Of a DNA stretch of 64,000 nucleotides, positions 1-64,000 are shown in pieces. Position 1 is the first letter of the stretch, and the number at the start of each line of letters is the position of its first letter. The notes beneath the pieces are model-generated. The model was not told where the DNA came from. It ran no database searches and worked only from the letters and a program-made list of their open reading frames with translations. Made by a program: the position numbers and the translations under genes. Source of the stretch: a virus. The stretch covers positions 12,274 through 76,273 of the IMG/VR virus record IMGVR_UViG_3300046804_000816; one strand, written 5' to 3'.

Positions 1-310
1 CGGTATCGACGATATTTACTGTATCTCAGTGAATGATGCGTTTACGATGAATGCTTGGGCTAAGTCTCAAAACATTCAGAATGTCAAGTTAATCCCCGAC
101 GGAAACTGCTCATTTACGAGCAAGCTCGGTATGACTGTTTCGAAGGAAAATCTGGGATTCGGCGATCGTTCCTGGCGCTATGCTATGATCGTCAATAACG
201 GCGTCATTGAAGCGTGGTTTGAGGAGCCAGGATTTAGTCATAACTGCGACACTGATCCATACGGAGAGACGTCTCCAGAAAACGTCTTGGAGTGGCTTGA
301 CAGAAACTAA
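1..310 (+). CDS. Peroxiredoxin (Prx5-type), 5'-truncated by window edge
   Basis: C.SVNDAFTMNAW...IPDGN..FT..LGM...GFGDRSWRYAMIVNNGVIE motif typical of PrxV redoxins; frame open to window start. Confidence 0.85.
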   Translation, partial: GIDDIYCISVNDAFTMNAWAKSQNIQNVKLIPDGNCSFTSKLGMTVSKENLGFGDRSWRYAMIVNNGVIEAWFEEPGFSHNCDTDPYGETSPENVLEWLDRN

Positions 311-318
311 TTCAAATC

Positions 319-393
319 GCGGCGGTAACTCAGTGGTAGAGTCACAGTCTTCCAAACTGTTGGTCGCGGGTTCGATTCCCGCTCGCCGCTCCA
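319..393 (+). tRNA. tRNA-Gly(TCC)
   Basis: Cloverleaf, anticodon stem ACAGT/ACTGT around TCC, TTCGATT T-loop, encoded CCA. Confidence 0.95.
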
Positions 394-413
394 AATATCG
401 CGAAGGACTAAAT

Positions 414-497
414 ATGTTATTCGCGATAGGCTTCCTTCTTTGGATGCCATTGACTGTAGGACTCGTCCTATTTCTATATAATGTTATCATCAATTAA
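414..497 (+). CDS. Small single-TM membrane protein (27 aa)
   Basis: GAAGGA SD, ATG at 414, hydrophobic MLFAIGFLLWMPLTVGLVLFLYNVIIN. Confidence 0.5.
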   Translation: MLFAIGFLLWMPLTVGLVLFLYNVIIN

Positions 498-506
498 GGA
501 GAACAT

Positions 507-1022
507 ATGAGAAATACACTCGCTGCACTCGCAGTGGTTCTTGGTGCGACTAGCGCCGTAGCCGCTGACCTTCCAGGAAAGAGTGCTCCCGCTGCACCAG
601 CGCCTATCTTTACTTCAAAGGCATACTATGCCGGAGTGAATGCTGGTGGAGTTGTCACTGATGGAATCAATACGGATGCACCTTGGACCTTTGGCGTTGT
701 TGGTGGCTACAATGTCATCAGCCTCGGACCTATTGGTGTAGCCGCTGAAGGTACCTATGACTATAAGAAGGGCGGAACGAACGACGTGGCTGGCAATGTA
801 GTCAGCGGATATAAGTTCGGCTCGTTCACACCATACGCTCTCGTTGGTGTCGGCTATCGTTGGGCTGATGTCAAGAACGAAGCAATCTGGAACGTCGGTG
901 GCGGTCTGAAGTTCTCGCTGACTTCATCGCTCGATCTCGACGCTCGCTATCGTCGTGTTGATAACTTCGACCGTAAGGCTGGCGAAGATCGCGCAACGGT
1001 TGGTGTGAACTACAAGTTCTGA
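507..1022 (+). CDS. Outer-membrane beta-barrel protein, Omp25/RopB-like
   Basis: Signal peptide, ADLP.K.APA motif of rhizobial OMPs, amphipathic strands, C-terminal VGVNYKF BAM signal. Confidence 0.85.
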   Translation: MRNTLAALAVVLGATSAVAADLPGKSAPAAPAPIFTSKAYYAGVNAGGVVTDGINTDAPWTFGVVGGYNVISLGPIGVAAEGTYDYKKGGTNDVAGNVVSGYKFGSFTPYALVGVGYRWADVKNEAIWNVGGGLKFSLTSSLDLDARYRRVDNFDRKAGEDRATVGVNYKF

Positions 1023-1028
1023 TGGTTG

Positions 1029-1060
1029 GAGTCGCGTATATAATCGCGGCTCTTTTATTT
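1029..1060 (+). terminator. Intrinsic terminator after omp
   Basis: GAGTCGCG/CGCGGCTC stem followed by T-rich tract. Confidence 0.7.
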
Positions 1061-1062
1061 CT

Positions 1063-1112
1063 AGCGACTGGGTCAATGCTCTGGTGGGCGTTTGGCCCAG
1101 TCGTTTTTCTTT
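1063..1112 (+). terminator. Second long hairpin terminator
   Basis: GCGACTGGGTCAA/TTGGCCCAGTCGT stem followed by TTTTCTTT. Confidence 0.6.
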
Positions 1113-1220
1113 ATGGGATGCCACTATGCGGCTAGATTATAAAACGGCTAATCTTAGGTCCTAAAACTAGCCGGTTTGAAACGTAACAAAATCTGTTACG
1201 ATCGTAACGAAAATAAGGCC

Positions 1221-1249
1221 TTGACAATCCCACCCCAACCCTATACATT
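1221..1249 (+). promoter_or_regulatory. Early sigma70 promoter
   Basis: TTGACA-17 nt-TACATT. Confidence 0.75.
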
Positions 1250-1318
1250 TAGGACTATAGGGGATCCGCCCCTATAGCGTAGCTTTAGCTTATAGTTAAG
1301 CCGTAGCTTATAGCTTAG

Positions 1319-1333
1319 TTAAAGCCCGCTTAA
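1319..1333. promoter_or_regulatory. CtrA-type box TTAA-N7-TTAA
   Basis: TTAA AGCCCGC TTAA in leader of early transcript; TTAACCAT half-site at 1497-1504. Confidence 0.45.
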
Positions 1334-1353
1334 TCGTAACCGTAGGGGTTAAC

Positions 1354-1500
1354 ATGACCTTAGCTTATATTTACGCCACCTTCCAAGGTCTAGCTTCAGT
1401 AACCGACAAAATCGCGTACCTTCGTGAGCTTGAGCGTATGGGTTTGCCGTACGACCTTAACTATAGCCGCTTAATCGCTGCTTGGGAAGCTCAGGCTTAA
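1354..1500 (+). CDS. Small early protein (48 aa), not in ORF track
   Basis: AGGGG SD, MTLAYIYATFQGLASVTDKIAYLRELERMGLPYDLNYSRLIAAWEAQA, between two promoters. Confidence 0.7.
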   Translation: MTLAYIYATFQGLASVTDKIAYLRELERMGLPYDLNYSRLIAAWEAQA

Positions 1501-1525
1501 CCATAAAATAATTCGATTAGGGGCC

Positions 1526-1554
1526 TTGACAATCAGCCCCTAATCGCGTACAAT
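1526..1554 (+). promoter_or_regulatory. Early sigma70 promoter with -35 inside an 11-bp inverted repeat
   Basis: TTGACA-17-TACAAT; CGATTAGGGGC (1514-1524) / GCCCCTAATCG (1536-1546). Confidence 0.85.
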
Positions 1555-1583
1555 AAGAATATAGGGTGAATTGAGAGGATTCC

Positions 1584-1688
1584 ATGAGTACCAGTGATAT
1601 CGCCATTCTTATAGCTCCGCTCGCGTTCCTTTGGATCGTGATGATCGTGGGCTTCACTGTAGCTCATATTCTCGATAATCGCCCTTGA
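1584..1688 (+). CDS. Small single-TM early protein (34 aa), not in ORF track
   Basis: GAGAGG SD; MSTSDIAILIAPLAFLWIVMIVGFTVAHILDNRP; own promoter. Confidence 0.65.
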   Translation: MSTSDIAILIAPLAFLWIVMIVGFTVAHILDNRP

Positions 1689-1713
1689 CAACCGCGGGGC
1701 GACCCGCTAGAAT
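1685..1713 (+). promoter_or_regulatory. Early sigma70 promoter
   Basis: TTGACA-17-TAGAAT. Confidence 0.85.
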
Positions 1714-1746
1714 CAATAATGTGACCACCAACGAAAGGTTTATACT

Positions 1747-2310
1747 ATGAAAGCCCAGTATGTCATCGATCTTCTCAAGAATAACAAGAATCGCTTCACC
1801 GCGAAGCAGCTTGAGTCTGCTACCGGTACGCCCCGCCGCGCTCGTCGCGCGCTGTTCCTTGCCCGCAAGGCTGGCGTAGTCCTCGAAGCGATCCGCGACG
1901 GCGGCAAGGCCGTTATCGCGTACCAGCTCCAGGGTGCGATCTCGCAGAGCGCGCTCGCCGCTGCTACCGCCGCTCCAGCCCGTAAGGCTTCCAAGGCCAA
2001 GACTCCCAAGGCTGCGGCTAAGGCTAAGAAGGTTATCAGCAAAGAAGTCGCCGCGATCGTTGCTAAGAACAAGGCTCCGTCCAAGTCGACTGAAGAAGTC
2101 GACGCGGTCAAGGCCAAGAATCTGGCTACGATGAAGGAAGTGACCAAGCGCGAGAAGACGGCCCTTGACAAGATCAAGGAAGATACCCGCGCAGAATTCG
2201 ATGCGCTCGAGGCGGAGTGGGAAGCGGAAGAAGCCGCTCGGGCTGAACAGCTCGCCGCTCGCGTTGCGGTCGCTGAGAATCTTCCCCGCGCGAACGTTCT
2301 CGCTGACTGA
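1747..2310 (+). CDS. Early putative DNA-binding protein with Lys/Ala-rich histone H1-like linker
   Basis: Basic N-domain, PARKASKAKTPKAAAKAKK tract, acidic C-terminal helix. Confidence 0.6.
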   Translation: MKAQYVIDLLKNNKNRFTAKQLESATGTPRRARRALFLARKAGVVLEAIRDGGKAVIAYQLQGAISQSALAAATAAPARKASKAKTPKAAAKAKKVISKEVAAIVAKNKAPSKSTEEVDAVKAKNLATMKEVTKREKTALDKIKEDTRAEFDALEAEWEAEEAARAEQLAARVAVAENLPRANVLAD

Positions 2311-2336
2311 TTCTTAGCTTAACAGTACCACGGGCC

Positions 2337-2365
2337 TTGACAATCCAGTCATCCCGTGGTATCAT
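2337..2365 (+). promoter_or_regulatory. Early sigma70 promoter flanked by inverted repeat
   Basis: TTGACA-17-TATCAT; TACCACGGG (2326-2334) / CCCGTGGTA (2353-2361). Confidence 0.85.
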
Positions 2366-2389
2366 TAAGCCAAGATGAAAGGTTTCGCT

Positions 2390-3031
2390 ATGATCAAGTT
2401 GTCCAAGGCTTCCAAGATGCCGGCTAAGTCCTGGTCGCTCCAGGCCCGTGCTACCTGCCCTGGTTCTATCGACAAGGCTACCAAGTTGCCCGTTGCTGTT
2501 TGCGCCGGTTGTTATGCGAACGAAGGCTTCTATATGATGCCCGACGCGATCAAAGTCCGCGAGCACAATCGCGAAGACTGGAAGCGAGCAGAATGGGTCG
2601 ATGATATGGTCAAAGAGTTGAAGCGGCAGAAGTTCTTCCGCTGGTTTGATTCTGGCGACGTATATCACCCCGCGCTCGCGTTCAAGATCTTTTTGGTTAT
2701 GCAGAAGACGTCGCATGTCAAGCATTGGCTTCCTACCAAGTCTTACAAGGTACCGCGTATCCGCGCGATCCTGGAGCGTATGAAGACTCTTGACAATGTG
2801 TCCGTCCGCTATTCGTCAGATTCTATGACTGGCGAGTTCGAGGCGGATCACGGCTCGACGGTTATCCCGTTCGCTGATAGCGAGACGAGCGCGACTAAGG
2901 TTTGCGATGCGTATGAGCGCTCTGGCAAATGTGGCGACTGCCGCGCCTGCTGGAACAAGGAAGTCGCTGTTGTTGCGTATCCGGCCCACGGTCGTCGTAT
3001 GGGTCGTATGGTGAAGGACTTGGCTGCATGA
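2390..3031 (+). CDS. GP88-family (radical-SAM-like, Cys-rich) protein
   Basis: TCPG...VCAGCYA, FRWFDSGD, HWLPT, C-terminal CGDCRACW; SD supports ATG 2390. Confidence 0.75.
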   Translation: MIKLSKASKMPAKSWSLQARATCPGSIDKATKLPVAVCAGCYANEGFYMMPDAIKVREHNREDWKRAEWVDDMVKELKRQKFFRWFDSGDVYHPALAFKIFLVMQKTSHVKHWLPTKSYKVPRIRAILERMKTLDNVSVRYSSDSMTGEFEADHGSTVIPFADSETSATKVCDAYERSGKCGDCRACWNKEVAVVAYPAHGRRMGRMVKDLAA

Positions 3032-3153
3032 GAAAGAATCATATAGCGAAGGATCTTCGCACACCTAAATATCGTATGCGCGTCGTGCGATCTCGCAAGG
3101 CGTACAAAAGAAAAGGTCGCGTAGCTCAGCTGGATAGAGCATCAGACTTCTAA
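3028..3153 (+). CDS. Small basic ArfA-like protein, running into tRNA-Arg
   Basis: ATGA overlap with upstream stop, GAAGGA SD; MRKNHIAKDLRTPKYRMRVVRSRKAYKRKG resembles ArfA core N.I...L..P.FR.RV...K..Y.RKG. Confidence 0.55.
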   Translation: MRKNHIAKDLRTPKYRMRVVRSRKAYKRKGRVAQLDRASDF

Positions 3154-3191
3154 TCTGAGGGTCGATGGTTCGAATCCATCCGCGATCGCCA
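3115..3191 (+). tRNA. tRNA-Arg(TCT)
   Basis: Cloverleaf, TCAGA-CT-TCT-AA-TCTGA, CCA. Confidence 0.95.
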
Positions 3192-3204
3192 TTAGGAGAG
3201 TAAC

Positions 3205-3495
3205 ATGAAAGTCGTAGCATTAGCCGCCGTCGCCATGATTGCATTGACTTCCACCGCAGAAGCGCAGTATCGTCGCGATCATCGCCATGGCTACCGCGCG
3301 CCAGCGCCGCACTATCATGTCGCGCCTCGCCGCAACAACTGGGTGCCATACGCCGTCGGTGGACTTGCGCTCGGCGCTCTTGGTGCTGGTGCATACTATT
3401 ACAATCGTCAGCCCGTATGTTGGGATGAACCAGTTTACAACTACGACAGATACAATCGCCCTCGCTTGATGGGATACGAAAGAATCTGCCAATAA
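3205..3495 (+). CDS. Small secreted protein (BA14K-like rhizobial type)
   Basis: Signal peptide ending AEA, Arg/His/Tyr-rich segment, GGLALGALGAG glycine zipper, terminal Cys pair. Confidence 0.6.
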   Translation: MKVVALAAVAMIALTSTAEAQYRRDHRHGYRAPAPHYHVAPRRNNWVPYAVGGLALGALGAGAYYYNRQPVCWDEPVYNYDRYNRPRLMGYERICQ

Positions 3496-3864
3496 ATGGA
3501 GATGAGTGTGACCAAGATAGTATATAATGCTTGCTACGGTGGCTTTGGTCTTTCACATAAAGCGATCCGTCGTTATGCAGAACTGGCTGGATATACGGTT
3601 CAAGAAGTCGTCTACGAAGGTATGCAGGATAGAACATATCTTGACATTATAGATAAGAACGGCGAACAAATGTGGGATAGCGATATCAAGCGCGATGATC
3701 CGTTCCTCGTTCAAGTCGTAGAAGAACTTGGCAAAGAAGCGAGCCATGATGGAGCTGATTTGCGTATCGAGGATCTTCCTTCTGGGACTAAATATCGAAT
3801 CGAAGAATACGATGGATATGAAACCATCGAAACAATAGACGATATTAGATGGAGTATAGCATGA
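3496..3864 (+). CDS. Conserved phage hypothetical protein
   Basis: N.CYGGFGLS...R.DP.LVQVVEELG...Y.IEEYDG.E motif common in phages. Confidence 0.75.
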   Translation: MEMSVTKIVYNACYGGFGLSHKAIRRYAELAGYTVQEVVYEGMQDRTYLDIIDKNGEQMWDSDIKRDDPFLVQVVEELGKEASHDGADLRIEDLPSGTKYRIEEYDGYETIETIDDIRWSIA

Positions 3865-4091
3865 AGAAGATCTTGATTGTTTCGGGAATTGGTCTTGCGT
3901 TGGCTGGATGTAGTGCAACAACGACTACGGTGTACACTCGTCCAGTTCCTGCGGTTGCGGTTCATCATCCGCTTCCATCCGCGTATCCTGGCGCGCCATA
4001 TCCGTATCGTCGGCCGCCTGTGCATTGCTATAGTACATGGGATCGCACGCCGTATGGTATGCGCGAGCGTCGTATCTGCCAACGTTGGTAG
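3861..4091 (+). CDS. Small Pro-rich lipoprotein
   Basis: MKK-hydrophobic-LAGC lipobox. Confidence 0.7.
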   Translation: MKKILIVSGIGLALAGCSATTTTVYTRPVPAVAVHHPLPSAYPGAPYPYRRPPVHCYSTWDRTPYGMRERRICQRW

Positions 4092-4100
4092 AATAAGTTT

Positions 4101-4177
4101 CCGTGTGTAGCGCAGTCTGGTAGCGCACGTGCTTTGGGAGCATGGGGTCGGGAGTTCGAATCTCTCCACACGGACCA
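4101..4177 (+). tRNA. tRNA-Pro(TGG)
   Basis: Cloverleaf with TGG anticodon, CCA. Confidence 0.95.
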
Positions 4178-4275
4178 CTAAATATCCTTCTCTTCGCCTC
4201 TCGAGAGATAGAGCCTGGAATAGGCAGGATGGGGTACTATAGTCCCAAGAGTGGCCCTTTATATGAAAGATAAAT

Positions 4276-4602
4276 ATGTTAAGAGCGTTCATCATCTCTG
4301 CGACTGTTCTGTTCGCAACTCCCGCCCTTTCTAAGGGAGAGATGAACGCGACTTGGTATCAATGCTGCAAACGAACAGCCAACGGCGAGAAGTTTGATCC
4401 TAATGGTATGACAGCCGCGCATAGAACGTATCCATTTGGTACTATGTTGCGCGTCACACACAAGGATAAGTCCGTTGTTGTTCGTATAAATGATAGAGGA
4501 CCGTTTAGAAAAGGATATCAGTTAGACTTGGCTCGAGGTGCTGCATTTGCCATTGGATGTCGTAGTTCGTGCAAAGTGAAATATGAAATTATTCCGCGAT
4601 AG
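4276..4602 (+). CDS. rlpA: RlpA-like double-psi beta-barrel lytic transglycosylase
   Basis: TANGEKFD...TAAHRT.PFGT..RVT....VVVRINDRGPF.....DL; signal peptide; stop lies inside tRNA-Asn. Confidence 0.9.
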   Translation: MLRAFIISATVLFATPALSKGEMNATWYQCCKRTANGEKFDPNGMTAAHRTYPFGTMLRVTHKDKSVVVRINDRGPFRKGYQLDLARGAAFAIGCRSSCKVKYEIIPR

Positions 4603-4668
4603 CTCAGCTGGTAGAGCAGGTGACTGTTAATCACCGGGTCCCTGGTTCGAGTCCAGGTCGCGGAGCCA
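4593..4668 (+). tRNA. tRNA-Asn(GTT)
   Basis: Cloverleaf, GTT anticodon, CCA. Confidence 0.95.
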
Positions 4669-4721
4669 TTTTTAAGTATGCGAACGACGTCTTTTTGAAA
4701 AGTATGCGTTCGACTACTTTT

Positions 4722-4796
<75 letters not shown>

Positions 4797-4800
4797 GTTT

Positions 4801-4876
4801 GGGGACATAGCTCAGTTGGGAGAGCGATTGCTTTGCAAGCAATAGGTCTGCGGTTCGATCCCGCATGTCTCCACCA
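4801..4876 (+). tRNA. tRNA-Ala(TGC)
   Basis: G3:U70 acceptor stem, TGC anticodon, CCA. Confidence 0.95.
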
Positions 4877-4878
4877 AA

Positions 4879-5070
4879 ATTGAAATGAACGTGGGGTTGC
4901 CCTTTCATTTCAATAGATGCTTTGTGGGTTTGCTGAAACGCTAGGAAACCCTCACGGTTGGTCGCGCTAAATAGACCCGACGGGAGCCACGGTTAGCTCC
5001 CACATTCACACCGCGTTGGTCGTCGCGGGATAACAAGTCTCGTTTCGGGGGTGTAAAAGCTAACGACCAA
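4879..5070 (+). ncRNA. Candidate multi-hairpin ncRNA between tRNA-Ala and tRNA-Thr
   Basis: Consecutive stems: TTGAAATGAA/TTCATTTCAA, GTGGGTTT/AAACCCTCAC, GGGAGC/GCTCCC, TTGGTCGT/ACGACCAA; no ORF. Confidence 0.45.
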
Positions 5071-5077
5071 TTTATTC

Positions 5078-5153
<76 letters not shown>

Positions 5154-5155
5154 TA

Positions 5156-5306
5156 TTCGATGAGCAGAGCAGAAGAACGGTTATAGACTCGAGATCTATA
5201 ACGAGGTCGGGATGATGGATGCCTACATATTACGGTAGGTTAATCTTATCTTAAAACCTTGGAAACCCGTGATCTGAAAAGGATAGCGCTGTCCGTCCTC
5301 ATCGAA
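5156..5306 (+). ncRNA. Candidate ~150-nt structured ncRNA between tRNA-Thr and tRNA-Cys
   Basis: 9-bp closing stem TTCGATGAG/CTCATCGAA with internal GTTATAGA/TCTATAAC, CGAGGT/ACCTTG, GCCTAC/GTAGGT stems. Confidence 0.55.
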
Positions 5307-5313
5307 CCTTATC

Positions 5314-5388
5314 GCTACCTGAGCAGGACGGTAATGCGCGGGACTGCAAATCCTTGAGAACCCAGTTCAATTCTGGGAGGTAGCTCCA
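5314..5388 (+). tRNA. tRNA-Cys(GCA)
   Basis: GCA anticodon, U73 discriminator, CCA. Confidence 0.9.
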
Positions 5389-5393
5389 AAAAT

Positions 5394-5477
5394 GCGCCTG
5401 TGGTGGAATGGCAGACACGGCAGACTTAGAATCTGTTGCCGCAGGGCGTGGGGGTTCAAGTCCCTCCAGGCGCACCA
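5394..5477 (+). tRNA. tRNA-Leu(TAG)
   Basis: Class II with variable arm, TAG anticodon, CCA. Confidence 0.95.
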
Positions 5478-5560
5478 ATACTAAATAGTACGGTATATTG
5501 TACTGACTGACTTCGCTATGATGTTGATGACTTACACTCGTCCACACATAGGAGGTCCAG

Positions 5561-7531
5561 ATGAGAAAGATTTTAGCGGCTGCGGTCGCTCTATTTGCGC
5601 TTACAACTACAGCTCTTGCTGATAACGTTCTTATTCTTGGCGGAGAAGGCGACTCTCACGTTTCCGTCAAAACAGAACTTGAAGCAAAGGGACACACAGT
5701 AACATATCAAGCTGGAACAGGAAGTCCTGGCAGTCTTGCTGGATATCAGCAGGTCTGGGATATGCGCTACGGCACAGCGCTCTCAGCCGATGATATGGCT
5801 AAGTATGACGCATTCCTGAAGAACAGAGGATATCTATATCTTTCTGGCGAGCACGCTGGATTCGCTGTTAGAAACAACAGTATCAGCGCATTCACAAGCT
5901 CCCTTGGTGGTGGAACCATCACCGTAGGTGGTAGCCCACAAAACAATCAGTCAGGAAACGGAACATATTTCCCTAACGGCGAAACAGTAGACTTCGCTGC
6001 TGCAGCAACCATTACCAGTGCTGGTGGTCGTGTACTTTCTGCCGACGCAAGCGGAAACGCAACAGCCAAGATGTGGATCGGTAACGCCGGCGATCTTGGT
6101 GCAACATACAATGGTACAGTCGTTGTTGTTGCAGATATCAACTGGACGCAGAGCGCGTTCTATGACGCTAACAACGAAGCATTCCTTGAGCAACTTATCA
6201 AAGGAATCGTAGCAGGCACTGTAGGCGGAACAATCAGCAACTCCGGTAACGGAGCAGCTGGTGGCGGTTCTACTGTTACAATCACCAGTGCTACTGGCAC
6301 TATCGTCAGAACGACAACAACTGCGACTGGAACACCTGTTGTTACTACGCAGACAACGACTGGAACAACAACTCGTTCTACAGCAGTTACATATGGTACG
6401 CCAACTGTAACCTCTGCTAACAGAGACGCTGCTGCGCGCGATGGCAAAAATGTCAATGTTACTCGTACGGTCACGACAACGACTGTTACGCCAGTGACGA
6501 CAACTCACACCGACACGACACCAGTAACGACTGTAACAACTACGACAACGCCTACCGTCACGACTGTAACTTCTACACCAGTTACAACAATCACAAAGTC
6601 TGATGGAACGACTGAAGTTGTGAACGGTACGCCAACTGTACAGACATACACATCTTACACAGCGACAAATCAAACGACTGTAACAAATCAAGTTCAGACA
6701 ACTGCTATAAACTCATCTACTACAGCTGTTGCAAGCACAAACTCTACGAAGAGCGCTTCTATCCTTGGAACGAAGGATGCAATCGCTTCGCGCAACATGA
6801 ATCTGTTTGCGGTAGATGCTCTTAGCACGAAAGATGGAGTCTGGGCTTCGCCTACTGCTCGCTACACTCAGACTGTAGGAAACTATCGTATTGGCGGAAT
6901 CTCTGGTGGATATCAGACGACTGTGGATAACAACACATTCGGCTTCGCTGCATACTACGAGATGGGTGAGAGCAAGGACTTCGTGAACTCATCGACGGAT
7001 CAGAAGTCATACGGTGCTCTTGTTTATGCAATGACGAAGCAAGACTATGCTTGGTTCCGCGTTGCTCTTGGTGCTTCGCAAAGCGAATACAAGAACACAA
7101 CGTCGATTCCTGAGTTCGCTCTTGTAAATTCTTCAAGAGTGAAGCAGAACAACTTCTATGCCGACATTGCTGCATATGCTCCTGAAGCATACGTAGGCTT
7201 TAGACCACTTGTTGGCGTAATCGTAAATGACAGCATGATTGCTTCTGCATCTGAATATGGCTCGCTGCTTCTGTCGACCATTCCAAGCACGGATTCGTCG
7301 ATCAAGGCAATGCCATATATAGGATCGAGATTCGAAATTGATGAAGATGTGTCTGCAGAACTTCGCGTTATCCAGTCGCCCGACTTCAAAACTGTTATAA
7401 GTACAAGAGGAACAGTAAAGAAGGAAATCTATGACGGCATTTTTATTGATCTGTCAGCAGGATTTGACAAGGGCATATCAGTAGACTATAATAATGCTAT
7501 TGGTAAGGCTGGTCTAAAGGTGAAGTTCTGA
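5561..7531 (+). CDS. Autotransporter-like outer-membrane protein with Thr-rich stalk
   Basis: Signal peptide, globular passenger, long Thr/Val/Pro-rich region, C-terminal amphipathic beta-strands ending AGLKVKF. Confidence 0.7.
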   Translation: MRKILAAAVALFALTTTALADNVLILGGEGDSHVSVKTELEAKGHTVTYQAGTGSPGSLAGYQQVWDMRYGTALSADDMAKYDAFLKNRGYLYLSGEHAGFAVRNNSISAFTSSLGGGTITVGGSPQNNQSGNGTYFPNGETVDFAAAATITSAGGRVLSADASGNATAKMWIGNAGDLGATYNGTVVVVADINWTQSAFYDANNEAFLEQLIKGIVAGTVGGTISNSGNGAAGGGSTVTITSATGTIVRTTTTATGTPVVTTQTTTGTTTRSTAVTYGTPTVTSANRDAAARDGKNVNVTRTVTTTTVTPVTTTHTDTTPVTTVTTTTTPTVTTVTSTPVTTITKSDGTTEVVNGTPTVQTYTSYTATNQTTVTNQVQTTAINSSTTAVASTNSTKSASILGTKDAIASRNMNLFAVDALSTKDGVWASPTARYTQTVGNYRIGGISGGYQTTVDNNTFGFAAYYEMGESKDFVNSSTDQKSYGALVYAMTKQDYAWFRVALGASQSEYKNTTSIPEFALVNSSRVKQNNFYADIAAYAPEAYVGFRPLVGVIVNDSMIASASEYGSLLLSTIPSTDSSIKAMPYIGSRFEIDEDVSAELRVIQSPDFKTVISTRGTVKKEIYDGIFIDLSAGFDKGISVDYNNAIGKAGLKVKF

Positions 7532-7536
7532 TAAGT

Positions 7537-7612
7537 ATCCCACAAGCATTTAGGGGCGATGTAGCGGTCTCCAAAACCGCAGAGCGGGGTTCGAGTCCTC
7601 GGTGGGGTGCCA
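7537..7612 (+). tRNA. tRNA-Trp(CCA)
   Basis: GCGGT-CT-CCA-AA-ACCGC, G73, CCA; atypical A8/D-arm. Confidence 0.85.
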
Positions 7613-7626
7613 GAGTTTAATAGATT

Positions 7627-7710
7627 GGAGGATAGCGTTCATGGTGAGCAATCGGTCTTGAAAACCGAGCCCCCGCAAGGGTGATGGTTCGATTCCTTTA
7701 TCCTCCGCCA
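7627..7710 (+). tRNA. tRNA-Ser(TGA)
   Basis: TGA anticodon, variable arm CCC-GCAA-GGG, G73, CCA. Confidence 0.9.
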
Positions 7711-7763
7711 ATAATGCCCGGCTCCGTGGCTACTATCAAATTACGGGCCCTTCCTTTACATTC

Positions 7764-7839
7764 GCCCACGTAGTCCAACGGCAGAGACAAGAGACTTAAA
7801 ATCTCTAGAGTGTCGGTTCGAGTCCGACCGTGGGTACCA
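7764..7839 (+). tRNA. tRNA-Leu(TAA), short variable loop
   Basis: AGAGA-CT-TAA-AA-TCTCT, 76 nt, CCA. Confidence 0.9.
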
Positions 7840-7840
7840 C

Positions 7841-7848
7841 TATAAATA
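7841..7848 (+). promoter_or_regulatory. T4-type late promoter
   Basis: TATAAATA upstream of CDS. Confidence 0.6.
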
Positions 7849-7854
7849 CAAGCG

Positions 7855-8328
7855 ATGAATAACATGAATCTTGATGAAGTGCGTGAGTTCATTCGGAACT
7901 GCTCCGAATCAACTTGCATTTATATTGGTGCAGACTCCGAGAGATACAGGGGTAAGGATGACTTATGGTACGCAGACTACACAGTCGCCGTTGTGGTTCA
8001 CTATGACGGGGCTCGTGGTTGCAAAGTTTTTGGATCCGTATCCACAGAGCGCGATTTCGATCAGCGTAAAAATAAGCCCGCATATAGGTTGATGAACGAG
8101 GTCTATAAAGCGGCACAGCTTTATATGGATCTCGCAGAAGCAATCGGTGATCGTCATGCGGAAGTTCATCTAGATATCAATCCAGACATTATTCACGGAA
8201 GCAGTTGTGTCGTTCAGCAGGCTATCGGTTATATTCGCGGCACATGCAATGTGACCCCTAGAGTAAAGCCGCAAGCATTCGCAGCCAGTTATGCAGCAGA
8301 CAGAATGAAGGAGCTGTTAGCGTCATGA
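7855..8328 (+). CDS. RNase H-like YkuK (DUF458) family protein
   Basis: IYIGADS...RLMNEV...EVHLDIN...AASYAAD. Confidence 0.8.
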   Translation: MNNMNLDEVREFIRNCSESTCIYIGADSERYRGKDDLWYADYTVAVVVHYDGARGCKVFGSVSTERDFDQRKNKPAYRLMNEVYKAAQLYMDLAEAIGDRHAEVHLDINPDIIHGSSCVVQQAIGYIRGTCNVTPRVKPQAFAASYAADRMKELLAS

Positions 8329-8918
8329 GTTATACATTCGAGAATTTCGTTCTTACATACGACAACTTTTTCACACCAGAAGAATGTCAATCGGTCATCG
8401 ACTGTTTCCATCGTTTTGAGAATGCTGGATTTACCATGAGCAGACAAGCTCAGGGAAGCAAATCGCACGAAAAGAAAGACGATCAATTATATGTAACATC
8501 TTTGCTTTCTACTCAAGAATTTGATATTTCAGATCTAGAACCATTTAATTTATTTAACCGTAAGTTCTGGAATGAAGTCTATCCTAAGTATGCAGAGAAG
8601 TATAGCATAATCGGCGGATTCCCTCATCACACGATCCGACTCATTAAACTACAGAAAACTGAAGTTGGTGGCGGTTATCATGTATGGCATTGCGAAGATG
8701 ATAATCCAGGAAATATGCGTCGTATGATGACATTCATTCTATATCTGAATAATGTGAGTGATGGAGGAGAAACTGAATTTCTTTACTATCCCAAGAGAAT
8801 CGCGCCACAGGCTGGACGACTGATTCTGTGGCCTGCGGGATATACCCACACTCATCGTGGCAATCCACCAATCAGCAACACGAAGTACATTCTTACTGGT
8901 TGGGTAGAAATGAGCTGA
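8325..8918 (+). CDS. 2OG-Fe(II) oxygenase (prolyl-hydroxylase-like)
   Basis: YHVWHCE, YLNNV..GGETEF, THRGNPP...KYILTGW. Confidence 0.9.
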   Translation: MSYTFENFVLTYDNFFTPEECQSVIDCFHRFENAGFTMSRQAQGSKSHEKKDDQLYVTSLLSTQEFDISDLEPFNLFNRKFWNEVYPKYAEKYSIIGGFPHHTIRLIKLQKTEVGGGYHVWHCEDDNPGNMRRMMTFILYLNNVSDGGETEFLYYPKRIAPQAGRLILWPAGYTHTHRGNPPISNTKYILTGWVEMS

Positions 8919-8921
8919 TCT

Positions 8922-9824
8922 ATGAAAATTCTTGTTTCGTTTTCCGGTGGATTTGATTCCACTTACATTATGTACAAATTGTTGACAGAAACGACACATG
9001 AAATTACGGCTGTATGCTTTTATGGTTATCATAAAGATATTTGTATGAGCGCTCAGCCGTCTTTGAGTAAGATTCAGCCCAATCTCGATATAATAGTGCA
9101 AGAGCTGAAAAAGATCAGAGACTTCACGTTTATCACGAAAGAAATACAACGCGAAGAATTTACTGAAGACAATGCGTTTCTATCGCGCTATATTGTAAAA
9201 GACAAGCTGCATGCAATCGCTAGCGGTCCTTTAGATTATTTTATTTGGTGGGCGATTCCAGGAGTTAATGCTGGATCGTACGATACTCTCGTGCATGGCA
9301 TTTCCTGGGAACAAATGCGCAAGAAATATAAAACGACAGATGGAACTGAAGGAAGTCCGAAGCACGTCGAAGCAGAAAAGAAACTGAAACAATATGCGCC
9401 CACTGCTCGTATGTGGTTTCCATTATTGAATCATGATTTTCATTATCAGTTTAACAGATGGCATATCTTTAAGTACATGCCAGAAAACCTGCAGAGATAT
9501 TGCATTTCTTGTGCGTCGCCAACTGTCAATGAAGAATCAATAAAAGAACCGTGTGGATATTGTTTCAAATGTTTGTGGGATAAGTTCACTAAGAATGTCG
9601 TTGAACACGATGTGATGAACGCGGAACAGCTTGAAGAATATCGCTATAAGAAAGCATTAGAGTATGGTGGCGGAAATGGCATTACAGCCACTATGCGTTA
9701 TTGGATTCCCGTAGAAATGCAAGCCCAAAAATCGTATTATCATGTTGATGGACTTGTTCTCGACACCAAAGAAAAGGTGCAGCAATATATGCAGAACAAG
9801 AACTTCGACTATCTTGTGAAATAG
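8922..9824 (+). CDS. PP-loop ATPase (QueC-like, divergent)
   Basis: ILVSFSGGFDS PP-loop; SC...PCGYCFKC zinc site; last base of stop is +1 of tRNA-Ile. Confidence 0.75.
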   Translation: MKILVSFSGGFDSTYIMYKLLTETTHEITAVCFYGYHKDICMSAQPSLSKIQPNLDIIVQELKKIRDFTFITKEIQREEFTEDNAFLSRYIVKDKLHAIASGPLDYFIWWAIPGVNAGSYDTLVHGISWEQMRKKYKTTDGTEGSPKHVEAEKKLKQYAPTARMWFPLLNHDFHYQFNRWHIFKYMPENLQRYCISCASPTVNEESIKEPCGYCFKCLWDKFTKNVVEHDVMNAEQLEEYRYKKALEYGGGNGITATMRYWIPVEMQAQKSYYHVDGLVLDTKEKVQQYMQNKNFDYLVK

Positions 9825-9899
9825 GGCGTATAGCTCAAGCGGTAAGAGCAGGCGCCTTATAAGCGTCCGATCTGGGTTCGAGTCCCGGTACGCCCACCA
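9824..9899 (+). tRNA. tRNA-Ile(TAT)
   Basis: GGCGC-CT-TAT-AA-GCGTC, A73, CCA. Confidence 0.9.
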
Positions 9900-9907
9900 T
9901 TTTCTTC

Positions 9908-9936
9908 TTGACAACTGACCTATTTGACCATATAAT
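9908..9936 (+). promoter_or_regulatory. Early sigma70 promoter (perfect consensus)
   Basis: TTGACA-17-TATAAT. Confidence 0.9.
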
Positions 9937-9962
9937 GGTAATTGTGATGAGGGGTCAATATC

Positions 9963-10355
9963 ATGCCATTACTGCCAGCCTATTACACGACTACGAATCT
10001 GCGTAAGCGCAAAGCACGTAAGCCAACTCAGGCTATGATTGATTCACAACGTGTGACACAAGAATTGCTTGATCGTGTTGGTTATAGTAAGCCAACTAAG
10101 ACTAAGAAGAAGTTCTCATATTCATTGGCTGTCGAATCTAATGCTGCTCCACTGACCAACACGATTCCTGGCGGTATCGCTGCGAAGCGTGATAAGTTGA
10201 CTGAGCATAAGTGGAAGCGTGGTGCGGAAGAATCTGCTGCGACTGTCAAGGCTATCGAAGAGAAAGCGAAGCGTGTTGCGCCAGCATATAACAAAGGTGC
10301 AGTTCAGTATATCACAGACGAGACTGATGCAAAGTATCTCGGTCGTAAGATCTAG
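9963..10355 (+). CDS. Conserved T4-like myovirus hypothetical protein
   Basis: Basic protein with APAYNKGAVQYI motif. Confidence 0.7.
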   Translation: MPLLPAYYTTTNLRKRKARKPTQAMIDSQRVTQELLDRVGYSKPTKTKKKFSYSLAVESNAAPLTNTIPGGIAAKRDKLTEHKWKRGAEESAATVKAIEEKAKRVAPAYNKGAVQYITDETDAKYLGRKI

Positions 10356-10391
10356 CTATATACTGATGAAGAATCTAAATGGAGTGCGTGA

Positions 10392-11372
10392 ATGACTAAA
10401 CTAAAGATCACTGGATTGAAAGAATCTTCTACAACAATCGATCCTACAGATAATGGCACATTTGAACATATTGGTGCTAAAGGTGGCACTGAGCAGATGT
10501 ACCAAGGATTGATTCAGCGTTTGCCACCTGAACTTGTCGATAAGTTCAATATCATTTGTTCTCGTGTCCGTGCAGTAGATCCAAACAAAAAGAACATTCT
10601 TTGGTTGCACGACACATGGGACGATCCAGAATCACAACATTTGAAGGATCTGAAAAGCCTTGAGCGATTCGAAAAACTCGTATTCGTATCACACTATCAG
10701 CAGTCCACTTACAATCTTGGGCTTGGAGTGCCCTATTCAAAGGGCATCGTACTACAGAACGCGATCGTCCCTATTGAAGAACACGTCAAACCTAAAGGAA
10801 CGATTAATCTCATTTATCACACGACGCCGCATAGAGGATTAGAAATCCTTGTTCCGGTCGTCGAGTTCTTGGCTAGTCGTGGCGTAGACTTTCATCTAGA
10901 CGTCTATTCTTCGTTCAAGATCTACGGATGGGAACAACGCGACGAGCCGTACAAGGCTCTGTTCGATCGCTGCAATCGTCATCCGAACATTACGTATCAT
11001 GGATATCAGCCAAACTCTGTTGTGCGTGAAGCACTGAAGAAAGCGCACATCTATGCGTATCCTAATATCTGGCCAGAGACGAGCGCAATCTCTGTGATCG
11101 AAGCGATGAGCGCTGGTTGTACGGTAATCTGTCCTAACTTCGCTGCTCTTCCTGAAACGTGCGCCAACTTCGCAGTCATGTATGGCTGGGATGAAAACGC
11201 CAATGTCCACGCAAATCAGTTCGCTGGCATTCTTAAAATGGTCATCGACGGATTCTGGGATGACCATAATCAGGATAGGCTAAGGCTACAGAAAATCTAC
11301 TTCGACAACTTCTATAATTGGGATCTTCGGGCTATTCAATGGCGCGATTTCTTGGGCTCGATTAGTTCTTGA
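10392..11372 (+). CDS. GT-B glycosyltransferase (GT4 family)
   Basis: GGTE, WLHD, P.RGL, ETSAISVIEAMSAG (EX7E) motif. Confidence 0.9.
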   Translation: MTKLKITGLKESSTTIDPTDNGTFEHIGAKGGTEQMYQGLIQRLPPELVDKFNIICSRVRAVDPNKKNILWLHDTWDDPESQHLKDLKSLERFEKLVFVSHYQQSTYNLGLGVPYSKGIVLQNAIVPIEEHVKPKGTINLIYHTTPHRGLEILVPVVEFLASRGVDFHLDVYSSFKIYGWEQRDEPYKALFDRCNRHPNITYHGYQPNSVVREALKKAHIYAYPNIWPETSAISVIEAMSAGCTVICPNFAALPETCANFAVMYGWDENANVHANQFAGILKMVIDGFWDDHNQDRLRLQKIYFDNFYNWDLRAIQWRDFLGSISS

Positions 11373-11397
11373 CAACCACTTTGCCATATGATATACT
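11369..11397 (+). promoter_or_regulatory. Early sigma70 promoter
   Basis: TTGACA-17-TATACT; -35 overlaps upstream TGA stop. Confidence 0.85.
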
Positions 11398-11420
11398 TAT
11401 CATAATGGTAGGAGAAACGT

Positions 11421-12554
11421 ATGGCAAAGAGTCTACTATCCGTAAAGGTCAAGAAGCGTAAGGCTATTCTGCCACGTGGCGCTGATTCCAAACATATGGG
11501 TCCAGAGCCAACGTGGGATGATATTGCTTTCCTGAACGAGAGCGATATCCGCCTGCGCGAGATGACAGCCTACAACTGGTACAACTACTTCTACGAGCCC
11601 AAAGAGGGGCGTAAGTTCATCGTAGAGTTCATGGAAGACGCGGGTATGTCTCGCGCTTCCATCGCGATGTTTGGACGTCTGCCTGATTCTCAGATTAGCA
11701 GCTCGGTCGCAGCTATGGCTCGTATGTACACGATGGGTCTAGCTGACGACGAGCGCAAGACTAAGATCGAGACCAAGATTATTGATATGTGTCGCAAGGC
11801 CGCAGATCTCGCTCGCGCGAGCGCGAAGGCTGCAATTTCTGCGCCAGTCAAGGCTGACTCTTCAAAGATTCTTATCGCAGAAGTCGAGGGTTATGTAGAT
11901 GACAATTCCGACAATCTGTACAACTTCTATGAATGGCTGAAAAAGAAAGAAGCAAAGCCATCGGAAGTCAAAGCACTGATCGACTACTATGTTCCTTGGC
12001 TTCAAGAACTGATTGAGGCTAATGAACGTACCGTCGATCCAGATCTCAAAGAAGCCTACAGCTATATGTCAAAGAAAGAGCTGAAGGCCCGCATGACTAT
12101 GTTTAGCAATCTCGTTGGCGATTGCGAGTCGTATCTGTCGAACAATCGCAAGACGACTGTGCGCAAGCCACGTAAGACTAAGCCAAAGTCTGCAGACAAG
12201 ATTGTATCTAGAATCAAATTCCAGAAGGAACATACAGAACTCAAGCTGGTGTCGATTGATCCGTCGAAGATCGTTGGCTCATCTGAGTTGTGGCTCTTCA
12301 ATACGAAGACCAATGTTCTCGCTCATTATGTCGCAGCTGAAGCGACTGGACTGACAGTGAAGGGAACTACGATCCAGTCGTTCTCAGATAAGTCAGAACA
12401 GAAGAAGTTGCGTAAGCCCGCAGATGCGTTGCCTAACATTACAGGCGCTACAGCCAAAGCAGCAGAACGTGCATTCAAAGCATTGACCACGAAAGCGAGT
12501 AATCCTAATGGAAGAATCAATGAGCAGACAATCATCCTCCGAGCCATCAAATAA
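11421..12554 (+). CDS. Conserved T4-like myovirus hypothetical protein
   Basis: Long ORF with SD; NWYNYF and VKGTTIQ..S..KKLRKP...NGRINE motifs. Confidence 0.75.
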   Translation: MAKSLLSVKVKKRKAILPRGADSKHMGPEPTWDDIAFLNESDIRLREMTAYNWYNYFYEPKEGRKFIVEFMEDAGMSRASIAMFGRLPDSQISSSVAAMARMYTMGLADDERKTKIETKIIDMCRKAADLARASAKAAISAPVKADSSKILIAEVEGYVDDNSDNLYNFYEWLKKKEAKPSEVKALIDYYVPWLQELIEANERTVDPDLKEAYSYMSKKELKARMTMFSNLVGDCESYLSNNRKTTVRKPRKTKPKSADKIVSRIKFQKEHTELKLVSIDPSKIVGSSELWLFNTKTNVLAHYVAAEATGLTVKGTTIQSFSDKSEQKKLRKPADALPNITGATAKAAERAFKALTTKASNPNGRINEQTIILRAIK

Positions 12555-12870
12555 CAACGTTGTAATGTTCCCTGGCGCTCGTGTTAGATTGATTGCGCCT
12601 CTTGAAGATCAAGAAGCACGCGAAGCATCACAGCGCGCATATATCGACGAAGTGACAGAAGCCTATGCAACACAGCTGGCTAATAAGCTAGGTCAACAAG
12701 GCTTCGATGTATTCACGAAAGAGTTCGACAAGCATTTTGGCTTTACGATGGAAGCCTTTCGCGCAACGTTGCTCAAGACAATGGGACTAAGCCACCCGTT
12801 CCACGAAATGGTTGAAGCAGCGGTCGAAGCCATTCTTCATCAAGATGACGATGAAGAAGATCCGGCTTGA
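12508..12870 (+). CDS. Hypothetical protein
   Basis: NNVVMFP motif, operon context. Confidence 0.7.
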   Translation: MEESMSRQSSSEPSNNNVVMFPGARVRLIAPLEDQEAREASQRAYIDEVTEAYATQLANKLGQQGFDVFTKEFDKHFGFTMEAFRATLLKTMGLSHPFHEMVEAAVEAILHQDDDEEDPA

Positions 12871-12895
12871 CAATCATATCCTATAGTGATATGAT
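12867..12895 (+). promoter_or_regulatory. Early sigma70 promoter
   Basis: TTGACA-17-TATGAT. Confidence 0.8.
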
Positions 12896-12915
12896 ACAAT
12901 TATGCAATGGAGTAA

Positions 12916-13779
12916 GTGATGATTCTCGTCGATTTCAGCCAAGTCATGATTTCAAATATCATGATGCAGCTAGCCAACAATGATAGTAAGCTCGAAGAAG
13001 ATATGGTTCGCCATATGGTTCTTGCGAGCATTCGTTTGTACAAGAAGAAGTTTGGCTCGGAGTATGGCGAGATCGTTATCTGTGCCGACGGTCCTTCGTA
13101 CTGGCGGCGCGAGATCTATCCACACTACAAGGCTGGTCGTCGTAAGGCGCGTGAGAAATCTGCGCATGACTGGAATCTTATCTTCAATGCGCTGCACAAG
13201 ATCCGCGATGAGATCGCTGAGAATATGCCGTATCCAGTTCTACGATTCGAGCGCGCAGAAGCTGATGATATCATTGGCGCTCTTTGTCACGCATATGGTC
13301 AGCACGGTATCGTCACTGAAAAGATTCTTATTATCTCTGGCGATAAAGACTTTGCGCAGTTGCAGAAGTATGATAATGTCGCGCAGTATTCGCCAATCAC
13401 TAAGAAGTTCATTACGCCTGACGTAAATCCAGAACGATTCAAGCAGTATCATATTCTGCAAGGCGATTCTGGTGACGGCGTACCTAACTTCTTGTCAGCT
13501 GACGACACATTCGTATCTGGCGGGCGTCAGAAGCCGCTTCCTAAGAAGAAGCTCGAAGAGTGGACGCTCATGAGTCCTGAAGAATATTGTCAGGGTGAGA
13601 TGTTGCGCAATTATCACAGGAACAAGATGATGGTTGATCTAGACTGCATTCCTGAAGACTTGCAGAGTGTGATCGTGTCTAAATACAATGAGTACCAGCG
13701 CAATCCGCGCGCCAAGATCTTCAACTATTTCATCCAGCATCGACTGCGCCAGTTAACAGAATCTATCGGAGACTTCTAA
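12916..13779 (+). CDS. rnh: T4-type RNase H (5'-3' exonuclease, FEN family)
   Basis: ILVDFSQ, YWRR..YP.YKA.R, EADDIIG, ISGDKDF.QL, GD.GDGVPN. Confidence 0.95.
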   Translation: MMILVDFSQVMISNIMMQLANNDSKLEEDMVRHMVLASIRLYKKKFGSEYGEIVICADGPSYWRREIYPHYKAGRRKAREKSAHDWNLIFNALHKIRDEIAENMPYPVLRFERAEADDIIGALCHAYGQHGIVTEKILIISGDKDFAQLQKYDNVAQYSPITKKFITPDVNPERFKQYHILQGDSGDGVPNFLSADDTFVSGGRQKPLPKKKLEEWTLMSPEEYCQGEMLRNYHRNKMMVDLDCIPEDLQSVIVSKYNEYQRNPRAKIFNYFIQHRLRQLTESIGDF

Positions 13780-13970
13780 TGATTTACGTTCTAATCGTTG
13801 TTTCATACTTTGCTGGCGCAGGTGGCAACGGTCAGACCGTGACTTTCCAAGAATTCAATAATAGAGAAGCGTGTCAATACGCCGCAACTGTAATCCGTGA
13901 GAAGAAGATCTCAGGTTATACCTGGGATAATTATAAGTTAACATGCGTCCCGAAAGGAGAAATCAAGTGA
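13779..13970 (+). CDS. Small hypothetical protein
   Basis: Hydrophobic N-terminus, QEF....C...CVPK. Confidence 0.6.
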   Translation: MIYVLIVVSYFAGAGGNGQTVTFQEFNNREACQYAATVIREKKISGYTWDNYKLTCVPKGEIK

Positions 13971-14524
13971 CGTACAAGGTAACCGCACGATTCGTTGAAT
14001 ATCCATATGTACAATCTTTTGACAACAAGGAGTCTGTTATGAATGAGCAAGTTAATATGAATGATCTTGAGCAAGAACTCGTTTCCGTTATCAATCAGTC
14101 GACCAACAAGTCGATGGATATTGATCTTAATCGCTATAAGAACTTCGTTATGACTGTGACGAGTGAGCAGAGTCGCGTGATGGGCTCGTTCATTGAGCGT
14201 GCGGCTACGATTCACTATGGCAGTCAGCATCTGAATGTTCCGCTGCTTATGACTGCGCTGATTGGTCTTACGAGTGAGTCTGGCGAAGCGCAGGAAATCA
14301 TGAAGAAGGTCTTGTTCCAGGGTAAGCCGTACACTGACGAGACGCGTGTTCTGCTTAAGAAGGAGCTTGGCGATGTTATGTGGTACTGGATGAACGCATG
14401 CAATGCTCTGCAGCTCGATCCTAATGAGGTTATCTCTCACAATGTCGATAAGCTGCAAGCCAGATATCCTGGTGGAACATTCAATGCGTTCTACTCCGAG
14501 AATCGCAAAGAAGGAGATGTTTAA
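13967..14524 (+). CDS. mazG: MazG-like NTP pyrophosphohydrolase
   Basis: GL.SE.GE..EI.KK..FQGK...ELGDVMWY...N..KL.ARY; start uncertain (13967 or 14039). Confidence 0.9.
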   Translation: MTYKVTARFVEYPYVQSFDNKESVMNEQVNMNDLEQELVSVINQSTNKSMDIDLNRYKNFVMTVTSEQSRVMGSFIERAATIHYGSQHLNVPLLMTALIGLTSESGEAQEIMKKVLFQGKPYTDETRVLLKKELGDVMWYWMNACNALQLDPNEVISHNVDKLQARYPGGTFNAFYSENRKEGDV

Positions 14525-14952
14525 TGGCACTTGATACAAACAAGTGTATGGCGACTATCATTGATCTCATTGAGAAAGAGAAGAGTCGTAATAAGCAAGT
14601 CGATCTGTTGAAAGAGCATAGTTCTTATGCTCTTAAGACAGTCCTTGGTTACGGCATGGATCCTAATGTGAAGTGGTTGCTTCCTGACGGCGATCCGCCA
14701 TACAAGCCGCTCTTTGATGCAGCGGATCAAGAAGGGCGCTTCTATACAGAATGCAAGAAGCTGATCTACTTCGTCGATAGCGAGGAGGGACAACAGGTTA
14801 AGCAAGTTCGTCGTGAACAGCTGTTTATTCAGATTCTTGAATCTATCGATCCGCGCGATGCGAAGCTTCTTCTTCGTATGAAGAACAAGAAGCTGAAAGT
14901 CAAGTTGGATGCAGTCAAGGAAGCATTCCCTAATCTCGCTGGCAATTGGTGA
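14524..14952 (+). CDS. Conserved T4-like hypothetical protein
   Basis: LPDGDPPY, RREQLFIQILE..DP..AKLL motif. Confidence 0.75.
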   Translation: MALDTNKCMATIIDLIEKEKSRNKQVDLLKEHSSYALKTVLGYGMDPNVKWLLPDGDPPYKPLFDAADQEGRFYTECKKLIYFVDSEEGQQVKQVRREQLFIQILESIDPRDAKLLLRMKNKKLKVKLDAVKEAFPNLAGNW

Positions 14953-14955
14953 TTT

Positions 14956-15534
14956 ATGAATACAGCCTTTATCATTGGTAACGGTACGACCCGTAAAGGG
15001 TTTGATCTTTCCAGACTCAAGTCGTATGGAACAATCTATGGATGCAATGCGCTTTATCGTGATTTCCCTGATCACTCTATTCCTGATTTCCTCGTTGCTA
15101 TTGATGACGGTATTATTGCAGAGATAGAAGGAAGCGCATTTCCTTCTAGACGTGTGATCATTCCGCCTATGGATGAGCGATGGGAACCGGCTGAATGTAA
15201 TATTGGTCGTCCTCGTAGCAATGCAGGCATGAATGCAATGCGCGAAGCTATCAAGGCTGGATACGATCAGTTGATCTGTCTTGGCTTTGATTTCATGATC
15301 GAAGACGACAAGCAACTACTGTCGAATATGTACGATGGTACGGAAAACTACGGACCCAGCACTCGTGCGAACGCAGCTGATAACCCTGGTCGCCTGAACT
15401 ATATGCAATGGCTTGTATCTAAGAATCCAGAAGTGGACTTCATTTATATTTTTCCTAGCGACTTGACAATTAGCAAGATTCATGGTAAAAATGTATATTA
15501 CAACTCTTACGAAAACCTTCTGAAGCATACATAG
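14956..15534 (+). CDS. CstII/MAF-like (sialyltransferase-fold) protein
   Basis: FIIGNG...GCNA.YR...LVAID...SNAG..A......ICLGFD pattern. Confidence 0.55.
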   Translation: MNTAFIIGNGTTRKGFDLSRLKSYGTIYGCNALYRDFPDHSIPDFLVAIDDGIIAEIEGSAFPSRRVIIPPMDERWEPAECNIGRPRSNAGMNAMREAIKAGYDQLICLGFDFMIEDDKQLLSNMYDGTENYGPSTRANAADNPGRLNYMQWLVSKNPEVDFIYIFPSDLTISKIHGKNVYYNSYENLLKHT

Positions 15535-15560
15535 ACATACAAATCTCAGAAGGAGGGATT

Positions 15561-16946
15561 ATGGTCAAGAAAATCTTTTTAGAAAAGTCTTATCGCGATC
15601 AGATGGATCATGTTCTGGGTAAGTTCCTGGATCATGATTGCTATGATCTTGTGCTTACTGAAGACACTGATGTTTATGAGCCATTGACGCCACTACAGAT
15701 TATGATGGGCGAAACACATAGCGAGAAGAACATTCTGTGCAAGTTCCGTAAGAATGTGTTTCCTAAAGAGATGACCGATAAGGCTTATACTGCGCTTCGT
15801 TCCGGCGCGCTGATGTCAGACAATCGTGGTCTTGCTGCAGGCATCGAGCGCGATACTGAGTTTCAGAAACTGCCAGACGGTCAGGGGCAGCGTCGTTGGG
15901 TTACGCAACGCGAGAAAGCTGTTCTTCAGTATATCATGGATGGCAGTCCTAAGTCGATTGCTGGTGAAGATCGGCTGCTGGAAATCTACGAGACTACATC
16001 TAACAAACCTTTGCAAGGACGTGGCTCTGGTGCTAACAAGTCTCTCGCAGAAATTGGTGCTGGTGCTATCTGGATCGTGCATAAGACGACTGAGTTCAAG
16101 TTCGACGACTGGTTCTTTTCCATCAAAGATCTTTCTCCCGAAGAACGTAGAGACAAAGCGCAGTATGTTCTCGATGAACTGATTTCTGCTTCAACGTATG
16201 CTAATGGCGTTCGTTCAGGCGTCGGTGGCTTCATGGATCGCTATCCGCGTATTCCATTCTGTCGTGAGACTGGCTGGAGTGCGAATCACAAAGAACTGTA
16301 TGAAGACGCGCTTCCGCTGTTCCATGCTGCTGCGAATGTTTACAAGAACGAGCTTCCCGTAAGATACATGGGTCAGATGGAAGCTATGGAGCGTCTTGGT
16401 CCTGATTGGCAGATTGGTCATACGCCTTACACAACGCTCACTATCAATCGCGACTTCCGCACAGCAGCGCATCGCGACGTTGGTGATCTCTGCGAGTCCT
16501 GGGAAACGCATGAGAATCCGCGTGGATTTAGCAATTTGCTCGTACTAGATAATGGAAAGAACTACAACGGATTTTATCTGTGCTTCCCTGAGTTCCGCGT
16601 TGCAGCAGATATTCGTGCTGGCGATTTGATTATGATGAACGCGCATCGTATTCATAGCAATAGTCCTGCATTTGATTATGAAGAAGGCTTTGAGCGTATG
16701 TCGGTCGTGATGTACTTCCGCGAGTCCATGCTTAATTGTGGCTCTAAGAAGTACGAAGAAACGAGAAAGCGTTTTGTTTATTCTCGTCGCGATAATAAAG
16801 ATCATCCTCTCTGGCATACAGGTTGGAATGGTGTCTCACCAAATATGTGGGAAACTGAAGAATGGGCTAACTTCTTGGGTAACAGCGGATTCCCAGAGGA
16901 AGCAAATGAAATCCTACATAATCTTGGTCTAGAGCCAGCGCACTAA
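15561..16946 (+). CDS. TET/JBP-family 5-methylpyrimidine dioxygenase
   Basis: NRGLAAG, GFMDRYPRIPFCRET, TTLTINRDFRTAAHRD (HxD), LCFPEFRVAADIRAGD..MMNAHRIHSN (distal H), ERMSVVMYFRE (2OG-binding R). Confidence 0.9.
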   Translation: MVKKIFLEKSYRDQMDHVLGKFLDHDCYDLVLTEDTDVYEPLTPLQIMMGETHSEKNILCKFRKNVFPKEMTDKAYTALRSGALMSDNRGLAAGIERDTEFQKLPDGQGQRRWVTQREKAVLQYIMDGSPKSIAGEDRLLEIYETTSNKPLQGRGSGANKSLAEIGAGAIWIVHKTTEFKFDDWFFSIKDLSPEERRDKAQYVLDELISASTYANGVRSGVGGFMDRYPRIPFCRETGWSANHKELYEDALPLFHAAANVYKNELPVRYMGQMEAMERLGPDWQIGHTPYTTLTINRDFRTAAHRDVGDLCESWETHENPRGFSNLLVLDNGKNYNGFYLCFPEFRVAADIRAGDLIMMNAHRIHSNSPAFDYEEGFERMSVVMYFRESMLNCGSKKYEETRKRFVYSRRDNKDHPLWHTGWNGVSPNMWETEEWANFLGNSGFPEEANEILHNLGLEPAH

Positions 16947-16959
16947 CAAAGGATTTGTA

Positions 16960-18519
16960 ATGTATTGTGTGATTCCAGCTGCGGGTCGTGGTGTTCGTTT
17001 CCATGAGCTCGGAAAGCACTACCCCAAATGTGTTCTTCCGTTTCAAGATGTACCAATTATCGTTCACAACATTAGACTGGCTCTCGATTCGGGAGCCAGA
17101 GAAGTATGTATCGTAGTCGGACATCAAGGAAACAAGATTCGCGAAATCGTTGGGATGTACTTTCCTGAAGATCCACGAATTGTGTTTGAAGAATACAGAA
17201 CAGCCGCAGATAGAGAAGGACCTGGCGTCTCGATCTACTGCGGCATCCCTTCAGATATCAAAGAAGAACCTGTTCTCGTTCTTCTCAGCGATATCGTCAT
17301 TACTTCTCCCACGCTAAATTCATACAGAACGTCCTGGATTAGCACGCAGAAAGTTGCTGATTGGGAACGTTGGTGTATGGCTGAAATAAAAGAAGACGAA
17401 ATCGTTGCATTTCATGATAAGCCAAGAGATATGCCACCAACAGATCGTGCTGTCAGTGGCGTTTACTATTTCCAGAACGGTGAGTTCTTTAGACATTGCT
17501 TGATTGATGCAATTCATGGTACGCGCGAAGGAGAAGTACAAATATCTTCTGCGATGTCGCGTTACATGAAGCAAGAAAAGATTCACAGCAAGAATCTTGA
17601 TATCATTGACTTTGGCACGCTGGAAGAATATCTTCAGAACAGAAGCGTTCCCAATTCGCGCAGTTTCAATAGTCTCTTTCCCTCCAGCGACGGCACGACT
17701 ATCACGAAGACTTCTGTCGTTCATCCAGACAAGATTCATGCAGAAGCGAACTGGTACGATAATCTACCGACTCCCATCAAAGTGATGACGCCACGCATCT
17801 TCGACAAGAAGTTGTATGGCGATCGTCCGACTTACACGATGGAGCGCGTCGATAGTCCTACGTTGCGCGAGCTTTATCTGTATCTCGAATCTGATCCTAT
17901 CTTCTGGGCTGAGATCTTTACGAAACTGTTTGATCTTACCGACAAGTTCAAATTCTATTTCAAGCCAGGCAAGCCACAGTTCTTCAAGAAGATTGCTGAG
18001 AAAACCCATCAGCGATGCTTGCTGATTGAGAAAGATAGTCCTAGATGCCAGGACGTTGACTTTATAGAAAAGTTCACGAAGATGGCTGAAGACGGCGAGT
18101 TTGATATATTCCCCGATTCGCTGTTTCACGGCGATCTGTGCTTCTCGAATGTGTTCTTTCATCCAGGCAGCAAACAGATCAAGCTGATCGACCCGCGCGG
18201 TGATGCGTACGGTAACATTCTGTATGATTTGGCTAAGATTACACATTCAGCCTATTATCCATACGACTATGTGGACGCGGAGCTTTATCTAAATAAGAAT
18301 GGCGAGACGTTGTACTTTGATAGTGGTAAAGAAATTGTTCGCCAAGCATACAAGAAACTATTCGTAGCCAAATATGGCGAATCTGCTTGGCGCATTAATT
18401 TGTTCTTGACAGCGTCTCTATTTTTGAGTATGATACCACTTCACTCACACAACAAGGTGAATCAAGAGTTATTCTATGCCCTCTATCGTAAGGCGGCCGC
18501 AGACAGCGGAATTGTTTGA
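16960..18519 (+). CDS. Sugar-phosphate nucleotidyltransferase fused to APH/choline-kinase-like kinase
   Basis: IPAAGRGVRF....PKC N-domain; FHGDLCFSNV, LIDPRG, YDLAK, LFLSMIPLH kinase domain. Confidence 0.9.
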   Translation: MYCVIPAAGRGVRFHELGKHYPKCVLPFQDVPIIVHNIRLALDSGAREVCIVVGHQGNKIREIVGMYFPEDPRIVFEEYRTAADREGPGVSIYCGIPSDIKEEPVLVLLSDIVITSPTLNSYRTSWISTQKVADWERWCMAEIKEDEIVAFHDKPRDMPPTDRAVSGVYYFQNGEFFRHCLIDAIHGTREGEVQISSAMSRYMKQEKIHSKNLDIIDFGTLEEYLQNRSVPNSRSFNSLFPSSDGTTITKTSVVHPDKIHAEANWYDNLPTPIKVMTPRIFDKKLYGDRPTYTMERVDSPTLRELYLYLESDPIFWAEIFTKLFDLTDKFKFYFKPGKPQFFKKIAEKTHQRCLLIEKDSPRCQDVDFIEKFTKMAEDGEFDIFPDSLFHGDLCFSNVFFHPGSKQIKLIDPRGDAYGNILYDLAKITHSAYYPYDYVDAELYLNKNGETLYFDSGKEIVRQAYKKLFVAKYGESAWRINLFLTASLFLSMIPLHSHNKVNQELFYALYRKAAADSGIV

Positions 18520-18868
18520 AAACAGCCTTGTGGTCGATCTAGATCACACACTATGCGTTGGCGATCTTAACATACACAGTTCAGTCGACCGATACGCCAG
18601 CGCAGAACCAATCACAGAAACAATCGAGAAATTGCGTGAAGCGCATAGTAAAGGCTGGTACATTACCATTCTTACTGCGCGCCATATGCGCACAACGAAC
18701 AACGACGTTGAGTATGCGTTCAACAAGCTAGGCAAAATCACTGAAGACTGGCTTGATAGACACAACGTTCCGTTCGATCAACTTGTGTTTGGTAAGCCAT
18801 ATGGTATGTGGTATATCGACGATAAAGCAATGACATTGGATACATTTGTAAATGACTTCGAGCCCTAA
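18476..18868 (+). CDS. HAD phosphatase (EcbF/BcbF capsule-biosynthesis type)
   Basis: VVDLDHTLC, TAR.M, FGKP...YIDDK. Confidence 0.85.
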   Translation: MPSIVRRPQTAELFENSLVVDLDHTLCVGDLNIHSSVDRYASAEPITETIEKLREAHSKGWYITILTARHMRTTNNDVEYAFNKLGKITEDWLDRHNVPFDQLVFGKPYGMWYIDDKAMTLDTFVNDFEP

Positions 18869-19682
18869 GATTATAATCACTACGTTCATGCGCGAAGACA
18901 AGCAGAAAGCTGTCTTCCAGATTCCTGCGTCGTTGCACGAGCACGTCTATATGTTCACGCGAGTAGATCGCGTCGATGAGCTGCGTAAGTATGTTCCTGA
19001 AACGATTCGCATCATCGGCAATCCTATGGATATCGACGGCATCGCAGATATTCGTCAGCGTTGCATCGAGCAAGTTCCGAAGGGAAAGGTGTGGGTCATC
19101 GACGATCTCTGCACCTTTGGATGGCGCGACGATAATCTAAAACAGTACAACGATATGGACAAGCAGAAATGGCTAAGTCTGTATAACAAGATGAACGATA
19201 TGCTCGACGAGTATATGCAGGTAGGTATCTCAGCTCGCGGCGGCAACAATCATGTGACAGATCCCTTCAAGGAAGTCGGTCGTGCATACACCACGTATGG
19301 ATTGCGCACAGACTGGATGGAGCGCGAAGGTATTCGTTTCGACGGTATGTATCAGCAGAATCCGAACGTAAAGCTCTACGAAGATTACTGGATCACGCTC
19401 TCGATGCTGACTAAGGGATTCAAGAACGCGATCATCTACAACTTCTTCTTCAATTATGTTCACAACAACACTGGAGGTAATTCAACATTCAGAACGCTAG
19501 AACTACAAGAACAAGCAGCGTATGAATTGCAAAAGCATTTCCCTCAGTTCGTTACAGTAGAAACTAAAGAAGGAACATGGGGAAAGATGGGTATGGAGAA
19601 TCGTAAAGAAGTTCGCATACAGTGGCAGAAAGCATATCAAAGCTCACAGTTCACTAACAATCTCGAATCGTTCTTCTCGTAA
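18852..19682 (+). CDS. TET/J-associated GT-A glycosyltransferase (TAGT/GREB1-like)
   Basis: IADIRQ..., WVIDD, EDY...L.ML.KGF.N, GGNS.FRT, EVRIQWQKAY. Confidence 0.8.
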   Translation: MTSSPKIIITTFMREDKQKAVFQIPASLHEHVYMFTRVDRVDELRKYVPETIRIIGNPMDIDGIADIRQRCIEQVPKGKVWVIDDLCTFGWRDDNLKQYNDMDKQKWLSLYNKMNDMLDEYMQVGISARGGNNHVTDPFKEVGRAYTTYGLRTDWMEREGIRFDGMYQQNPNVKLYEDYWITLSMLTKGFKNAIIYNFFFNYVHNNTGGNSTFRTLELQEQAAYELQKHFPQFVTVETKEGTWGKMGMENRKEVRIQWQKAYQSSQFTNNLESFFS

Positions 19683-19693
19683 AGGAAACAAGA

Positions 19694-20053
19694 ATGTCTT
19701 CAATGGATTTCATCGTCGGAGTACTCGTCTCGGCTGCATCGTGGATGATTGGTATCGCGCTCGCACGATACGTGATGCGTAAATATCTTGGATGGGGCGA
19801 CACAGCTACGGAAATCAGTTCTACGCATACAGACGACATCGTCGACTTCGACAAAAGCGAGCGCCCGTACATTCCTATTCGTATTGTTAAAGAACATGGA
19901 CAGTACTATGCGTGGTTCGCGCTGAATGATTCGTTCATCGGTCAGGCTGATAAGTTATATGAGCTGCGCCAAATGGCCCACGACAATATACTAAAACAGA
20001 TCGGGCTTAGACTTGAGTTTGACATCGATTTGAAGCAAAAGAAAAAGCCTTGA
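19694..20053 (+). CDS. Membrane-anchored hypothetical protein
   Basis: N-terminal TM, FIGQ motif. Confidence 0.7.
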   Translation: MSSMDFIVGVLVSAASWMIGIALARYVMRKYLGWGDTATEISSTHTDDIVDFDKSERPYIPIRIVKEHGQYYAWFALNDSFIGQADKLYELRQMAHDNILKQIGLRLEFDIDLKQKKKP

Positions 20054-20078
20054 CAATTATCCTATAGCGCGCTAGAAT
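20050..20078 (+). promoter_or_regulatory. Early sigma70 promoter
   Basis: TTGACA-17-TAGAAT. Confidence 0.85.
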
Positions 20079-20105
20079 TAAGAGTTAGCTATGGAGTAAT
20101 CAAAA

Positions 20106-20399
20106 ATGTCTATGGTTCAGCTCAAGGCGCGCTATAGTGAAGCTAAAGTAGCAGGTAAACGAAAATCCAAGGTTTGTAAGTTCAATCCTAACATAAAATA
20201 TGTCGAACACAGTCTAGCTCTAGTTGAAGCTAAAGCTATACTACACGATCGTGATCTTAGCTTTACCGATAAATTCTCGATCTTAGCTATAATTAAAATC
20301 ATCGAGCGTAAGCTAGACTTTCATTATAAGCACAACGACTTCGACTTGACTATAGCTACAGCAGAGCTCAAGCGCGCCAGAAAATTATTAAAAATATAA
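20106..20399 (+). CDS. Basic early hypothetical protein in a TAGCT-rich island
   Basis: GGAG SD, own promoter and terminator. Confidence 0.7.
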   Translation: MSMVQLKARYSEAKVAGKRKSKVCKFNPNIKYVEHSLALVEAKAILHDRDLSFTDKFSILAIIKIIERKLDFHYKHNDFDLTIATAELKRARKLLKI

Positions 20400-20411
20400 A
20401 TCCAGCAAAAT

Positions 20412-20441
20412 CAGGGGCTTAGTCGCTAAGTCCCTGTTTTT
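20412..20441 (+). terminator. Intrinsic terminator
   Basis: CAGGGGCTTAG/CTAAGTCCCTG + T5. Confidence 0.8.
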
Positions 20442-20448
20442 ATTAGCC

Positions 20449-20477
20449 TTGACAACTCGCCCTTTCCGTGATAGAAT
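20449..20477 (+). promoter_or_regulatory. Early sigma70 promoter
   Basis: TTGACA-17-TAGAAT. Confidence 0.85.
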
Positions 20478-20504
20478 GTATATATGATGAAAATGGAGAA
20501 AAAA

Positions 20505-20708
20505 ATGAGTGACACGAAAACGGTAGTGAAAAAGCTGGTTTCTTCGGTTGCAGATGCCAATGGTTATGCGTATACCGCAGGTTACCTTGAATCGCTGCTT
20601 GTAGAGATTATCGAGCGAAACGTCAAGGATAAAGACAAGCTCCAGCTGCTGCATGTCGAGCTTCTGATGAAGGCTATCGACGCCAAATTAGATAAAATGG
20701 CCGCTTGA
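20505..20708 (+). CDS. Early hypothetical protein
   Basis: GGAG SD; YAYTAGYLESLL motif. Confidence 0.7.
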   Translation: MSDTKTVVKKLVSSVADANGYAYTAGYLESLLVEIIERNVKDKDKLQLLHVELLMKAIDAKLDKMAA

Positions 20709-20733
20709 CAACCGTCTCCGCCCGTGATAGAAT
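20705..20733 (+). promoter_or_regulatory. Early sigma70 promoter
   Basis: TTGACA-17-TAGAAT. Confidence 0.85.
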
Positions 20734-20758
20734 ATGTTATATGATGAAAGGAAACGAA

Positions 20759-20998
20759 ATGGCTAACCTTACCGCTTATCAGGTTCTCCGCCTTATCGCC
20801 AACGCCAAGTTCCGTCAGATGGATTCCTACGATCTTCAGGCGTTCGCTGGCGTTGAGAACACCGATGCGCTGATTCACTACGCGGATGAAGCCTACGAAA
20901 AATATACGATCATTCTCGACGGTGAGAAAGTCTGTCTGGTCGACGAGTGGGGCTACGAGTCTCACTACGAGCTTGGCGAGAACGTTTTCGCTCGATAG
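20759..20998 (+). CDS. Early hypothetical protein
   Basis: AAGGA SD before ATG 20759. Confidence 0.7.
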   Translation: MANLTAYQVLRLIANAKFRQMDSYDLQAFAGVENTDALIHYADEAYEKYTIILDGEKVCLVDEWGYESHYELGENVFAR

Positions 20999-21007
20999 GG
21001 GTATATC

Positions 21008-21205
21008 ATGTCTATCAATGAATATGTCACATTGGCTGAGCGCATTGAGTCGCTGATTCGACGGACTGGGACTTACAATAAGTCCAAAGAGCGCATTCTC
21101 GAAGAGTTGCTCTTTATCGCGCAAGATCTTCGCGCTCAGGCTGATTGGTTAGATGCGGCTATGGAAAAGGAGCTTTGCGATGAACGACACGTTTCTGCCC
21201 GCTGA
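21008..21205 (+). CDS. Hypothetical protein
   Basis: Tightly packed early operon. Confidence 0.65.
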   Translation: MSINEYVTLAERIESLIRRTGTYNKSKERILEELLFIAQDLRAQADWLDAAMEKELCDERHVSAR

Positions 21206-21383
21206 TCCAGCGTCTTCGCGCGACGAGATCGTCGAAGCATTGTATGAGCGCCTGAAGGAAGTGCGTCGAGCGAGCTTAGTCAAGTTTCCGCTCGAAGACG
21301 AATTTGAACTGGGTATCAACTGTCGTCTAGCCAACGAAGCTGAGTGGCTGGAAGATCTGCTCGACAAGATTGAGAGGAGCTGA
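21180..21383 (+). CDS. Hypothetical protein
   Basis: AAGGAG SD before ATG 21180. Confidence 0.65.
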   Translation: MNDTFLPADPASSRDEIVEALYERLKEVRRASLVKFPLEDEFELGINCRLANEAEWLEDLLDKIERS

Positions 21384-21385
21384 CT

Positions 21386-21874
21386 ATGCCTAACTGGTGC
21401 CACAATATCTTTACGGTTTCGCACGAAGATCCCGCGATGATCACTAAGTTCGCGGAAGCTCTAAAGGCTGAGAATCTGTTCCAGACATTTGTTCCGCTCT
21501 CGACCGAAGAGTGGGAATATGGTACAGCCACGGAAGAGTGGGGCACCAAGTGGGACGTGACGTATGGCGATGTTTCTATCGAAGAAGATGGTAAGACTTG
21601 CCACGGCTGGTTTGAAACAGCGTGGGGTCCAGGCATTCGCGCATACGAAAAACTGTTTGATCACGGCTTCGACGTTGATGTTGTTTATCATGAGCCTGGA
21701 ATGTGCTTCGCTGGTCGATTTACTTCGCCGTTCGATGACTACTGCGTAGAGTATGACTTCTCGAACGAGAACTGGCGCGAGGAAATCGACGACGATGAAA
21801 TAGTCGATATGCTAGAACAAGAATACCAAAACTGGCTAGAGTGGCAGGAAGAAGAAAATCAAGAGGTGAAGTGA
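21386..21874 (+). CDS. YubB/DUF1281 ferredoxin-like protein
   Basis: MPNWC.N, WGTKWD, FETAWGP, HEPGM.FAG. Confidence 0.8.
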   Translation: MPNWCHNIFTVSHEDPAMITKFAEALKAENLFQTFVPLSTEEWEYGTATEEWGTKWDVTYGDVSIEEDGKTCHGWFETAWGPGIRAYEKLFDHGFDVDVVYHEPGMCFAGRFTSPFDDYCVEYDFSNENWREEIDDDEIVDMLEQEYQNWLEWQEEENQEVK

Positions 21875-22074
21875 TGCCTTACGTTGAAGTAGAGATCGAT
21901 CTTCACGACTTTGAAACAGAAGACTTGATCAGAGAACTGAAGAATCGAAACCGTTACAATGAGCAAGACATTGATGTCTTATACAAGATTCGCTCAGCCT
22001 ATATACTAGAGAAGCCAGAGCAGTTTCGTAAGACTTTGGAAAAGATTCTAGATGAGAATGGTATGCGTGTATGA
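21874..22074 (+). CDS. Hypothetical protein
   Basis: VEVEIDLHDF.TEDLI.EL..R motif. Confidence 0.65.
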   Translation: MPYVEVEIDLHDFETEDLIRELKNRNRYNEQDIDVLYKIRSAYILEKPEQFRKTLEKILDENGMRV

Positions 22075-22301
22075 CCGACGAAGAAATCGTAAAAGATCGT
22101 TTCGTGAAGTTCATCTACGAAACGATGGAACACATCGATCGTGGTACGCCTGGCGACAACGCCAGATTCATCACGAACGTGACTTTCGAAGTTATACTGA
22201 AAACGTGGGAAGACGTACACGGCGCAGAGAAGATGGCTGAATATTTCTATCAGATCGCGGACTCGCTGGTCGATAGGTCTAATCTGGAGAATCTGTTTTG
22301 A
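22071..22301 (+). CDS. Hypothetical protein
   Basis: ATGA coupling. Confidence 0.65.
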   Translation: MTDEEIVKDRFVKFIYETMEHIDRGTPGDNARFITNVTFEVILKTWEDVHGAEKMAEYFYQIADSLVDRSNLENLF

Positions 22302-22876
22302 TTATTGGCATCTGTGGATTGATCGGCTCGGGCAAAGGTACCGTAGCTGACATTCTAGAAGAGCATCATTGTTTCGATAAAGTATCGTTCGCAGATACGC
22401 TGAAGAACGCAGCCGCAACGATCTTTAGATGGGATCGTGCTATGCTCGAAGGCGATACCAAGGACTCGCGTGAGAAGCGCGAACAAGTCGACGAATGGTG
22501 GGCTGAGCGTCTTGGTATTCCCGACTTCTCGCCTCGTTATCTGCTTCAGTACATGGGCACCGAAGTGATGCGAAACAATCTCCATCCCGATATCTGGGTT
22601 CTATCGCTGGAACGTAAGATTATCGAGTGTGGTCCTGGCGACTATGTTGTGCCCGACGTTCGCTTTCCTAACGAGATCCGTATGATCAAGCGGAATGGCG
22701 GAAAGGTATGGCACGTTCAGCGTGGCGAGTTGCCTGATTGGTTTGGGCAGAATCCTTCGCACATTCACGCGAGCGAGACTTCGTGGAACAACGAGATATT
22801 CGACGCCACGATTTACAATAATGGCACAATCGACGATCTAAAACTAACTGTTGACAACCTGCTCAAAGCGTGGTAG
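22298..22876 (+). CDS. Deoxynucleoside monophosphate kinase (T4 gp1-like)
   Basis: GICGLIGSGKGT P-loop, SFAD.LK, R..LQ..GTE..R, DVRFPNE, H.SE. Confidence 0.92.
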   Translation: MIIGICGLIGSGKGTVADILEEHHCFDKVSFADTLKNAAATIFRWDRAMLEGDTKDSREKREQVDEWWAERLGIPDFSPRYLLQYMGTEVMRNNLHPDIWVLSLERKIIECGPGDYVVPDVRFPNEIRMIKRNGGKVWHVQRGELPDWFGQNPSHIHASETSWNNEIFDATIYNNGTIDDLKLTVDNLLKAW

Positions 22877-22879
22877 AAT
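22851..22879 (+). promoter_or_regulatory. Early sigma70 promoter
   Basis: TTGACA-17-TAGAAT. Confidence 0.8.
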
Positions 22880-22896
22880 ATACTATGTAATGGAGA

Positions 22897-23277
22897 ATGG
22901 TTATGAATGTTGGCGAAGAAGTCACTATCCGCGTTCGCGATCCGCGCGATCCCGCGGTTTTTGCTGCTGGCGTAGTACATACGATCAGCGAATATACTGG
23001 CAAGATCCTGCCTAATCCCAAGTGGGTATCGAGCGACGTTATCTGCCTATCCACCGGCGATACGCTCTTTCCGTTCCGTATCATCGATCGCGAGCGTATC
23101 ATCGATCTGGGTATTCCTGCGGCTGCTTCTTCTGCGCCGCGTACAGAAACGTTCATCGTGAACGGTTCAAAGCCTGGAACGACTTATACTGTAACACGCG
23201 ATGGCTCTCACTGGAGCTGTACTTGTGTTGGCTTTGGTTTCCGCAAAGATTGCAAGCACGTCAGGGAGTGTAAGTGA
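22897..23277 (+). CDS. SWIM zinc-finger protein
   Basis: WSCTC.GF.FRKDCKH. Confidence 0.85.
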   Translation: MVMNVGEEVTIRVRDPRDPAVFAAGVVHTISEYTGKILPNPKWVSSDVICLSTGDTLFPFRIIDRERIIDLGIPAAASSAPRTETFIVNGSKPGTTYTVTRDGSHWSCTCVGFGFRKDCKHVRECK

Positions 23278-23495
23278 TGACTGACATTGTTCAATGGCTA
23301 CGCAACAAATCTAGCGAACATAACATGTATCGCTGCGATGAAGCCGCCGACCGCATTGAGCAACTGGAGGCGGCTTTGCGGGCGGTCGTAACAAACTGGG
23401 AAGTCCCAACATACGGGCATGATGCGGACAAATTAGACAATGTTTTTGACGCAATAGAGTTAGCCCGCGCTGCGCTGGAGAATAAAAATGACTGA
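23274..23495 (+). CDS. Ead/Ea22-like small coiled-coil protein
   Basis: DIVQWLR...EAADRIEQLEAALR...ARAALE. Confidence 0.7.
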   Translation: MMTDIVQWLRNKSSEHNMYRCDEAADRIEQLEAALRAVVTNWEVPTYGHDADKLDNVFDAIELARAALENKND

Positions 23496-23682
23496 GCGTT
23501 TACCACCAGATGTGTTCTATGAATACGACGAAAAGAAAAGCGCATTTCTTCGTGATCGCATCGAGCAACTGGAAGCGGCGCTGCGGGTCATATGCGATGG
23601 CCCGCGTGATGCTGACAAATCTTACCCTGAATTGCTTGCGGAAGTACGTTGTGAAGCCCGTGCTGCGTTGGAGAAGAAGTGA
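23488..23682 (+). CDS. Paralogue of upstream Ead/Ea22-like protein
   Basis: DRIEQLEAALR...ARAALE shared at DNA level. Confidence 0.7.
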   Translation: MTERLPPDVFYEYDEKKSAFLRDRIEQLEAALRVICDGPRDADKSYPELLAEVRCEARAALEKK

Positions 23683-23894
23683 TGGACACGGTTCGCATTG
23701 AATATATGATGGTGAACGGAGACGGCGCAGTCGTCATGAACTGGACTACCCATGCAGGATCTGTTCAGAACGATCCTCAGGTTTATGTTTCTCGCGCATA
23801 CAGTATGCTAAACGCATTCAGCAACAATCGCGATAGAGTTCGTGTTCGTGTTGTGAGCGAACAGACCAATCGAATAGTGGATATCATTCAATGA
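23679..23894 (+). CDS. Hypothetical protein
   Basis: Coupled ORF. Confidence 0.6.
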   Translation: MMDTVRIEYMMVNGDGAVVMNWTTHAGSVQNDPQVYVSRAYSMLNAFSNNRDRVRVRVVSEQTNRIVDIIQ

Positions 23895-24325
23895 GTGATA
23901 AAGATCTTATAGAAGGAATCCATAAAGCATTCGAAGATATCGACGCAGAATATGCGAAGATGGCAGACGAGTGCGATCCCGATCTCAAACTGGCTGTGAC
24001 TAAATGGGTTATGAAGCACATCGTCGAGCATGCGCGCGATGGAGGCACCTATCGCTATCTTATCTACGATCGTTTAGGTTTCGATGAATCTGCGTATGTT
24101 CCGCTCTGCTCTGATGGAATGACTATCAGCAACGAATTTGATTTATCGTTGAAGAAAACTGTTGCCGATTGTTTAGAAAGAAACGACGTCGAAGCAGCAA
24201 AGCGAGCATTAGGTTTCTGTGATGAGCCAGGATGCTATAACAAAGCCAGTTGCGGATATCCTGTTGGCGAAAAGCAATATCGATATTCCTGCGGTGATCA
24301 CTACAGAATGTATGATAAAAAGTGA
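23891..24325 (+). CDS. Hypothetical protein with C-terminal Cys/His cluster
   Basis: GGTYRYLIYDRLGF; CDEPGC...C...C..H. Confidence 0.7.
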   Translation: MSDKDLIEGIHKAFEDIDAEYAKMADECDPDLKLAVTKWVMKHIVEHARDGGTYRYLIYDRLGFDESAYVPLCSDGMTISNEFDLSLKKTVADCLERNDVEAAKRALGFCDEPGCYNKASCGYPVGEKQYRYSCGDHYRMYDKK

Positions 24326-24540
24326 TGCGATACTACTCTTACAACGAATACGTTGAAGATCCTGATATCAACTCTGTGGTTACGGTATCAGAAGAAGACA
24401 TTCGCAGGGACTATTGGCCATTCTGGTATGGTAAGATGTGTGAGAAGTATGGAAAAGAGCATGTCGATGCAAATTACTCTTTTGAAGAATGTCTAGAAGA
24501 TTGGATTGTTGTAAATTGGGCGTGGGAGGTGAATGAATGA
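24322..24540 (+). CDS. Hypothetical protein
   Basis: CLEDWIVVNWAW motif. Confidence 0.7.
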   Translation: MMRYYSYNEYVEDPDINSVVTVSEEDIRRDYWPFWYGKMCEKYGKEHVDANYSFEECLEDWIVVNWAWEVNE

Positions 24541-24924
24541 GACTGAAAGACTCGTACAATCAAATGCTCGATCATCTAGAAAAGGAAGTTGAGAAATTCA
24601 TCCAGGATATTATTAGACTCGAGAAAGAAAATCTCGAACTGAAAGCGCGTGTGAAACAATTAGAAGAGGAACTGTCTAATGCTAAGTGATCTCGAACTTC
24701 TGGTCTGTCAGGATATGTTGGCTGCAGGCTATGATCCCACGTTGTGGGCTGATGTCGTGGAGTATTGGAATGAGTATCTGAATGTGGTGTATCTGGGCTA
24801 AAGCTCTCGGCGAAAAGGCTGGAAACGATGATAGAGAAGCAGACAGAATTGCACTCATTCGCACAGTCATCGTCTTGTGCTACATTATCACAAACATATT
24901 CATCGTCGCAGGAGTTATTAGACA

Positions 24925-25164
24925 TTGGTGAACAAGCCACTAGAATGGTGGGTCGAATGGGTTTCGACAGCCATATTGATTATTGGGGTAGGCCTAACAG
25001 CATGGAACATATATCCGCTGAACATATATCTTTCGCTCGCTGGAAACGTGGGCTGGTTTGTTGTTGGCTGGATGTGGCGTAAATATTCACTCTTGACAAT
25101 TCAGCTAATTGTTAGTATCATATATGTTGCTGGTCTGTTACAGCACTATGGAGTATGGTTATGA
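24925..25164 (+). CDS. Small multi-TM protein (PnuC/semiSWEET-like size)
   Basis: Three hydrophobic segments, IYPLN motif. Confidence 0.6.
   Translation: MVNKPLEWWVEWVSTAILIIGVGLTAWNIYPLNIYLSLAGNVGWFVVGWMWRKYSLLTIQLIVSIIYVAGLLQHYGVWL
25093..25121 (+). promoter_or_regulatory. Early sigma70 promoter (intragenic)
   Basis: TTGACA-17-TATCAT. Confidence 0.65.
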
Positions 25165-25826
25165 AGATTGGCATATTGTCCGATTTGCACATGTCGAGCG
25201 TTCGCCCTTGGGACTTTGAGCCTGAGGACGATGTGTTTTATATTTGTGCTGGTGATATCAGCGAGCAACACTTTTTTCGTGAAGAGTTCATTCGTAAACA
25301 CGCAGATCATATGTTCGCTATCCTCGGTAACCATGATTACTACGGCTCGACGTTCAGCGACGCATATATGCACTTGCTGACGCGGAATGTTGGTGATATC
25401 AAGATTGCTGGCGCTACGTTGTGGACCGATCTCTCGAAGCAACTCGACTGGGTTTATTATGTGAACGGGCTTATTGACTTCCGTTACATCAATGATCTCA
25501 ATCAGGAAGACATGATCGAGACTCACGCCTATCACAAGAAGTTTCTGCTGACAAGCGAAGCTGATATCATTGTGTCTCATCATACGCCTTCGCGCCGATC
25601 TGTTCACGAACGCTATCAGGGCGATCCCGTCAACGTATGCTTTGCGAATGATCTAGACAAAGACATCTTTACAATGCGCAAGCCACCGAAGCTGTGGATC
25701 CACGGACACACGCACGATCGTTTCGACTACATGATTGGCGATACGCGAGTGATCTGTCATCCGCGTGGTTATAAAGGTGAACACAGTGATCATGGTAGCT
25801 ACAAGCCATTGATCGTGGAGATTTGA
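25161..25826 (+). CDS. Calcineurin-like metallophosphoesterase
   Basis: SDLH, AGDI, GNHD, HH.P, HGHTH. Confidence 0.92.
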   Translation: MKIGILSDLHMSSVRPWDFEPEDDVFYICAGDISEQHFFREEFIRKHADHMFAILGNHDYYGSTFSDAYMHLLTRNVGDIKIAGATLWTDLSKQLDWVYYVNGLIDFRYINDLNQEDMIETHAYHKKFLLTSEADIIVSHHTPSRRSVHERYQGDPVNVCFANDLDKDIFTMRKPPKLWIHGHTHDRFDYMIGDTRVICHPRGYKGEHSDHGSYKPLIVEI

Positions 25827-25827
25827 C

Positions 25828-26358
25828 ATGAACAGATTTATTCTCGATAAAGATCCGCGCACTGCGGCTGAGTATCACTGCGACAAACACGTCGTCAAGA
25901 TGATTCTCGAAGAGTCACAGATGCTATCGACGGCGCATCGTATCATTGACGGCGTAGAAATTGTTGGCAAGTCTAAGACTGGTCGCAACGTGAAACGCTG
26001 GGTTCTGAACGATACTCGCAACGATAAGATCTATCAGGCTACACACGTCAACCACCCTTGCACCCAATGGTCGATGCAGACGAACAACAACTACACGTGG
26101 TCTGTGTTGTTATTGCGTTACTTGCTCGATGAGTATAAGTATCGCTACAACAAAGAACATAAATGCGAAGAGTTGTATCCTGTTCTAAGTCTGCTTCCCA
26201 GGAATATTAATATCGGACCGCTGACGCTGTTTCCGCAGGCTATGCCTGACGATTGTAAGCGCGATAATCCTGTAGACGGCTATCGCACATACTACATAGA
26301 ACATAAGAAGCGATTCGCAAAGTGGACAGGTCGTGAAATTCCAGATTGGTTTGTATGA
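25828..26358 (+). CDS. Pyrimidine-dimer DNA glycosylase (DenV-like family)
   Basis: HCDKHVVKMILE..QMLST, TH.NHPC..W, QAMPD, YR.YY. Confidence 0.75.
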   Translation: MNRFILDKDPRTAAEYHCDKHVVKMILEESQMLSTAHRIIDGVEIVGKSKTGRNVKRWVLNDTRNDKIYQATHVNHPCTQWSMQTNNNYTWSVLLLRYLLDEYKYRYNKEHKCEELYPVLSLLPRNINIGPLTLFPQAMPDDCKRDNPVDGYRTYYIEHKKRFAKWTGREIPDWFV

Positions 26359-26963
26359 AAAAGAATGATCATGTACTACATCCCCACATTCTAGTGGGTT
26401 CTGTATTCTCACCAGAAGAAATAGAAAAGATCCACGGATTGGTGGAGCAGTACGATCTGTATCATGGAAGGATCGGTGGGAAAGACACGCCGATTGAAGA
26501 AATCGAAAAGGTAAGAATATCAAACATTCGATTCTTCGAAAGAAATGGCAAAGCCGTATTTGATACGGAGTGGATCTTTGATCGCGTTGATGATGTTATC
26601 AAGCAAGTCAACGAAATGTATTTCGACTTCGAACTATACTCGTATCAGTCGTTTCAATATACGACGTATGAAGGAGAACGTAAGGGAACGTACAACTGGC
26701 ACATGGATAGTTTCACTGGAAGAACGAAAGAAGAAGATGAACGATATCCAAGAAAACTATCAATGTCGGTTTTTCTAAACGAAGATTATGAAGGCGGAGA
26801 ATTTGAAGTCTGCACGGGTAGTCAAGAAAGAGCTAAGAAGTTCAAAGGAAAACCCGGAGACGCAATTGTGTTCCCTTCCTTTATGATTCATCGAGTAGCC
26901 CCCGTGACCAAAGGAACTAGAAAGTCATTGGTTGTTTGGGTTGAAGGGCCTAGATGGAAATAA
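26355..26963 (+). CDS. 2OG-Fe(II) oxygenase
   Basis: YNWHMD, RKLSMS, YEGGEF, FPSFMIHRV.PVTKGTRKSLV.W. Confidence 0.92.
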   Translation: MKKNDHVLHPHILVGSVFSPEEIEKIHGLVEQYDLYHGRIGGKDTPIEEIEKVRISNIRFFERNGKAVFDTEWIFDRVDDVIKQVNEMYFDFELYSYQSFQYTTYEGERKGTYNWHMDSFTGRTKEEDERYPRKLSMSVFLNEDYEGGEFEVCTGSQERAKKFKGKPGDAIVFPSFMIHRVAPVTKGTRKSLVVWVEGPRWK

Positions 26964-26978
26964 TAGTGGAGGACGAAC

Positions 26979-27197
26979 GTGTTTATCAAGCTAACAAATA
27001 CAGTCGAGCAATACAAAGGTGATCCTATCTGGATCAATGCAGACAACATAGTTGCTGTGTATGAATGGTCTAAGATTCCTGGTGGAAGCCTTGTCACGTT
27101 CATCTACGGTTCTACAGGCGTAACGTGGGAAGTCGAAGAAACTGCTGGACAAGTTCTAAAACTGATCGAGTTACATAATCAAATCAAAACGCGATAA
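26979..27197 (+). CDS. FlbD-like small protein
   Basis: FIKLT......IWINAD.I..V...V.ET..QV. Confidence 0.55.
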   Translation: MFIKLTNTVEQYKGDPIWINADNIVAVYEWSKIPGGSLVTFIYGSTGVTWEVEETAGQVLKLIELHNQIKTR

Positions 27198-27209
27198 GGT
27201 ACATACATC

Positions 27210-27896
27210 ATGAACACCGCGAAGATTATTGGAATTACCAAGCCTACTGGTATTTGGATAGATCATCTGAAGCCAGATGAACTTATCGCTTATGTTGCGC
27301 GAGTGAGTAATCCAGGCAATCAAATGAACACTGAGACTGCGCCGAAGCTGCTACGCTATCTTGCGAAGCATAAGCATTGGTCGCCGTTTGAGATGGTCAA
27401 CATTGTGATGGAAATCGAAACGACACGCGACATTGCTCGTCAGATTCTTCGTCATCGTTCATTCTCATTCCAAGAGTTCTCACAGCGTTATGCTGATCCT
27501 ACCAAAGATCTTGGCTTTGAACTTCGTGAAGCTCGCTTGCAAGATACGAAGAATCGTCAGAACTCGGTAGAGATTAGTCCTGCAGAAAGCGAGAGTGCAG
27601 CTAATCTCATCAGCGAATGGGAGGACTATCAATCGACAGTCCTTGACGAAGCTAGAATTGCGTATGCTTGGGCTATTCAGAACGGTATCGCCAAGGAACA
27701 GGCTCGCGCTGTTCTACCTGAAGGCTTGACTGTTTCCCGTATGTACATGAACGGGACGCTGCGTTCCTGGATCCATTACTGTGAGCTGCGTATGGCTAAT
27801 GGCACCCAGAAAGAGCATCAGCTCGTAGCTAAGTCTGCATGGGAACAAATCGTGAAAGAATTTCCTTCCCTTGAGCAAATCCTAGAAAATAACTAA
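27210..27896 (+). CDS. thyX: Flavin-dependent thymidylate synthase
   Basis: HWSPFE, RHRSFSFQEFSQRY signature, AKEQARAVLP. Confidence 0.97.
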   Translation: MNTAKIIGITKPTGIWIDHLKPDELIAYVARVSNPGNQMNTETAPKLLRYLAKHKHWSPFEMVNIVMEIETTRDIARQILRHRSFSFQEFSQRYADPTKDLGFELREARLQDTKNRQNSVEISPAESESAANLISEWEDYQSTVLDEARIAYAWAIQNGIAKEQARAVLPEGLTVSRMYMNGTLRSWIHYCELRMANGTQKEHQLVAKSAWEQIVKEFPSLEQILENN

Positions 27897-27908
27897 ATAA
27901 AGGATAAG

Positions 27909-28142
27909 ATGCCAAAGTACACATTCGAGAATACTGAAACAGGCGAAGTCTACGAAGACTTCATGAGCATCTCTGCGATGGAAACCCTTCTCGCGGAAAA
28001 TCCTCACATCAAACAAATCATCGGCGCTCCCCTTATTGTTACGGGCGTAGCTTCTGGTCGTAATAAGCCAGACAGCGGATTCCGTGACATTCTGAAGACT
28101 ATCAAGAAGCGTCATCCACGTTCAACTGTCAACACATTCTAG
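27909..28142 (+). CDS. FmdB-like small regulatory protein
   Basis: MPKYTF.N..TGE; typical upstream of phoH in myoviruses. Confidence 0.7.
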   Translation: MPKYTFENTETGEVYEDFMSISAMETLLAENPHIKQIIGAPLIVTGVASGRNKPDSGFRDILKTIKKRHPRSTVNTF

Positions 28143-28211
28143 GAGGTAACACGGTCCAGAACTCGTTCTCGTTTTCGTAATGTTCCCTACAACAACAACA
28201 GCGGAGCAGAT

Positions 28212-28994
28212 ATGATACCTAAATCGGTAGCTGCAATCATAGACGAAAAATTCTTTGAAGAAGAAGCAAATAAGTATTTGACGAGAAAAGAACGAAAGCA
28301 AAAAAAGAAATCGAAAGGCACAGCGTATCGACAACCTGTGCTTCCGACAATTGACCGTGTTACACCAAAGACAGCTGCCCAACGTAAAGTCGTAGAAGCG
28401 TTTGATTCCGACAAGAATCTGATTCTACATGGCTGCGCAGGAACAGGCAAAACATTTCTTGCTCTGTATCTTGCTATGAATTCTATGCTCAATGGTGAGT
28501 CGCCGCGCCCTATCGTAATACTACGAAGCGTGGTGCCGACCCGTGATATCGGATTCCTGCCAGGATCAGTTAGAGATAAAGCTGCTGCGTACGAAGGACC
28601 GTATCAAGGCATTATATCTGAGATCTGCGATAAGCCCTACGAATGGCTGAAGCAGAACGGATACATTCAGTTTGATACAACGTCGTTTCTGCGTGGTATG
28701 ACATTCCGCGATAATATCATTATCGTCGATGAGTGTCAAAATCTTAGCGATCATGAAATCCATACTGTCATGACTCGCGTTGGTGAAGGATGTCGCGTTA
28801 TCTTCTGCGGCGACTTTACGCAAAAGGACTATACTCGTGAAGGATCTGGTATGAACAACTTGCTCAAAATTGCAAGTCAAATGAAATCGTTTGAGATTGT
28901 GAAGTTTGATAAGCAAGATGTCGTGCGTTCGGGGTTCGTGCGGGAATATATACTAACACGCACAGAACTTGAAGAACGTGGAATGATAACTTGA
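28212..28994 (+). CDS. phoH: PhoH-like ATPase
   Basis: GCAGTGKT, IGFLPG, FLRGMT, DECQN, TRVG, GDFTQ.D, VVRS. Confidence 0.95.
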   Translation: MIPKSVAAIIDEKFFEEEANKYLTRKERKQKKKSKGTAYRQPVLPTIDRVTPKTAAQRKVVEAFDSDKNLILHGCAGTGKTFLALYLAMNSMLNGESPRPIVILRSVVPTRDIGFLPGSVRDKAAAYEGPYQGIISEICDKPYEWLKQNGYIQFDTTSFLRGMTFRDNIIIVDECQNLSDHEIHTVMTRVGEGCRVIFCGDFTQKDYTREGSGMNNLLKIASQMKSFEIVKFDKQDVVRSGFVREYILTRTELEERGMIT

Positions 28995-29686
28995 GATTTG
29001 ATCATAGTCCTCATATAGATTTACCAAGAGCAAAGCAAATCAACACACCATCGGGGCGTCGCTATCAGACCCCCGATGGAAACGTATATCCTTCAATCAC
29101 TACAGTTTTGGGCGATCAGCCTGAGAAGAAGAAAGCCATTGCCGAGTGGCGTGCTCGCGTTGGTGCAGAAGAAGCAAACAAGATCAGCTCGCAAGCTGCT
29201 AGGCGTGGCACCGATCTTCATAATCTCATGGAAAAGTATATTCTAGGAGACGAGATTGATGCAAAGAAAATCATCCCTTCGACCCTCGCACGTTTTCGTC
29301 CTGTTCAAAAATGTTTGGACGACAATCTACAACTTGTGTATGCGTCTGAAACACCGATGTTCTCAGACATTCTCCGCATCGCGGGGACAGCAGACCTAAT
29401 CTGTGAGTGGAATGGAGAAGTGACCGTTGTCGATTTCAAGACAGCCACGAAGATGAAGACAGCCAGCATGATCACCGATTACTTCTTGCAGGCTACAGCC
29501 TATTCGATTATGTTCGAAGAGCATACTGGTATCGAATGTCATCACTTCGCCATTCTTATGATTTCTGACGAAGGCGAGTTCCAAGTATTTCCAGGGCGTC
29601 GTAATGATTATGTTCGCGATCTTATTCGCGTGAGGGATCAATACGAATGGAGGAAAAGTCTTGACAACCAGAGCAAAGCCAGCTAG
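28991..29686 (+). CDS. PD-(D/E)XK Cas4-like exonuclease
   Basis: YPSITTVL, RGT..H, AGTAD, DFKT, YFLQ..AY. Confidence 0.9.
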   Translation: MRFDHSPHIDLPRAKQINTPSGRRYQTPDGNVYPSITTVLGDQPEKKKAIAEWRARVGAEEANKISSQAARRGTDLHNLMEKYILGDEIDAKKIIPSTLARFRPVQKCLDDNLQLVYASETPMFSDILRIAGTADLICEWNGEVTVVDFKTATKMKTASMITDYFLQATAYSIMFEEHTGIECHHFAILMISDEGEFQVFPGRRNDYVRDLIRVRDQYEWRKSLDNQSKAS

Positions 29687-29689
29687 AAT
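29661..29689 (+). promoter_or_regulatory. Early sigma70 promoter for tmRNA
   Basis: TTGACA-17-TAGAAT. Confidence 0.8.
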
Positions 29690-29696
29690 AAATAAT

Positions 29697-29971
29697 ATGC
29701 TGAGGTCGTTGAGGCGTAAGAAATAAGCGGATCGGACGCGAGGGCAGTACTCGCCGCCTCCACCATGGATACATCGAGAACCCAATATCGGTTCGCAAGA
29801 TAAGATGATGGCTATTGTCGGTGTATCTTTGATGGGGGCGAAATAGGATCGACGGACGTAATAAAGTTGCGAAGAGACCAAAAGCAACGTTTAGATGCAA
29901 ACGATAATGCACCATCTTACGCCCTAGCTGCGTAAACGAGCACGGGAGGCGCTTAGGAACAGAAGCCTCCC
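29697..29971 (+). ncRNA. ssrA: Two-piece (permuted) tmRNA, tag ANDNAPSYALAA
   Basis: Acceptor piece with GGCAGTAC T-loop ending CGCCTCCACCA (29765) precedes coding piece GGGGGCGAAATAGGATCGAC (29834); tag frame 29897-29935; GGCGTAAGA pairs with TCTTACGCC. Confidence 0.93.
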
Positions 29972-29993
29972 ACTCCCACAATCGAGGTGATTT

Positions 29994-30218
29994 ATGACTG
30001 ATGACAAGATGATTCGCTTTTCCGTTCTTCAAATGGCTCAAGCTATGTGCGATCAGGAATTCCTTTTCGCAGCTGAACGCGGCGGCGAACAGAAACCATT
30101 TCCAACAACACAGGACGTTATTCGTAAGGCTAGCGAGCTTATGACTTTCGTTGACGACATTCCCGATCCGATGGTGAAGAATGTTACTCAGCTCTTGACG
30201 GAACACAGCGGCAAGTGA
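29994..30218 (+). CDS. Hypothetical protein
   Basis: GAGGT SD; IR...LQMA...FPT..DVI.KA.EL..FV. Confidence 0.7.
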   Translation: MTDDKMIRFSVLQMAQAMCDQEFLFAAERGGEQKPFPTTQDVIRKASELMTFVDDIPDPMVKNVTQLLTEHSGK

Positions 30219-30221
30219 GCT

Positions 30222-30560
30222 ATGAATATCTCTACCAAATATGACATCGGTCATACGTTCTGGGTTCCTCGCGTCTATAAGCAGACAGAGAAGCAAGAAC
30301 TTGTGTGGGAAGGCGAAACGTGGTACAAAGATGTGGAAGTCTATGTGCCATTCGCCCGTCTTAAAAAGATTGTGTGTATTGAGATTCGTGTTGGTCGCAA
30401 GACCGTTATCATGTATGGCGTGAAGAACATCGGTGATGATATGGAGAACGAACTTACTCAGTATCATCAGGAAGAAAACATCAACAATTATACCGAAGAA
30501 CAAGCCCTCGCGATCGCGCGTGAGTATGCAGACGTTGGTAAAACATACTACGGAAATTGA
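30222..30560 (+). CDS. Hypothetical protein
   Basis: TKYDIG motif; stop abuts tRNA-Gln. Confidence 0.7.
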   Translation: MNISTKYDIGHTFWVPRVYKQTEKQELVWEGETWYKDVEVYVPFARLKKIVCIEIRVGRKTVIMYGVKNIGDDMENELTQYHQEENINNYTEEQALAIAREYADVGKTYYGN

Positions 30561-30636
30561 TCGGGGTTAGTTCAATTGGTAGAACAGCGGACTTTGAATC
30601 CGTAGGTTGGTGGTTCGATCCCATCACCCCGAACCA
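30561..30636 (+). tRNA. tRNA-Gln(TTG)
   Basis: GCGGA-CT-TTG-AA-TCCGT, U1-A72, CCA. Confidence 0.9.
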
Positions 30637-30651
30637 CTCTTGGAGTTTGTT

Positions 30652-31260
30652 ATGAAAGTCTATATCGGTCCGTATCGTCTCGATCACATTCGAATGTATT
30701 CTTTCTTCGACGATTATATGTCGTGGAAGCATAAGAAACCATACTGGTCTATTGACGACGAAGAATACACCAAAATCGATAAGCTCCTAGAAAAGTTCTT
30801 CGATATTCTGCAGGAAATTGCAGACGCAACTATCAACAAGATTCTTGCAAAACTGGAGCGCAAGATCAAAGTTCGCATAGATCCTTACGATGTGTGGAGT
30901 ATGGATAATACTCTGGCATATATTATTCATCCTATGCTCGTTCAGCTCAAAGAGCAAAAGCACGGCGGACCGTTTGTAGCTGATGAGGATGTTCCTGAGC
31001 ATCTTCGTAGCGTTTCCGCTCCTCCCAAGGAAAATGAATGGGATATTGACGCATTTCACTTTGATCGTTGGGATTGGGTTCTTGACGAAATGATCTGGAC
31101 GTTCAAGACTCTGAATGAAGACTGGAGTAGTCAGTTCTACACTCCTTCAGGTAAATTCATGGAAGGTGAATTCGACGCTGAAGGTCGTCAGAAAATGCAA
31201 GATCGTATCGACAACGGACTTCGTCTCTTTGGCAAATATTATCAATCACTGTGGGACTAA
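30652..31260 (+). CDS. Conserved phage hypothetical protein
   Basis: MKVYIGPY, D.WSMD.TLA.II.PML.QLK, GL.LFGKYY..LWD. Confidence 0.8.
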   Translation: MKVYIGPYRLDHIRMYSFFDDYMSWKHKKPYWSIDDEEYTKIDKLLEKFFDILQEIADATINKILAKLERKIKVRIDPYDVWSMDNTLAYIIHPMLVQLKEQKHGGPFVADEDVPEHLRSVSAPPKENEWDIDAFHFDRWDWVLDEMIWTFKTLNEDWSSQFYTPSGKFMEGEFDAEGRQKMQDRIDNGLRLFGKYYQSLWD

Positions 31261-31262
31261 AC

Positions 31263-32075
31263 ATGAGCTTCTATGAAAACTGTGGGAACGATAAGCATCT
31301 AAGTATTATCGCTGGTCCTTGTGTGTTTGAGTCTAAGGATCATGCAGTCGAGACTGCGACTGCTCTGAAAGAAATGTGTGACACATTAAAAGTCAACTTC
31401 ATTTATAAGACCTCTTTCGATAAAGCGAATCGAAGCTCTGCGGATAGTTACAGAAGTGCGGGTTTCGACGAGGCGTTTTACGGAATGGAGGCCGTCCGTG
31501 CTCGTGGCATCGAGGTTATCACGGACGTTCACGATCCATGGCATTGTGAACAAGTGCAGGCTGACATTCTTCAGATCCCTGCGTTCCTTTGTCGTCAGAC
31601 TGATCTCATTCGCGCAGCAGCAGAAAGCGGTAAGCCTGTAAACGTGAAGAAAGGTCAGTTCCTCTCGCCACAAGAGATGAAGAACGTAGCCGAGAAGCTA
31701 AAGAAGTTTGGCTGCACTCAGTATATGTTCACTGAACGTGGCACAACGTTTGGTTATAACAATCTCGTCGTTGATATGCGTTCATTAGAAATCATGAAGC
31801 AATACACAGACAACGTTGTTATGGATTGTACGCACGCAGTGCAGCTTCCTGGCGGCAACGGCACGAGTTCTGGCGGACAGCGTCAGTTCGTCACTACGAT
31901 GGCTCGCGCTGCTGTTGCTGTTGGCGTTTCTGCATTATTCATGGAAGTTCATAACGATCCTGACAACGCGCCTAGCGATGGTCCGAATATGATTCGTCTT
32001 GACAACTTCGAGAAAGTATTATATGATTTAGTAGAGTTGGATATTGTATCTAAACGGAGTTTGATTCGTGGGTAA
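31263..32075 (+). CDS. kdsA: KDO-8-phosphate synthase
   Basis: IAGPCVFE, SFDKANRSS, QIPAFLCRQTD, NVKKGQF, ERGTTFGYNNLVVD, D.THAVQ.PGG, SDGPN. Confidence 0.96.
   Translation: MSFYENCGNDKHLSIIAGPCVFESKDHAVETATALKEMCDTLKVNFIYKTSFDKANRSSADSYRSAGFDEAFYGMEAVRARGIEVITDVHDPWHCEQVQADILQIPAFLCRQTDLIRAAAESGKPVNVKKGQFLSPQEMKNVAEKLKKFGCTQYMFTERGTTFGYNNLVVDMRSLEIMKQYTDNVVMDCTHAVQLPGGNGTSSGGQRQFVTTMARAAVAVGVSALFMEVHNDPDNAPSDGPNMIRLDNFEKVLYDLVELDIVSKRSLIRG
31999..32027 (+). promoter_or_regulatory. Early sigma70 promoter inside kdsA
   Basis: TTGACA-17-TATGAT upstream of cupin-gp33-gp59. Confidence 0.65.
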
Positions 32076-32547
32076 CATTACAGGAAAAGTCTGGGGTGAT
32101 ACGAGCGTTCTCATTCAGAACGCAGTCGTCGAACTTCACAAGATTAACGTCAACGCAGGATTTAAATGCTCGGAGCATAAACATGCACACAAGTGGAACG
32201 GATTCTACGTCATCAGCGGAGTGCTGGAAATCCATGTACGAAAGAATGATTACGCCCTCACTGACGTCACTGTTCTTAGAGCCGGTGATTTTACCACTGT
32301 GCGTCCTGGCGAGTATCATTGGTTCAAATGTGTTGAAGATTGTGTCGCATTAGAACTCTATTACCCCGAGACACTCTCTGAAGATATTCAACGCCGCAGC
32401 GTTGGTGGAGCAGTAGAAACCGAGTCGCCCTGCGTAAAGATCTGTAAGTTGGATCCCGTAACAGGGCGCTGCATCGGATGTGATCGCACCATTGAAGATA
32501 TCCAAGACTACGGTCTCAAGCATACACCCGAAGGATACGATAAGTGA
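32068..32547 (+). CDS. Cupin fused to DUF1289-like Cys cluster
   Basis: CSEHKH..K.NGF.V.SG, PGEYH.F; C-terminal SPCVKICKLD....CIGC.RT. Confidence 0.8.
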   Translation: MGNITGKVWGDTSVLIQNAVVELHKINVNAGFKCSEHKHAHKWNGFYVISGVLEIHVRKNDYALTDVTVLRAGDFTTVRPGEYHWFKCVEDCVALELYYPETLSEDIQRRSVGGAVETESPCVKICKLDPVTGRCIGCDRTIEDIQDYGLKHTPEGYDK

Positions 32548-32783
32548 CAGACACAACAGTCGCGAGCATTATGAGCTCAAACACATTTTGTTCTATGGTT
32601 GAACTGCGTATCAATGAAAAGGGTATGAGCTATCTGGAAGCAATTACTGACGTATGTGAAAAGACTGGGCTTGAGTTTGAGAACGTATCTAAGCTGATGA
32701 CGCCTACGATGCGTAAGTTGCTTCAGTCAGAAGCTATGTCACTCAATCTACTCAAGCGCACTGGTTCACGATTGCCGATTTAA
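32544..32783 (+). CDS. gp33: Late transcription coactivator gp33
   Basis: F...VE.....SYLEAI..VCE....E......EA..LNLLK...LP; synteny with gp59, gp32. Confidence 0.85.
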   Translation: MTDTTVASIMSSNTFCSMVELRINEKGMSYLEAITDVCEKTGLEFENVSKLMTPTMRKLLQSEAMSLNLLKRTGSRLPI

Positions 32784-33379
32784 TGGAAGGCATGAAAGCA
32801 TACAGTCGCTACCAAGCACTGAAGCTGCACTTCACTAGCGACTACGACTTCATCAAATATGGCGGCAAGATTCGCAAGATCAGCGAAGAGTCGTTCCTCA
32901 AGCGCAAAGATCAATATCTCTTTCGCAAACTGGAACGCAAATACAATGACGAAGAACTTACCGACTTCTTCGTAGCTAACTTCGTTTCAAAGGCTGGCGT
33001 TCGTTGGGTCGGTGAGATGAATGGTCCTGAGTCTGAGAAGATATATTTGAATTGGCTGAAACGAATAGAAGCCTTTTCATATTATCTGAAGCAAGATTTG
33101 GAAACCATTCTAGATAATTGTAATAATAGTGCAAGCCGAATTCTTCTTGTAGAATCAACTCATCCAGTTCTGCTGAAGATGTATATGTCAGGTAAGATCG
33201 CAGCCGAAACGATCATCGCATTTGATATCGCCTTCGATATTCTTGACAAGTGGAACAAAGAGATCGACGACGTGATCGTATGGCCTGAGTTCTACAAGCA
33301 ACTTACCAAGTATCGTCCCTTCATTAGGATTGATAAGGCGGCGATAAAAAAAGTTATGCGCGATGTATTTTCGTCTTGA
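32783..33379 (+). CDS. gp59: Helicase loader gp59
   Basis: Y.ALKLHFT..YDF.KY.GK, F.KRKD.Y.F.KL. Confidence 0.9.
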   Translation: MEGMKAYSRYQALKLHFTSDYDFIKYGGKIRKISEESFLKRKDQYLFRKLERKYNDEELTDFFVANFVSKAGVRWVGEMNGPESEKIYLNWLKRIEAFSYYLKQDLETILDNCNNSASRILLVESTHPVLLKMYMSGKIAAETIIAFDIAFDILDKWNKEIDDVIVWPEFYKQLTKYRPFIRIDKAAIKKVMRDVFSS

Positions 33380-33404
33380 CAACGCGCTATATAACATATA
33401 TCAT
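33376..33404 (+). promoter_or_regulatory. Early sigma70 promoter for gp32
   Basis: TTGACA-17-TATCAT. Confidence 0.75.
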
Positions 33405-33452
33405 GAATAATGTGGATAAGACGTAAGACACAAAACATACGGAGACATACAC

Positions 33453-34361
33453 ATGAACGAATCATTTTCTGCCCTCAAGCGCCAGCGTACTTCTTCGCTG
33501 GAGCGCCTCACCAAAGAAATCAATAAGCTGGCTAACAAGGAAACATCTTCTAACGAAGACGATCGTTTCTGGCAGCCTGAAGTTGATAAGGCTGGTAACG
33601 GTTACGCCGTTATTCGTTTCCTTCCTGCGCCTCAGAACGAGGAACTTCCGTGGGTTCGTATCTGGAATCATGGTTTCCAGGGTCCTGGTGGCTGGTACAT
33701 CGAGAACTCGCTGACAACTCTTGGTCAGCAAGATCCCGTTTCCGAGATGAACTCCAAGCTGTGGAACTCTGGTAACGAGAAGGACAAGGAGATTGTCCGT
33801 CAGCGTAAGCGTCGTTTGACCTATATCGCTAACATCTACGTTGTCAAGGATCCAGCTCATCCCGAGAACGAAGGCAAGGTATTCCTCTACAAGTTCGGTA
33901 AGAAGATCTTCGACAAGATCAATGAGAAGATGAATCCTCAGTTCGAAGATGAGAAGCCAATGAATCCTTTCGATTTGTGGGCTGGTGCTAACTTCAAGCT
34001 GAAGATCCGCAAGGTTGAAGGATATCGCAACTACGACAAGAGCGAGTTCGAAGATTCTTCTCCGCTCTCTGACGATGATGCTGATATGGAAGCTATCTGG
34101 AAGACTGAGTATTCTCTCGCAGAACTCGTTGCTCCCGATAAGTTCAAGAGCTACGACGAACTGAAGAAGCGTCTGGATAAGGTTCTTGCTGAACCTACCT
34201 CTCGCAAGAGTGAGGAAGACGATATCCCTTTTGATCGTCCCGTTTCCCGTCCCGCTGCTGCGCCTGCAGTTGGCAAAGCGGCTTCTGCACCGAAGAAACC
34301 TACCGTCGATGAAGACGACGATCTGGAGTTCTTCAAAAAGCTCGCTGAGGATGACGACTAA
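33453..34361 (+). CDS. gp32: Single-stranded DNA-binding protein gp32
   Basis: DDRFW.P.VDKAGNGYAVIRFLPA, WYIENSLTT, YKFGKKIFDKI, NYDKSEF, acidic tail. Confidence 0.97.
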   Translation: MNESFSALKRQRTSSLERLTKEINKLANKETSSNEDDRFWQPEVDKAGNGYAVIRFLPAPQNEELPWVRIWNHGFQGPGGWYIENSLTTLGQQDPVSEMNSKLWNSGNEKDKEIVRQRKRRLTYIANIYVVKDPAHPENEGKVFLYKFGKKIFDKINEKMNPQFEDEKPMNPFDLWAGANFKLKIRKVEGYRNYDKSEFEDSSPLSDDDADMEAIWKTEYSLAELVAPDKFKSYDELKKRLDKVLAEPTSRKSEEDDIPFDRPVSRPAAAPAVGKAASAPKKPTVDEDDDLEFFKKLAEDDD

Positions 34362-34396
34362 TCGTAGGACTTATTCCTTTCACCTACGATTCAACT

Positions 34397-34422
34397 GGAG
34401 GAGCTTCGGCTCCTCCTTTTTT
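34397..34422 (+). terminator. Intrinsic terminator with C(UUCG)G loop between convergent operons
   Basis: GGAGGAGC-TTCG-GCTCCTCC-T6. Confidence 0.9.
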
Positions 34423-36448
34423 ATTGATAATGAACGTTCTGTCTAGCGATGAATGGTTGCAACGCAGGATTAGAAACTTCCATAGGCAAGTTCTGTCCAG
34501 ACACATTATTTGTTTCGCCACCAGAAGAAGAACCGACGTTCGTAGTCGATGAGTTATTCATTACGACTGGCTCAAGCGGTCTTACAGAACCGCTCATGCG
34601 CATTTCTTCACCTCTCCTAAGGGCGTCTACGTCTTGCTGTCTATCAAACTGTTCCATTCTACCGCGAAGCAGTTCTGGACGAGTGCGTTCCGCAGCTTTT
34701 ATTCCCGCTTCAGGTGAGTATTGTTTATCTGTCAGTGGATTGTAATAGATGGGGACTTGTGTCTTTTGACCACCGATATCCCTGTCAATATAATATGTTT
34801 TGTTTGCTTCGCTGTAATCTTCGCCACCTGCACCAGTTGATATCTTAGCGAATCCTGCTTTATCTTCTCTAGTAGCCTGACCCAATACTTGTCCGCGCGC
34901 ACGAGCTCTTAGTGCGCTTGTTCCAGTCCCTTTTAGCTTTTCACCTGTAACTGGATTATATGATAGTGCTTCATTCGTTTGTTGCTCCGAACTACCAAAC
35001 GGTCTAGCGCCGTCACCTTCTCCTGGCATTGGAATCGCATCGCGTATTCTTCTTCTTGGCGCGCCAGGAGGAGCTGCAGGTTTAGCAGTTCCTCCACCAG
35101 AATTCCTTTCGGCCATACCTTCTTGATGCGCAGTGATAGCTAGTTTACCGTGAAGCGGATCTGCTGCTATTTCTGGAGGAAGAGCAATACCTTTTCTTCC
35201 CATCTCTTTGTACTGAGCAGCTTTTGCAGCAATCTCGGGATCAACACTTGACGGTGTAGCCGCAGGAGCTCCTTCTGGCGCGCCGCTAGTTTGCGGTGGA
35301 GTAACAGCTTTATTTCCTGCAATTTTTCTATCTATGTCTCTTTGCTCATTAGCTAAAACAGGATCCTTATTGTTTTCGTTTAGAGACTGATCCCAGTTTT
35401 TTCCCGCCGCGGTAGGAGCCGTCGGAGGCGAAGTTGGTGCGGTTGATGCTCCTGGAGCTGCAGGAGTAGAAGGAGCTCCTCCTCCAGCAGGTTTTTGTGC
35501 GCCGCTTACTTCTTCACCAGTTTTGAAATTGAACGTTTTACCTTCGTCTGGATGTCCTGGTTTAATAATTCGTATTAAATCAGAACCCTTTCCGCCGGGT
35601 TGTTGTATCTCGCTTCCTTTAGGCGCAGGACCCAATCCTTTACTCGTAAGGAACTCGGTTATACTATTCTGACGTTGTTCTCTCTGAGGACCAGACTTAG
35701 CTGCCATAGCAGCCGCAGCTTGTTCAGTCGGTTGTGTTACTTCTTGCTTATACTGTTCTGACTCGTATAACTCTTTTAGCTTCTTATCAAGACCAAAGTA
35801 AGAATACAACTTATCAGCGATACCAGCAGAACCAAAGATAGCTGTAGCCAAAGCAAGCATGCTACCGCCAGCTGCAGCAAGGAATGCGCCGCCTAGACTT
35901 GATGCAAAGAATGTAGCTAGTGATCCTAAAGCACTCGCACCCATTTGACTTAGGAAACCACCGAGCGCAGAAATAGCCTTTGCTCCACCTAACATAGATG
36001 TTACAACATCAGTAATTGTTTTGGTTATATCTGTTGCTGATCCTGGTGCTGTAGTTGGCGTGCCAGCTTTTATTTCTGGAGTGACAGGAGCAACTGGCAT
36101 AGGAGCTCCTTCAATAATCGTGTCTCCACCTAAAGCCAAACCAGAAAGATTCACACGACTAGCTGCTATCTCAGAATTAAGTCCTCTAAAATCTTTAACA
36201 ATAGTTTTTCCAAGATCTCTGAGAGACTTTATAGTTTTGTTTATTCCAATTACAGTTTTTTTAGCTGTTTCATTGATACGAGCAAGTTGAGTAGTAAGAT
36301 CGCTCAACATAATAACAAGACCACCAAAGTCCGATTCCTCAAACATTGTTGAGGATTTTTTTTCAACTCTTTCGTTCTGAGCTTTTGGTTCAGGCTTCGG
36401 ACGCTCTGTTGCTTCTACTCTACCTGTAGCTAATTGTGCAATAGCCAT
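34421..36448 (-). CDS. Tail/tape-measure-associated low-complexity protein
   Basis: Helical N-terminus, Gly/Ala hydrophobic segment, Pro/Ala/Gly tracts; follows gp26/gp51. Confidence 0.5.
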   Translation of the reverse strand: MAIAQLATGRVEATERPKPEPKAQNERVEKKSSTMFEESDFGGLVIMLSDLTTQLARINETAKKTVIGINKTIKSLRDLGKTIVKDFRGLNSEIAASRVNLSGLALGGDTIIEGAPMPVAPVTPEIKAGTPTTAPGSATDITKTITDVVTSMLGGAKAISALGGFLSQMGASALGSLATFFASSLGGAFLAAAGGSMLALATAIFGSAGIADKLYSYFGLDKKLKELYESEQYKQEVTQPTEQAAAAMAAKSGPQREQRQNSITEFLTSKGLGPAPKGSEIQQPGGKGSDLIRIIKPGHPDEGKTFNFKTGEEVSGAQKPAGGGAPSTPAAPGASTAPTSPPTAPTAAGKNWDQSLNENNKDPVLANEQRDIDRKIAGNKAVTPPQTSGAPEGAPAATPSSVDPEIAAKAAQYKEMGRKGIALPPEIAADPLHGKLAITAHQEGMAERNSGGGTAKPAAPPGAPRRRIRDAIPMPGEGDGARPFGSSEQQTNEALSYNPVTGEKLKGTGTSALRARARGQVLGQATREDKAGFAKISTGAGGEDYSEANKTYYIDRDIGGQKTQVPIYYNPLTDKQYSPEAGIKAAERTRPELLRGRMEQFDRQQDVDALRRGEEMRMSGSVRPLEPVVMNNSSTTNVGSSSGGETNNVSGQNLPMEVSNPALQPFIARQNVHYQ

Positions 36449-39339
36449 TAGAATATCCTCAGAGCTCTAGCTATTCCAAATCCAGCTGCTGCTCCCGCAA
36501 TAACAAGGGGATTGACGTCTTCCATACGTCCGCGCGAAGGAACGTAAGAAGGCTGTTGGAATACTGTTCTTGTGTTGTTAATCATTCTTGTATTGTTCAT
36601 TATGATAGGTTGTTGCATTCCCATCATAGCACTAAAGAAGTCTTGCATCGCGTTCTGTTGCGACATAGCAGCCATCTGTTGTTGCGGCATCATAGACTGT
36701 TGTGGTCCAGGACGCATAGCAGGCGGAGGAGCGGCTCTTGGTGGTGCTGCTGCTTGTTGTTGTGGATTTGGTCCACCTGTAGGAGCTGGAGCAGAACTTC
36801 TTTGCGGTCCGCCAGCAACTTGTGTTCCAGAATCAGCGTCGAATGGTTCTCCACCAATTTTCATAACGTGTGGTGGATCGAATGATGCGTGTGGTCTGTT
36901 CAATCCGTACTTCTTAAGATACGGATCCATCGCTTCTGCAGGACTTACATCGAGCGCTCGTCCCTGCGAGTGAGCTGATCCCTTTCCGCCACCAGGAGCA
37001 GTATATTGTTTACCCTGATATGTAATTGTTGTAGTTTCTCTAGGTTTAGCGGGCGAATAGATTCCAGGCTCTCCTAGAATATTTGCGCGAACCCAAAGTT
37101 GTGCTTGATATTCGTCACCACGATATGCGGAGTTGATACGAACAGGTCCACCATATTCTGTTGCAGCTTTGTAAAAGCGTTGCAGAAGATCTGGATCAAC
37201 TCTTGACAAATCTACGTTAGGACCAAGAGATACGTTGGAAGGAGGAGATCCCGCAACGTTTTCTTGTCCGCCTGGTCCAGCGAGAGAACCGACTCCTCCT
37301 GTTCCTGCAGCAGGACCTGATGGCGCTGGAGTCGGAGCACCAGCTGCTGGTCCTTGCGTTTGTGGAAGAGTTGGAGTTGGTGTTCCTGGAGGAACTGCTT
37401 CTGCGCTTGGAGCCGCGGTCGCTGCACCTGGAGGAGCTAGCTCGCCTGGAGTTACACCTTGTTGTGCTGCGTAGGCCGCACCAAGTCTTGTAATACTTGC
37501 AACACCGCCTCTATCTCTTACTGCGTACCAAGGACCTCTTTCCAATCCAGCAGGTCCGCGGCGTTTCATAAGCTCCAGAGAGAAATCAACTTGTTTTTGC
37601 CAATTAGATGCAGATGGCGGCTCGCCGTATTTCTGCATGAACTCTGCAGCCATACCGCCAGGAGCAATTCTAGTTGGATCTGGAGAAGCGGAATATAGCT
37701 GATAAGGACCAAACGAATAACCCTTCGCGTCCTTATTACCAAATGTCGGTGATCCAATTGTGTTTGCGTTCAGTCCTTCGTAAGCAGCAATACCGAGCGC
37801 AAGATTAGGATCTACGCCCATAGCTTGTGCTTTGCTTACGATATACTGCGCTATATCTTTTACGGTGGGTGGAGCACCTGGAACTGGTGGAAGCGGCGCA
37901 ACACCAGGAGCTGCTGTAGGTGCACCAGCCGGCGCTCCTTGCGTTTGTGGAAGAGTTGGAGGCGCGCCACCTGCTACGCCTGCTGGAGCAGCACCCGCGC
38001 CAGCAGCTGCCATTGCAGTTGTTCCTGGCGTTTCTGGAGCACCAGGAAGCGGAGCAACACCACTGCGATCAATTCGTACTGAACCGCCTTCTTGCGATGC
38101 CATAGAAAAGTGCATGGTGTCTTTTGACGAAGTCCAATCTCCACCCCATCCAAGACCATACTTACGAGCCATCGCAGATACGTTCGATGGCATATCTGTA
38201 ACTGTTCTTCCGTCGAACAGATGGGGATTTGAGCTTGGATTGATATCAATCGAAACGCCTAAAGCATGGAAACTCTTTTGACCAGTTCCTGCGATGTTAC
38301 GATTAGCATATCCACCAATGCTTTTGATTTGATAACCGCTGTTTTCTAGCTCGTCAACAAATCCTTTGAAATTGTTTGCATATTGTTCTGCAACAACATA
38401 TTGTCTTTTTGAAATAGGAGTTGTCAAGGTCACCATTCCTGGTGTGCTTGATGGTTGTGCTCCTGCGGATGGTTGTGTTCCTGTTGGTCCTGGTGCTGTT
38501 GGTCCGCCGCCTGGAGGAGCTGATGGTGCTCCACCCATAGTCGTAGCTGCTATGACTGCTCCAGCCCCAATCGCTGCTCCGCCAGCGATCGCAGCAGCAC
38601 CCATAGCAACATTTCTTCTAGCTCTGATTGCTCCTATTCTACCAGCACGCGCTTGAACTTCTGCAGGACGCGATGTTCTAAACGAAGTTGCTTTAGCAAC
38701 TCTAGTTTGCGTTTCTGCAGCTTTTGCAACTTTAGAACCAGAAACTGCAGGAACAGCTGATGGTTTTCTAGGACGAGATACAGCGCCACCGGCTTTCGTA
38801 GGACCCTTTACGCCAGTCAGCTGTTCAATAACAGCATCGCGGAATTCTTCATTCTTTCTTATAAGATTGCGAATCGTGTTCTGATTCTGTTCATATAAAG
38901 TATTGGCTATAGATGTCAGCTGATCTGTTACAGCAGGCATTCTGTTATAAATCAGCTCAGAAGTATCGGCAACTCTTTTTGCGCTGACGATCGTCTTCTG
39001 CAAAGAATTTTCAAATTCTTTATTTTTCTGTACGCCAACTTTCGTAGGAGCTTTTGGCATACCAGTCTTCACGTCGGCATTACTATGAAACGCTTCTTGT
39101 AGACGATCGCTTACAGGTTTTCCTGTATCATCTACTATAGTACCGTCAGTCTTTTTGAAGTAGGTCGACTTACCAATTTTACCAACAAGATCGCCAAGAG
39201 CTCTTTTTCTCTTGACTTTAGCTTCTACAGGCGCAGAGTCTAGAGAGGACAGAACATCAGCTGCGTCCTTCTTAGCTTTGTCGCTTCCCTTTTCTAGAAT
39301 AGCGCGGAGAATGTCTTCTCCGCTTTCTTTCTCTGCCAT
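36448..39339 (-). CDS. Tape-measure/hub-associated protein with three predicted peptidoglycan hydrolase domains
   Basis: M15 (GGYANR...SFHALGVSIDIN...WGGDW...DTMHF), lysozyme/SLT-like (GVDPNLALGIAAYE...GPYQL), second M15 (INSAYR...SAHSQGRALD...DPPH). Confidence 0.75.
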   Translation of the reverse strand: MAEKESGEDILRAILEKGSDKAKKDAADVLSSLDSAPVEAKVKRKRALGDLVGKIGKSTYFKKTDGTIVDDTGKPVSDRLQEAFHSNADVKTGMPKAPTKVGVQKNKEFENSLQKTIVSAKRVADTSELIYNRMPAVTDQLTSIANTLYEQNQNTIRNLIRKNEEFRDAVIEQLTGVKGPTKAGGAVSRPRKPSAVPAVSGSKVAKAAETQTRVAKATSFRTSRPAEVQARAGRIGAIRARRNVAMGAAAIAGGAAIGAGAVIAATTMGGAPSAPPGGGPTAPGPTGTQPSAGAQPSSTPGMVTLTTPISKRQYVVAEQYANNFKGFVDELENSGYQIKSIGGYANRNIAGTGQKSFHALGVSIDINPSSNPHLFDGRTVTDMPSNVSAMARKYGLGWGGDWTSSKDTMHFSMASQEGGSVRIDRSGVAPLPGAPETPGTTAMAAAGAGAAPAGVAGGAPPTLPQTQGAPAGAPTAAPGVAPLPPVPGAPPTVKDIAQYIVSKAQAMGVDPNLALGIAAYEGLNANTIGSPTFGNKDAKGYSFGPYQLYSASPDPTRIAPGGMAAEFMQKYGEPPSASNWQKQVDFSLELMKRRGPAGLERGPWYAVRDRGGVASITRLGAAYAAQQGVTPGELAPPGAATAAPSAEAVPPGTPTPTLPQTQGPAAGAPTPAPSGPAAGTGGVGSLAGPGGQENVAGSPPSNVSLGPNVDLSRVDPDLLQRFYKAATEYGGPVRINSAYRGDEYQAQLWVRANILGEPGIYSPAKPRETTTITYQGKQYTAPGGGKGSAHSQGRALDVSPAEAMDPYLKKYGLNRPHASFDPPHVMKIGGEPFDADSGTQVAGGPQRSSAPAPTGGPNPQQQAAAPPRAAPPPAMRPGPQQSMMPQQQMAAMSQQNAMQDFFSAMMGMQQPIIMNNTRMINNTRTVFQQPSYVPSRGRMEDVNPLVIAGAAAGFGIARALRIF

Positions 39340-39525
39340 TTATCGCCTTGCTTTTTCTTGTTCTTCTTTTAGTCTTTCTAGATACTCAACAAGCATTTTG
39401 ACGTAGATATCCCTCTCCCACGGAATCATCCCATCTATGTCACTCAGCGAGTATTTGTGATACTGCATTAACGAAAAGTTGGTCTGATAATAATTTGCCA
39501 ACGTATTATGAGAGAGGACTATTAA
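39340..39525 (-). CDS. gp51: gp51-like baseplate hub assembly protein, in -1 frame of gp26 (not in ORF track)
   Basis: Translates ..SHNTLANYYQTNFSLMQYHKYSLSDIDGMIPWERDIYVKMLVEYL..; no ATG/SD at the start of the conserved block. Confidence 0.8.
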   Translation of the reverse strand, partial: LIVLSHNTLANYYQTNFSLMQYHKYSLSDIDGMIPWERDIYVKMLVEYLERLKEEQEKARR

Positions 39526-40226
39526 AAAAAATCAGACATTCCTTCCAGCGTTACAGTATCTTCTTGTCCGCAACCTTTGCATTTATATGTAAATGTGTGT
39601 CGCAGTTTTGGCATAGTATTGATAAACTGCATGATCTTAGAAAACTGAGAATTATTCAGCGACTCTAAGAACTGTACTGCATCCTGTAGATTATCAGGTT
39701 CGTACACATTCTCCTCGTCGTAAACACTGATAATGCACTTAGCCAACATCTCAAGTTCGTCGCGTCCTTCCGAAATCAACTTGACGTCGTTGATACTTGG
39801 ATAACGCATCTCAACACCAAGTTTGTCGTCGATCTGAATCTTGTTAGTGTGACCGTCAGTCTTTTCAACTTTTACTGTTTCTAGATTAACTTCAATCGGA
39901 GTAACAACTTCGCAAGCTTCTCCCTTATAGTTTACTCCCCCAGAATGTCTATACTCTAACTTGATAATTTCGCCAACAGACTTTGCTCGAATATTGAGAA
40001 ACACATATTCCAGATCAAAATACGGAAGTTTGTTTACATCAATGTCTTCGCAGCAAGCTCCGATAACTTCTTTGACTGCATCAATCATAGACAACGAGTC
40101 TTCAGACTGAGCAGCCATAAGCAATGCTTTTTCTTCTTTCACCAAGAATGGTCTAAACGAAATTCGTTTTCCAGACGAAGGTAGTTCTAAGCCAAATCGC
40201 GGTGTTGCAATCTTTGGTAATGCCAT
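39522..40226 (-). CDS. gp26: Baseplate hub assembly chaperone gp26
   Basis: MALPKI, FRPFLVKEEK.LLMA, FDLEY.FL.IRAKSVGE, MRYP, LEG..DFF. Confidence 0.9.
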   Translation of the reverse strand: MALPKIATPRFGLELPSSGKRISFRPFLVKEEKALLMAAQSEDSLSMIDAVKEVIGACCEDIDVNKLPYFDLEYVFLNIRAKSVGEIIKLEYRHSGGVNYKGEACEVVTPIEVNLETVKVEKTDGHTNKIQIDDKLGVEMRYPSINDVKLISEGRDELEMLAKCIISVYDEENVYEPDNLQDAVQFLESLNNSQFSKIMQFINTMPKLRHTFTYKCKGCGQEDTVTLEGMSDFF

Positions 40227-40236
40227 AAATCACCCC

Positions 40237-40923
40237 TCACATACGTGTTCTATTAGTTCTATCCCTATCAAAGAAACTACGATTAGGAAATGTATTATTG
40301 AGTTCTTTGCTGTGATGATATCTTATTTCTACTTGCAGTTTTCCATAGCCCTCATCACCCCAGGCTAATTGAATATCATTTACAGAAATAGGATATGCCT
40401 CTTCTAGGATAATTTCTGTATGTGCTTTGTAACCTTCTCCAGAAGAACCGCTTGTCCCAGAAGCGTTCTTTACTGGATAAGAATACTGCACGATCTTTAC
40501 AGTTCCAATTCCGTCCTGATAATACTTCGTATCAAATGGTCCACGCACAACAGAACGATCATAGTTCGTGCGATAGTGTCCTACGAAGAAATCTTGCCAA
40601 CGCATAAAGATCTCGCGCTCGCGCATGTCTTTTGACAAGATAACTGTCATAGTCACAGGCTGTTGCTGGAAACGATACGGAATCGCGCGCACAGGACCAT
40701 GATACTGTTGATCAAGCGTCGTCAACGTTCTACCTGGCATATTCAAAGACTCGATACGAAAACGCATACCCTGATCTAAGCCAAACGAAGTTAGAATGTT
40801 AGATACAGCTCCAGTTCTGCTATACGATCCAGGTCCACCGAGAATAAGTCCTTCAAAGTGAGACGTGTATGCTATACCAGATTTTGTAATGTTAGACGAA
40901 AAGTCTTCTACGTTGAATGGCAT
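40237..40923 (-). CDS. Tail tube initiator / gp54-like tube-fold protein
   Basis: PGR.L.T, F..WQD.., LEEAYP.SV..I.L.W tube-fold motifs. Confidence 0.6.
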   Translation of the reverse strand: MPFNVEDFSSNITKSGIAYTSHFEGLILGGPGSYSRTGAVSNILTSFGLDQGMRFRIESLNMPGRTLTTLDQQYHGPVRAIPYRFQQQPVTMTVILSKDMREREIFMRWQDFFVGHYRTNYDRSVVRGPFDTKYYQDGIGTVKIVQYSYPVKNASGTSGSSGEGYKAHTEIILEEAYPISVNDIQLAWGDEGYGKLQVEIRYHHSKELNNTFPNRSFFDRDRTNRTRM

Positions 40924-40925
40924 TG

Positions 40926-41540
40926 TTAGATCCTGTTGCGACTATCCGCATAAATGCGTGACTTGTTAGCGCCCACAAATCTATCAAGCGGTAAGAACAA
41001 AGCCATTTCCCATTCAGTGGGCTCTATGTAAAAGAATTTGGTTCTGACATTCGAAACCAGATATCTTTTGATACATGGTTTGAAAAAACGATATTTGCTT
41101 GCTTGTTGCAAAATGTTATATGAAATACGAAGACGCGTCGTTTCGTCAAGTTCTTTAGTTGTAGCCGTTTCATATAAAGCGTCCATCAGTTTTGCTCTGA
41201 GTGACAACGGCAAATAATGAAGATTAATTCCTAAGAAAGAACCTTGTGCTGGAGCAAAACCTGAAACGCGCGAAGATCCGATTGGAAACACAAGTGGATA
41301 TCTATCATAGTACGGTAGTTTTTCTTTGTTCTTTGGATCGTACTGAAACAGATACATACGCCCAATAAGCGGCTTATCAGTTAATCGCGTAGCCTGACTT
41401 TTAATCATTCGGCTCGGATTTGCGATACTAATGCTTTTAGCCTGCTGACGAAACCAGTTTCTTGATTCGCGCTTGATCGACGGAGATACGCCAGCTATAG
41501 AGCCGCGTTGAATCATGCGATCGAAGATATATGCAACCAT
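40926..41540 (-). CDS. gp2: DNA end protector protein gp2
   Basis: GRMYLF.YDPK.K.KLPYYD.YPL, FLGINLHYL, PCIKRYL. Confidence 0.92.
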   Translation of the reverse strand: MVAYIFDRMIQRGSIAGVSPSIKRESRNWFRQQAKSISIANPSRMIKSQATRLTDKPLIGRMYLFQYDPKNKEKLPYYDRYPLVFPIGSSRVSGFAPAQGSFLGINLHYLPLSLRAKLMDALYETATTKELDETTRLRISYNILQQASKYRFFKPCIKRYLVSNVRTKFFYIEPTEWEMALFLPLDRFVGANKSRIYADSRNRI

Positions 41541-41983
41541 TAGATTCCTAGTTCCTTCTCCGTCAGTACGACGAATTGCCAATTACGATCGGCGCAGTAT
41601 TCTTTAGCTGCGTGCCACTTTGCACTATTTATTCCAAAAGTCGCGACCTCACGAAGATACTTCTTAGTATGCTGCCCCTTCGCTCTAGGCGCTGGAGGAA
41701 CTGATTGTGCTCGAGGTTTGATCTCAATCATCTTGACGACGACATTCCCATCCTTGTCGCGCATACGAACTATGAAATCGGGAAAGTATCTATGCCACTT
41801 ACCGTCTAGCGGAGACTTATATGGAACAATGACTTCTTCAGATGCCCATTGTATAATGTTAGGATTAGTGTCAAGATAAGCCATGAATCTAAGCTCCCAC
41901 GAACTGCGATATACAATGTTCGTCGGATCGCCTTTATATTTCTGCGGATTCTTGGGTTGGAATCGTCCTTTGTACGTAGCCAT
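41540..41983 (-). CDS. gp4: Head completion nuclease gp4
   Basis: YKGRF.PKNP.KYKGDP..I.YRSSWE, WASEE, HRYFPDF, EIKP. Confidence 0.95.
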   Translation of the reverse strand: MATYKGRFQPKNPQKYKGDPTNIVYRSSWELRFMAYLDTNPNIIQWASEEVIVPYKSPLDGKWHRYFPDFIVRMRDKDGNVVVKMIEIKPRAQSVPPAPRAKGQHTKKYLREVATFGINSAKWHAAKEYCADRNWQFVVLTEKELGI

Positions 41984-41999
41984 GCCTTATATGTAGCGG

Positions 42000-42007
42000 T
42001 ATAAATA
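42000..42007 (+). promoter_or_regulatory. T4-type late promoter
   Basis: TATAAATA at divergence point of structural operons. Confidence 0.8.
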
Positions 42008-42030
42008 GCAATCAGCAAAAGGAGTCACAA

Positions 42031-43101
42031 ATGGTTCTACCACTGTTAGCTAGTTTAGCCGCGCAAAGAGCAAGTATGAGCACTCTGTCTAGAGTTGCTG
42101 GATACGCCGCTCTAGCTGGTGCTGGTGTTGCGTTCGCCGGGCTTGCTGGTGGTAATCTTGTAGGATCTAATCCATTTAATAATGCTCGTTTAACGTTCCC
42201 TGATGATTTAGAAACAAACGATCACTGGATTTCTTTTGAAGCTGTTCAGACGCAAGGCCAAGCATCAAACATTCTTTCATCTTTTAATCTAGGTAATCTC
42301 AGTGGGAAATTTACAACTGGCGGAGGAATGGCGTTTCTTCCAATGCCGTCGAATGTTTCGACAGATTACAATCCAGAATATACTTCAAAAGAACTTGGTC
42401 CTATGGCAGGACAAGCATTAAAACCTTTTGATCGCGCGATTTATGGAAACAACGAGCTGAGTCAGGGTGCATTAAATGGCGGATCTTTAACTGGATTGTT
42501 TACTAGCACAGCAGCTGGTGCAGGATTACAAGCCGCTCAAAAAGCTGTAGGAGCCGCAGGTGGCGGAGACGCATTTGATGCTCTACTAAAAGTATCAGCA
42601 GGATTAGCTGTTAATCCCCACAAGATTCTGTTGTTCACTGGCGTCAATTTCCGTGATCATAGCTTCTCGTGGAAACTATCTCCTAAGAATAGATACGAAT
42701 CCGACATAATCAATTCTATCATTCAGTTCTTCACGTTCCACTCACATCCAGAATACATTTCTGGCGGATTGTTCTTTAAGTATCCTGAGTTCTTCAAGAT
42801 CAAGTTCCACTATCCGCAATATCTATTTGAGATTCGTCCGTCAGTATGTACAGATATTCGCGTCAATTATCATGGGCAAGGATATCCAGCGTACATTAGA
42901 AACGCGGATGGCGGAGGAATTCCTGCTCCAGCCGAAGTAGAGCTGACACTTTCGTTTAAAGAAACAGAAATTGTTACGAAAGATTCACTGAATCCGCCTA
43001 GAATAATAATGCAACCAGCTCAGCGATCACCGCAACAGTCTCAATCTAATGGTCCTGTTCAAAATACAACAAATGGTCCTACATTTTCTCCAGGAGCATA
43101 A
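42031..43101 (+). CDS. gp48: Baseplate tail-tube cap gp48
   Basis: LPMP, NP...LLF.GVNFR.HSF.WKLSPKN..ES, L.L.FKE.E. Confidence 0.8.
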   Translation: MVLPLLASLAAQRASMSTLSRVAGYAALAGAGVAFAGLAGGNLVGSNPFNNARLTFPDDLETNDHWISFEAVQTQGQASNILSSFNLGNLSGKFTTGGGMAFLPMPSNVSTDYNPEYTSKELGPMAGQALKPFDRAIYGNNELSQGALNGGSLTGLFTSTAAGAGLQAAQKAVGAAGGGDAFDALLKVSAGLAVNPHKILLFTGVNFRDHSFSWKLSPKNRYESDIINSIIQFFTFHSHPEYISGGLFFKYPEFFKIKFHYPQYLFEIRPSVCTDIRVNYHGQGYPAYIRNADGGGIPAPAEVELTLSFKETEIVTKDSLNPPRIIMQPAQRSPQQSQSNGPVQNTTNGPTFSPGA

Positions 43102-43695
43102 ATGGCTTTTTTCTTCAGACCATATCCAACAGTTAGATATCGTGTTCCTAAAACGAACAAGACGGTTGCGGCTACGAACATCACCAAGCGATTCGCTGTT
43201 ACGAATTTTCTAAACAATTCGAAAGCTACATTCGACGAATACTTCGTTCAGGATGGAGAACGTCCAGATATTGTTGCTACTCAGTATTATGGCGATCAAA
43301 CATTGGACTGGCTTGTTTTGCTCGTAAACGAAATTCACGATCCATACTTTCAATGGGCTTTGTCTTACGAGCAGTTCAATAGTTATCTTCGTCAGAAATA
43401 TGGTAGCGTAGAATACACTCAAAGCACGATTCATCATTATGAACAGATAGTTCAGATTGGTAGAAATTTCACTGATAATGGAGTTCAACGTATAGTTCCT
43501 GAAAAAACTGTAACGATTGATTACGCTACATATGTTTCTCTTACTGCGCCTGAAAGAAAAGCTGTTACAATATTTGAATATGAAAATGAACGAAACGAAA
43601 ACAACAGACACATTTATTTACTGGATCTAAACTATACGTTGCTGATCAAAGAGCAGCATCCTTATATTTTCGATGAAGGTGGATACGTTAGATGA
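43102..43695 (+). CDS. gp53: Baseplate wedge gp53
   Basis: DGERPD.VA..YYGD..L.WLVLL.N.I.DP..QW LysM-like; HHYE. Confidence 0.88.
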   Translation: MAFFFRPYPTVRYRVPKTNKTVAATNITKRFAVTNFLNNSKATFDEYFVQDGERPDIVATQYYGDQTLDWLVLLVNEIHDPYFQWALSYEQFNSYLRQKYGSVEYTQSTIHHYEQIVQIGRNFTDNGVQRIVPEKTVTIDYATYVSLTAPERKAVTIFEYENERNENNRHIYLLDLNYTLLIKEQHPYIFDEGGYVR

Positions 43696-44951
43696 GTAAT
43701 GTTGGTACAGGTAATCTTACCCAATGCACGATAGCAGGGCAAGATGTGCGATCGTTAGTGAATATGCTAGATTATTTCGAAAGCATATATTCGCCTGCAG
43801 CTTCATGCAATATCACGTTAAACGACGCGAGCGGTTTTCATAATAAAGCTCAGCTCAAAGGTGGAACCGAAGAAGTATCTATTGCGTTTGGTGGACGCGA
43901 AGGTGGTTCTATTCGCATGAACTTTAAGGTTGGTAAAGTTGGCGACAGAATGCGCGCCAAAGAAAACCAAGACATGTATATTATTACATGCGTTCCGCAA
44001 GAGTTCATTGAAAACAATCAGAAAGAGATAGTCAAGGCATACAAGGACAAGAAATTGTCTGACATGACTAAAGACTGGCATGAAGAATATACAAAAGAAA
44101 CTAACACGCTAAAGAAAGATCTCGTTACAAACGAGGAAAGTGAAGACAAACAAAACTACTTCGGAACGGGACGCAGTCCAACAACGGCTATTCGTTGGGC
44201 TGCAAAAGAAGCTAAGTCAAAAGACGCTAAAGCATCAAACTACGTTTACTATCAGGATCGAGACGGATATCACTTCCGCACGATCGACAAGATGCTTTCT
44301 GAAGGTGTAAAGTACACTCTTAGCTATTCGCATCAGAACATTGGTAGTCAGGGTGGAGAAGCTGCAAGAAAGATTATAGCGTATGATCAGAAGAGCGACT
44401 TCGATAGTATGGATTCAAGTTACAATGGCGCAGATTCTGATCATTGGTACTACTTTGATCCATCTGTAGGTAAAGTAGACGCAGTCAAAGAAGGCAAACG
44501 CGACGGAGCCGGCGACACATCACACACAGGTTCTGCACAGCTGACTTCAAAACAAAAGAGTGCGCGCGGCGAACGATTCAACTTTATCGTAGCGCCTGGA
44601 CAAGGACAAAGTAAGTTTAGAGATTCGCGTGATAAGAAGATCAGCGAAAATAAAAGAAGCTTACCAGAGCACGGCGCAAAATCATCAGCTGCAATTCAGC
44701 TAGATAATTTAATAATCAATGTTCGTGTTCCTGGCGACACAAACTATAAACCCGGCATCAAAGTGAGACTAGATATTCCTGCGAACCAAGAAAGCAGTGA
44801 GCTTGATCCGCGTTCTGGTACGTTTCTAGTTACATCTGTTAGACATATCACATATAGAGATGAGAACGATTTAAAATATGAGTGCTTATTAGAATGTAAG
44901 AGTGATTCGCAAAACAAATCATCATCAGGTAATTCTGGAGTTACGAAGTAA
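43692..44951 (+). CDS. Baseplate hub protein (gp27-like)
   Basis: FESIY, YYQD.DGYHFR.ID, VPGD...G, SG.FLV..VRH; between gp53 and gp5. Confidence 0.65.
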   Translation: MSNVGTGNLTQCTIAGQDVRSLVNMLDYFESIYSPAASCNITLNDASGFHNKAQLKGGTEEVSIAFGGREGGSIRMNFKVGKVGDRMRAKENQDMYIITCVPQEFIENNQKEIVKAYKDKKLSDMTKDWHEEYTKETNTLKKDLVTNEESEDKQNYFGTGRSPTTAIRWAAKEAKSKDAKASNYVYYQDRDGYHFRTIDKMLSEGVKYTLSYSHQNIGSQGGEAARKIIAYDQKSDFDSMDSSYNGADSDHWYYFDPSVGKVDAVKEGKRDGAGDTSHTGSAQLTSKQKSARGERFNFIVAPGQGQSKFRDSRDKKISENKRSLPEHGAKSSAAIQLDNLIINVRVPGDTNYKPGIKVRLDIPANQESSELDPRSGTFLVTSVRHITYRDENDLKYECLLECKSDSQNKSSSGNSGVTK

Positions 44952-45340
44952 TGGCTGAGCCCGGTACAGTAATGGGACAGGATGGACTCAAGTGGTGGGT
45001 CGGTACTGTTGAAGATAGAGGTTCTGGTCAGTATTCTGGCGAAAAGGATAATCTGAAACTCGGAAGAGTGAAAGTCAGAATACATGGTCAGCACACGGAA
45101 GACAAAGGACAACTTCCTACGAAAGATCTTCCGTGGTGTTATGTAATGAATTCAACTTCTTCTGCATCTATCAGTGGTGTAGGTAGAAGTCCTACAGGAA
45201 TTGTTGAAGGTACAAAAGTGTTTGGATTCTTTATGGATGGAGATGGCGGACAATATCCAATAATCTTTGGAACGCTGCCGCACATTCAACAGAAGGGTGG
45301 ATCTGGTCCTAACTCTCCAGGATCTGGAGGAGCTTCGTAA
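44951..45340 (+). CDS. gp5 N-terminal OB-fold domain (stand-alone)
   Basis: WWVG.VED....LGRVKVRI.G.H....LP..DLPW, VFGFFMDG..GQ.P.I.G. Confidence 0.88.
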   Translation: MAEPGTVMGQDGLKWWVGTVEDRGSGQYSGEKDNLKLGRVKVRIHGQHTEDKGQLPTKDLPWCYVMNSTSSASISGVGRSPTGIVEGTKVFGFFMDGDGGQYPIIFGTLPHIQQKGGSGPNSPGSGGAS

Positions 45341-46107
45341 TGGCTTCAATTACTGTAAAACCTCTTGCGACTATGAACGCTTCGCCTACAATAACAGGCA
45401 CAGTTTCATTTCAGCGATTTGATTCTAATAGAGATCCAAAAGAAACGATTGAGATAATTGTAAACTATAAATCTTACAAATTATTTCAGCAAGTTGGTTT
45501 AGATGAAACTGTTACGCCTAACATATGGAAATTGCAATTTGATGAGTATCTGTATCCAGGAACGTATGAAATTGATGCGCGAGTAATTGACGTTAATACA
45601 AAAACTGTTCTTGCGTCGGATACTACGAACAATGAATTAACGATTCTTCCTCCTCCGGTCAATCAACCTAAAATGACTTTGCTACAGAAAGTAGCATTGG
45701 TCAGTCTGCTGATGAGCAGCGTAAGTAAAATGTTTGGTGGACAGAACGGCATAGGCGGAAATCCTGCAGTTCATCCTACTATTGGCGACGATGCGTCTAC
45801 GTCTCTTGCTGGTCGCTCGGATCAGGAACGTCCGCAAGATCCTCGCGCGAAAAGTAATGTGGACAGAGCAAAATCAAATAAGAACCCAATTCCACCAAAA
45901 TGTCCGATGACTGTAACTGCTGGCGATAATACTTTGTCTGGTGAAGACAGCCCTGATTTTGAACCAGGCAATTTTGATCAGTTCAAAGAACAGATGGGAG
46001 ATACGTTGTCTAGAGCTAACGAAGCTGTAAGAGACGCACCAGATGAAGCAGCTGCAATGAACAGTCAGCAGTACAGCACATCAACACCGACTACGGTGCT
46101 AGGATAA
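45340..46107 (+). CDS. Hypothetical structural protein (possible Ig-like N-domain)
   Basis: P.ITGT...W.L...L.PGTYEI.A; inserted between gp5 halves. Confidence 0.6.
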   Translation: MASITVKPLATMNASPTITGTVSFQRFDSNRDPKETIEIIVNYKSYKLFQQVGLDETVTPNIWKLQFDEYLYPGTYEIDARVIDVNTKTVLASDTTNNELTILPPPVNQPKMTLLQKVALVSLLMSSVSKMFGGQNGIGGNPAVHPTIGDDASTSLAGRSDQERPQDPRAKSNVDRAKSNKNPIPPKCPMTVTAGDNTLSGEDSPDFEPGNFDQFKEQMGDTLSRANEAVRDAPDEAAAMNSQQYSTSTPTTVLG

Positions 46108-46116
46108 GGAATAGTT

Positions 46117-46830
46117 ATGGCAACTCATAATGAACAAAAACCAGGTGGCGATAAATCAAAATATCTAGGCAATCATGTGTACACTACAGAAGCTGGACAC
46201 ATGATTGAAATAGATAATAGTCCTGGCGATCGTAGAATTCATATCTATCATGCAAGTGGTACATTCATTGAAATAAAAGATGATGGCGCTAGAGTTTCAA
46301 AGATTGTACAAAAAGATCAAGAGTATAATGAAAACGGTAAAGATCAAAAGATCACGGGCAATTTTAATCTAACGATAGACGGCGATGTTATTACACACGT
46401 TACCGGTAATATGAAGACAGAAGTTAAGGGCGACTACGAGCTCGTTGTTCATGGCGATTATAGAATCAAGTCTGCAGGAAATCATTTCCAGGAAACAGGT
46501 GGCGACGAGCGCGTTCAAGTGAACGGCAAGACTTCCCATCGTACGTCAGGCGATCGCGAACATATTACGGGTGGTAGCAGTGTAGAAAGTATTGGCGCAG
46601 ATCGTACCGTTACAACGACAGGAAACTCTGTAAAGATGACGGGTGGCAACGGACTCACTAGCACTGGCGGCGAACAATCTATTATCGCAGGTGGATCTAT
46701 GGGTGTAGGCGCTGCACGATTAGGAATTGCTTCTGTTACAGCAACAGCCATCAGAGCTGGCAGCACGATTAATATGGAAGCGAGTTCAACGAATACAATC
46801 AAGGGCAGCACCATTCAGCTGAATCCATAA
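46117..46830 (+). CDS. gp5 C-terminal beta-helix spike
   Basis: Y..NHV..TE.GH.IE.D..PG..RIH.YH.SGTF.EI, V.G repeats, ends I.LN. Confidence 0.88.
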   Translation: MATHNEQKPGGDKSKYLGNHVYTTEAGHMIEIDNSPGDRRIHIYHASGTFIEIKDDGARVSKIVQKDQEYNENGKDQKITGNFNLTIDGDVITHVTGNMKTEVKGDYELVVHGDYRIKSAGNHFQETGGDERVQVNGKTSHRTSGDREHITGGSSVESIGADRTVTTTGNSVKMTGGNGLTSTGGEQSIIAGGSMGVGAARLGIASVTATAIRAGSTINMEASSTNTIKGSTIQLNP

Positions 46831-47114
46831 TGGGAAACTCAATACATAGACAAGATGACTCGCGTTCGTGCGGTGCAACAACGAACGTTATAGGACAATC
46901 AACAGTTTATGCTGGCGGAAAATTAGTAGCTGTTAATGGCGATCCTAATACGCATGGAGACGGACAATTGATTGCCGCAACCAATAATGTTTATGCTGGA
47001 GGTATTATGGTTGTGAATGTTGGCGATAATGCGCAAGCAGACAATGCAGATCACTCTAATCCATCAGCGTCTTCTGGATTAGATTCTGTACAAGTAGGCG
47101 ACCCTGTAATATAG
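46830..47114 (+). CDS. PAAR spike-tip protein (gp5.4-like)
   Basis: HR..D...CGA, V.V.GD...H, ASSG...V.VG. Confidence 0.85.
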   Translation: MGNSIHRQDDSRSCGATTNVIGQSTVYAGGKLVAVNGDPNTHGDGQLIAATNNVYAGGIMVVNVGDNAQADNADHSNPSASSGLDSVQVGDPVI

Positions 47115-47121
47115 GTGACAA

Positions 47122-48471
47122 ATGGATCAACTCACAATTGACTTCAAAATCAAAACATTATATCCTAATCCTAGAAAAGGACAACTGTATATTGTTGACT
47201 GCGTTCCTAAAATGTACGCAGGAACAGATAGCATGTTTGATCTATTTGATGATATGTCGCGTAAATTTCCTACGTTGATTAATTATCAATATATGAACGG
47301 TTATATGAACAATCCGTTCGGATATGTTCCGCCAATTTATAAATTAGATCCTAAGTTCGCTGCTACACTCGTTGCGCTCAACGTTGCTGGACAAATTGGT
47401 AAGATCACCGGATTGGCTAATGGATTCCTTCCTCCAGGATTAGACGGACCAGTACAAGCAATCAAAGGTGTTATATCTAATTTCACAAATCAGATTCCTG
47501 GTCTTTCTGCAGCAGCCGGCGCAGCAGCAGATATCGCAAACAATATTGCAAAAATCACTCAGATCAATACGTTAGTTAAGTTATCTCTTGGTGGACCAGC
47601 AGGATTAGTGTTCAAAGCGATTACTTCTAACTTTGGTTTGCCCGCAATCAGCATTTCAATTCCAGGAGTTAATCTCCAAGTAGAAGTTGCTAAATTAGCA
47701 GCTGCTGCTTCTAATCCAATTGCGTTTGCGGCTCAAGCAGCCTTGATATCTAGAACATTCCCGATGATTAATACAAATATGCTGATCGCAAAAATGTTGG
47801 GAGTTGCAGGAACAGCTGGACGTGATCCTTGTACGGGTCTTCCGATTGGAAAACCGTTTAATATTAAGTCAATGGTACCAAATCTAGCGTTCGCAGCTGG
47901 TGCTATGGCGCTTAAAGCTCTTCCGGGTATTACTCCTACTGGTGATGCGCTGAAACCACAGAAAACAGCAAATCCACCAAAGCCCGTTAAACCAATCGAG
48001 ATGAAAAATCTGTTTGCGGAAGCGGCTGCTGCATCATCATTGTCAACTCTAACACAACCACTTTCTCAGTTCATGGGAATGATGGCTACTATTGCTCCAC
48101 AGACTGCTCTTGTCAAACCAAGTCCTGTAACAACTGCTCTCGGTACACAGAAACTAGTCGGAACATCAAATACAGCGAACTGGGGTTCTGGTGGCTATGG
48201 GCGTGATAATTCAACAGCAGAACTGGAAAGAAAGCGTCTAGAGCTTACTGCTAAGATTGAAAAGCATACTGCAGAACTTGAAGCAATGGTAGATTATAGT
48301 AAGCTCACTTCGATGAGTTATCCAGAACTAATTAAGAAATATCCAAGAATAACGCCTACAATGAGCGTAGCAGAAGCATTGCATATTATTGAAGAAACTG
48401 ATGCAAAAGCTAAAGCAGCAGCTAATACTGCACCTAAAACATCTAATACAACGAGTACTACAACCGCCTGA
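47122..48471 (+). CDS. Hypothetical structural protein, Ala/Pro-rich
   Basis: 449-aa ORF within baseplate operon. Confidence 0.7.
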   Translation: MDQLTIDFKIKTLYPNPRKGQLYIVDCVPKMYAGTDSMFDLFDDMSRKFPTLINYQYMNGYMNNPFGYVPPIYKLDPKFAATLVALNVAGQIGKITGLANGFLPPGLDGPVQAIKGVISNFTNQIPGLSAAAGAAADIANNIAKITQINTLVKLSLGGPAGLVFKAITSNFGLPAISISIPGVNLQVEVAKLAAAASNPIAFAAQAALISRTFPMINTNMLIAKMLGVAGTAGRDPCTGLPIGKPFNIKSMVPNLAFAAGAMALKALPGITPTGDALKPQKTANPPKPVKPIEMKNLFAEAAAASSLSTLTQPLSQFMGMMATIAPQTALVKPSPVTTALGTQKLVGTSNTANWGSGGYGRDNSTAELERKRLELTAKIEKHTAELEAMVDYSKLTSMSYPELIKKYPRITPTMSVAEALHIIEETDAKAKAAANTAPKTSNTTSTTTA

Positions 48472-48481
48472 ACACATTCAT

Positions 48482-48510
48482 ATTATAAAACGATTTTGCG
48501 AAGTTGTCAA
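48482..48510 (-). promoter_or_regulatory. Antisense perfect-consensus sigma70 promoter
   Basis: Minus strand GCCC-TTGACA-ACTTCGCAAAATCGTTT(17)-TATAAT, same CTTGACAA context as early promoters. Confidence 0.8.
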
Positions 48511-48546
48511 GGGCTTTTTTGTAATAAATAGGAAAAAGGAATACCT

Positions 48547-48978
48547 ATGAAAAAAAGAGTTCTGCCTTCTTCGCTGAAAAAGCTAGTTTATAAAGATTTC
48601 GATCTTTCGTTCAAGCGTCATCCAGTCACTGGAAAACTCTTGATTAAGAAAGATGACGAAGCTGTAAAACAAGCTGTAAAGAACGTAGTTCTAACAAATA
48701 AGTATGAACGTCCGTTCCACCCAGAGTTTGGCGGAAACGTAAGAAACAGTCTTTTTGAAACGTTCACGAGCTTTTCGCAAGCTGAACTTTCCGAAAGAAT
48801 TGCTAGATCTATTGAGAACTACGAGTCCAGGGTGCAGCTAGTCGCAGATGCGACTTATGGTCCTGTAACTGTACAAGAGTATCCTGATCAGAATGGTATG
48901 GCGGTCACGATTCGTTTTCGTAACGTGGCTACATTGAACGAAGTCACACTAGACATTAATCTTAATAAGGTTCGATAA
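48547..48978 (+). CDS. gp25: Baseplate wedge gp25
   Basis: YKDFDLSF..HP.T, A.KQAV.N.VLT...ERPF.P.FG, I.NYE.RV. Confidence 0.92.
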   Translation: MKKRVLPSSLKKLVYKDFDLSFKRHPVTGKLLIKKDDEAVKQAVKNVVLTNKYERPFHPEFGGNVRNSLFETFTSFSQAELSERIARSIENYESRVQLVADATYGPVTVQEYPDQNGMAVTIRFRNVATLNEVTLDINLNKVR

Positions 48979-50870
48979 TGGCCGCTAATACAGATCTCAT
49001 AGTTACAGGACTAGACTTTGATACGATTAGATTGAATCTAAGAACGTATATCGCGTCTAAGCCTGAATTTACAGATTACGATTTCAACGATTCAGCACTC
49101 GGAACGTTGCTTGATCTTCTTGCATACAACACATATTATCAAGCCTTCTATGCAAATATGGCTGCCAATGAAGGATTCCTAGATACAGCTCAATTGTATG
49201 ATAGTGTTGTTTCAAAGGCCAAAGCACTAGGATATACTCCCACGAGCGCGCGAGGAGCGAGCGCGAATGTTCAGCTGATCTTTACTAATTCTTTTGCTAA
49301 CAACACATTCCGTTCTATTCGCGTAGCTAAAGACACAAGATTTACATCAACTGTAAATGGTGTTTCATATACTTTCGTTACGCCACAAACATATACTATT
49401 GCAGCCAACTCCACTGGAGGATTTGCTGATTTTGTAAAGATCACCGAAGGCATTCCTCTTACACATAGATTTATCTACAACAGAGGTTCAAATACTTCGT
49501 TCGTACTGCCTAATGATAACGTAGATACTTCCAGCATTACTGTTACGGTTACAGCCAGCGGAAACACGCAAACATATATTCGTGGCGATAACATTCTCAC
49601 AACAAACTCTTCTTCTCAGATATACTTTATTGATGCAGATAAAGAGCAACGATATAAGGTATACTTTGGCGATGGAGTTATTGGTAAACAACCAGCGACT
49701 TCTAGCATTGTAGCAATTTCATATCGTGTATGTAACGGCAATGCACCAAATGGTGCTAACTCGTACACGCTCGTAGGATCTACGATTGATGGACAATCTG
49801 GAATTACGATCGTTCCCATCGGTCGTGCTTCTGGTGGCGCAGAAATAGAAAACATTGATTCTGTTCGCTTCAATGCGCCACTATCATACGAAACGCAAAA
49901 TCGTTGCGTTACGATTGCCGACTACGAGCGCATTCTTCTTAGAGAAAATCCAGACATTCAAGCTGTTAGCGTTTGGGGTGGAGAAGATAACGTTCCACCA
50001 ATTTATGGCAAAGTTTTCATCAGCGCCAAACCTAAGACTGGAACGCTGTTCTCAACAACGCGCAAAAACGATATTAGAAAGTCGATCGTAAAGTACAACG
50101 TACAATCAATCGACACAGAAGTCGTAGATCCAACATATCTCTATATCATTCCAGAGATTGATGTTCGTTACTATCCAACACAAACATCGAGAACTCCTGG
50201 CGAGATCGCTGACGCTGTTGCTTCAAAAGTAATTCAGTTTGAAGCAGCTTATCTATCAAGATTTGGTCAGAAGTTTAGATACTCGCGTTTCCTTGACTAT
50301 CTAGATTCTGCAGACGATGCTATCGTTTCTACGAATGCTACTATTCGTCTTAGAAAAACATTTATCCCTTCGTTGCTGAATATTAACACATATACATTAA
50401 AGTTTAATCATACGTTGCAGCGTTTAGGCACAAAAGAACTTATTGGCGGCGTATCACAGCATCCAGGATATGGTTCTATCACTTCTTCTCAGTTCGTTTA
50501 CTCAGACTTTAATTCGTTCTTTGATGACAACGGATTTGGTACGCTCAGAATCTACTATCCATCTGGAACCGGACGTCTTGGTCGAGTTTACACAAACTAT
50601 TCGGCTGGAACTATAGACTATGAAACTGGAACAGTAACGATTAGCGACTTCGTTCCTACTTCATTTGTTGGCGAAGAAATGTCTATCGTAGCTGCTCCTA
50701 TTAATCCTAACATTATGCCTTTAAGAAATCAGATTCTATTGATGTCGCAGTCAGTAGTTAACGTGATCGACGATAATACAAATAGAACTGTTGCTACAGC
50801 ATCTAATATCGAAACGATTGGTCAGACTGCAACGCTTCTGACACCTACCGGAAGGTTGTATAACTTCTAA
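48978..50870 (+). CDS. gp6: Baseplate wedge gp6
   Basis: LDFD.I..NL, FTDYDF..S.L..LLD.LAYNT, FGDG..G, QNR.VT..DY, VWGGE...PP.YGKVFI. Confidence 0.95.
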   Translation: MAANTDLIVTGLDFDTIRLNLRTYIASKPEFTDYDFNDSALGTLLDLLAYNTYYQAFYANMAANEGFLDTAQLYDSVVSKAKALGYTPTSARGASANVQLIFTNSFANNTFRSIRVAKDTRFTSTVNGVSYTFVTPQTYTIAANSTGGFADFVKITEGIPLTHRFIYNRGSNTSFVLPNDNVDTSSITVTVTASGNTQTYIRGDNILTTNSSSQIYFIDADKEQRYKVYFGDGVIGKQPATSSIVAISYRVCNGNAPNGANSYTLVGSTIDGQSGITIVPIGRASGGAEIENIDSVRFNAPLSYETQNRCVTIADYERILLRENPDIQAVSVWGGEDNVPPIYGKVFISAKPKTGTLFSTTRKNDIRKSIVKYNVQSIDTEVVDPTYLYIIPEIDVRYYPTQTSRTPGEIADAVASKVIQFEAAYLSRFGQKFRYSRFLDYLDSADDAIVSTNATIRLRKTFIPSLLNINTYTLKFNHTLQRLGTKELIGGVSQHPGYGSITSSQFVYSDFNSFFDDNGFGTLRIYYPSGTGRLGRVYTNYSAGTIDYETGTVTISDFVPTSFVGEEMSIVAAPINPNIMPLRNQILLMSQSVVNVIDDNTNRTVATASNIETIGQTATLLTPTGRLYNF

Positions 50871-52975
50871 TGGCTATCGTAGGATCAAACGAAATATTCA
50901 AAAAACTATCTTCGCAGATAGAGTCGCAGTTTCCTGGCTTTATCCGCGAAGAAGGTCCGCAATTTGTTTCGTTTCTAAAAGCATATTTTGAATATCTAGA
51001 ACAGTCTGGAAACGCTGTAACTGCTATTCGTTCGATACAAGACAATCAAGACATCGATAGAACTGTAGACTCGTTCGTTGAATATTTTAGACGAGAGTTT
51101 ATGAAAGATATTCCAAAGGACGCTCTAGCCGATCAGCGTCTTTTGACTAAACACATTCGTCAGTTTTATCTTTCGCGCGGTACGCCAGAGTCGTATCGTT
51201 TTCTTTTTCGCGCGCTGTACAACAAAGAAATCGAATTCTATTATCCTGGTGATGATATTCTGCGCGCATCAGACGGTCGTTGGCTAAAAGAATCAAAGCT
51301 GCGCGTCGGCGAACCATCAAATATTAATCCAACACAATTTGGCGGTATTAAAGTAACAGGAGCAACATCGGGTGCGACTGCTGTAGTACAAAGCGTCGTT
51401 TCTATTATCGCTTCAGGTGTTACAGTTTATGATATGACCGTCGAAACGGTTAGCGGATTGTTTCAAGATGGCGAGCGTATATTTGATGCGGATGGAAACT
51501 ATGCAACAGTAAACGCACAGATCGGACCAATCACTGATATTAATGTTTCATCTGGCGGCGCATTCCATGAGAACGGCGATCTTGTTGAAATTGGTGGAGC
51601 ATCTTCATCGACAAGCGCAAGAGGAATCATCACATCAGTTACAGATACCAGTGCGTTAAACATTCGTCTTGTTAAGACTGGATCTGGATATACGCGAAAC
51701 AATACAAGAGTTGTTGTTACTGGCGGAAACGGCACAGGATTCCAAGCCGACATTCATTCGTTTTCGCAACAGTCAATTAACGTAGCACTGAACTCAGATG
51801 TTATCGGTAATCTGCGAGACGTTCGTCTTAACGCCAATTCTTTCTTTGTTAGAGGCGGAGCTAATACTGCTCGAGTTAACAAAAAACTGACTGGAACAGT
51901 AAAAGCGTTCACTTCGACAAATACCATATTTGGTCAAGGAACTGCGTTCAATACAGAACTGAGTGTTGGTGACGTAGTTCGTGTTGTAGGTTCTCCAACA
52001 GCCCTTGTGGTGCACTCTATTGGTGGCGCACAAACATTTGTTACAACAACAAGAAGCTCTGTAAACATTTTAACTGGCGCTAACGCATATTCTAAGTTAG
52101 CTGCGGCGAACGTATCGTCGACTCTAGCTACAGCTCTTTCTTTCAGCAACACAGATTTCTATTCAATCAACGCGATTTCTATCATCAATCCAGGGAGAGG
52201 ATATACAACTTTCCCAACTATTCAAATCATTGATGATGAAATTTCCAAGTTTGCTGTAGACGATGGTCACGGCGGATTCTTAGGATTGAATGCTGTTGCT
52301 GTTGCAAATGCGGCGACGGGTTCGATAGTAAGTGTTAAAGTCACTGATACTGGCGCGAACTTTAACAAATATCAAGAAGCCAATATTATCAACACTACTA
52401 AAAATAACGATGAGATCGCGCAAAGCTATTCTGCTCTAAGCGCAAATGGCGCGGCGACAACTGGTTATACAGTAAGAAATAGAACTTATGACGGCGCTGG
52501 ATATGGCGTCGTTTCAGGTGTTACGAACTATCCTGGAAAGTATATTGATACTAAGGGATTCTTGAGCTGGAACAACAGACTCCAAGATAACTATTATTAT
52601 CAGGAATTTTCGTATGTTGTTCGCGTATCAGAACTGTTAGACAGATATAGAGAAATCGTAAAGAAGCTTGCTCATCCTTCTGGAACAAAGTTGTTTGGTG
52701 ATTATCAGATTATTGTGTCGGCTAATACTGTTTCACAAGTTGTGTTTGCTCAATCTTCATTTATTACTTTAGCTGTATCCGAATCTCTGTCTCTAGCTGA
52801 AACGATAACGCCAGCTCTAAGCTCTTCTTCTGCTATAACAGAACTTTCTGGTTCAGATATCATCGAGCCATATGAAACTGTGTTGATATCGGTTTACGCG
52901 TCAACCTTAATCAGTGATATTGGTGGCATTGGAACGCTAAAACTCGAAGATTCTATTGACGCTACAATTACTTGA
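50870..52975 (+). CDS. Baseplate wedge gp7-like
   Basis: FV.FLKAYFE.LE, RGT..SY.FLFR.L, LQDNYYYQEFSYV, HPSG.K.FG. Confidence 0.75.
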   Translation: MAIVGSNEIFKKLSSQIESQFPGFIREEGPQFVSFLKAYFEYLEQSGNAVTAIRSIQDNQDIDRTVDSFVEYFRREFMKDIPKDALADQRLLTKHIRQFYLSRGTPESYRFLFRALYNKEIEFYYPGDDILRASDGRWLKESKLRVGEPSNINPTQFGGIKVTGATSGATAVVQSVVSIIASGVTVYDMTVETVSGLFQDGERIFDADGNYATVNAQIGPITDINVSSGGAFHENGDLVEIGGASSSTSARGIITSVTDTSALNIRLVKTGSGYTRNNTRVVVTGGNGTGFQADIHSFSQQSINVALNSDVIGNLRDVRLNANSFFVRGGANTARVNKKLTGTVKAFTSTNTIFGQGTAFNTELSVGDVVRVVGSPTALVVHSIGGAQTFVTTTRSSVNILTGANAYSKLAAANVSSTLATALSFSNTDFYSINAISIINPGRGYTTFPTIQIIDDEISKFAVDDGHGGFLGLNAVAVANAATGSIVSVKVTDTGANFNKYQEANIINTTKNNDEIAQSYSALSANGAATTGYTVRNRTYDGAGYGVVSGVTNYPGKYIDTKGFLSWNNRLQDNYYYQEFSYVVRVSELLDRYREIVKKLAHPSGTKLFGDYQIIVSANTVSQVVFAQSSFITLAVSESLSLAETITPALSSSSAITELSGSDIIEPYETVLISVYASTLISDIGGIGTLKLEDSIDATIT

Positions 52976-52983
52976 TATAAATA
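52976..52983 (+). promoter_or_regulatory. T4-type late promoter
   Basis: TATAAATA. Confidence 0.7.
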
Positions 52984-53011
52984 TTGAGAACTATTATTCA
53001 GGAGCTTCTGA

Positions 53012-53599
53012 ATGTCTATTGAAAGAATAAATCCAGGCGATTCTACAAGTGTTACAGTCACTCGCGGCGGCGGGCAGAATGAAGCTGTAGATATGCACGG
53101 TTACTTTACGGTGACTTGCAAAGATTCGAATGGAGATGTTAAGTGGGAAGATGGTTTTAATAATCTTGTCACTACCGCAGGCAAGAATGCTCTGCTGAAC
53201 GCATATCTTGGTGGTTCTGCTGTCGGCGCTGGAACTGTCACATGGTATATGGGTCTAATCGCATCTAACGGATATTCAGCTGTAGCCACTGCGGATACGA
53301 TGTCTTCGCACTCTGGATGGTTGGAATCTGGCGCTAATGGCGCACGCGCACCTGGATACTCTCAGTCCACTCGTCGTCAGTTGACATTTGCTTCTGCTTC
53401 TTCCGGCTCAAAGGCTACTTCGAACGCAGTTATATTCACGATCAATGTTAATGGTACTGTGAAGGGAGCGTTCATCGCGAACAATTCAACGAAAGCTGGC
53501 TCGACTGGTGTGCTGTACTCTGCTGGATTGTTTACCGGCGGTGATAAAGCTGTAACTAGCGGCGACACCTTAAATGTAACTTACACAGCGACAGCATAA
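53012..53599 (+). CDS. Virion structural protein
   Basis: N.VTT.G.N.LL, GDTLNVTY beta-rich motif. Confidence 0.65.
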   Translation: MSIERINPGDSTSVTVTRGGGQNEAVDMHGYFTVTCKDSNGDVKWEDGFNNLVTTAGKNALLNAYLGGSAVGAGTVTWYMGLIASNGYSAVATADTMSSHSGWLESGANGARAPGYSQSTRRQLTFASASSGSKATSNAVIFTINVNGTVKGAFIANNSTKAGSTGVLYSAGLFTGGDKAVTSGDTLNVTYTATA

Positions 53600-55404
53600 T
53601 GACCACACTCGTTACTCGCCACTTCAGAATTCATAACGCGATTCAGTTTTACGAATCTTTTTCCGAAGCTGCGCCTTCTCGCTATTATTATTTTATCGGG
53701 AAAAATTATCCGTATGCTAACGCGGTTCCGATTACAGGACAAGTTAAGCTGTCTAGCTCGTCGAACACAGTCGTCGGAACAGGAACAGTGTTCAATGCTG
53801 AACTTGCAGCTGGCGATATCGTACGAGTAACAGGGACTTCATACAATCTAAGAGTGCATTCTATTACAGGCGCACAAACTTTCGTTTCTGCTGTACGACC
53901 TTCAACAACTGTTACGACAGCGGCAAACGCATATATTCGTAAGAGTTTCAGCGAATCTAATCCGCCAAATCCTACTGATAATTATCAGGAAATCTATTTC
54001 GATATTTGGCGCAACATGATGTCTGCTAAAAGAATTCAGCCGTCTGACGTTTCTCATGTTATTGCGCGCTACAATTGGACCAACAACACTGTTTATACTG
54101 CATACACTGATACAAATGCTGTTTTAGAAAATCAGCAATTTTATGTGTTCACAACAGACAATCATGTTTATAAGTGCATCGACAATAATCGGGGTGCGGT
54201 TTCAACTGTTCAACCAAGCGGTGTTGTAACTAACGATATCATTTCTACAGCTGATGGATATCGTTGGAAATATATGTTCACTGTTACTTCTGGGCGCGCA
54301 CTGAAGTTCTTAACAAACGATTTCATTCCTGTACAGACGTTGACTTCAGACGACAGCACAGATCAATGGGATGTGCAGACTTCTGCTGCAAATGGCGCTA
54401 TTCATCACATTCGCATCGTAGCCAATGGAAGTGGTTATCTTAGCGTTTCTAACACATTCGCTTCTGTAAATGCAAATGGATTGCGCGTTAATCTTAAGCC
54501 AAGCTCGAGCGGCGTAGACGATATCTACAACGGATCTGGAATATTCATTTCTTCAGGAACCGGTGTCGGACAGTTGCGCAAGATCGTAAAGTATTATGGC
54601 GCAAATAATCTTGCTGTAGTTAATGGCGCGTTCACAACGCTCCCAACGACTGGCAGTAGATATATTGTATCTCCGCTTGTAACTATTCGTGGAGATAGCG
54701 GAAAAACAACAACTTCGCGCGCGACTGCATACGTATCAAATACTGCCGGTGGTCAAGTAAGAAAAATCACGATTGTAAGTCAGGGACGTTCGTATTCAAC
54801 CGCAAACGTAACAATCACTGCGAACTCATCTCATGGTTACGGTGCTGTTGCAGCGCCTGTCATTTCTCCTAGAAACGGTCACGGTTCTGATGCAGTCGAC
54901 GAGCTATATGGCGATCGAGTCATGATGAATGTACGCATTACCGGATCAGAATCTAACACATTTCCAACCAATAACGATTTCCGTTTAATTGGCGTTGTTA
55001 GAGATCCTCTGCTTGCTAACGGTTCTCCAGCTACGGCTTCAGTGATCGATCAATCGACAAGAATTACTGTTGCAGAAGTATCTGGCGATTTCTATGCGGA
55101 CGAAATAATTACTGGTGATGTAAGCGGCGCTAAAGCAAGATTAGTCTACTTCGCAAATACAAATGCAGCAAGAACTTCAGGTGTATTGAAAGTTGTTCGC
55201 GTAACAACAAACGGAGTGGGATCTAAGTTTGTTGCTGGCGAAATCGTTCGTGGCTCATCTTCAACAAGAACAGCCAACGTGCAATCTGTAACTGTTCCTG
55301 CTCTAAAACCGTTCTCTGGTTTAATCATATATACTGAAAACAGAACTCCTGTCACTAGAGCTGTCGATCAAACAGAAGACGTTAAGCTAGTAATCATTTT
55401 TTAA
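53599..55404 (+). CDS. gp8: Baseplate wedge gp8
   Basis: VYKCIDNN.G..STV.P, DGYRWKYMF, F.T.DFIPV, GHG.D...EL, QTEDVK..I.F. Confidence 0.88.
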   Translation: MTTLVTRHFRIHNAIQFYESFSEAAPSRYYYFIGKNYPYANAVPITGQVKLSSSSNTVVGTGTVFNAELAAGDIVRVTGTSYNLRVHSITGAQTFVSAVRPSTTVTTAANAYIRKSFSESNPPNPTDNYQEIYFDIWRNMMSAKRIQPSDVSHVIARYNWTNNTVYTAYTDTNAVLENQQFYVFTTDNHVYKCIDNNRGAVSTVQPSGVVTNDIISTADGYRWKYMFTVTSGRALKFLTNDFIPVQTLTSDDSTDQWDVQTSAANGAIHHIRIVANGSGYLSVSNTFASVNANGLRVNLKPSSSGVDDIYNGSGIFISSGTGVGQLRKIVKYYGANNLAVVNGAFTTLPTTGSRYIVSPLVTIRGDSGKTTTSRATAYVSNTAGGQVRKITIVSQGRSYSTANVTITANSSHGYGAVAAPVISPRNGHGSDAVDELYGDRVMMNVRITGSESNTFPTNNDFRLIGVVRDPLLANGSPATASVIDQSTRITVAEVSGDFYADEIITGDVSGAKARLVYFANTNAARTSGVLKVVRVTTNGVGSKFVAGEIVRGSSSTRTANVQSVTVPALKPFSGLIIYTENRTPVTRAVDQTEDVKLVIIF

Positions 55405-55416
55405 TTGGAAGGTATC

Positions 55417-58400
55417 ATGGCTTCAGAAGCTAACAACGTAACGCTCTCTACGAACTTCAACGTAGAACCTTATTACGACGACTTCGACGAGACGAAGAAT
55501 TTTCATAGAATTCTTTTCCGTCCAGGGTTGGCTGTACAAGCGCGTGAACTTACGCAAATGCAGACTATTCTGCAGAATCAGATTGATCGCTTTGCTTCAC
55601 ACATTTTCAAAGAAGGTTCTATTGTAACGGGACTTGATATTGATTATAACAATAGAGTTGATTACGTTAAGCTAAGAGATAAGACTTCTACAGGCGCTTC
55701 TATCAACGTATATTCTTTCCTGAATAAAACAGTCAAGGATTCCACAAACAATCTTAGAGCCCAAGTTATTAAGGTTGTTCCTGGTTCCGAATCTAATACG
55801 CCATATTTCAATACCCTGTACGTACAGTATCTTAGCGGTAACTCATCGACAGGCATTTCGCGTTACGCAAACAACTCAATACTTTCTGTTGTCGGTAATA
55901 CAGCTATCACTGCTAATACTATTACAACTGCACAAGGCGGCGCGACAGGATTTGGTTCTATCGTAATTATCGGAAGCGGTATTGTTTATGCTAAGGACCA
56001 CTTCATTAGAGTTCCTGAGCAATCAATTATCGTTTCTAGCTATGACAGTGCAGCTAACACAAGAGTTGGCTTTGACGTAGTAGAATCAATTGTTACAGAG
56101 CAGACAGATTCCACACTTCTTGATCCAGCTCAAGGCGCATACAATTATGCTGCTCCAGGCGCAGCTCGTCTGAAGCTCGTAGCAGATATCAAGAAAGTAA
56201 ATCTTTCCGCAACAGTTTCGAATACATTCGTAGAGCTGATCAACATCAAAGGCGGTGTTATACAGAATATTATCAGATCTACTCAGTATTCTGCAATTAG
56301 AGATTATCTGGCTACAAGAACATACGACGAGTCTGGAAACTATGTTGTTCGCGGCTTTAACACCAAGGTTAAAGAACATCTAAGAACTTCAGATAATCAG
56401 GGCGTATATACTTCTGGAAACTCAAGCTATCTTGTTGTAGAACTTGATGCTGGTAAGGGATATGTCAAGGGATACGACATAGAAAATATTGTAACAACAA
56501 GAACATCTATCGACAAAGCTACAGACTACGCTTCTGTTGAAAGCGCAAAAGCTCTGATTGACTATGGTAACTATATTGAAGTCGACAACGTTGTAGGAAA
56601 TTGGGATCTCAATTATCAGGGAACAGTTTCTCTGAGAGACACACAAGCCAACGCAGTAGTATCTACAAGCGGCGGCATTGGAAACTACTCTCTCACCAGT
56701 TTCCCAGGAACTTCAATTGGTACTGCGCGCGTGCGCGGATTTGAATACTCATCTGGAACGCCAGGTCTTCCTAGCGCAAGATACAAGATGTATCTAACAG
56801 ACATTACCATGAACTCTGGTAAGAGTTTTTCTGCTGTTCAGTCTATCGCATATAATGGTGGCACTGGATATGCAAACGGTAAAGCTGATATTGTAGCATC
56901 AAATGGTTTAAACGCAAATACTCAAGATGCTTCATTTGATCGTGCTGTATTTTCTCTGCCGGCAACTTCTATAAAGCGTTTGCGCGACTCTAGCGGCAAT
57001 ATCAATAATGATTTCTCTTTCTATAAGTCGTTTGATATTACATTCAACACAGCTGGCGTCGCTACAATCAATACTGGCGACAATAGCGAAACGTTCGACG
57101 GCACAGGCGTTCTGAGCGATGCAGCCACTCGCACAGACTTCTACATTGTTTCTCGCGCATCTGCTAACTCGTCAACTCTGACGGGAACAATCTCAGTCAC
57201 AAGCGGATCAAACACAGTTAGCGGCTCTGGAACTGCATTCTTAACGCAGATAAACCCTGGCGACATTATTCACGTTTCCAACAACGCGGATTATGTTGTA
57301 AGCGAAGTACCTAGCAATATTCAGCTGAAGATTCATAGAAATGCTACAGCTTCTAAGACCGGCGTTTCGTACTTCAAGAGATTCAAGCCAGGACAAGTTC
57401 TTGATCTTGGCGGCGTTGGACGCGATGGTACGAGAACGATCACGATCTCAGGAACTCCATCTACTGTAGCAACGATTGACATCAACGAGACTCTTGGTGC
57501 TTCGTTGGCTGCAACAGCAGTTGTTACACTCAATAAGATTGATGGACAAGAAGCAGCGAAAACTGTTGTAAGAAACAGACTTGTGCAGATTCGCACAGGA
57601 AATACGTCTACTCTTGGCGTAGGTTCTTATGCCGGTAACACGACAGGTCCATGGCCACTTGGTCTTTCCGACGGCTTTAAGCTGGTTTCTGTTCGTAAGA
57701 AGTCTGGTTCTAATTTCAGCTCTCTAACCGAGGGAACTGACGTTACGACCCACTTCACGCTCGACACTGGTATGCGTGATAACTATTATGATCATGCCCG
57801 ACTGGTGAAGAAGTCTACAAGCTCGCTTTCAATTGGCGCAACCGACAGACTTCTTGTAAAGCTAGATCACTTCACGCACAGCTATTCGACAGGTGTAGGA
57901 TACTTCTCTGTCGATTCGTATCCAGTTAACGATGCTACCGCTGATACAGATACTACAAAAATCTATACGTATGAGATTCCGATCTTTACTTCGCCAACCA
58001 CAGGAAAGTCATACGATCTTAGAAACTCTATCGATATCCGTCCAAGAGTTTCCGATACAGCTAACAGCGTAAGCGCCCTGTCGAATATTTCTATTAATCC
58101 GCTGACTTCTACATCGTTTGCTCAGCCAAGTGGCGGATTGCATTTCTCGCCACCAGCTCAAGACTTTACAACTGATCTGGAATACTATCTGAAGAGAAAC
58201 GACGTAGTCAGTATCACTAAGAACGGACTTCTAAACGTAACTAGAGGTGTTCCTTCTCTTAATCCTGTAACTCCTCAGTTCGTTGATGATTCTATGGCTC
58301 TTGCGACCATTGAATTGGCTGCATATCCCTCTCTACCAAGAGAAGAAGCTATCCGTGTAGGAAGACCAGATCTTGCTAACGTGATTAAGAGAATCAAGAA

Positions 58401-61400
58401 CGAGCGCTTTACGATGAAGGACATTAGTGTTCTTCGCGATCGTATTGATCGTCTTGAGTATCTAACATCACTGACTCTGCTCGAAAAGAACTCAAAGGAT
58501 CTTCTGATTCCTGACGAGTTTGGTAACGACAGATTTAAGAACGGTATTCTTGTTGATGGATTTACAGGACATAACATTGGTAACGTATTTGATTCAGATT
58601 ATAAGATCTCAATTGACGTAGCCAAAAAAGAAGCCCGTCCTCCATTCACGACTCACAACATTGAGCTGTTCTACGATTCTGCTTCAACGAGTGTTGTTCG
58701 CACTAACGTAACTCCGTCTGGTGTTTCTCGTGATCAAGTCGTTGCTATTTCTAACTCTGCGATTTCATTCACAGCAGGCGAAACAGTAACATCTGGCGCT
58801 TCTACAGCCACGTTGCGCTTTAAGGTTGACAATAAGTTGTATATTGAAAATGCAACTGGTAACTTTGCTGCTGCAGCAACTGTAACAGGTGGAACAAGTG
58901 GTTCTTCTGCTACGATCAGTTCTGTAACGAGAACGACTCCAGGCGATCTTGTAACACTTCCGTACACTCACAGAACTCTTGTTGAGCAACCATATGCTAC
59001 AACAACAAGAAACTGCGCAGGAACTTATTACAAGTGGGCTGGAACTCTCATTCTCACACCAGACAATGATTACTGGTGCGATACGCTTCTTAAGCCAGAT
59101 CTGAATATCAACGTAAACTCGAATCAAGATAACTGGGAAAACGTAACCAATCCATGGCAAACTGCATGGTCTGGATGGCAAACGACGTTTACCGGCGTTC
59201 CAGCTAACTCCGGAACAGTTATCAATGATGTCCAAATTGTTACGAAGGACAGAAGTCTTATTGGAGCTGTAGAATATCGCACGGCTACGCAGTTTGTTCC
59301 TCAGGGATTTGAAACACTAACTGAAAAGAAAGGTGAGTTTGTAACAGACACGAACATCCAACCTTTCATGCGCTCGCGTCAGATTAAGTGTAAGCTGATT
59401 GGTATGAAGGCTTCTACAAGACTTTATGCTTTCTTTGATGGAACAGCTGTTTCGGGCTATATCACACCACTCACAAAGAGCGAGTATGATTCTACAGCGC
59501 AAGCTCTTGTACCAGTTGCTGCTGAAGGTGGTGTTCTAACAACAGACGCAAACGGTAATGCGTATTGCTTGTTTAGAATTCCCAATGACGGAGTTCTAAG
59601 ATTTAAGACTGGTTCTAGAAAACTGCGATTCGTTGATAACTCAACTAATTCAACGACAGTAGGAACATTTACAACATCAGCCGAATCAGAGTATAACGCC
59701 GAAGGTTTGACTGCAGGTGTTGGTGAGTTCACAACTTCAACTAGAAGACAGATTACAACTTCTACTGGAATTGTTGAGCGCAGAACTTATGTGTTCCGCG
59801 AAGATCCAGAGCCACCGGATCCACCATCGGATCCACCATCACGTCCACCGGAGCCTGATTCTCCTCCACCGCCTGTAGTAGATCCACCGCCGGATTTACC
59901 GCCGCCAACGCAACCACCGGTGGAGTTTCCAGTGTTACAGCCTCCGCCGCCGGTGGAAGTTGTATGGCCGCCGCCGGTTATTCCGCCGCCGCCTATTATA
60001 TTACCGGAGCCTCCTCCTTCTGGTGGAAAATTCACCAGCGTTGCGTCTAATGAAAGCGATCCCATCGCACAAACATTTTTGATTGCTTCAAAGATTGTTT
60101 CTGGAGTTTCAACGAGTGGTGTGTATCTTTCTAAGCTAGATCTATTCTTCGCTACAAAGGACGACACGCTGCCTGTAATCGTTCAGATTCAGGAAGTAGA
60201 ATCTCTATCTGGTACGATTACGCCTAAGGTTGTTCCTTTTGGTCGTGTTGTTATTGCTTCTAGCGACGTTAACGTAAGTGATGACGGATCTAAGGCTACA
60301 CCAATATACTTCCCGTCTCCAGTTTATCTGGAATCTAGTAAGGAATATGCTGTTGTAGTAATTCCAGCCGGTATCAATCCAAACTACAGAGTGTTTACTG
60401 CTGTTCTTGGTGAGACTGATATTGTTACGGGTTCGAAGATCTCTGAACAACCAGCTTCTGGATTCTTGTTCACTTCAGCGAATCAGAGAAAGTGGGTACC
60501 AGTAGAAAACGAAGATTTGAAGTTCAAGGCTTACTACGCCAGCTTCGATCTCTCTGCATATGGCACTCTGGTTGTAAAGCCAGAAAAGCGCGACTACATG
60601 ACTGTAGCCAATCAGACTGGTGGCAACTTCTATAGAATGGGTGAAGTTGTTCACGGCGAAACTCTGATTGTTGGTGCGTTCTCAAACACCAAGTCTGTAA
60701 ATACTTCTGGACCAGTCACTTGCTACGCGCAAGGAATGACTTCAAACGCTCAGGGTATTATTACATCTTGGTCTTCTTCGAAGATTCGCGTGAAGAACTT
60801 GGGAGCCGCGAAGTTTAGAGGCGGAGAACGTGTTCGTATTCGTAATACGAATGGAACAACGGGTGTAATCATCGGAAATACGACTACAGCTATTTCCACA
60901 ACAACTCCTGTTGGTCGCGTTTCGTTCTACGATCCAATTACGTTCGCAAATACTAAGTTGCACGTTTCTAACGTGTCTTATATCAACAGCGGACCTGCTG
61001 CTACAAACAATAGAGTGTTTACTACGGATACATACATTCGTGGTCAGTCTAATGGATTCATCGCTCGTATCGTATCTCTTGATAGAGTTGCGATTGACAA
61101 CATGAATCTGTTCACTTCGATGATTATTCCATCTAACACAGCGATTATTGCTTCAGCGAAACTTGCTACAAGCAATTCTACTCGTGATAGCACGAACATC
61201 AAAGTGAATGTGAACGCAGACACTGAGTTTTCTTCGCCACGCTACATCCTTAGCCGAAGCGTAGAATCTAACACATCATTGTCTTCAGCGACAATGGCTT
61301 CAACAAGATCTGCAGAAATCACTTATCTACTTGATGGACGCAATAGACTCGCATCTCCTGCTATCGACTTGGCTAGAATTTCAGTTATCGGAACGAACAA

Positions 61401-61914
61401 TCTGATTAGTTCTAATGCTGAGATTGCAACTTCTGAAGATAACGTCGCGTTCGGAGGAAACTCTAAGACGCGCTATATCTCAAGAACTGTAACACTAGCC
61501 GACGGTCAGGATGCTGAAGATCTGCGAGTATATCTGACAGCATATAAGCCAGCTACAGCTGATGTTTATGTGTACTATAAGATTCTGCATCGTGAAGATA
61601 GCGACTCGTTTGATCAGGCTCGTTGGGTTCTCATGGAACGCGACATTGAACAAGGAAGCATTTCGACGACTCGTTATTCGAGCTCTGAGAACAAGGAAGA
61701 CTTCTTTGAGATGACGTTCAAGATTCCAGATTATGCCAACGCTCCTCGTTCTGGTGCTAACACGACAAACTCGGGAGTCGTAGAGTATCGCAACTCTAAG
61801 AGAGCTCGTTTTGTTGGCTATAAGTACTTCGCTATCAAGATTGTGATGACCAACACTAACTCTTCGAATCCTCCAAGAGTTAGAGAACTGAGAGCGATTG
61901 CGTTGCAGAAATGA
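55417..61914 (+). CDS. Large virion structural protein (DUF4815/VrlC-like)
   Basis: NV.PYYDDFD..KNF.RILFRPG.AVQARELTQ.Q.ILQNQI, RT.DESG.Y, RFKNG..VD.F, DPIAQTF, P.V..LRAIAL. Confidence 0.85.
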   Translation: MASEANNVTLSTNFNVEPYYDDFDETKNFHRILFRPGLAVQARELTQMQTILQNQIDRFASHIFKEGSIVTGLDIDYNNRVDYVKLRDKTSTGASINVYSFLNKTVKDSTNNLRAQVIKVVPGSESNTPYFNTLYVQYLSGNSSTGISRYANNSILSVVGNTAITANTITTAQGGATGFGSIVIIGSGIVYAKDHFIRVPEQSIIVSSYDSAANTRVGFDVVESIVTEQTDSTLLDPAQGAYNYAAPGAARLKLVADIKKVNLSATVSNTFVELINIKGGVIQNIIRSTQYSAIRDYLATRTYDESGNYVVRGFNTKVKEHLRTSDNQGVYTSGNSSYLVVELDAGKGYVKGYDIENIVTTRTSIDKATDYASVESAKALIDYGNYIEVDNVVGNWDLNYQGTVSLRDTQANAVVSTSGGIGNYSLTSFPGTSIGTARVRGFEYSSGTPGLPSARYKMYLTDITMNSGKSFSAVQSIAYNGGTGYANGKADIVASNGLNANTQDASFDRAVFSLPATSIKRLRDSSGNINNDFSFYKSFDITFNTAGVATINTGDNSETFDGTGVLSDAATRTDFYIVSRASANSSTLTGTISVTSGSNTVSGSGTAFLTQINPGDIIHVSNNADYVVSEVPSNIQLKIHRNATASKTGVSYFKRFKPGQVLDLGGVGRDGTRTITISGTPSTVATIDINETLGASLAATAVVTLNKIDGQEAAKTVVRNRLVQIRTGNTSTLGVGSYAGNTTGPWPLGLSDGFKLVSVRKKSGSNFSSLTEGTDVTTHFTLDTGMRDNYYDHARLVKKSTSSLSIGATDRLLVKLDHFTHSYSTGVGYFSVDSYPVNDATADTDTTKIYTYEIPIFTSPTTGKSYDLRNSIDIRPRVSDTANSVSALSNISINPLTSTSFAQPSGGLHFSPPAQDFTTDLEYYLKRNDVVSITKNGLLNVTRGVPSLNPVTPQFVDDSMALATIELAAYPSLPREEAIRVGRPDLANVIKRIKNERFTMKDISVLRDRIDRLEYLTSLTLLEKNSKDLLIPDEFGNDRFKNGILVDGFTGHNIGNVFDSDYKISIDVAKKEARPPFTTHNIELFYDSASTSVVRTNVTPSGVSRDQVVAISNSAISFTAGETVTSGASTATLRFKVDNKLYIENATGNFAAAATVTGGTSGSSATISSVTRTTPGDLVTLPYTHRTLVEQPYATTTRNCAGTYYKWAGTLILTPDNDYWCDTLLKPDLNINVNSNQDNWENVTNPWQTAWSGWQTTFTGVPANSGTVINDVQIVTKDRSLIGAVEYRTATQFVPQGFETLTEKKGEFVTDTNIQPFMRSRQIKCKLIGMKASTRLYAFFDGTAVSGYITPLTKSEYDSTAQALVPVAAEGGVLTTDANGNAYCLFRIPNDGVLRFKTGSRKLRFVDNSTNSTTVGTFTTSAESEYNAEGLTAGVGEFTTSTRRQITTSTGIVERRTYVFREDPEPPDPPSDPPSRPPEPDSPPPPVVDPPPDLPPPTQPPVEFPVLQPPPPVEVVWPPPVIPPPPIILPEPPPSGGKFTSVASNESDPIAQTFLIASKIVSGVSTSGVYLSKLDLFFATKDDTLPVIVQIQEVESLSGTITPKVVPFGRVVIASSDVNVSDDGSKATPIYFPSPVYLESSKEYAVVVIPAGINPNYRVFTAVLGETDIVTGSKISEQPASGFLFTSANQRKWVPVENEDLKFKAYYASFDLSAYGTLVVKPEKRDYMTVANQTGGNFYRMGEVVHGETLIVGAFSNTKSVNTSGPVTCYAQGMTSNAQGIITSWSSSKIRVKNLGAAKFRGGERVRIRNTNGTTGVIIGNTTTAISTTTPVGRVSFYDPITFANTKLHVSNVSYINSGPAATNNRVFTTDTYIRGQSNGFIARIVSLDRVAIDNMNLFTSMIIPSNTAIIASAKLATSNSTRDSTNIKVNVNADTEFSSPRYILSRSVESNTSLSSATMASTRSAEITYLLDGRNRLASPAIDLARISVIGTNNLISSNAEIATSEDNVAFGGNSKTRYISRTVTLADGQDAEDLRVYLTAYKPATADVYVYYKILHREDSDSFDQARWVLMERDIEQGSISTTRYSSSENKEDFFEMTFKIPDYANAPRSGANTTNSGVVEYRNSKRARFVGYKYFAIKIVMTNTNSSNPPRVRELRAIALQK
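59803..60020 (+). repeat. Poly-proline low-complexity insert
   Basis: DPEPPDPPSDPPSRPPEPDSPPPPVVDPPPDLPPP..., CCG-rich. Confidence 0.85.
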
Positions 61915-62135
61915 CAGAAAAAATATATGCAAAAGTGACCGATGCGCCTGGATATATTCGGGATCTACAAAATCAGGCGGTGCTGAACTCAGATTCAGCA
62001 TCGCTCCAGGCGTACAAAGCAAAAAGAGGGAAGCAAAAGGAGCTTCTCGGTTCTATCAATGATATAAATAACATGAAACAAGAAATCCAAGACATAAAAA
62101 TGCTCATGCAGCGTATTTTAGAGAAGATAGGATAA
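61911..62135 (+). CDS. Small coiled-coil structural/assembly protein
   Basis: RD....A.LN.D...Y; C-terminal heptads. Confidence 0.7.
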   Translation: MTEKIYAKVTDAPGYIRDLQNQAVLNSDSASLQAYKAKRGKQKELLGSINDINNMKQEIQDIKMLMQRILEKIG

Positions 62136-62138
62136 ATA

Positions 62139-62822
62139 ATGGCTAAGATAGCTAACGTAGCATTAACCAATACGTTTGATACGTGGCGCACACGATCAAA
62201 CCAGGCATTTGATCGTCTCAGTCAGTTTGCTATTAACAATTCTTCTCTGTATGCTAATACGCTGACTGCAAACGTCTCCTTTACATCTAAGGGTACTTCA
62301 ACCCTAGGTGATAGCACCAGCGATCTTACAACGATTTCTGGGCGCGCAACTGTAGGAACGAATCTTGCTGTTGCAGGTAACACCTCTACAAATAAACTGA
62401 TTGTTACTTCTCTGCTGACTTCTTCTGGCAATACAACCACAAATAAGCTGACAGTCAGCAGCGCGACTACAACTTCAAATCTTACGATTTCTGGAACTAC
62501 GACAGATAATTCTGATGCGTTAAATCAAACTCTGTCTGACGGTTCGACAATCAATTGGAACGTAGCTCTAGGTCGTGTTGCAACAGTCACTATTGCTGGA
62601 TCGCGCACAATGGCTGCACCAACGAATCTTAAAGTTGGTACTTATATTCTTAAGGTTGTTCAAGGCGGATCGGGCAGCTATAATTTGACATGGAATGGTT
62701 TGTTTAAGTGGACTGCTCAGACAGCGCCTACACTATCAACAGCTGTAGGAGCAGTTGACGTATTTTCGTTCTTCTCTGACGGCTCTAAGCTATATGGATC
62801 GTTCTTACCGGATGTAAGATAA
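62139..62822 (+). CDS. Short tail-fibre-like protein
   Basis: TFDTWR.R.N attachment motif; C-terminal QG.SG...TW...FKW....PTLST...VD domain. Confidence 0.7.
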   Translation: MAKIANVALTNTFDTWRTRSNQAFDRLSQFAINNSSLYANTLTANVSFTSKGTSTLGDSTSDLTTISGRATVGTNLAVAGNTSTNKLIVTSLLTSSGNTTTNKLTVSSATTTSNLTISGTTTDNSDALNQTLSDGSTINWNVALGRVATVTIAGSRTMAAPTNLKVGTYILKVVQGGSGSYNLTWNGLFKWTAQTAPTLSTAVGAVDVFSFFSDGSKLYGSFLPDVR

Positions 62823-64000
62823 ATGCTGTTAGGATTTGTAGCTAGACCAAGCAAAGTCGTCAAGATTAATGCGTCGGCGAACAACATCAATCTGTTCACG
62901 CAAGCGGGAAGTCCTCCTTATCCGCTAAATCTTATCGCTGTCATCAACGCTACAGTCGGATCTTCTAATGTTTCTACAGCCGCTCTAAGAACAGGTACAG
63001 GCTGGTCTCCAGGAACATATATTCACATCGATAACAATTCTACTATTTCTGGTAAGGCCGGAAATCCAGGTACTCCTGGAAATGCGGGATCTTCCGGAAC
63101 TCCAGGTAATCCTGGAACAGCGGGTAATCCTGGAACAGCAGGTGTGTCTGGAAACCCAGGAACGCCTGGAAACACGGGAACCACAGGTAATCCAGGAACA
63201 GCAGGTAATCCAGGCGCAGCTGGTAATCCAGGTAACACGGGCAATCCAGGTAACACAGGCGCAAACGGTAACCCAGGTAATCCAGGCAATACAGGATCTA
63301 CAGGTAATCCTGGAACAGCTGGTAATCCAGGAAACACTGGCGCTTCTGGTAATCCAGGAACTACTGGCGCTTCTGGTAATCCAGGACAAAATGGCGAATG
63401 GTATTGGGCTAACGTTCTTTCGAAACCGTCATCATGGTATGCGACTGCAGGAACACCCGGCAATCCAGGCGCAGCTGGTAATCCAGGTAATCCAGGTCTA
63501 CCAGGAAATCCAGGATCGCCAGGCAACAACGGTAATCCAGCAACAGCAGGATTGCCTGGATTCCCAGGATATCCAGGCAACAATGGTTCACCAGGAAATC
63601 CAGGAAATTCAGGTGGAACTGGTGGTCCAGGAAATAATGGAGGAACTGGTGGTCCTGGTGGTACAGGAGGTACTGGAAATAACGGAAATCCTGGTGCGAA
63701 CGGAAATACAGGTGGACAAGGTAATCAGGGAGGCCCTGGCGGACCTGGAAACAATGGTACTCCAGGAAATGCTGGTGGACCAGGCGGAACAGGTGGACCT
63801 GGAAATAACGGAACAGATGGTAATCCTGGAACGCCAGGTAATCCAGGAAATAGCGGATCTCCAGGAAACAATGGTAATCCTGGTGGAGCAGGTAATAACG
63901 GAACTAATGGTAACAGTGGCGGAACAGCATTCCTAGCTGATACTAACAGCGGTGTTATTCTTGTAATTGATAATGCCGGCGGAACTATTAGCGGTGGATC
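62823..64000 (+). CDS. Gly-X-Y repeat fibre/adhesin protein, runs off window end
   Basis: MLLGFVARPS...ISGKAG then (GNP/GTP/GTA)n, interrupted by EWYWANVLSKPSSWYA; no stop before 64000. Confidence 0.85.
   Translation, partial: MLLGFVARPSKVVKINASANNINLFTQAGSPPYPLNLIAVINATVGSSNVSTAALRTGTGWSPGTYIHIDNNSTISGKAGNPGTPGNAGSSGTPGNPGTAGNPGTAGVSGNPGTPGNTGTTGNPGTAGNPGAAGNPGNTGNPGNTGANGNPGNPGNTGSTGNPGTAGNPGNTGASGNPGTTGASGNPGQNGEWYWANVLSKPSSWYATAGTPGNPGAAGNPGNPGLPGNPGSPGNNGNPATAGLPGFPGYPGNNGSPGNPGNSGGTGGPGNNGGTGGPGGTGGTGNNGNPGANGNTGGQGNQGGPGGPGNNGTPGNAGGPGGTGGPGNNGTDGNPGTPGNPGNSGSPGNNGNPGGAGNNGTNGNSGGTAFLADTNSGVILVIDNAGGTISGG

Follow-up and report, generated by a model that had tools for sequence, protein, structure and literature searches.

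Does a phage use the 5' end of a tRNA gene to deprive a small ribosome-rescue gene of its stop codon? The question is raised by a 29-codon open reading frame (ORF) of a freshwater T4-like phage, whose last sense codon abuts the first base of a tRNA-Arg gene and for which a preliminary description, read from the letters alone, had proposed such an arrangement. The DNA analysed here (64,000 nucleotides, the window) was taken from IMGVR_UViG_3300046804_000816, an IMG/VR virus record of 76 kb that is 46% complete. The window encodes T4-like baseplate genes (gp6- and gp8-like), 13-14 tRNAs (ARAGORN, Rfam) and, in addition, an alpha-type tmRNA. Judged by ORF 47122-48468 only, for which tblastn found no match among cultured phages, the source phage appears to be without a close cultured relative.

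A short reading frame that runs into tRNA-Arg

All features of the locus lie on the plus strand. A sigma-70-like promoter at 2337-2365, recognized by its match to the consensus only (TTGACA, 17 nt, TATCAT, with TG; 11 of 12 matches), is followed by an ORF of 218 aa that belongs to the GP88 family (2375-3031; PF17338, 98.6 bits). The TGA of this ORF (3029-3031) shares bases with the start codon of the next frame (ATG 3028-3030) in an ATGA overlap, and a Shine-Dalgarno-like hexamer, GAAGGA, is located at 3013-3018, 9 nt upstream of the ATG. The second frame, the ArfA-like (DUF7230) mini-gene at 3028-3114, has 29 sense codons, the last of which is AAA, and no stop of its own. It continues directly into tRNA-Arg(UCU) with encoded CCA (3115-3191), which was called by ARAGORN and matched by Rfam RF00005 with 70.2 bits vs a gathering score of 29; the tRNA has a 7-bp acceptor stem and the cloverleaf of that family. 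RNase P is predicted to cut between A-1 and G+1 (3114/3115), given the tRNA 5' end placed by ARAGORN and Rfam and the general action of the enzyme. The first in-frame stop, TAA at 3151-3153, falls in the anticodon loop, where it is made of the last anticodon base and positions 37-38, and on unprocessed RNA read-through to this TAA is predicted to give a 41-aa product. The geometry given in the preliminary description, a coupled 29-codon frame with the tRNA +1 base at 3115 and the stop in the anticodon loop, thus proved right in every detail. Just past the tRNA lies the next gene (3205-3495, 96 aa) with its own AGGAG ribosome site; its product begins with a hydrophobic stretch resembling a signal peptide.

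Transcription from this promoter might cover the GP88-like gene, the mini-gene, tRNA-Arg and what follows. Since no terminator-like site was found on the plus strand between this strong promoter and position 4700, a co-transcript of the GP88-like gene, the mini-gene, tRNA-Arg and the downstream genes is plausible. In four river metatranscriptomes (contigs only), an RNA-library contig that matches 3014-3253 exactly bridges the mini-gene, the tRNA and the next gene, so that unprocessed RNA, or DNA carry-over, exists. These data are Logan contigs, in which absent cover over 2375-3013 carries no meaning.

Taken alone, the geometry of mini-gene and tRNA is not improbable, because the chance that a frame stays open for 29 codons at the base composition of the window is about 18% and three coding sequences (CDS) of the window lose their stop to a tRNA. 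What goes beyond chance is that the ORF belongs to a conserved family, with a conserved core that stops right at the joint, and that 19 other contigs preserve this joint.

A conserved phage family with a distant link to ArfA

Protein searches retrieved 106 relatives, which have in common a near-invariant core of 15 residues, IAKDLRTPKYRMRVV. More than 400 IMG/VR contigs encode this core, and a profile built from the clade with the tRNA joint plus the relatives, run against 1.84 billion representatives, matched 1221 clusters at E<=1e-3. Within the joint-sharing clade (15 distinct DNA versions), the mean pS was 0.70 and pN 0.21, a ratio of 0.29 at synonymous sites near saturation, and the final K-R-K of the peptides is kept despite synonymous changes (e.g. 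AGA, CGA and CGC). Each clade member has either a Shine-Dalgarno site or ATGA coupling; in the clade relatives of the window ORF, AAGGAG or AAGGAA precedes the ATG by 7-8 nt. The ORF at 3028-3114 is almost certainly a real gene, and it is under purifying selection.

The Pfam home of the relatives is DUF7230 (PF23876), a large phage family of unknown function. A direct relation to DUF7230 was found by phmmer, which returned at least 40 related clusters (E 1e-12 to 1e-3), many of them labelled PF23876. Of 73 relatives with the 15-residue core, 54 match PF23876 at E<=1, and gene p003 of Acinetobacter phage Acj61 (Acj61p003) scores 47.3 bits on the same model. The window peptide matches phrog_20887 (E 0.002). 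In Pfam, hmmscan gave no match of the 29-mer to PF23876 or PF03889 (ArfA), and the 41-residue read-through form reaches 17.3 bits on PF23876 (E 0.0052), below the gathering score of 27 bits.

The peptide had earlier been said to resemble the ArfA core, and several searches bear on this. In a six-frame search of the 76-kb record with PF03889, the mini-gene was the sole candidate (13.2 bits, E 0.0065, below the gathering score of 25.5 bits), and 3 of the 73 close relatives match the model, with a best E of 3.9e-8, because they carry the K-K-G-K-G-S insertion of ArfA. Sequences with this insertion bridge DUF7230 and ArfA. A PDB profile search, with seven matches in all, retrieved nothing but ArfA chains and uS14 N-termini. 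Alignment of the family with E. coli ArfA by hhalign gave E values of 7e-4 and 9e-4 and probabilities of 22-26% over 32-34 columns (ArfA residues 12-46), against an ArfA profile that is shallow: the E. coli ArfA search gave only enterobacterial sequences, at least 80% identical among the matches listed. Several relatives that bear hairpins, described below, have scores on the two Pfam models alike, as does L206 (23.1 bits on DUF7230 and 19.1 bits on ArfA). The family consensus Y-x-R-K-x-K-H contains the KH motif of ArfA, which touches the mRNA entry channel in ArfA and BrfA (PMC8012679). The window peptide has the basic tail R-S-R-K-A-Y-K-R-K, and its 29 codons end before the KH position. Altogether, the resemblance is upheld as a distant one. 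The ORF very probably belongs to an ArfA-like phage family, and DUF7230 can be read as a putative divergent, mostly viral branch of the ArfA kind; by its scores, we would not count the window ORF as a Pfam-level member of ArfA. A role of the mini-gene in ribosome rescue is likely. A complex prediction for Caulobacter RF2 with a clade peptide (score 0.24, mark 0.32) weighs neither way.

Hairpins and terminators at the end of the core in relatives

Most DUF7230 genes have an ordinary stop, with neither tRNA nor hairpin: no hairpin of -9 kcal/mol or lower was seen in 60 of 97, and the structure percentiles have a median of 0.79. In the main IAKDLRTPKYRMRVV group, a test for hairpin enrichment after the core found none, and this segment has less structure than the locus background; the whole family is therefore not claimed to be stop-less. 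Some DUF7230 tails (...ELSYG and ...NYGS) seem to be conserved as protein.

The DUF7230 relatives nearest to most clade members form a subgroup that differs from this. Here, in 14 of 52 distinct ORFs, the segment after the core falls within the lowest 10% of the locus background (binomial P 4e-4, relatedness ignored). Two Sinorhizobium phages, phiM12 and phiN3, carry a 10-bp, 7-GC hairpin plus a TTTTTT run within the ORF (1288-1322 of L184; the phiM12 gene is SmphiM12_363). The hairpin starts with the codon that follows Y-N-R-K-K, and 11 nt separate the end of the T-run from the TGA. In Agrobacterium phage Atu_ph07, an unannotated ORF holds, at the same place, a hairpin whose arms are the same. 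Unrelated hairpins are found in L206, L209/211/217, L215, L257/266/268, L207/210/216 and L026; each begins no more than a few nt from the Y-x-R-K core and is complete before the stop is reached. The long hairpin of L209/211/217 is possibly an RNase III-type site, and L207/210/216 have a terminator composed of A-tract, stem and T-tract, with one compensatory pair. A simple terminator scan flags the phiM12 site and misses L207 and L266 (loop above 8 nt or T-run too short), the structures of which come from RNAfold and RNAalifold. The peptides that the hairpins encode have nothing in common, the recurring element being the hairpin itself, and the clade tRNA begins at the position where the hairpins of the relatives begin.

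The expectation that homologues would end in tRNAs or terminators thus holds for several independent lineages (phiM12, phiN3, Atu_ph07 and uncultured viruses), but not for most of the family, with its ordinary stops. Where a hairpin lies within the ORF, the layout is by analogy that of arfA and brfA, both of which are controlled via a stop-less message (PMC8012679).

Conservation and loss of the tRNA joint

An identical joint between peptide and tRNA +1 is present in 19 further IMG/VR viral contigs (15 distinct DNA versions). A pattern search for Y-K-R-K directly before the same tRNA-Arg retrieved 17 viral contigs, and a search with the 5' half of the tRNA, in which the joint was not demanded, added two more, with Y-T-R-K. 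The clade peptides diverge by up to 45%, and most have an N-terminal extension of 11 residues. The clade DNA 3' of tRNA-Arg is unalignable (41% ungapped identity), and the joint is invariant among the contigs that carry it. The read-through tails are 7, 12 or 26 residues long, a length set by details of the tRNA and not by constraint on the protein.

In the clade relative L194, a 190-residue HNH-like (homing-endonuclease) ORF sits exactly between the mini-gene and the same tRNA. In L194, an ordinary TAA closes the mini-gene after a tail of 11 residues, and the stop of the inserted ORF is T8-A9-G10 of the tRNA. This insertion, together with the ordinary stop, shows that the joint can be lost. 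Exact conservation of the joint was dropped as a proof of a switch, since the non-stop and the read-through readings both tolerate small insertions. We also considered L263 as a second case of the tRNA type. Its ArfA-like ORF runs into a segment at 690-764 that folds as an acceptor stem, T arm and ACCA and was called 'tRNA-Met' by ARAGORN; Rfam does not support the call even at E<=1, and the case is suggestive only.

A phage-encoded tmRNA

The earlier claim that the phage encodes its own tmRNA was confirmed. The window contains an alpha-type (permuted, two-piece) tmRNA at 29657-29974 on the plus strand, which Rfam RF01849 matches over its full length (1-355) with 114.5 bits vs 50 and which ARAGORN leaves uncalled. 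According to the Rfam alignment, the tag frame (29897-29935, plus strand) encodes ANDNAPSYALAA followed by a stop, with the standard YALAA degradation tag. Every clade contig at least 50% complete has a tmRNA (G001, which is 93% complete, G003 and G004, with a split match in G002), and none was found in phiM12, phiN3, Atu_ph07 or ORM_20. A search of two clade genomes at least 90% complete found no SmpB and no release factor above threshold, so SmpB and RF2 would be those of the host.

A proposed non-stop switch and its alternatives

The best single reading of the joint, to which we assign a probability of about 50%, is an arfA-style switch gated by tmRNA. According to this model, the mini-gene and tRNA-Arg(UCU) would be carried on one transcript, in which the last sense codon abuts the tRNA +1 base, and RNase P, in maturing the tRNA, would leave an upstream message that ends in ...AAA-3' without a stop. 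Ribosomes would reach the end of this message and stall, and host SmpB together with tmRNA, either that of the host or that of the phage with its tag ANDNAPSYALAA, would mark the nascent 29-residue peptide for proteolysis. Once trans-translation is saturated, for example by massive mRNA decay in infection, untagged peptide would be released and accumulate, and with host RF2 it would serve as a back-up rescue factor for ribosomes with an empty A site. The tRNA 5' end would take the role that the RNase III hairpin or the in-ORF terminator has in arfA and brfA. The kinetics of RNase P relative to translation, the tagging, the release, the dependence on RF2 and the rescue activity are all parts of the model that we infer. 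The preliminary description had seen in this circuit a means to counter host defences that target tRNA or tmRNA; relief of stalling, whether it comes from infection-induced mRNA decay or from tRNA-punctuated messages of the phage itself, is no less likely.

Several observations argue against a dedicated switch. A peptide made from the RNase P-cut message would stop at the position equivalent to ArfA K42 and be without KH. E. coli ArfA is inactive when shortened to 40 residues, and the loss of 17-18 residues is harmless (PMC8012679). The R-K-G-K/R pattern is regained only in the read-through product, by way of the tRNA-encoded G-R. Ordinary stops are found in most DUF7230 genes and in L194, the RNA-library contig at 3014-3253 spans the joint, and the ORF reaches the curated cut-off of neither PF03889 nor PF23876.

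Some of these points are shared by the most serious alternative, namely that the layout is genome packing and not a switch. The mini-gene would then be an ordinary small gene with a 41-residue working product made mainly from the precursor, and RNase P would merely limit or waste translation. Stops that lie inside a tRNA are common among ordinary genes of this phage group, so the layout may simply be tolerated. In the window, a DPBB/RlpA-like ORF (4276-4602) has its stop 8-10 nt inside tRNA-Asn (4593), and the G of the TAG that ends ORF 8922-9824 is the +1 base of tRNA-Ile (9824). At least six more ORFs in clade loci, 150-405 codons long, reach 7-12 nt into a tRNA before they end. The stop is often at T8-A9-G10, and the HNH-like ORF that now adjoins the tRNA in L194 likewise ends inside it. 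If such overlapped genes are expressed, much translation must come before tRNA processing, and the 41-residue form is then a probable product of the mini-gene as well. The G-R that read-through adds after R-K resembles R-K-G-K-H in ArfA and R-K-G-R/K in relatives, and the bridging RNA contig and the tolerated ordinary stop of L194 also fit packing. What speaks against it is that the tail lengths vary and track only the evolution of the tRNA, that sister lineages have terminators or hairpins instead of tRNAs at the same spot, and that the gene affected belongs to the one family known for non-stop control. On balance, we consider packing without a switch rather unlikely.

A different alternative concerns the function of the peptide. 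DUF7230 peptides could bind the ribosome without rescuing it, with the stop-less layout serving another purpose such as limiting a toxic peptide. They might fill the empty mRNA channel or A site and so block host tmRNA-SmpB or ArfB, or they might mimic the N-terminus of uS14, in either case for takeover or anti-defence. A profile search of the PDB lends this some weight, since its seven matches were all either ArfA chains (E 0.5-0.8) or uS14 N-termini (E 0.15-0.36), with those of short-form uS14 slightly ahead; single peptides searched against the PDB by phmmer gave a weak uS14 match at most and otherwise nothing. DUF7230 and ArfA are also separate in Pfam, and ArfA occurs in beta- and gammaproteobacteria, yet the phage tmRNA is of the alpha type. 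In addition, ArfA-RF2 pairs are reported to be species-specific (PMC8012679). However, the alignment with ArfA includes, within its 32-34 columns, the channel-binding basic tail and the KH motif, the intermediates with the K-K-G-K-G-S insertion match PF03889, and the common arfA/brfA-like non-stop layout is most simply that of a tmRNA-gated rescue factor. A ribosome binder with no part in rescue therefore seems improbable to us.

Finally, although a frame of 29 codons would be open by chance in about 18% of cases at this composition and the ORF scores below the Pfam cut-offs, an untranslated chance frame in the 5' leader of the tRNA is hardly credible in view of a near-invariant 15-residue motif common to hundreds of viral contigs, a pN/pS of 0.29 with near-saturated synonymous divergence, and Shine-Dalgarno sites or ATGA coupling in all clade members.

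Comparison with known rescue systems

To our knowledge, ArfA, BrfA and ArfT are known from bacteria only, and a full-text search of one collection of papers found none on DUF7230 and none on a phage-encoded ArfA. The closest comparison is with E. coli ArfA (YhdL; PF03889; PDB 5MDV, 5MDW, 5U4I and 5H5U). Like ArfA, the phage ORF encodes a small basic peptide from a message expected to be stop-less, with tmRNA gating accumulation. It differs in being encoded by a phage (one with a tmRNA of the alphaproteobacterial type), in scoring below the PF03889 cut-off and in having no K-G-K-G-S insertion. Moreover, its stop-less end would come from 5' processing of a tRNA by RNase P, not from RNase III or a terminator, its 29-residue product is without the KH motif, and most DUF7230 members have ordinary stops.

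Co-transcripts of mRNA and tRNA that RNase P matures are familiar, for example E. coli secG-leuU, and in them, as in the tRNA punctuation of mitochondria, the 5' cut of a tRNA sets the 3' end of the upstream mRNA. In secG-leuU the stop codon precedes the tRNA, and in mitochondria incomplete stops are completed by polyadenylation, whereas here the RNase P cut would remove the stop entirely.

The gene of BrfA (YqkK), a very small rescue factor of Bacillus subtilis that depends on RF2, has a rho-independent terminator before its stop codon (PMC8012679). This layout is matched in phiM12, phiN3 and the L207-type relatives, a likeness of layout for which we claim no relation in sequence; BrfA is bacterial and found in Bacillus only. 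ArfT of Francisella tularensis, a rescue peptide of about 40 residues, also recruits release factors (PMC8012679), but it acts with both RF1 and RF2. Phage-encoded tmRNAs have been described in the mycobacteriophages Bxz1, Cali, Catera and others and in Bacillus phage G (PMC4131195). The tmRNA of the window is likewise a phage-borne ssrA. It belongs to the permuted alpha type, its tag is YALAA, and the same phage has a stop-less ArfA-like gene.

Were the tmRNA-gated switch correct, RNase P acting at a tRNA 5' end would join the enzymes able to set arfA-style feedback, as a further route next to RNase III cleavage and termination within the ORF. Punctuation by tRNAs also strips the stops from several other genes of the phage, so the module may exist partly to handle the phage's own non-stop messages. 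Somewhat short of even odds, we would put forward DUF7230 as the first viral ArfA-type rescue family. On the same tentative footing, the clade would bring most of a rescue module itself, with its own tmRNA and a tmRNA-gated peptide whose non-stop message arises through RNase P, and the module may serve partly to cope with non-stop messages made by the phage's own tRNA/CDS overlaps. If DUF7230 does rescue ribosomes, phages possess a back-up rescue factor of their own, in this clade together with their own tmRNA, and stalling on broken messages would be a real bottleneck or battleground in infection. The idea is open to direct testing with the cultured phages phiM12, phiN3 and Atu_ph07 and with synthetic peptides. 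Within one tiny family, at least three kinds of stop-removing device occur, namely intrinsic terminators, long hairpins and a tRNA 5' end, and this variety is convergent evidence that tmRNA-gated expression is the selected trait.

Coding genes ending within tRNAs

The mini-gene is not the only coding sequence in the window that runs into a tRNA, as two ordinary genes have likewise lost their stop to one (4276-4668 and 8922-9899). In the first of these regions, the stop of a DPBB/RlpA-like ORF (4600-4602) lies within a tRNA-Asn that starts at 4593, while in the second a 300-aa ORF ends with a TAG (9822-9824) whose G is the +1 base of a tRNA-Ile. Across five clade loci (L088, L092, L093, L095 and L103), no fewer than six distinct ORFs, 150-405 codons in length, terminate 7-12 nt into the downstream tRNA, and the TAG stop of these ORFs is often the conserved T8-A9-G10 of the tRNA itself. 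Punctuating coding genes with tRNAs seems to be habitual in these phages.

Variation at the 3′ end of the ArfA-like ORF

In one clade relative (L194, 11007-11790), a 190-aa HNH-like (homing-endonuclease-like) ORF sits precisely at the joint between the ArfA-like peptide and tRNA-Arg. The mini-gene there has an ordinary stop, supplied by the insertion, and the inserted ORF takes the TAG of the tRNA as its own stop.

An ArfA-like ORF within a tRNA cluster (L263, 598-764) reads into a tRNA-like element that folds with an acceptor stem, a T arm and ACCA; ARAGORN calls the element tRNA-Met, it has no Rfam match, and the in-frame TAA is again located in its 'anticodon loop'. In Ochrobactrum phage ORM_20 (L187, 1196-1392), an unannotated DUF7230-like ORF continues for ~40 codons past the core without a stop and extends antisense into the Rz-like spanin gene, with no defined 3′ end. 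In a relative with an in-ORF terminator (L207), the 3′ arm and T-run of the terminator are overlapped by a strong promoter-like site (707-734; TTGACT and TATAAT spaced by 16 nt, with a TG); the 'tail' of this ORF is really a terminator-promoter spacer.

Likeness of DUF7230 to uS14

When the family profile (A5) was compared with PDB, the N-terminal half of DUF7230 (window 3031-3087) resembled the N-terminus of the short zinc-type ribosomal protein uS14 (E 0.15-0.36), with K-x-N-P-I-A-K-D-L-R-T-P-K-Y-R aligned to K-K-S-M-I-A-K-Q-x-R-T-P-K-F-K. This likeness could be due to chance or to convergence on rRNA binding, or could hint at the origin of the family.

tmRNA, environmental occurrence and other features

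In a clade genome that is 90% complete (G002), the tmRNA match falls into two sub-threshold pieces separated by ~400 nt (133119-133802; L191, L192), and this tmRNA may be interrupted or degenerate.

Contigs that match this phage exactly, within window 3014-4058, are found in river metatranscriptome libraries from 2018. In DNA sequencing runs of several studies on freshwater, rivers and estuaries, 33-95% of the sampled words are present.

Rfam also detects an additional tRNA in the window (5314-5385, 47.6 bits) that is absent from the ARAGORN list. At 15561-18519, a nucleotidyl-transferase is adjacent to a protein with a Tet/JBP-type 2OG-Fe dioxygenase domain, a pair that may constitute a DNA base hypermodification module.

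Follow-up and report, generated by a model that had tools for sequence, protein, structure and literature searches.

A four-gene TET/JBP dioxygenase module of a T4-like aquatic phage as a probable route to post-replicative DNA glycosylation

What does a phage gain from keeping a TET/JBP dioxygenase beside enzymes of sugar activation and sugar transfer? The question is raised by a locus in a 64,000-nucleotide stretch (the window) of the IMG/VR virus record IMGVR_UViG_3300046804_000816. Four adjacent, partly overlapping ORFs on the + strand encode a TET/JBP dioxygenase (ORF1), a nucleotidyltransferase fused to an APH-type kinase (NTK, ORF2), an EcbF/AfhF-type HAD phosphatase (ORF3) and a TAGT GT-A glycosyltransferase (ORF4). 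The overlaps are 44 nt between ORF2 and ORF3, and 17 nt between ORF3 and ORF4. An earlier note on this DNA had described such a cluster; the four ORFs lie exactly where it placed them, and Pfam, TIGR and PDB matches, motifs and models agree with the four gene identities that it gave. The phage carrying the module is T4-like and of freshwater/aquatic type, and the module probably serves the post-replicative glycosylation of its DNA, most likely via thymine.

ORF1 (15561..16946, 461 aa) is a predicted TET/JBP-family 5-methylpyrimidine dioxygenase. It matched the Pfam family Tet_JBP PF12851 with 56.2 bits (gathering cut-off 34.9, E 3e-15). The HRD...H...R pattern noticed earlier corresponds to H304-R305-D306, H365 and R379; the iron triad and the 2OG-binding arginines (H304, D306, H365, R379 and R235) are unvarying across 26 TET sequences. 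The AF2 model (pLDDT 87.7) indicates a TET-type double-stranded beta-helix, and Foldseek matched it to CcTet (3e-11), TET2, NgTET1 and CMD1, with E values from 3e-11 to 5e-7. The catalytic core (~aa 205-405) is preceded by an N-terminal extension of ~200 aa, which is common to about 25 protein clusters. The search returned 1155 homologues, and fusions of the types TET-TAGT (protein P0116), TET-AADT and TET-P-loop-kinase were observed among them.

The second gene, ORF2 (16960..18519, 519 aa), is predicted to encode a bifunctional sugar-1-phosphate nucleotidyltransferase/kinase. An NTP_transferase domain at aa 3-226 (RmlA/GalU-like, aa 1-226) is followed by an APH-like kinase domain at ~aa 236-510. 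Pfam returned NTP_transferase/NTP_transf_3 and a weak APH match, while profile comparison of the nucleotidyltransferase domain with the PDB pointed to RmlA/GalU (3e-16). The signature G-x-G-x-R is invariant, and the kinase motifs H390-G-D...N397...D411 are intact, so that the architecture is that of AfhE, with an N-terminal nucleotidyltransferase and a C-terminal APH-fold kinase. A total of 514 homologues was found. ORF3 (18476..18868, 130 aa) is a small, capless HAD protein with motifs I-IV in the form DLDHT (DxDxT), ILTAR, GKP and IDDK (DD). TIGR01689 EcbF-BcbF was its best-matching model (3e-19), at 69 bits still under the curated cut-off of 162, and PDB entry 1xpj was matched at 7e-16. Its predicted substrate is a sugar bisphosphate, which would lose the phosphate at the non-anomeric position. 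ORF3 is 44% identical to an unannotated ORF of phage DLP6.

Both proteins have counterparts in the RB69-type phage JK45, where the HAD gene directly follows the NTK gene, in the order seen here at 16960..18868. ORF2 is 23% identical to the JK45 NTK (pairwise E 2e-12), with HGDxxFSN and IDPRG in common, and ORF3 is 28% identical to the AfhF-like protein. The likeness is weak at these identities, and ORF2 and ORF3 are remote homologues of AfhE and AfhF of the RB69 type. At that distance the link to arabinosylating T-even phages drawn in the earlier note is borne out (PMC13326640), together with its kinase, phosphatase and nucleotidyltransferase logic.

ORF4 (18852..19682, 276 aa) matched the TET-associated glycosyltransferase family of Pfam (TAGT, PF20691) marginally (28.5 bits, cut-off 27.5); the same family was matched by 14 of 15 ORF4 orthologues, the best at 8e-11. 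Its AF2 model (pLDDT 85.7) displays a GT-A fold with an invariant acidic metal-binding motif, I83-D84-D85, and the Foldseek matches were the GT-A enzymes TarP/TarS/RmlT/SpsA. TAGT genes are linked to TET genes in genomes, and the protein is predicted to move a sugar onto the 5-hydroxymethyl group.

The four-gene set was observed in three gene orders on about 35 viral contigs (IMG/VR), and also in the cultured phages DLP6 (Stenotrophomonas) and S-CBWM1 (Synechococcus), in which nucleotidyltransferase and kinase are separate genes. Its synteny across numerous independent contigs shows that the cluster is not a product of chance. On the left the unit is bordered by a conserved + strand gene (14956..15534, 192 aa), which lies directly upstream of the TET gene in all 26 close loci. 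This gene had no Pfam, PDB or named Atlas match and is missing from DLP6-type and L060-type modules. In close relatives an epimerase and one or two TAGTs stand in place of NTK-HAD-TAGT. The right edge of this swappable sugar cassette is marked by a conserved + strand gene (19694..20053, 119 aa), found downstream of both cassette types in the relatives. The replacement was counted in favour of a dedicated sugar, and since near-identical phages exchange the cassette, the DNA glycan itself may be under selection.

The pathway may be pictured as follows. The dioxygenase, for which fold and catalytic residues were seen, would act on a pyrimidine in the phage DNA and hydroxylate its 5-methyl group; thymine is the most likely substrate, and 5-hydroxymethyluracil would be the product. 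If the next enzymes work as AfhE/AfhF do, a sugar phosphate supplied by the host would be phosphorylated at its anomeric carbon by the NTK kinase domain and would lose its other phosphate to the HAD phosphatase, after which the nucleotidyltransferase domain would form a UDP- or dTDP-sugar. The TAGT enzyme could then move this sugar to the hydroxymethyl group and create a base-J-like nucleobase, whose sugar would be one that the host pool does not offer ready-made. The likely purpose is shielding of the phage DNA from host nucleases.

Alternatively, NTK, HAD and the glycosyltransferase might modify something other than DNA, for instance the host envelope or a virion protein, and be no more than neighbours of the TET gene. 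The nearest solved folds of ORF4 are indeed teichoic-acid glycosyltransferases, and cellular homologues of the kinase domain occur in envelope-glycan loci. However, proven DNA glycosyltransferases have the same structural neighbours (10.1101/2023.12.21.572611), the linkage to TET is held through all three gene orders, and a TET-TAGT fusion exists. Moreover, NTK-HAD alternates exclusively between two kinds of partner: of 35 NTK-bearing records, 15 have TET, 14 have a divergent ThyA-like/ThyA-family gene and none has both. In the TET-less class, the HAD-NTK pair has a ThyA-like gene upstream, at most a few kb away. This alternation was counted as a link to pyrimidine modification. A non-DNA target is thus very improbable, and the DNA role of the module is well supported by the comparative evidence.

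Which base is modified is a closer matter. The earlier note found no C5-methyltransferase in the window and allowed either a thymine target or a methyltransferase encoded elsewhere. In the latter case the methyltransferase would produce 5mC, TET would convert it to 5hmC and the TAGT would glycosylate the 5hmC. The wider search that the note proposed, for a methyltransferase and a sugar isomerase, brought up the former in relatives. The two most complete close relatives (G001 and G002, 78% and 90%), which are collinear and have TETs 76-79% identical to ORF1, each carry one PF00145 gene (E about 1e-53), located 65-100 kb away from the module. The studied record is 46% complete, and the corresponding region lies outside it. 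In G002 the gene occupies the gp47-gp46-deformylase hotspot, the place where DLP6 has its TET module. The G001/G002 methyltransferase is 43% identical to that of the Methylophilales phage Melnitz, which directly adjoins a TET. It is also in favour of cytosine that the characterised phage TET-GT pathways work on 5mC (PMC8256090) and that phage T-dioxygenases oxidise 5mC too (PMC13229309); no sequence rule parts T- from 5mC-dioxygenases (PMC8256090).

Against cytosine, no PF00145 C5-methyltransferase was detected in the complete genomes of DLP6, which has the same four-gene module, or of Cr30, C48C1 and S-CBWM1, all with orthologous TETs. None was detected in the studied record or in 26 fragment records with an ORF1-type TET, and no ParB was found. 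The methyltransferase is never adjacent to TET, unlike in the proven 5mC pathways, its closest cultured homologues (49%) belong to Synechococcus phages without a TET match, and the TET of Melnitz has only 26% identity in the core. In favour of thymine, the Cr30 orthologue is linked to an amino acid:DNA transferase, and thymidine-hypermodification enzymes occur as fusion or linkage partners of related TETs. A cytosine target is therefore considered unlikely, and because four complete genomes with orthologous TETs lack a C5-methyltransferase, thymine is favoured as the probable target.

The earlier proposal of an arabinofuranosyl or heptosyl sugar did not find support. Gram-negative hosts produce arabinose-5-phosphate for Kdo synthesis, so D-arabinofuranose could be drawn from this pool by exactly the AfhE/AfhF route. 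In its favour are the matching architecture, in which a small HAD comes after a fused NT-kinase, and the kinase motifs in common; AfhE/AfhF are characterised enzymes (PMC13326640). However, RB69/DLP3-type phages (PMC13326640) and JK45 bring their own SIS isomerase. No arabinose-5-phosphate isomerase (SIS) was found in any of the 35 NTK-bearing records or in eight other genomes or records, which included G000-G005 and DLP6. The NTK subfamily of ORF2 is also found in phages of Enterococcus, a host that presumably does not produce arabinose-5-phosphate, and ORF2 has only 23% identity to the AfhE type. Arabinofuranose by this route is accordingly rather doubtful. Host heptose-7-phosphate as the source of a heptose, after the model of the contig-53 pathway, is clearly less probable. 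In E. coli, heptosyl-5hmC was obtained with the same three activities of HAD, APH kinase and nucleotidyltransferase (10.1101/2023.12.21.572611), and the HAD family resembles GmhB-type phosphatases (PMC13326640 Table 1). On the other hand, contig 53 has a different architecture, no GmhA-type isomerase (SIS_2) was found in five records (the studied record, G001, G002, DLP6 and S-CBWM1), and the nucleotidyltransferase domain of ORF2 is RmlA/GalU-like, not of cytidylyl- or adenylyl-type.

It was only in 2025-26 that phage T-dioxygenases were defined as a class. The module would couple this class with an AfhE/AfhF-like sugar-activation pair so far known only from pre-replicative cytosine arabinosylation. 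We tentatively propose that T4-like phages including DLP6 and S-CBWM1 may carry a natural base-J analogue, and that close relatives exchange the cassette and so change the DNA glycan. The analogue would be a 5-(glycosyloxymethyl)uracil that is formed after replication and bears a pentofuranose, or another sugar that is not glucose, activated by the phage itself. If true, this would be, in relation to the cited literature, the first glycosylated 5hmU in any virus, with a new TAGT donor sugar. As two cultured phages carry the module, base and sugar are within reach of LC-MS. Selection on the glycan of the DNA would matter for defence systems that recognise modified DNA, and for the labelling of 5hmU or 5hmC new DNA glycosyltransferases and NDP-sugar enzymes are useful reagents.

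The novelty of the locus had been overrated, as surveys have already covered 5mYOX and GT-A pathways that have APH, HAD and epimerase genes nearby (10.1101/2023.12.21.572611; PMC13229309). Phage 5mYOX-GT systems likewise place a post-replicative dioxygenase beside a GT-A enzyme, and no glycosylated 5hmU product from any phage appears in the cited literature on them (PMC8256090; 10.1101/2023.12.21.572611; PMC13229309). A typical phage 5mYOX has ~300 aa, whereas ORF1, with its extension, is longer, and the module resides in a T4-like genome and is tied to a fused NT-kinase and an EcbF-type HAD. In the C5-MT/TET 5mC pathway (clades A/B, PMC8256090) the methyltransferase adjoins TET, which is not the case here. 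The ParB-independent T-dioxygenases (clade C2, PMC13229309) are similar to the module in having neither an adjoining C5-methyltransferase nor ParB, although G001 and G002 have a distal methyltransferase. The contig-53 heptosyl-5hmC pathway also feeds a DNA glycosyltransferase downstream of a 5mYOX through HAD, APH kinase and nucleotidyltransferase. It does so with a HAD-APH fusion, a separate cytidylyltransferase, a GT-B enzyme and a neighbouring C5-methyltransferase, in contrast to the NT-APH fusion, separate HAD and GT-A described here.

The AfhE/AfhF pair, as reported in PMC13326640 (citing He et al. 2026), provides UDP-arabinofuranose for DNA. In phage HY126 (AfhE/AfhF), RB69 (gp52:53/gp51) and DLP3 (gp82/gp81) it serves UDP-D-arabinofuranose synthesis for arabinosyl-5-hydroxycytosine. 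The module resembles these systems in the NT and APH-kinase fusion followed by a small HAD, in the motifs HGDxxFSN and IDPRG, and in feeding a DNA glycosyltransferase. Those systems are pre-replicative, with a ThyA-like hydroxylase, GT-B arabinosyltransferases and their own arabinose-5-phosphate isomerase, none of which is present here. Base J of kinetoplastids (JBP1/2 and JGT) is formed by the same two steps on finished DNA, from T to 5hmU and then O-glycosylation, with the same enzyme superfamilies. Base J uses host UDP-glucose and serves transcription control, whereas the module encodes dedicated NDP-sugar enzymes and is presumed to act against restriction. The module could plausibly be the phage equivalent of the base J system of trypanosomes, assembled from enzyme types already described.

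Four plus-strand open reading frames were found exactly where the earlier note had placed the genes of its proposed DNA-modification cluster, with overlaps of 44 nt between ORF2 and ORF3 and 17 nt between ORF3 and ORF4. ORF1 (15561-16946, 461 aa) scored above the Pfam Tet_JBP cut-off, and residues H304-R-D306, H365 and R379 did not vary across 26 aligned homologues. The best solved matches of its AlphaFold model (pLDDT 87.7) were CcTet, human TET2, NgTET1 and CMD1. An exhaustive search returned 1155 homologues, most of them shorter phage enzymes (about 300 aa) aligning only to residues 205-405; about 25 clusters had the N-terminal extension of roughly 200 aa in common. ORF2 (16960-18519, 519 aa) combines an RmlA/GalU-like sugar-1-phosphate nucleotidyltransferase and an APH-fold kinase in one protein (NTK). 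The catalytic signatures are intact in both domains, and the nucleotidyltransferase looks specific for pyrimidine nucleotides. In the Protein Atlas, the kinase domain fell into generic APH clusters only, and the 192-aa protein encoded upstream of the TET gene (14956-15534) into unnamed viral clusters only. ORF3 (18476-18868, 130 aa) is a HAD phosphatase of small size, for which EcbF-BcbF (TIGR01689) was the best model, with a score under the curated cut-off; PDB 1xpj was a match too, as reported also for the AfhF-like protein of phage DLP3 (PMC13326640). ORF4 (18852-19682, 276 aa) is a TET-associated glycosyltransferase (TAGT); its fold is GT-A, and its I-D-D motif is invariant. A sequence search of the PDB gave no match for the TET, the glycosyltransferase or the upstream 192-aa protein.

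The window corresponds to bases 12274-76273 of an IMG/VR virus record of 76,273 bp (CheckV completeness 46%), and T4-type functions are encoded in it (RNase H, a MazG-like pyrophosphatase, a dNMP kinase, a gp32-like SSB and baseplate wedge proteins). Metagenome runs of freshwater, estuary, riverine and marine origin, belonging to 10 studies, contain the cluster sequence, always in contigs assembled from older runs; a near-identity nucleotide search gave no match to it among cultured phages. Scanning for promoters and terminators inside the cluster yielded a signal no better than that of shuffled sequence. Upstream of the cluster, at 8325-8918 and 8922-9824 on the plus strand, a 2OG-Fe(II) oxygenase (PF13640) adjoins a PP-loop-like ATPase. 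A GT-B glycosyltransferase (Glycos_transf_1, phrog_2170) is encoded 4 kb upstream (10392-11372, plus strand) and was kept in all members of the lineage regardless of their sugar cassette; it might place an additional sugar on DNA or act on some other target.

Five lines of comparative evidence lead to the firm prediction that the four genes form one functional unit acting on DNA. The gene order, from the 192-aa gene through TET, NTK, HAD and TAGT to a downstream 119-aa gene (19694-20053), was retained in close relatives (TET identity 70-100%). In contigs further removed, all four genes recur in one of two other orders, TET-TAGT-HAD-NTK or TAGT-HAD-NTK-TET, the latter being that of the cultured Stenotrophomonas phage DLP6. 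In Synechococcus phage S-CBWM1 the arrangement is TET-TAGT-HAD-nucleotidyltransferase-kinase, with the last two in separate genes. TET and TAGT were also found in a single fusion protein of 1123 aa (P0116). This protein and four further TET homologues (P0114, P0096, P0012 and P0026) include fusions of TET with an amino acid:DNA transferase (1281 aa) and with P-loop nucleotide kinase 3 (658 aa), as well as proteins with a tandem pair of TET domains. As to annotation in DLP6 (KU682439.2, L001:3907-5938), the HAD gene is an unannotated ORF; AAY80_029 is a ModA ADP-ribosyltransferase according to the DLP6 paper, yet this locus tag belongs to a 563-aa NTK homologue.

NTK homologues were found in 35 viral records, accompanied by a TET in 15, by a ThyA-family gene in 14 and by both in none, so that the sugar module goes with one or the other route to a hydroxylated pyrimidine. 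In the ThyA class, a divergent ThyA-like gene lies a few kb or less upstream of HAD-NTK, as in Enterococcus phage 9183 (L035:4412-10424); the other such loci, likewise devoid of TET, are L051-L059, L071, L072, L075, L078, L080 and L082. No isomerase was found anywhere in these records. The loci presumably encode a pre-replicative glycosyl-pyrimidine pathway, to which no sugar is assigned. When bacterial genomes were scanned with the NTK profile, only 11 loci were recovered: those matching at full length sat on contigs from MAGs or single cells, possibly viral, and kinase-only matches lay within envelope-glycan loci that gave no indication of the sugar.

The sugar genes were found to be exchangeable. 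In six close relatives (TET identity 77-79%), NTK-HAD-TAGT was replaced by an NAD-dependent epimerase and one or two divergent TAGTs, bounded by the same flanking genes. Cassettes of an NAD-dependent epimerase/dehydratase and one or two TAGTs lie at L012:11407-13899, L015:11407-13123 and L025:7818-10313. In a quick TET tree, the epimerase-cassette phages fell within a supported clade that also contained two NTK-type phages, which implies at least one swap. In phage C48C1 (OQ984149.1, L032:6908-10355), the orthologous TET gene precedes those for a 344-aa protein without assigned function and a UDP-galactopyranose mutase (GLF, 5.6e-52), suggesting a galactofuranose-based DNA modification. What is constant is the TET; what varies is the supply of sugar.

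Thymine is, with modest confidence, the favoured target base. The earlier note had seen no C5-methyltransferase in the window and had allowed for one elsewhere. The absence held for the whole record, which at 46% completeness by itself says little, and the second possibility was realized in the two most complete relatives, G001 and G002 (78% and 90% complete), which carry one each at a distance of 65-100 kb from the module, and this record has no counterpart of the surrounding 20 kb. C5-methyltransferases were absent from all four complete genomes with full-length TET orthologues (DLP6, Cr30, C48C1 and S-CBWM1) and from 26 fragment records with this TET (NTK-type module or sister epimerase cassette), and ParB was not found; each was counted for thymine. 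So were TET homologues fused to an amino acid:DNA transferase or a 5hmU-type P-loop kinase, and Caulobacter phage Cr30 (L002:5959-12432), in which an amino acid:DNA transferase (PF18724, 1e-52) is coupled to the orthologous TET. Other genes in the neighbourhood of the Cr30 TET encode a protein like dATP/dGTP diphosphohydrolase, a TAGT (weak match) and what is annotated as inositol-1-phosphate synthase. Phage TET/JBP 5-methylpyrimidine dioxygenases (5mYOX) without a neighbouring methyltransferase have been assigned to the T-dioxygenases, which are reported to be capable of 5mC oxidation as well (PMC13229309).

Oxidation of 5mC by this TET is rather unlikely. It is favoured by the position of the G002 methyltransferase in the gp47-gp46-peptide deformylase hotspot (L030:7471-12769, G002:47471-52769; a second SAM methyltransferase follows), the site of the TET module in DLP6, and by the 43% identity of the relatives' methyltransferase to one adjoining a TET in Methylophilales phage Melnitz. 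In the Melnitz phages, the enzyme related to that of G002 is encoded directly beside the TET gene. D309, the third residue past the aspartate of HxD, was considered as a guide to T or 5mC specificity and dropped, as there is no established rule (PMC8256090). A panel of 18 restriction enzymes is mentioned in the DLP6 paper, but the text consulted leaves out the outcome and is evidence for neither side.

Every enzyme type of the module is already described. Surveys record GT-A, APH, HAD and epimerase genes as neighbours of phage 5mYOX, with 5hmU as the inferred product of most of these dioxygenases (10.1101/2023.12.21.572611; PMC13229309). The present analysis adds a recurrent, defined four-gene module, of predicted activity, that links a long-form TET with an AfhE/AfhF-like pair. 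It further shows that T4-like phages and cultured ones carry the module, that it and ThyA-like routes are mutually exclusive, and that cassettes are swapped between close relatives.

A SIS-type arabinose-5-phosphate isomerase was absent from this record, G001-G005, DLP6 and all 35 NTK-bearing records (5 complete), and no GmhA-type isomerase was found in the five records searched; the sugar precursor must therefore be host-derived. In RB69-type phage JK45, isomerase-NTK-HAD genes lie next to the ThyA-like gene, and this NTK/HAD pair is the counterpart of AfhE/AfhF. According to PMC13326640, which cites He et al. (Nat Chem Biol 2026), AfhE/AfhF convert arabinose-5-phosphate to UDP-arabinofuranose for DNA. 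ORF2 and ORF3 are 23% and 28% identical to the JK45 proteins, with kinase motifs in common. The occurrence of the NTK subfamily in Enterococcus phages argues against strict arabinose-5-phosphate specificity of the whole subfamily. The published heptose pathway (10.1101/2023.12.21.572611) has another domain arrangement and a GT-B enzyme, in contrast to the nucleotidyltransferase-APH fusion and GT-A enzyme of the present module.
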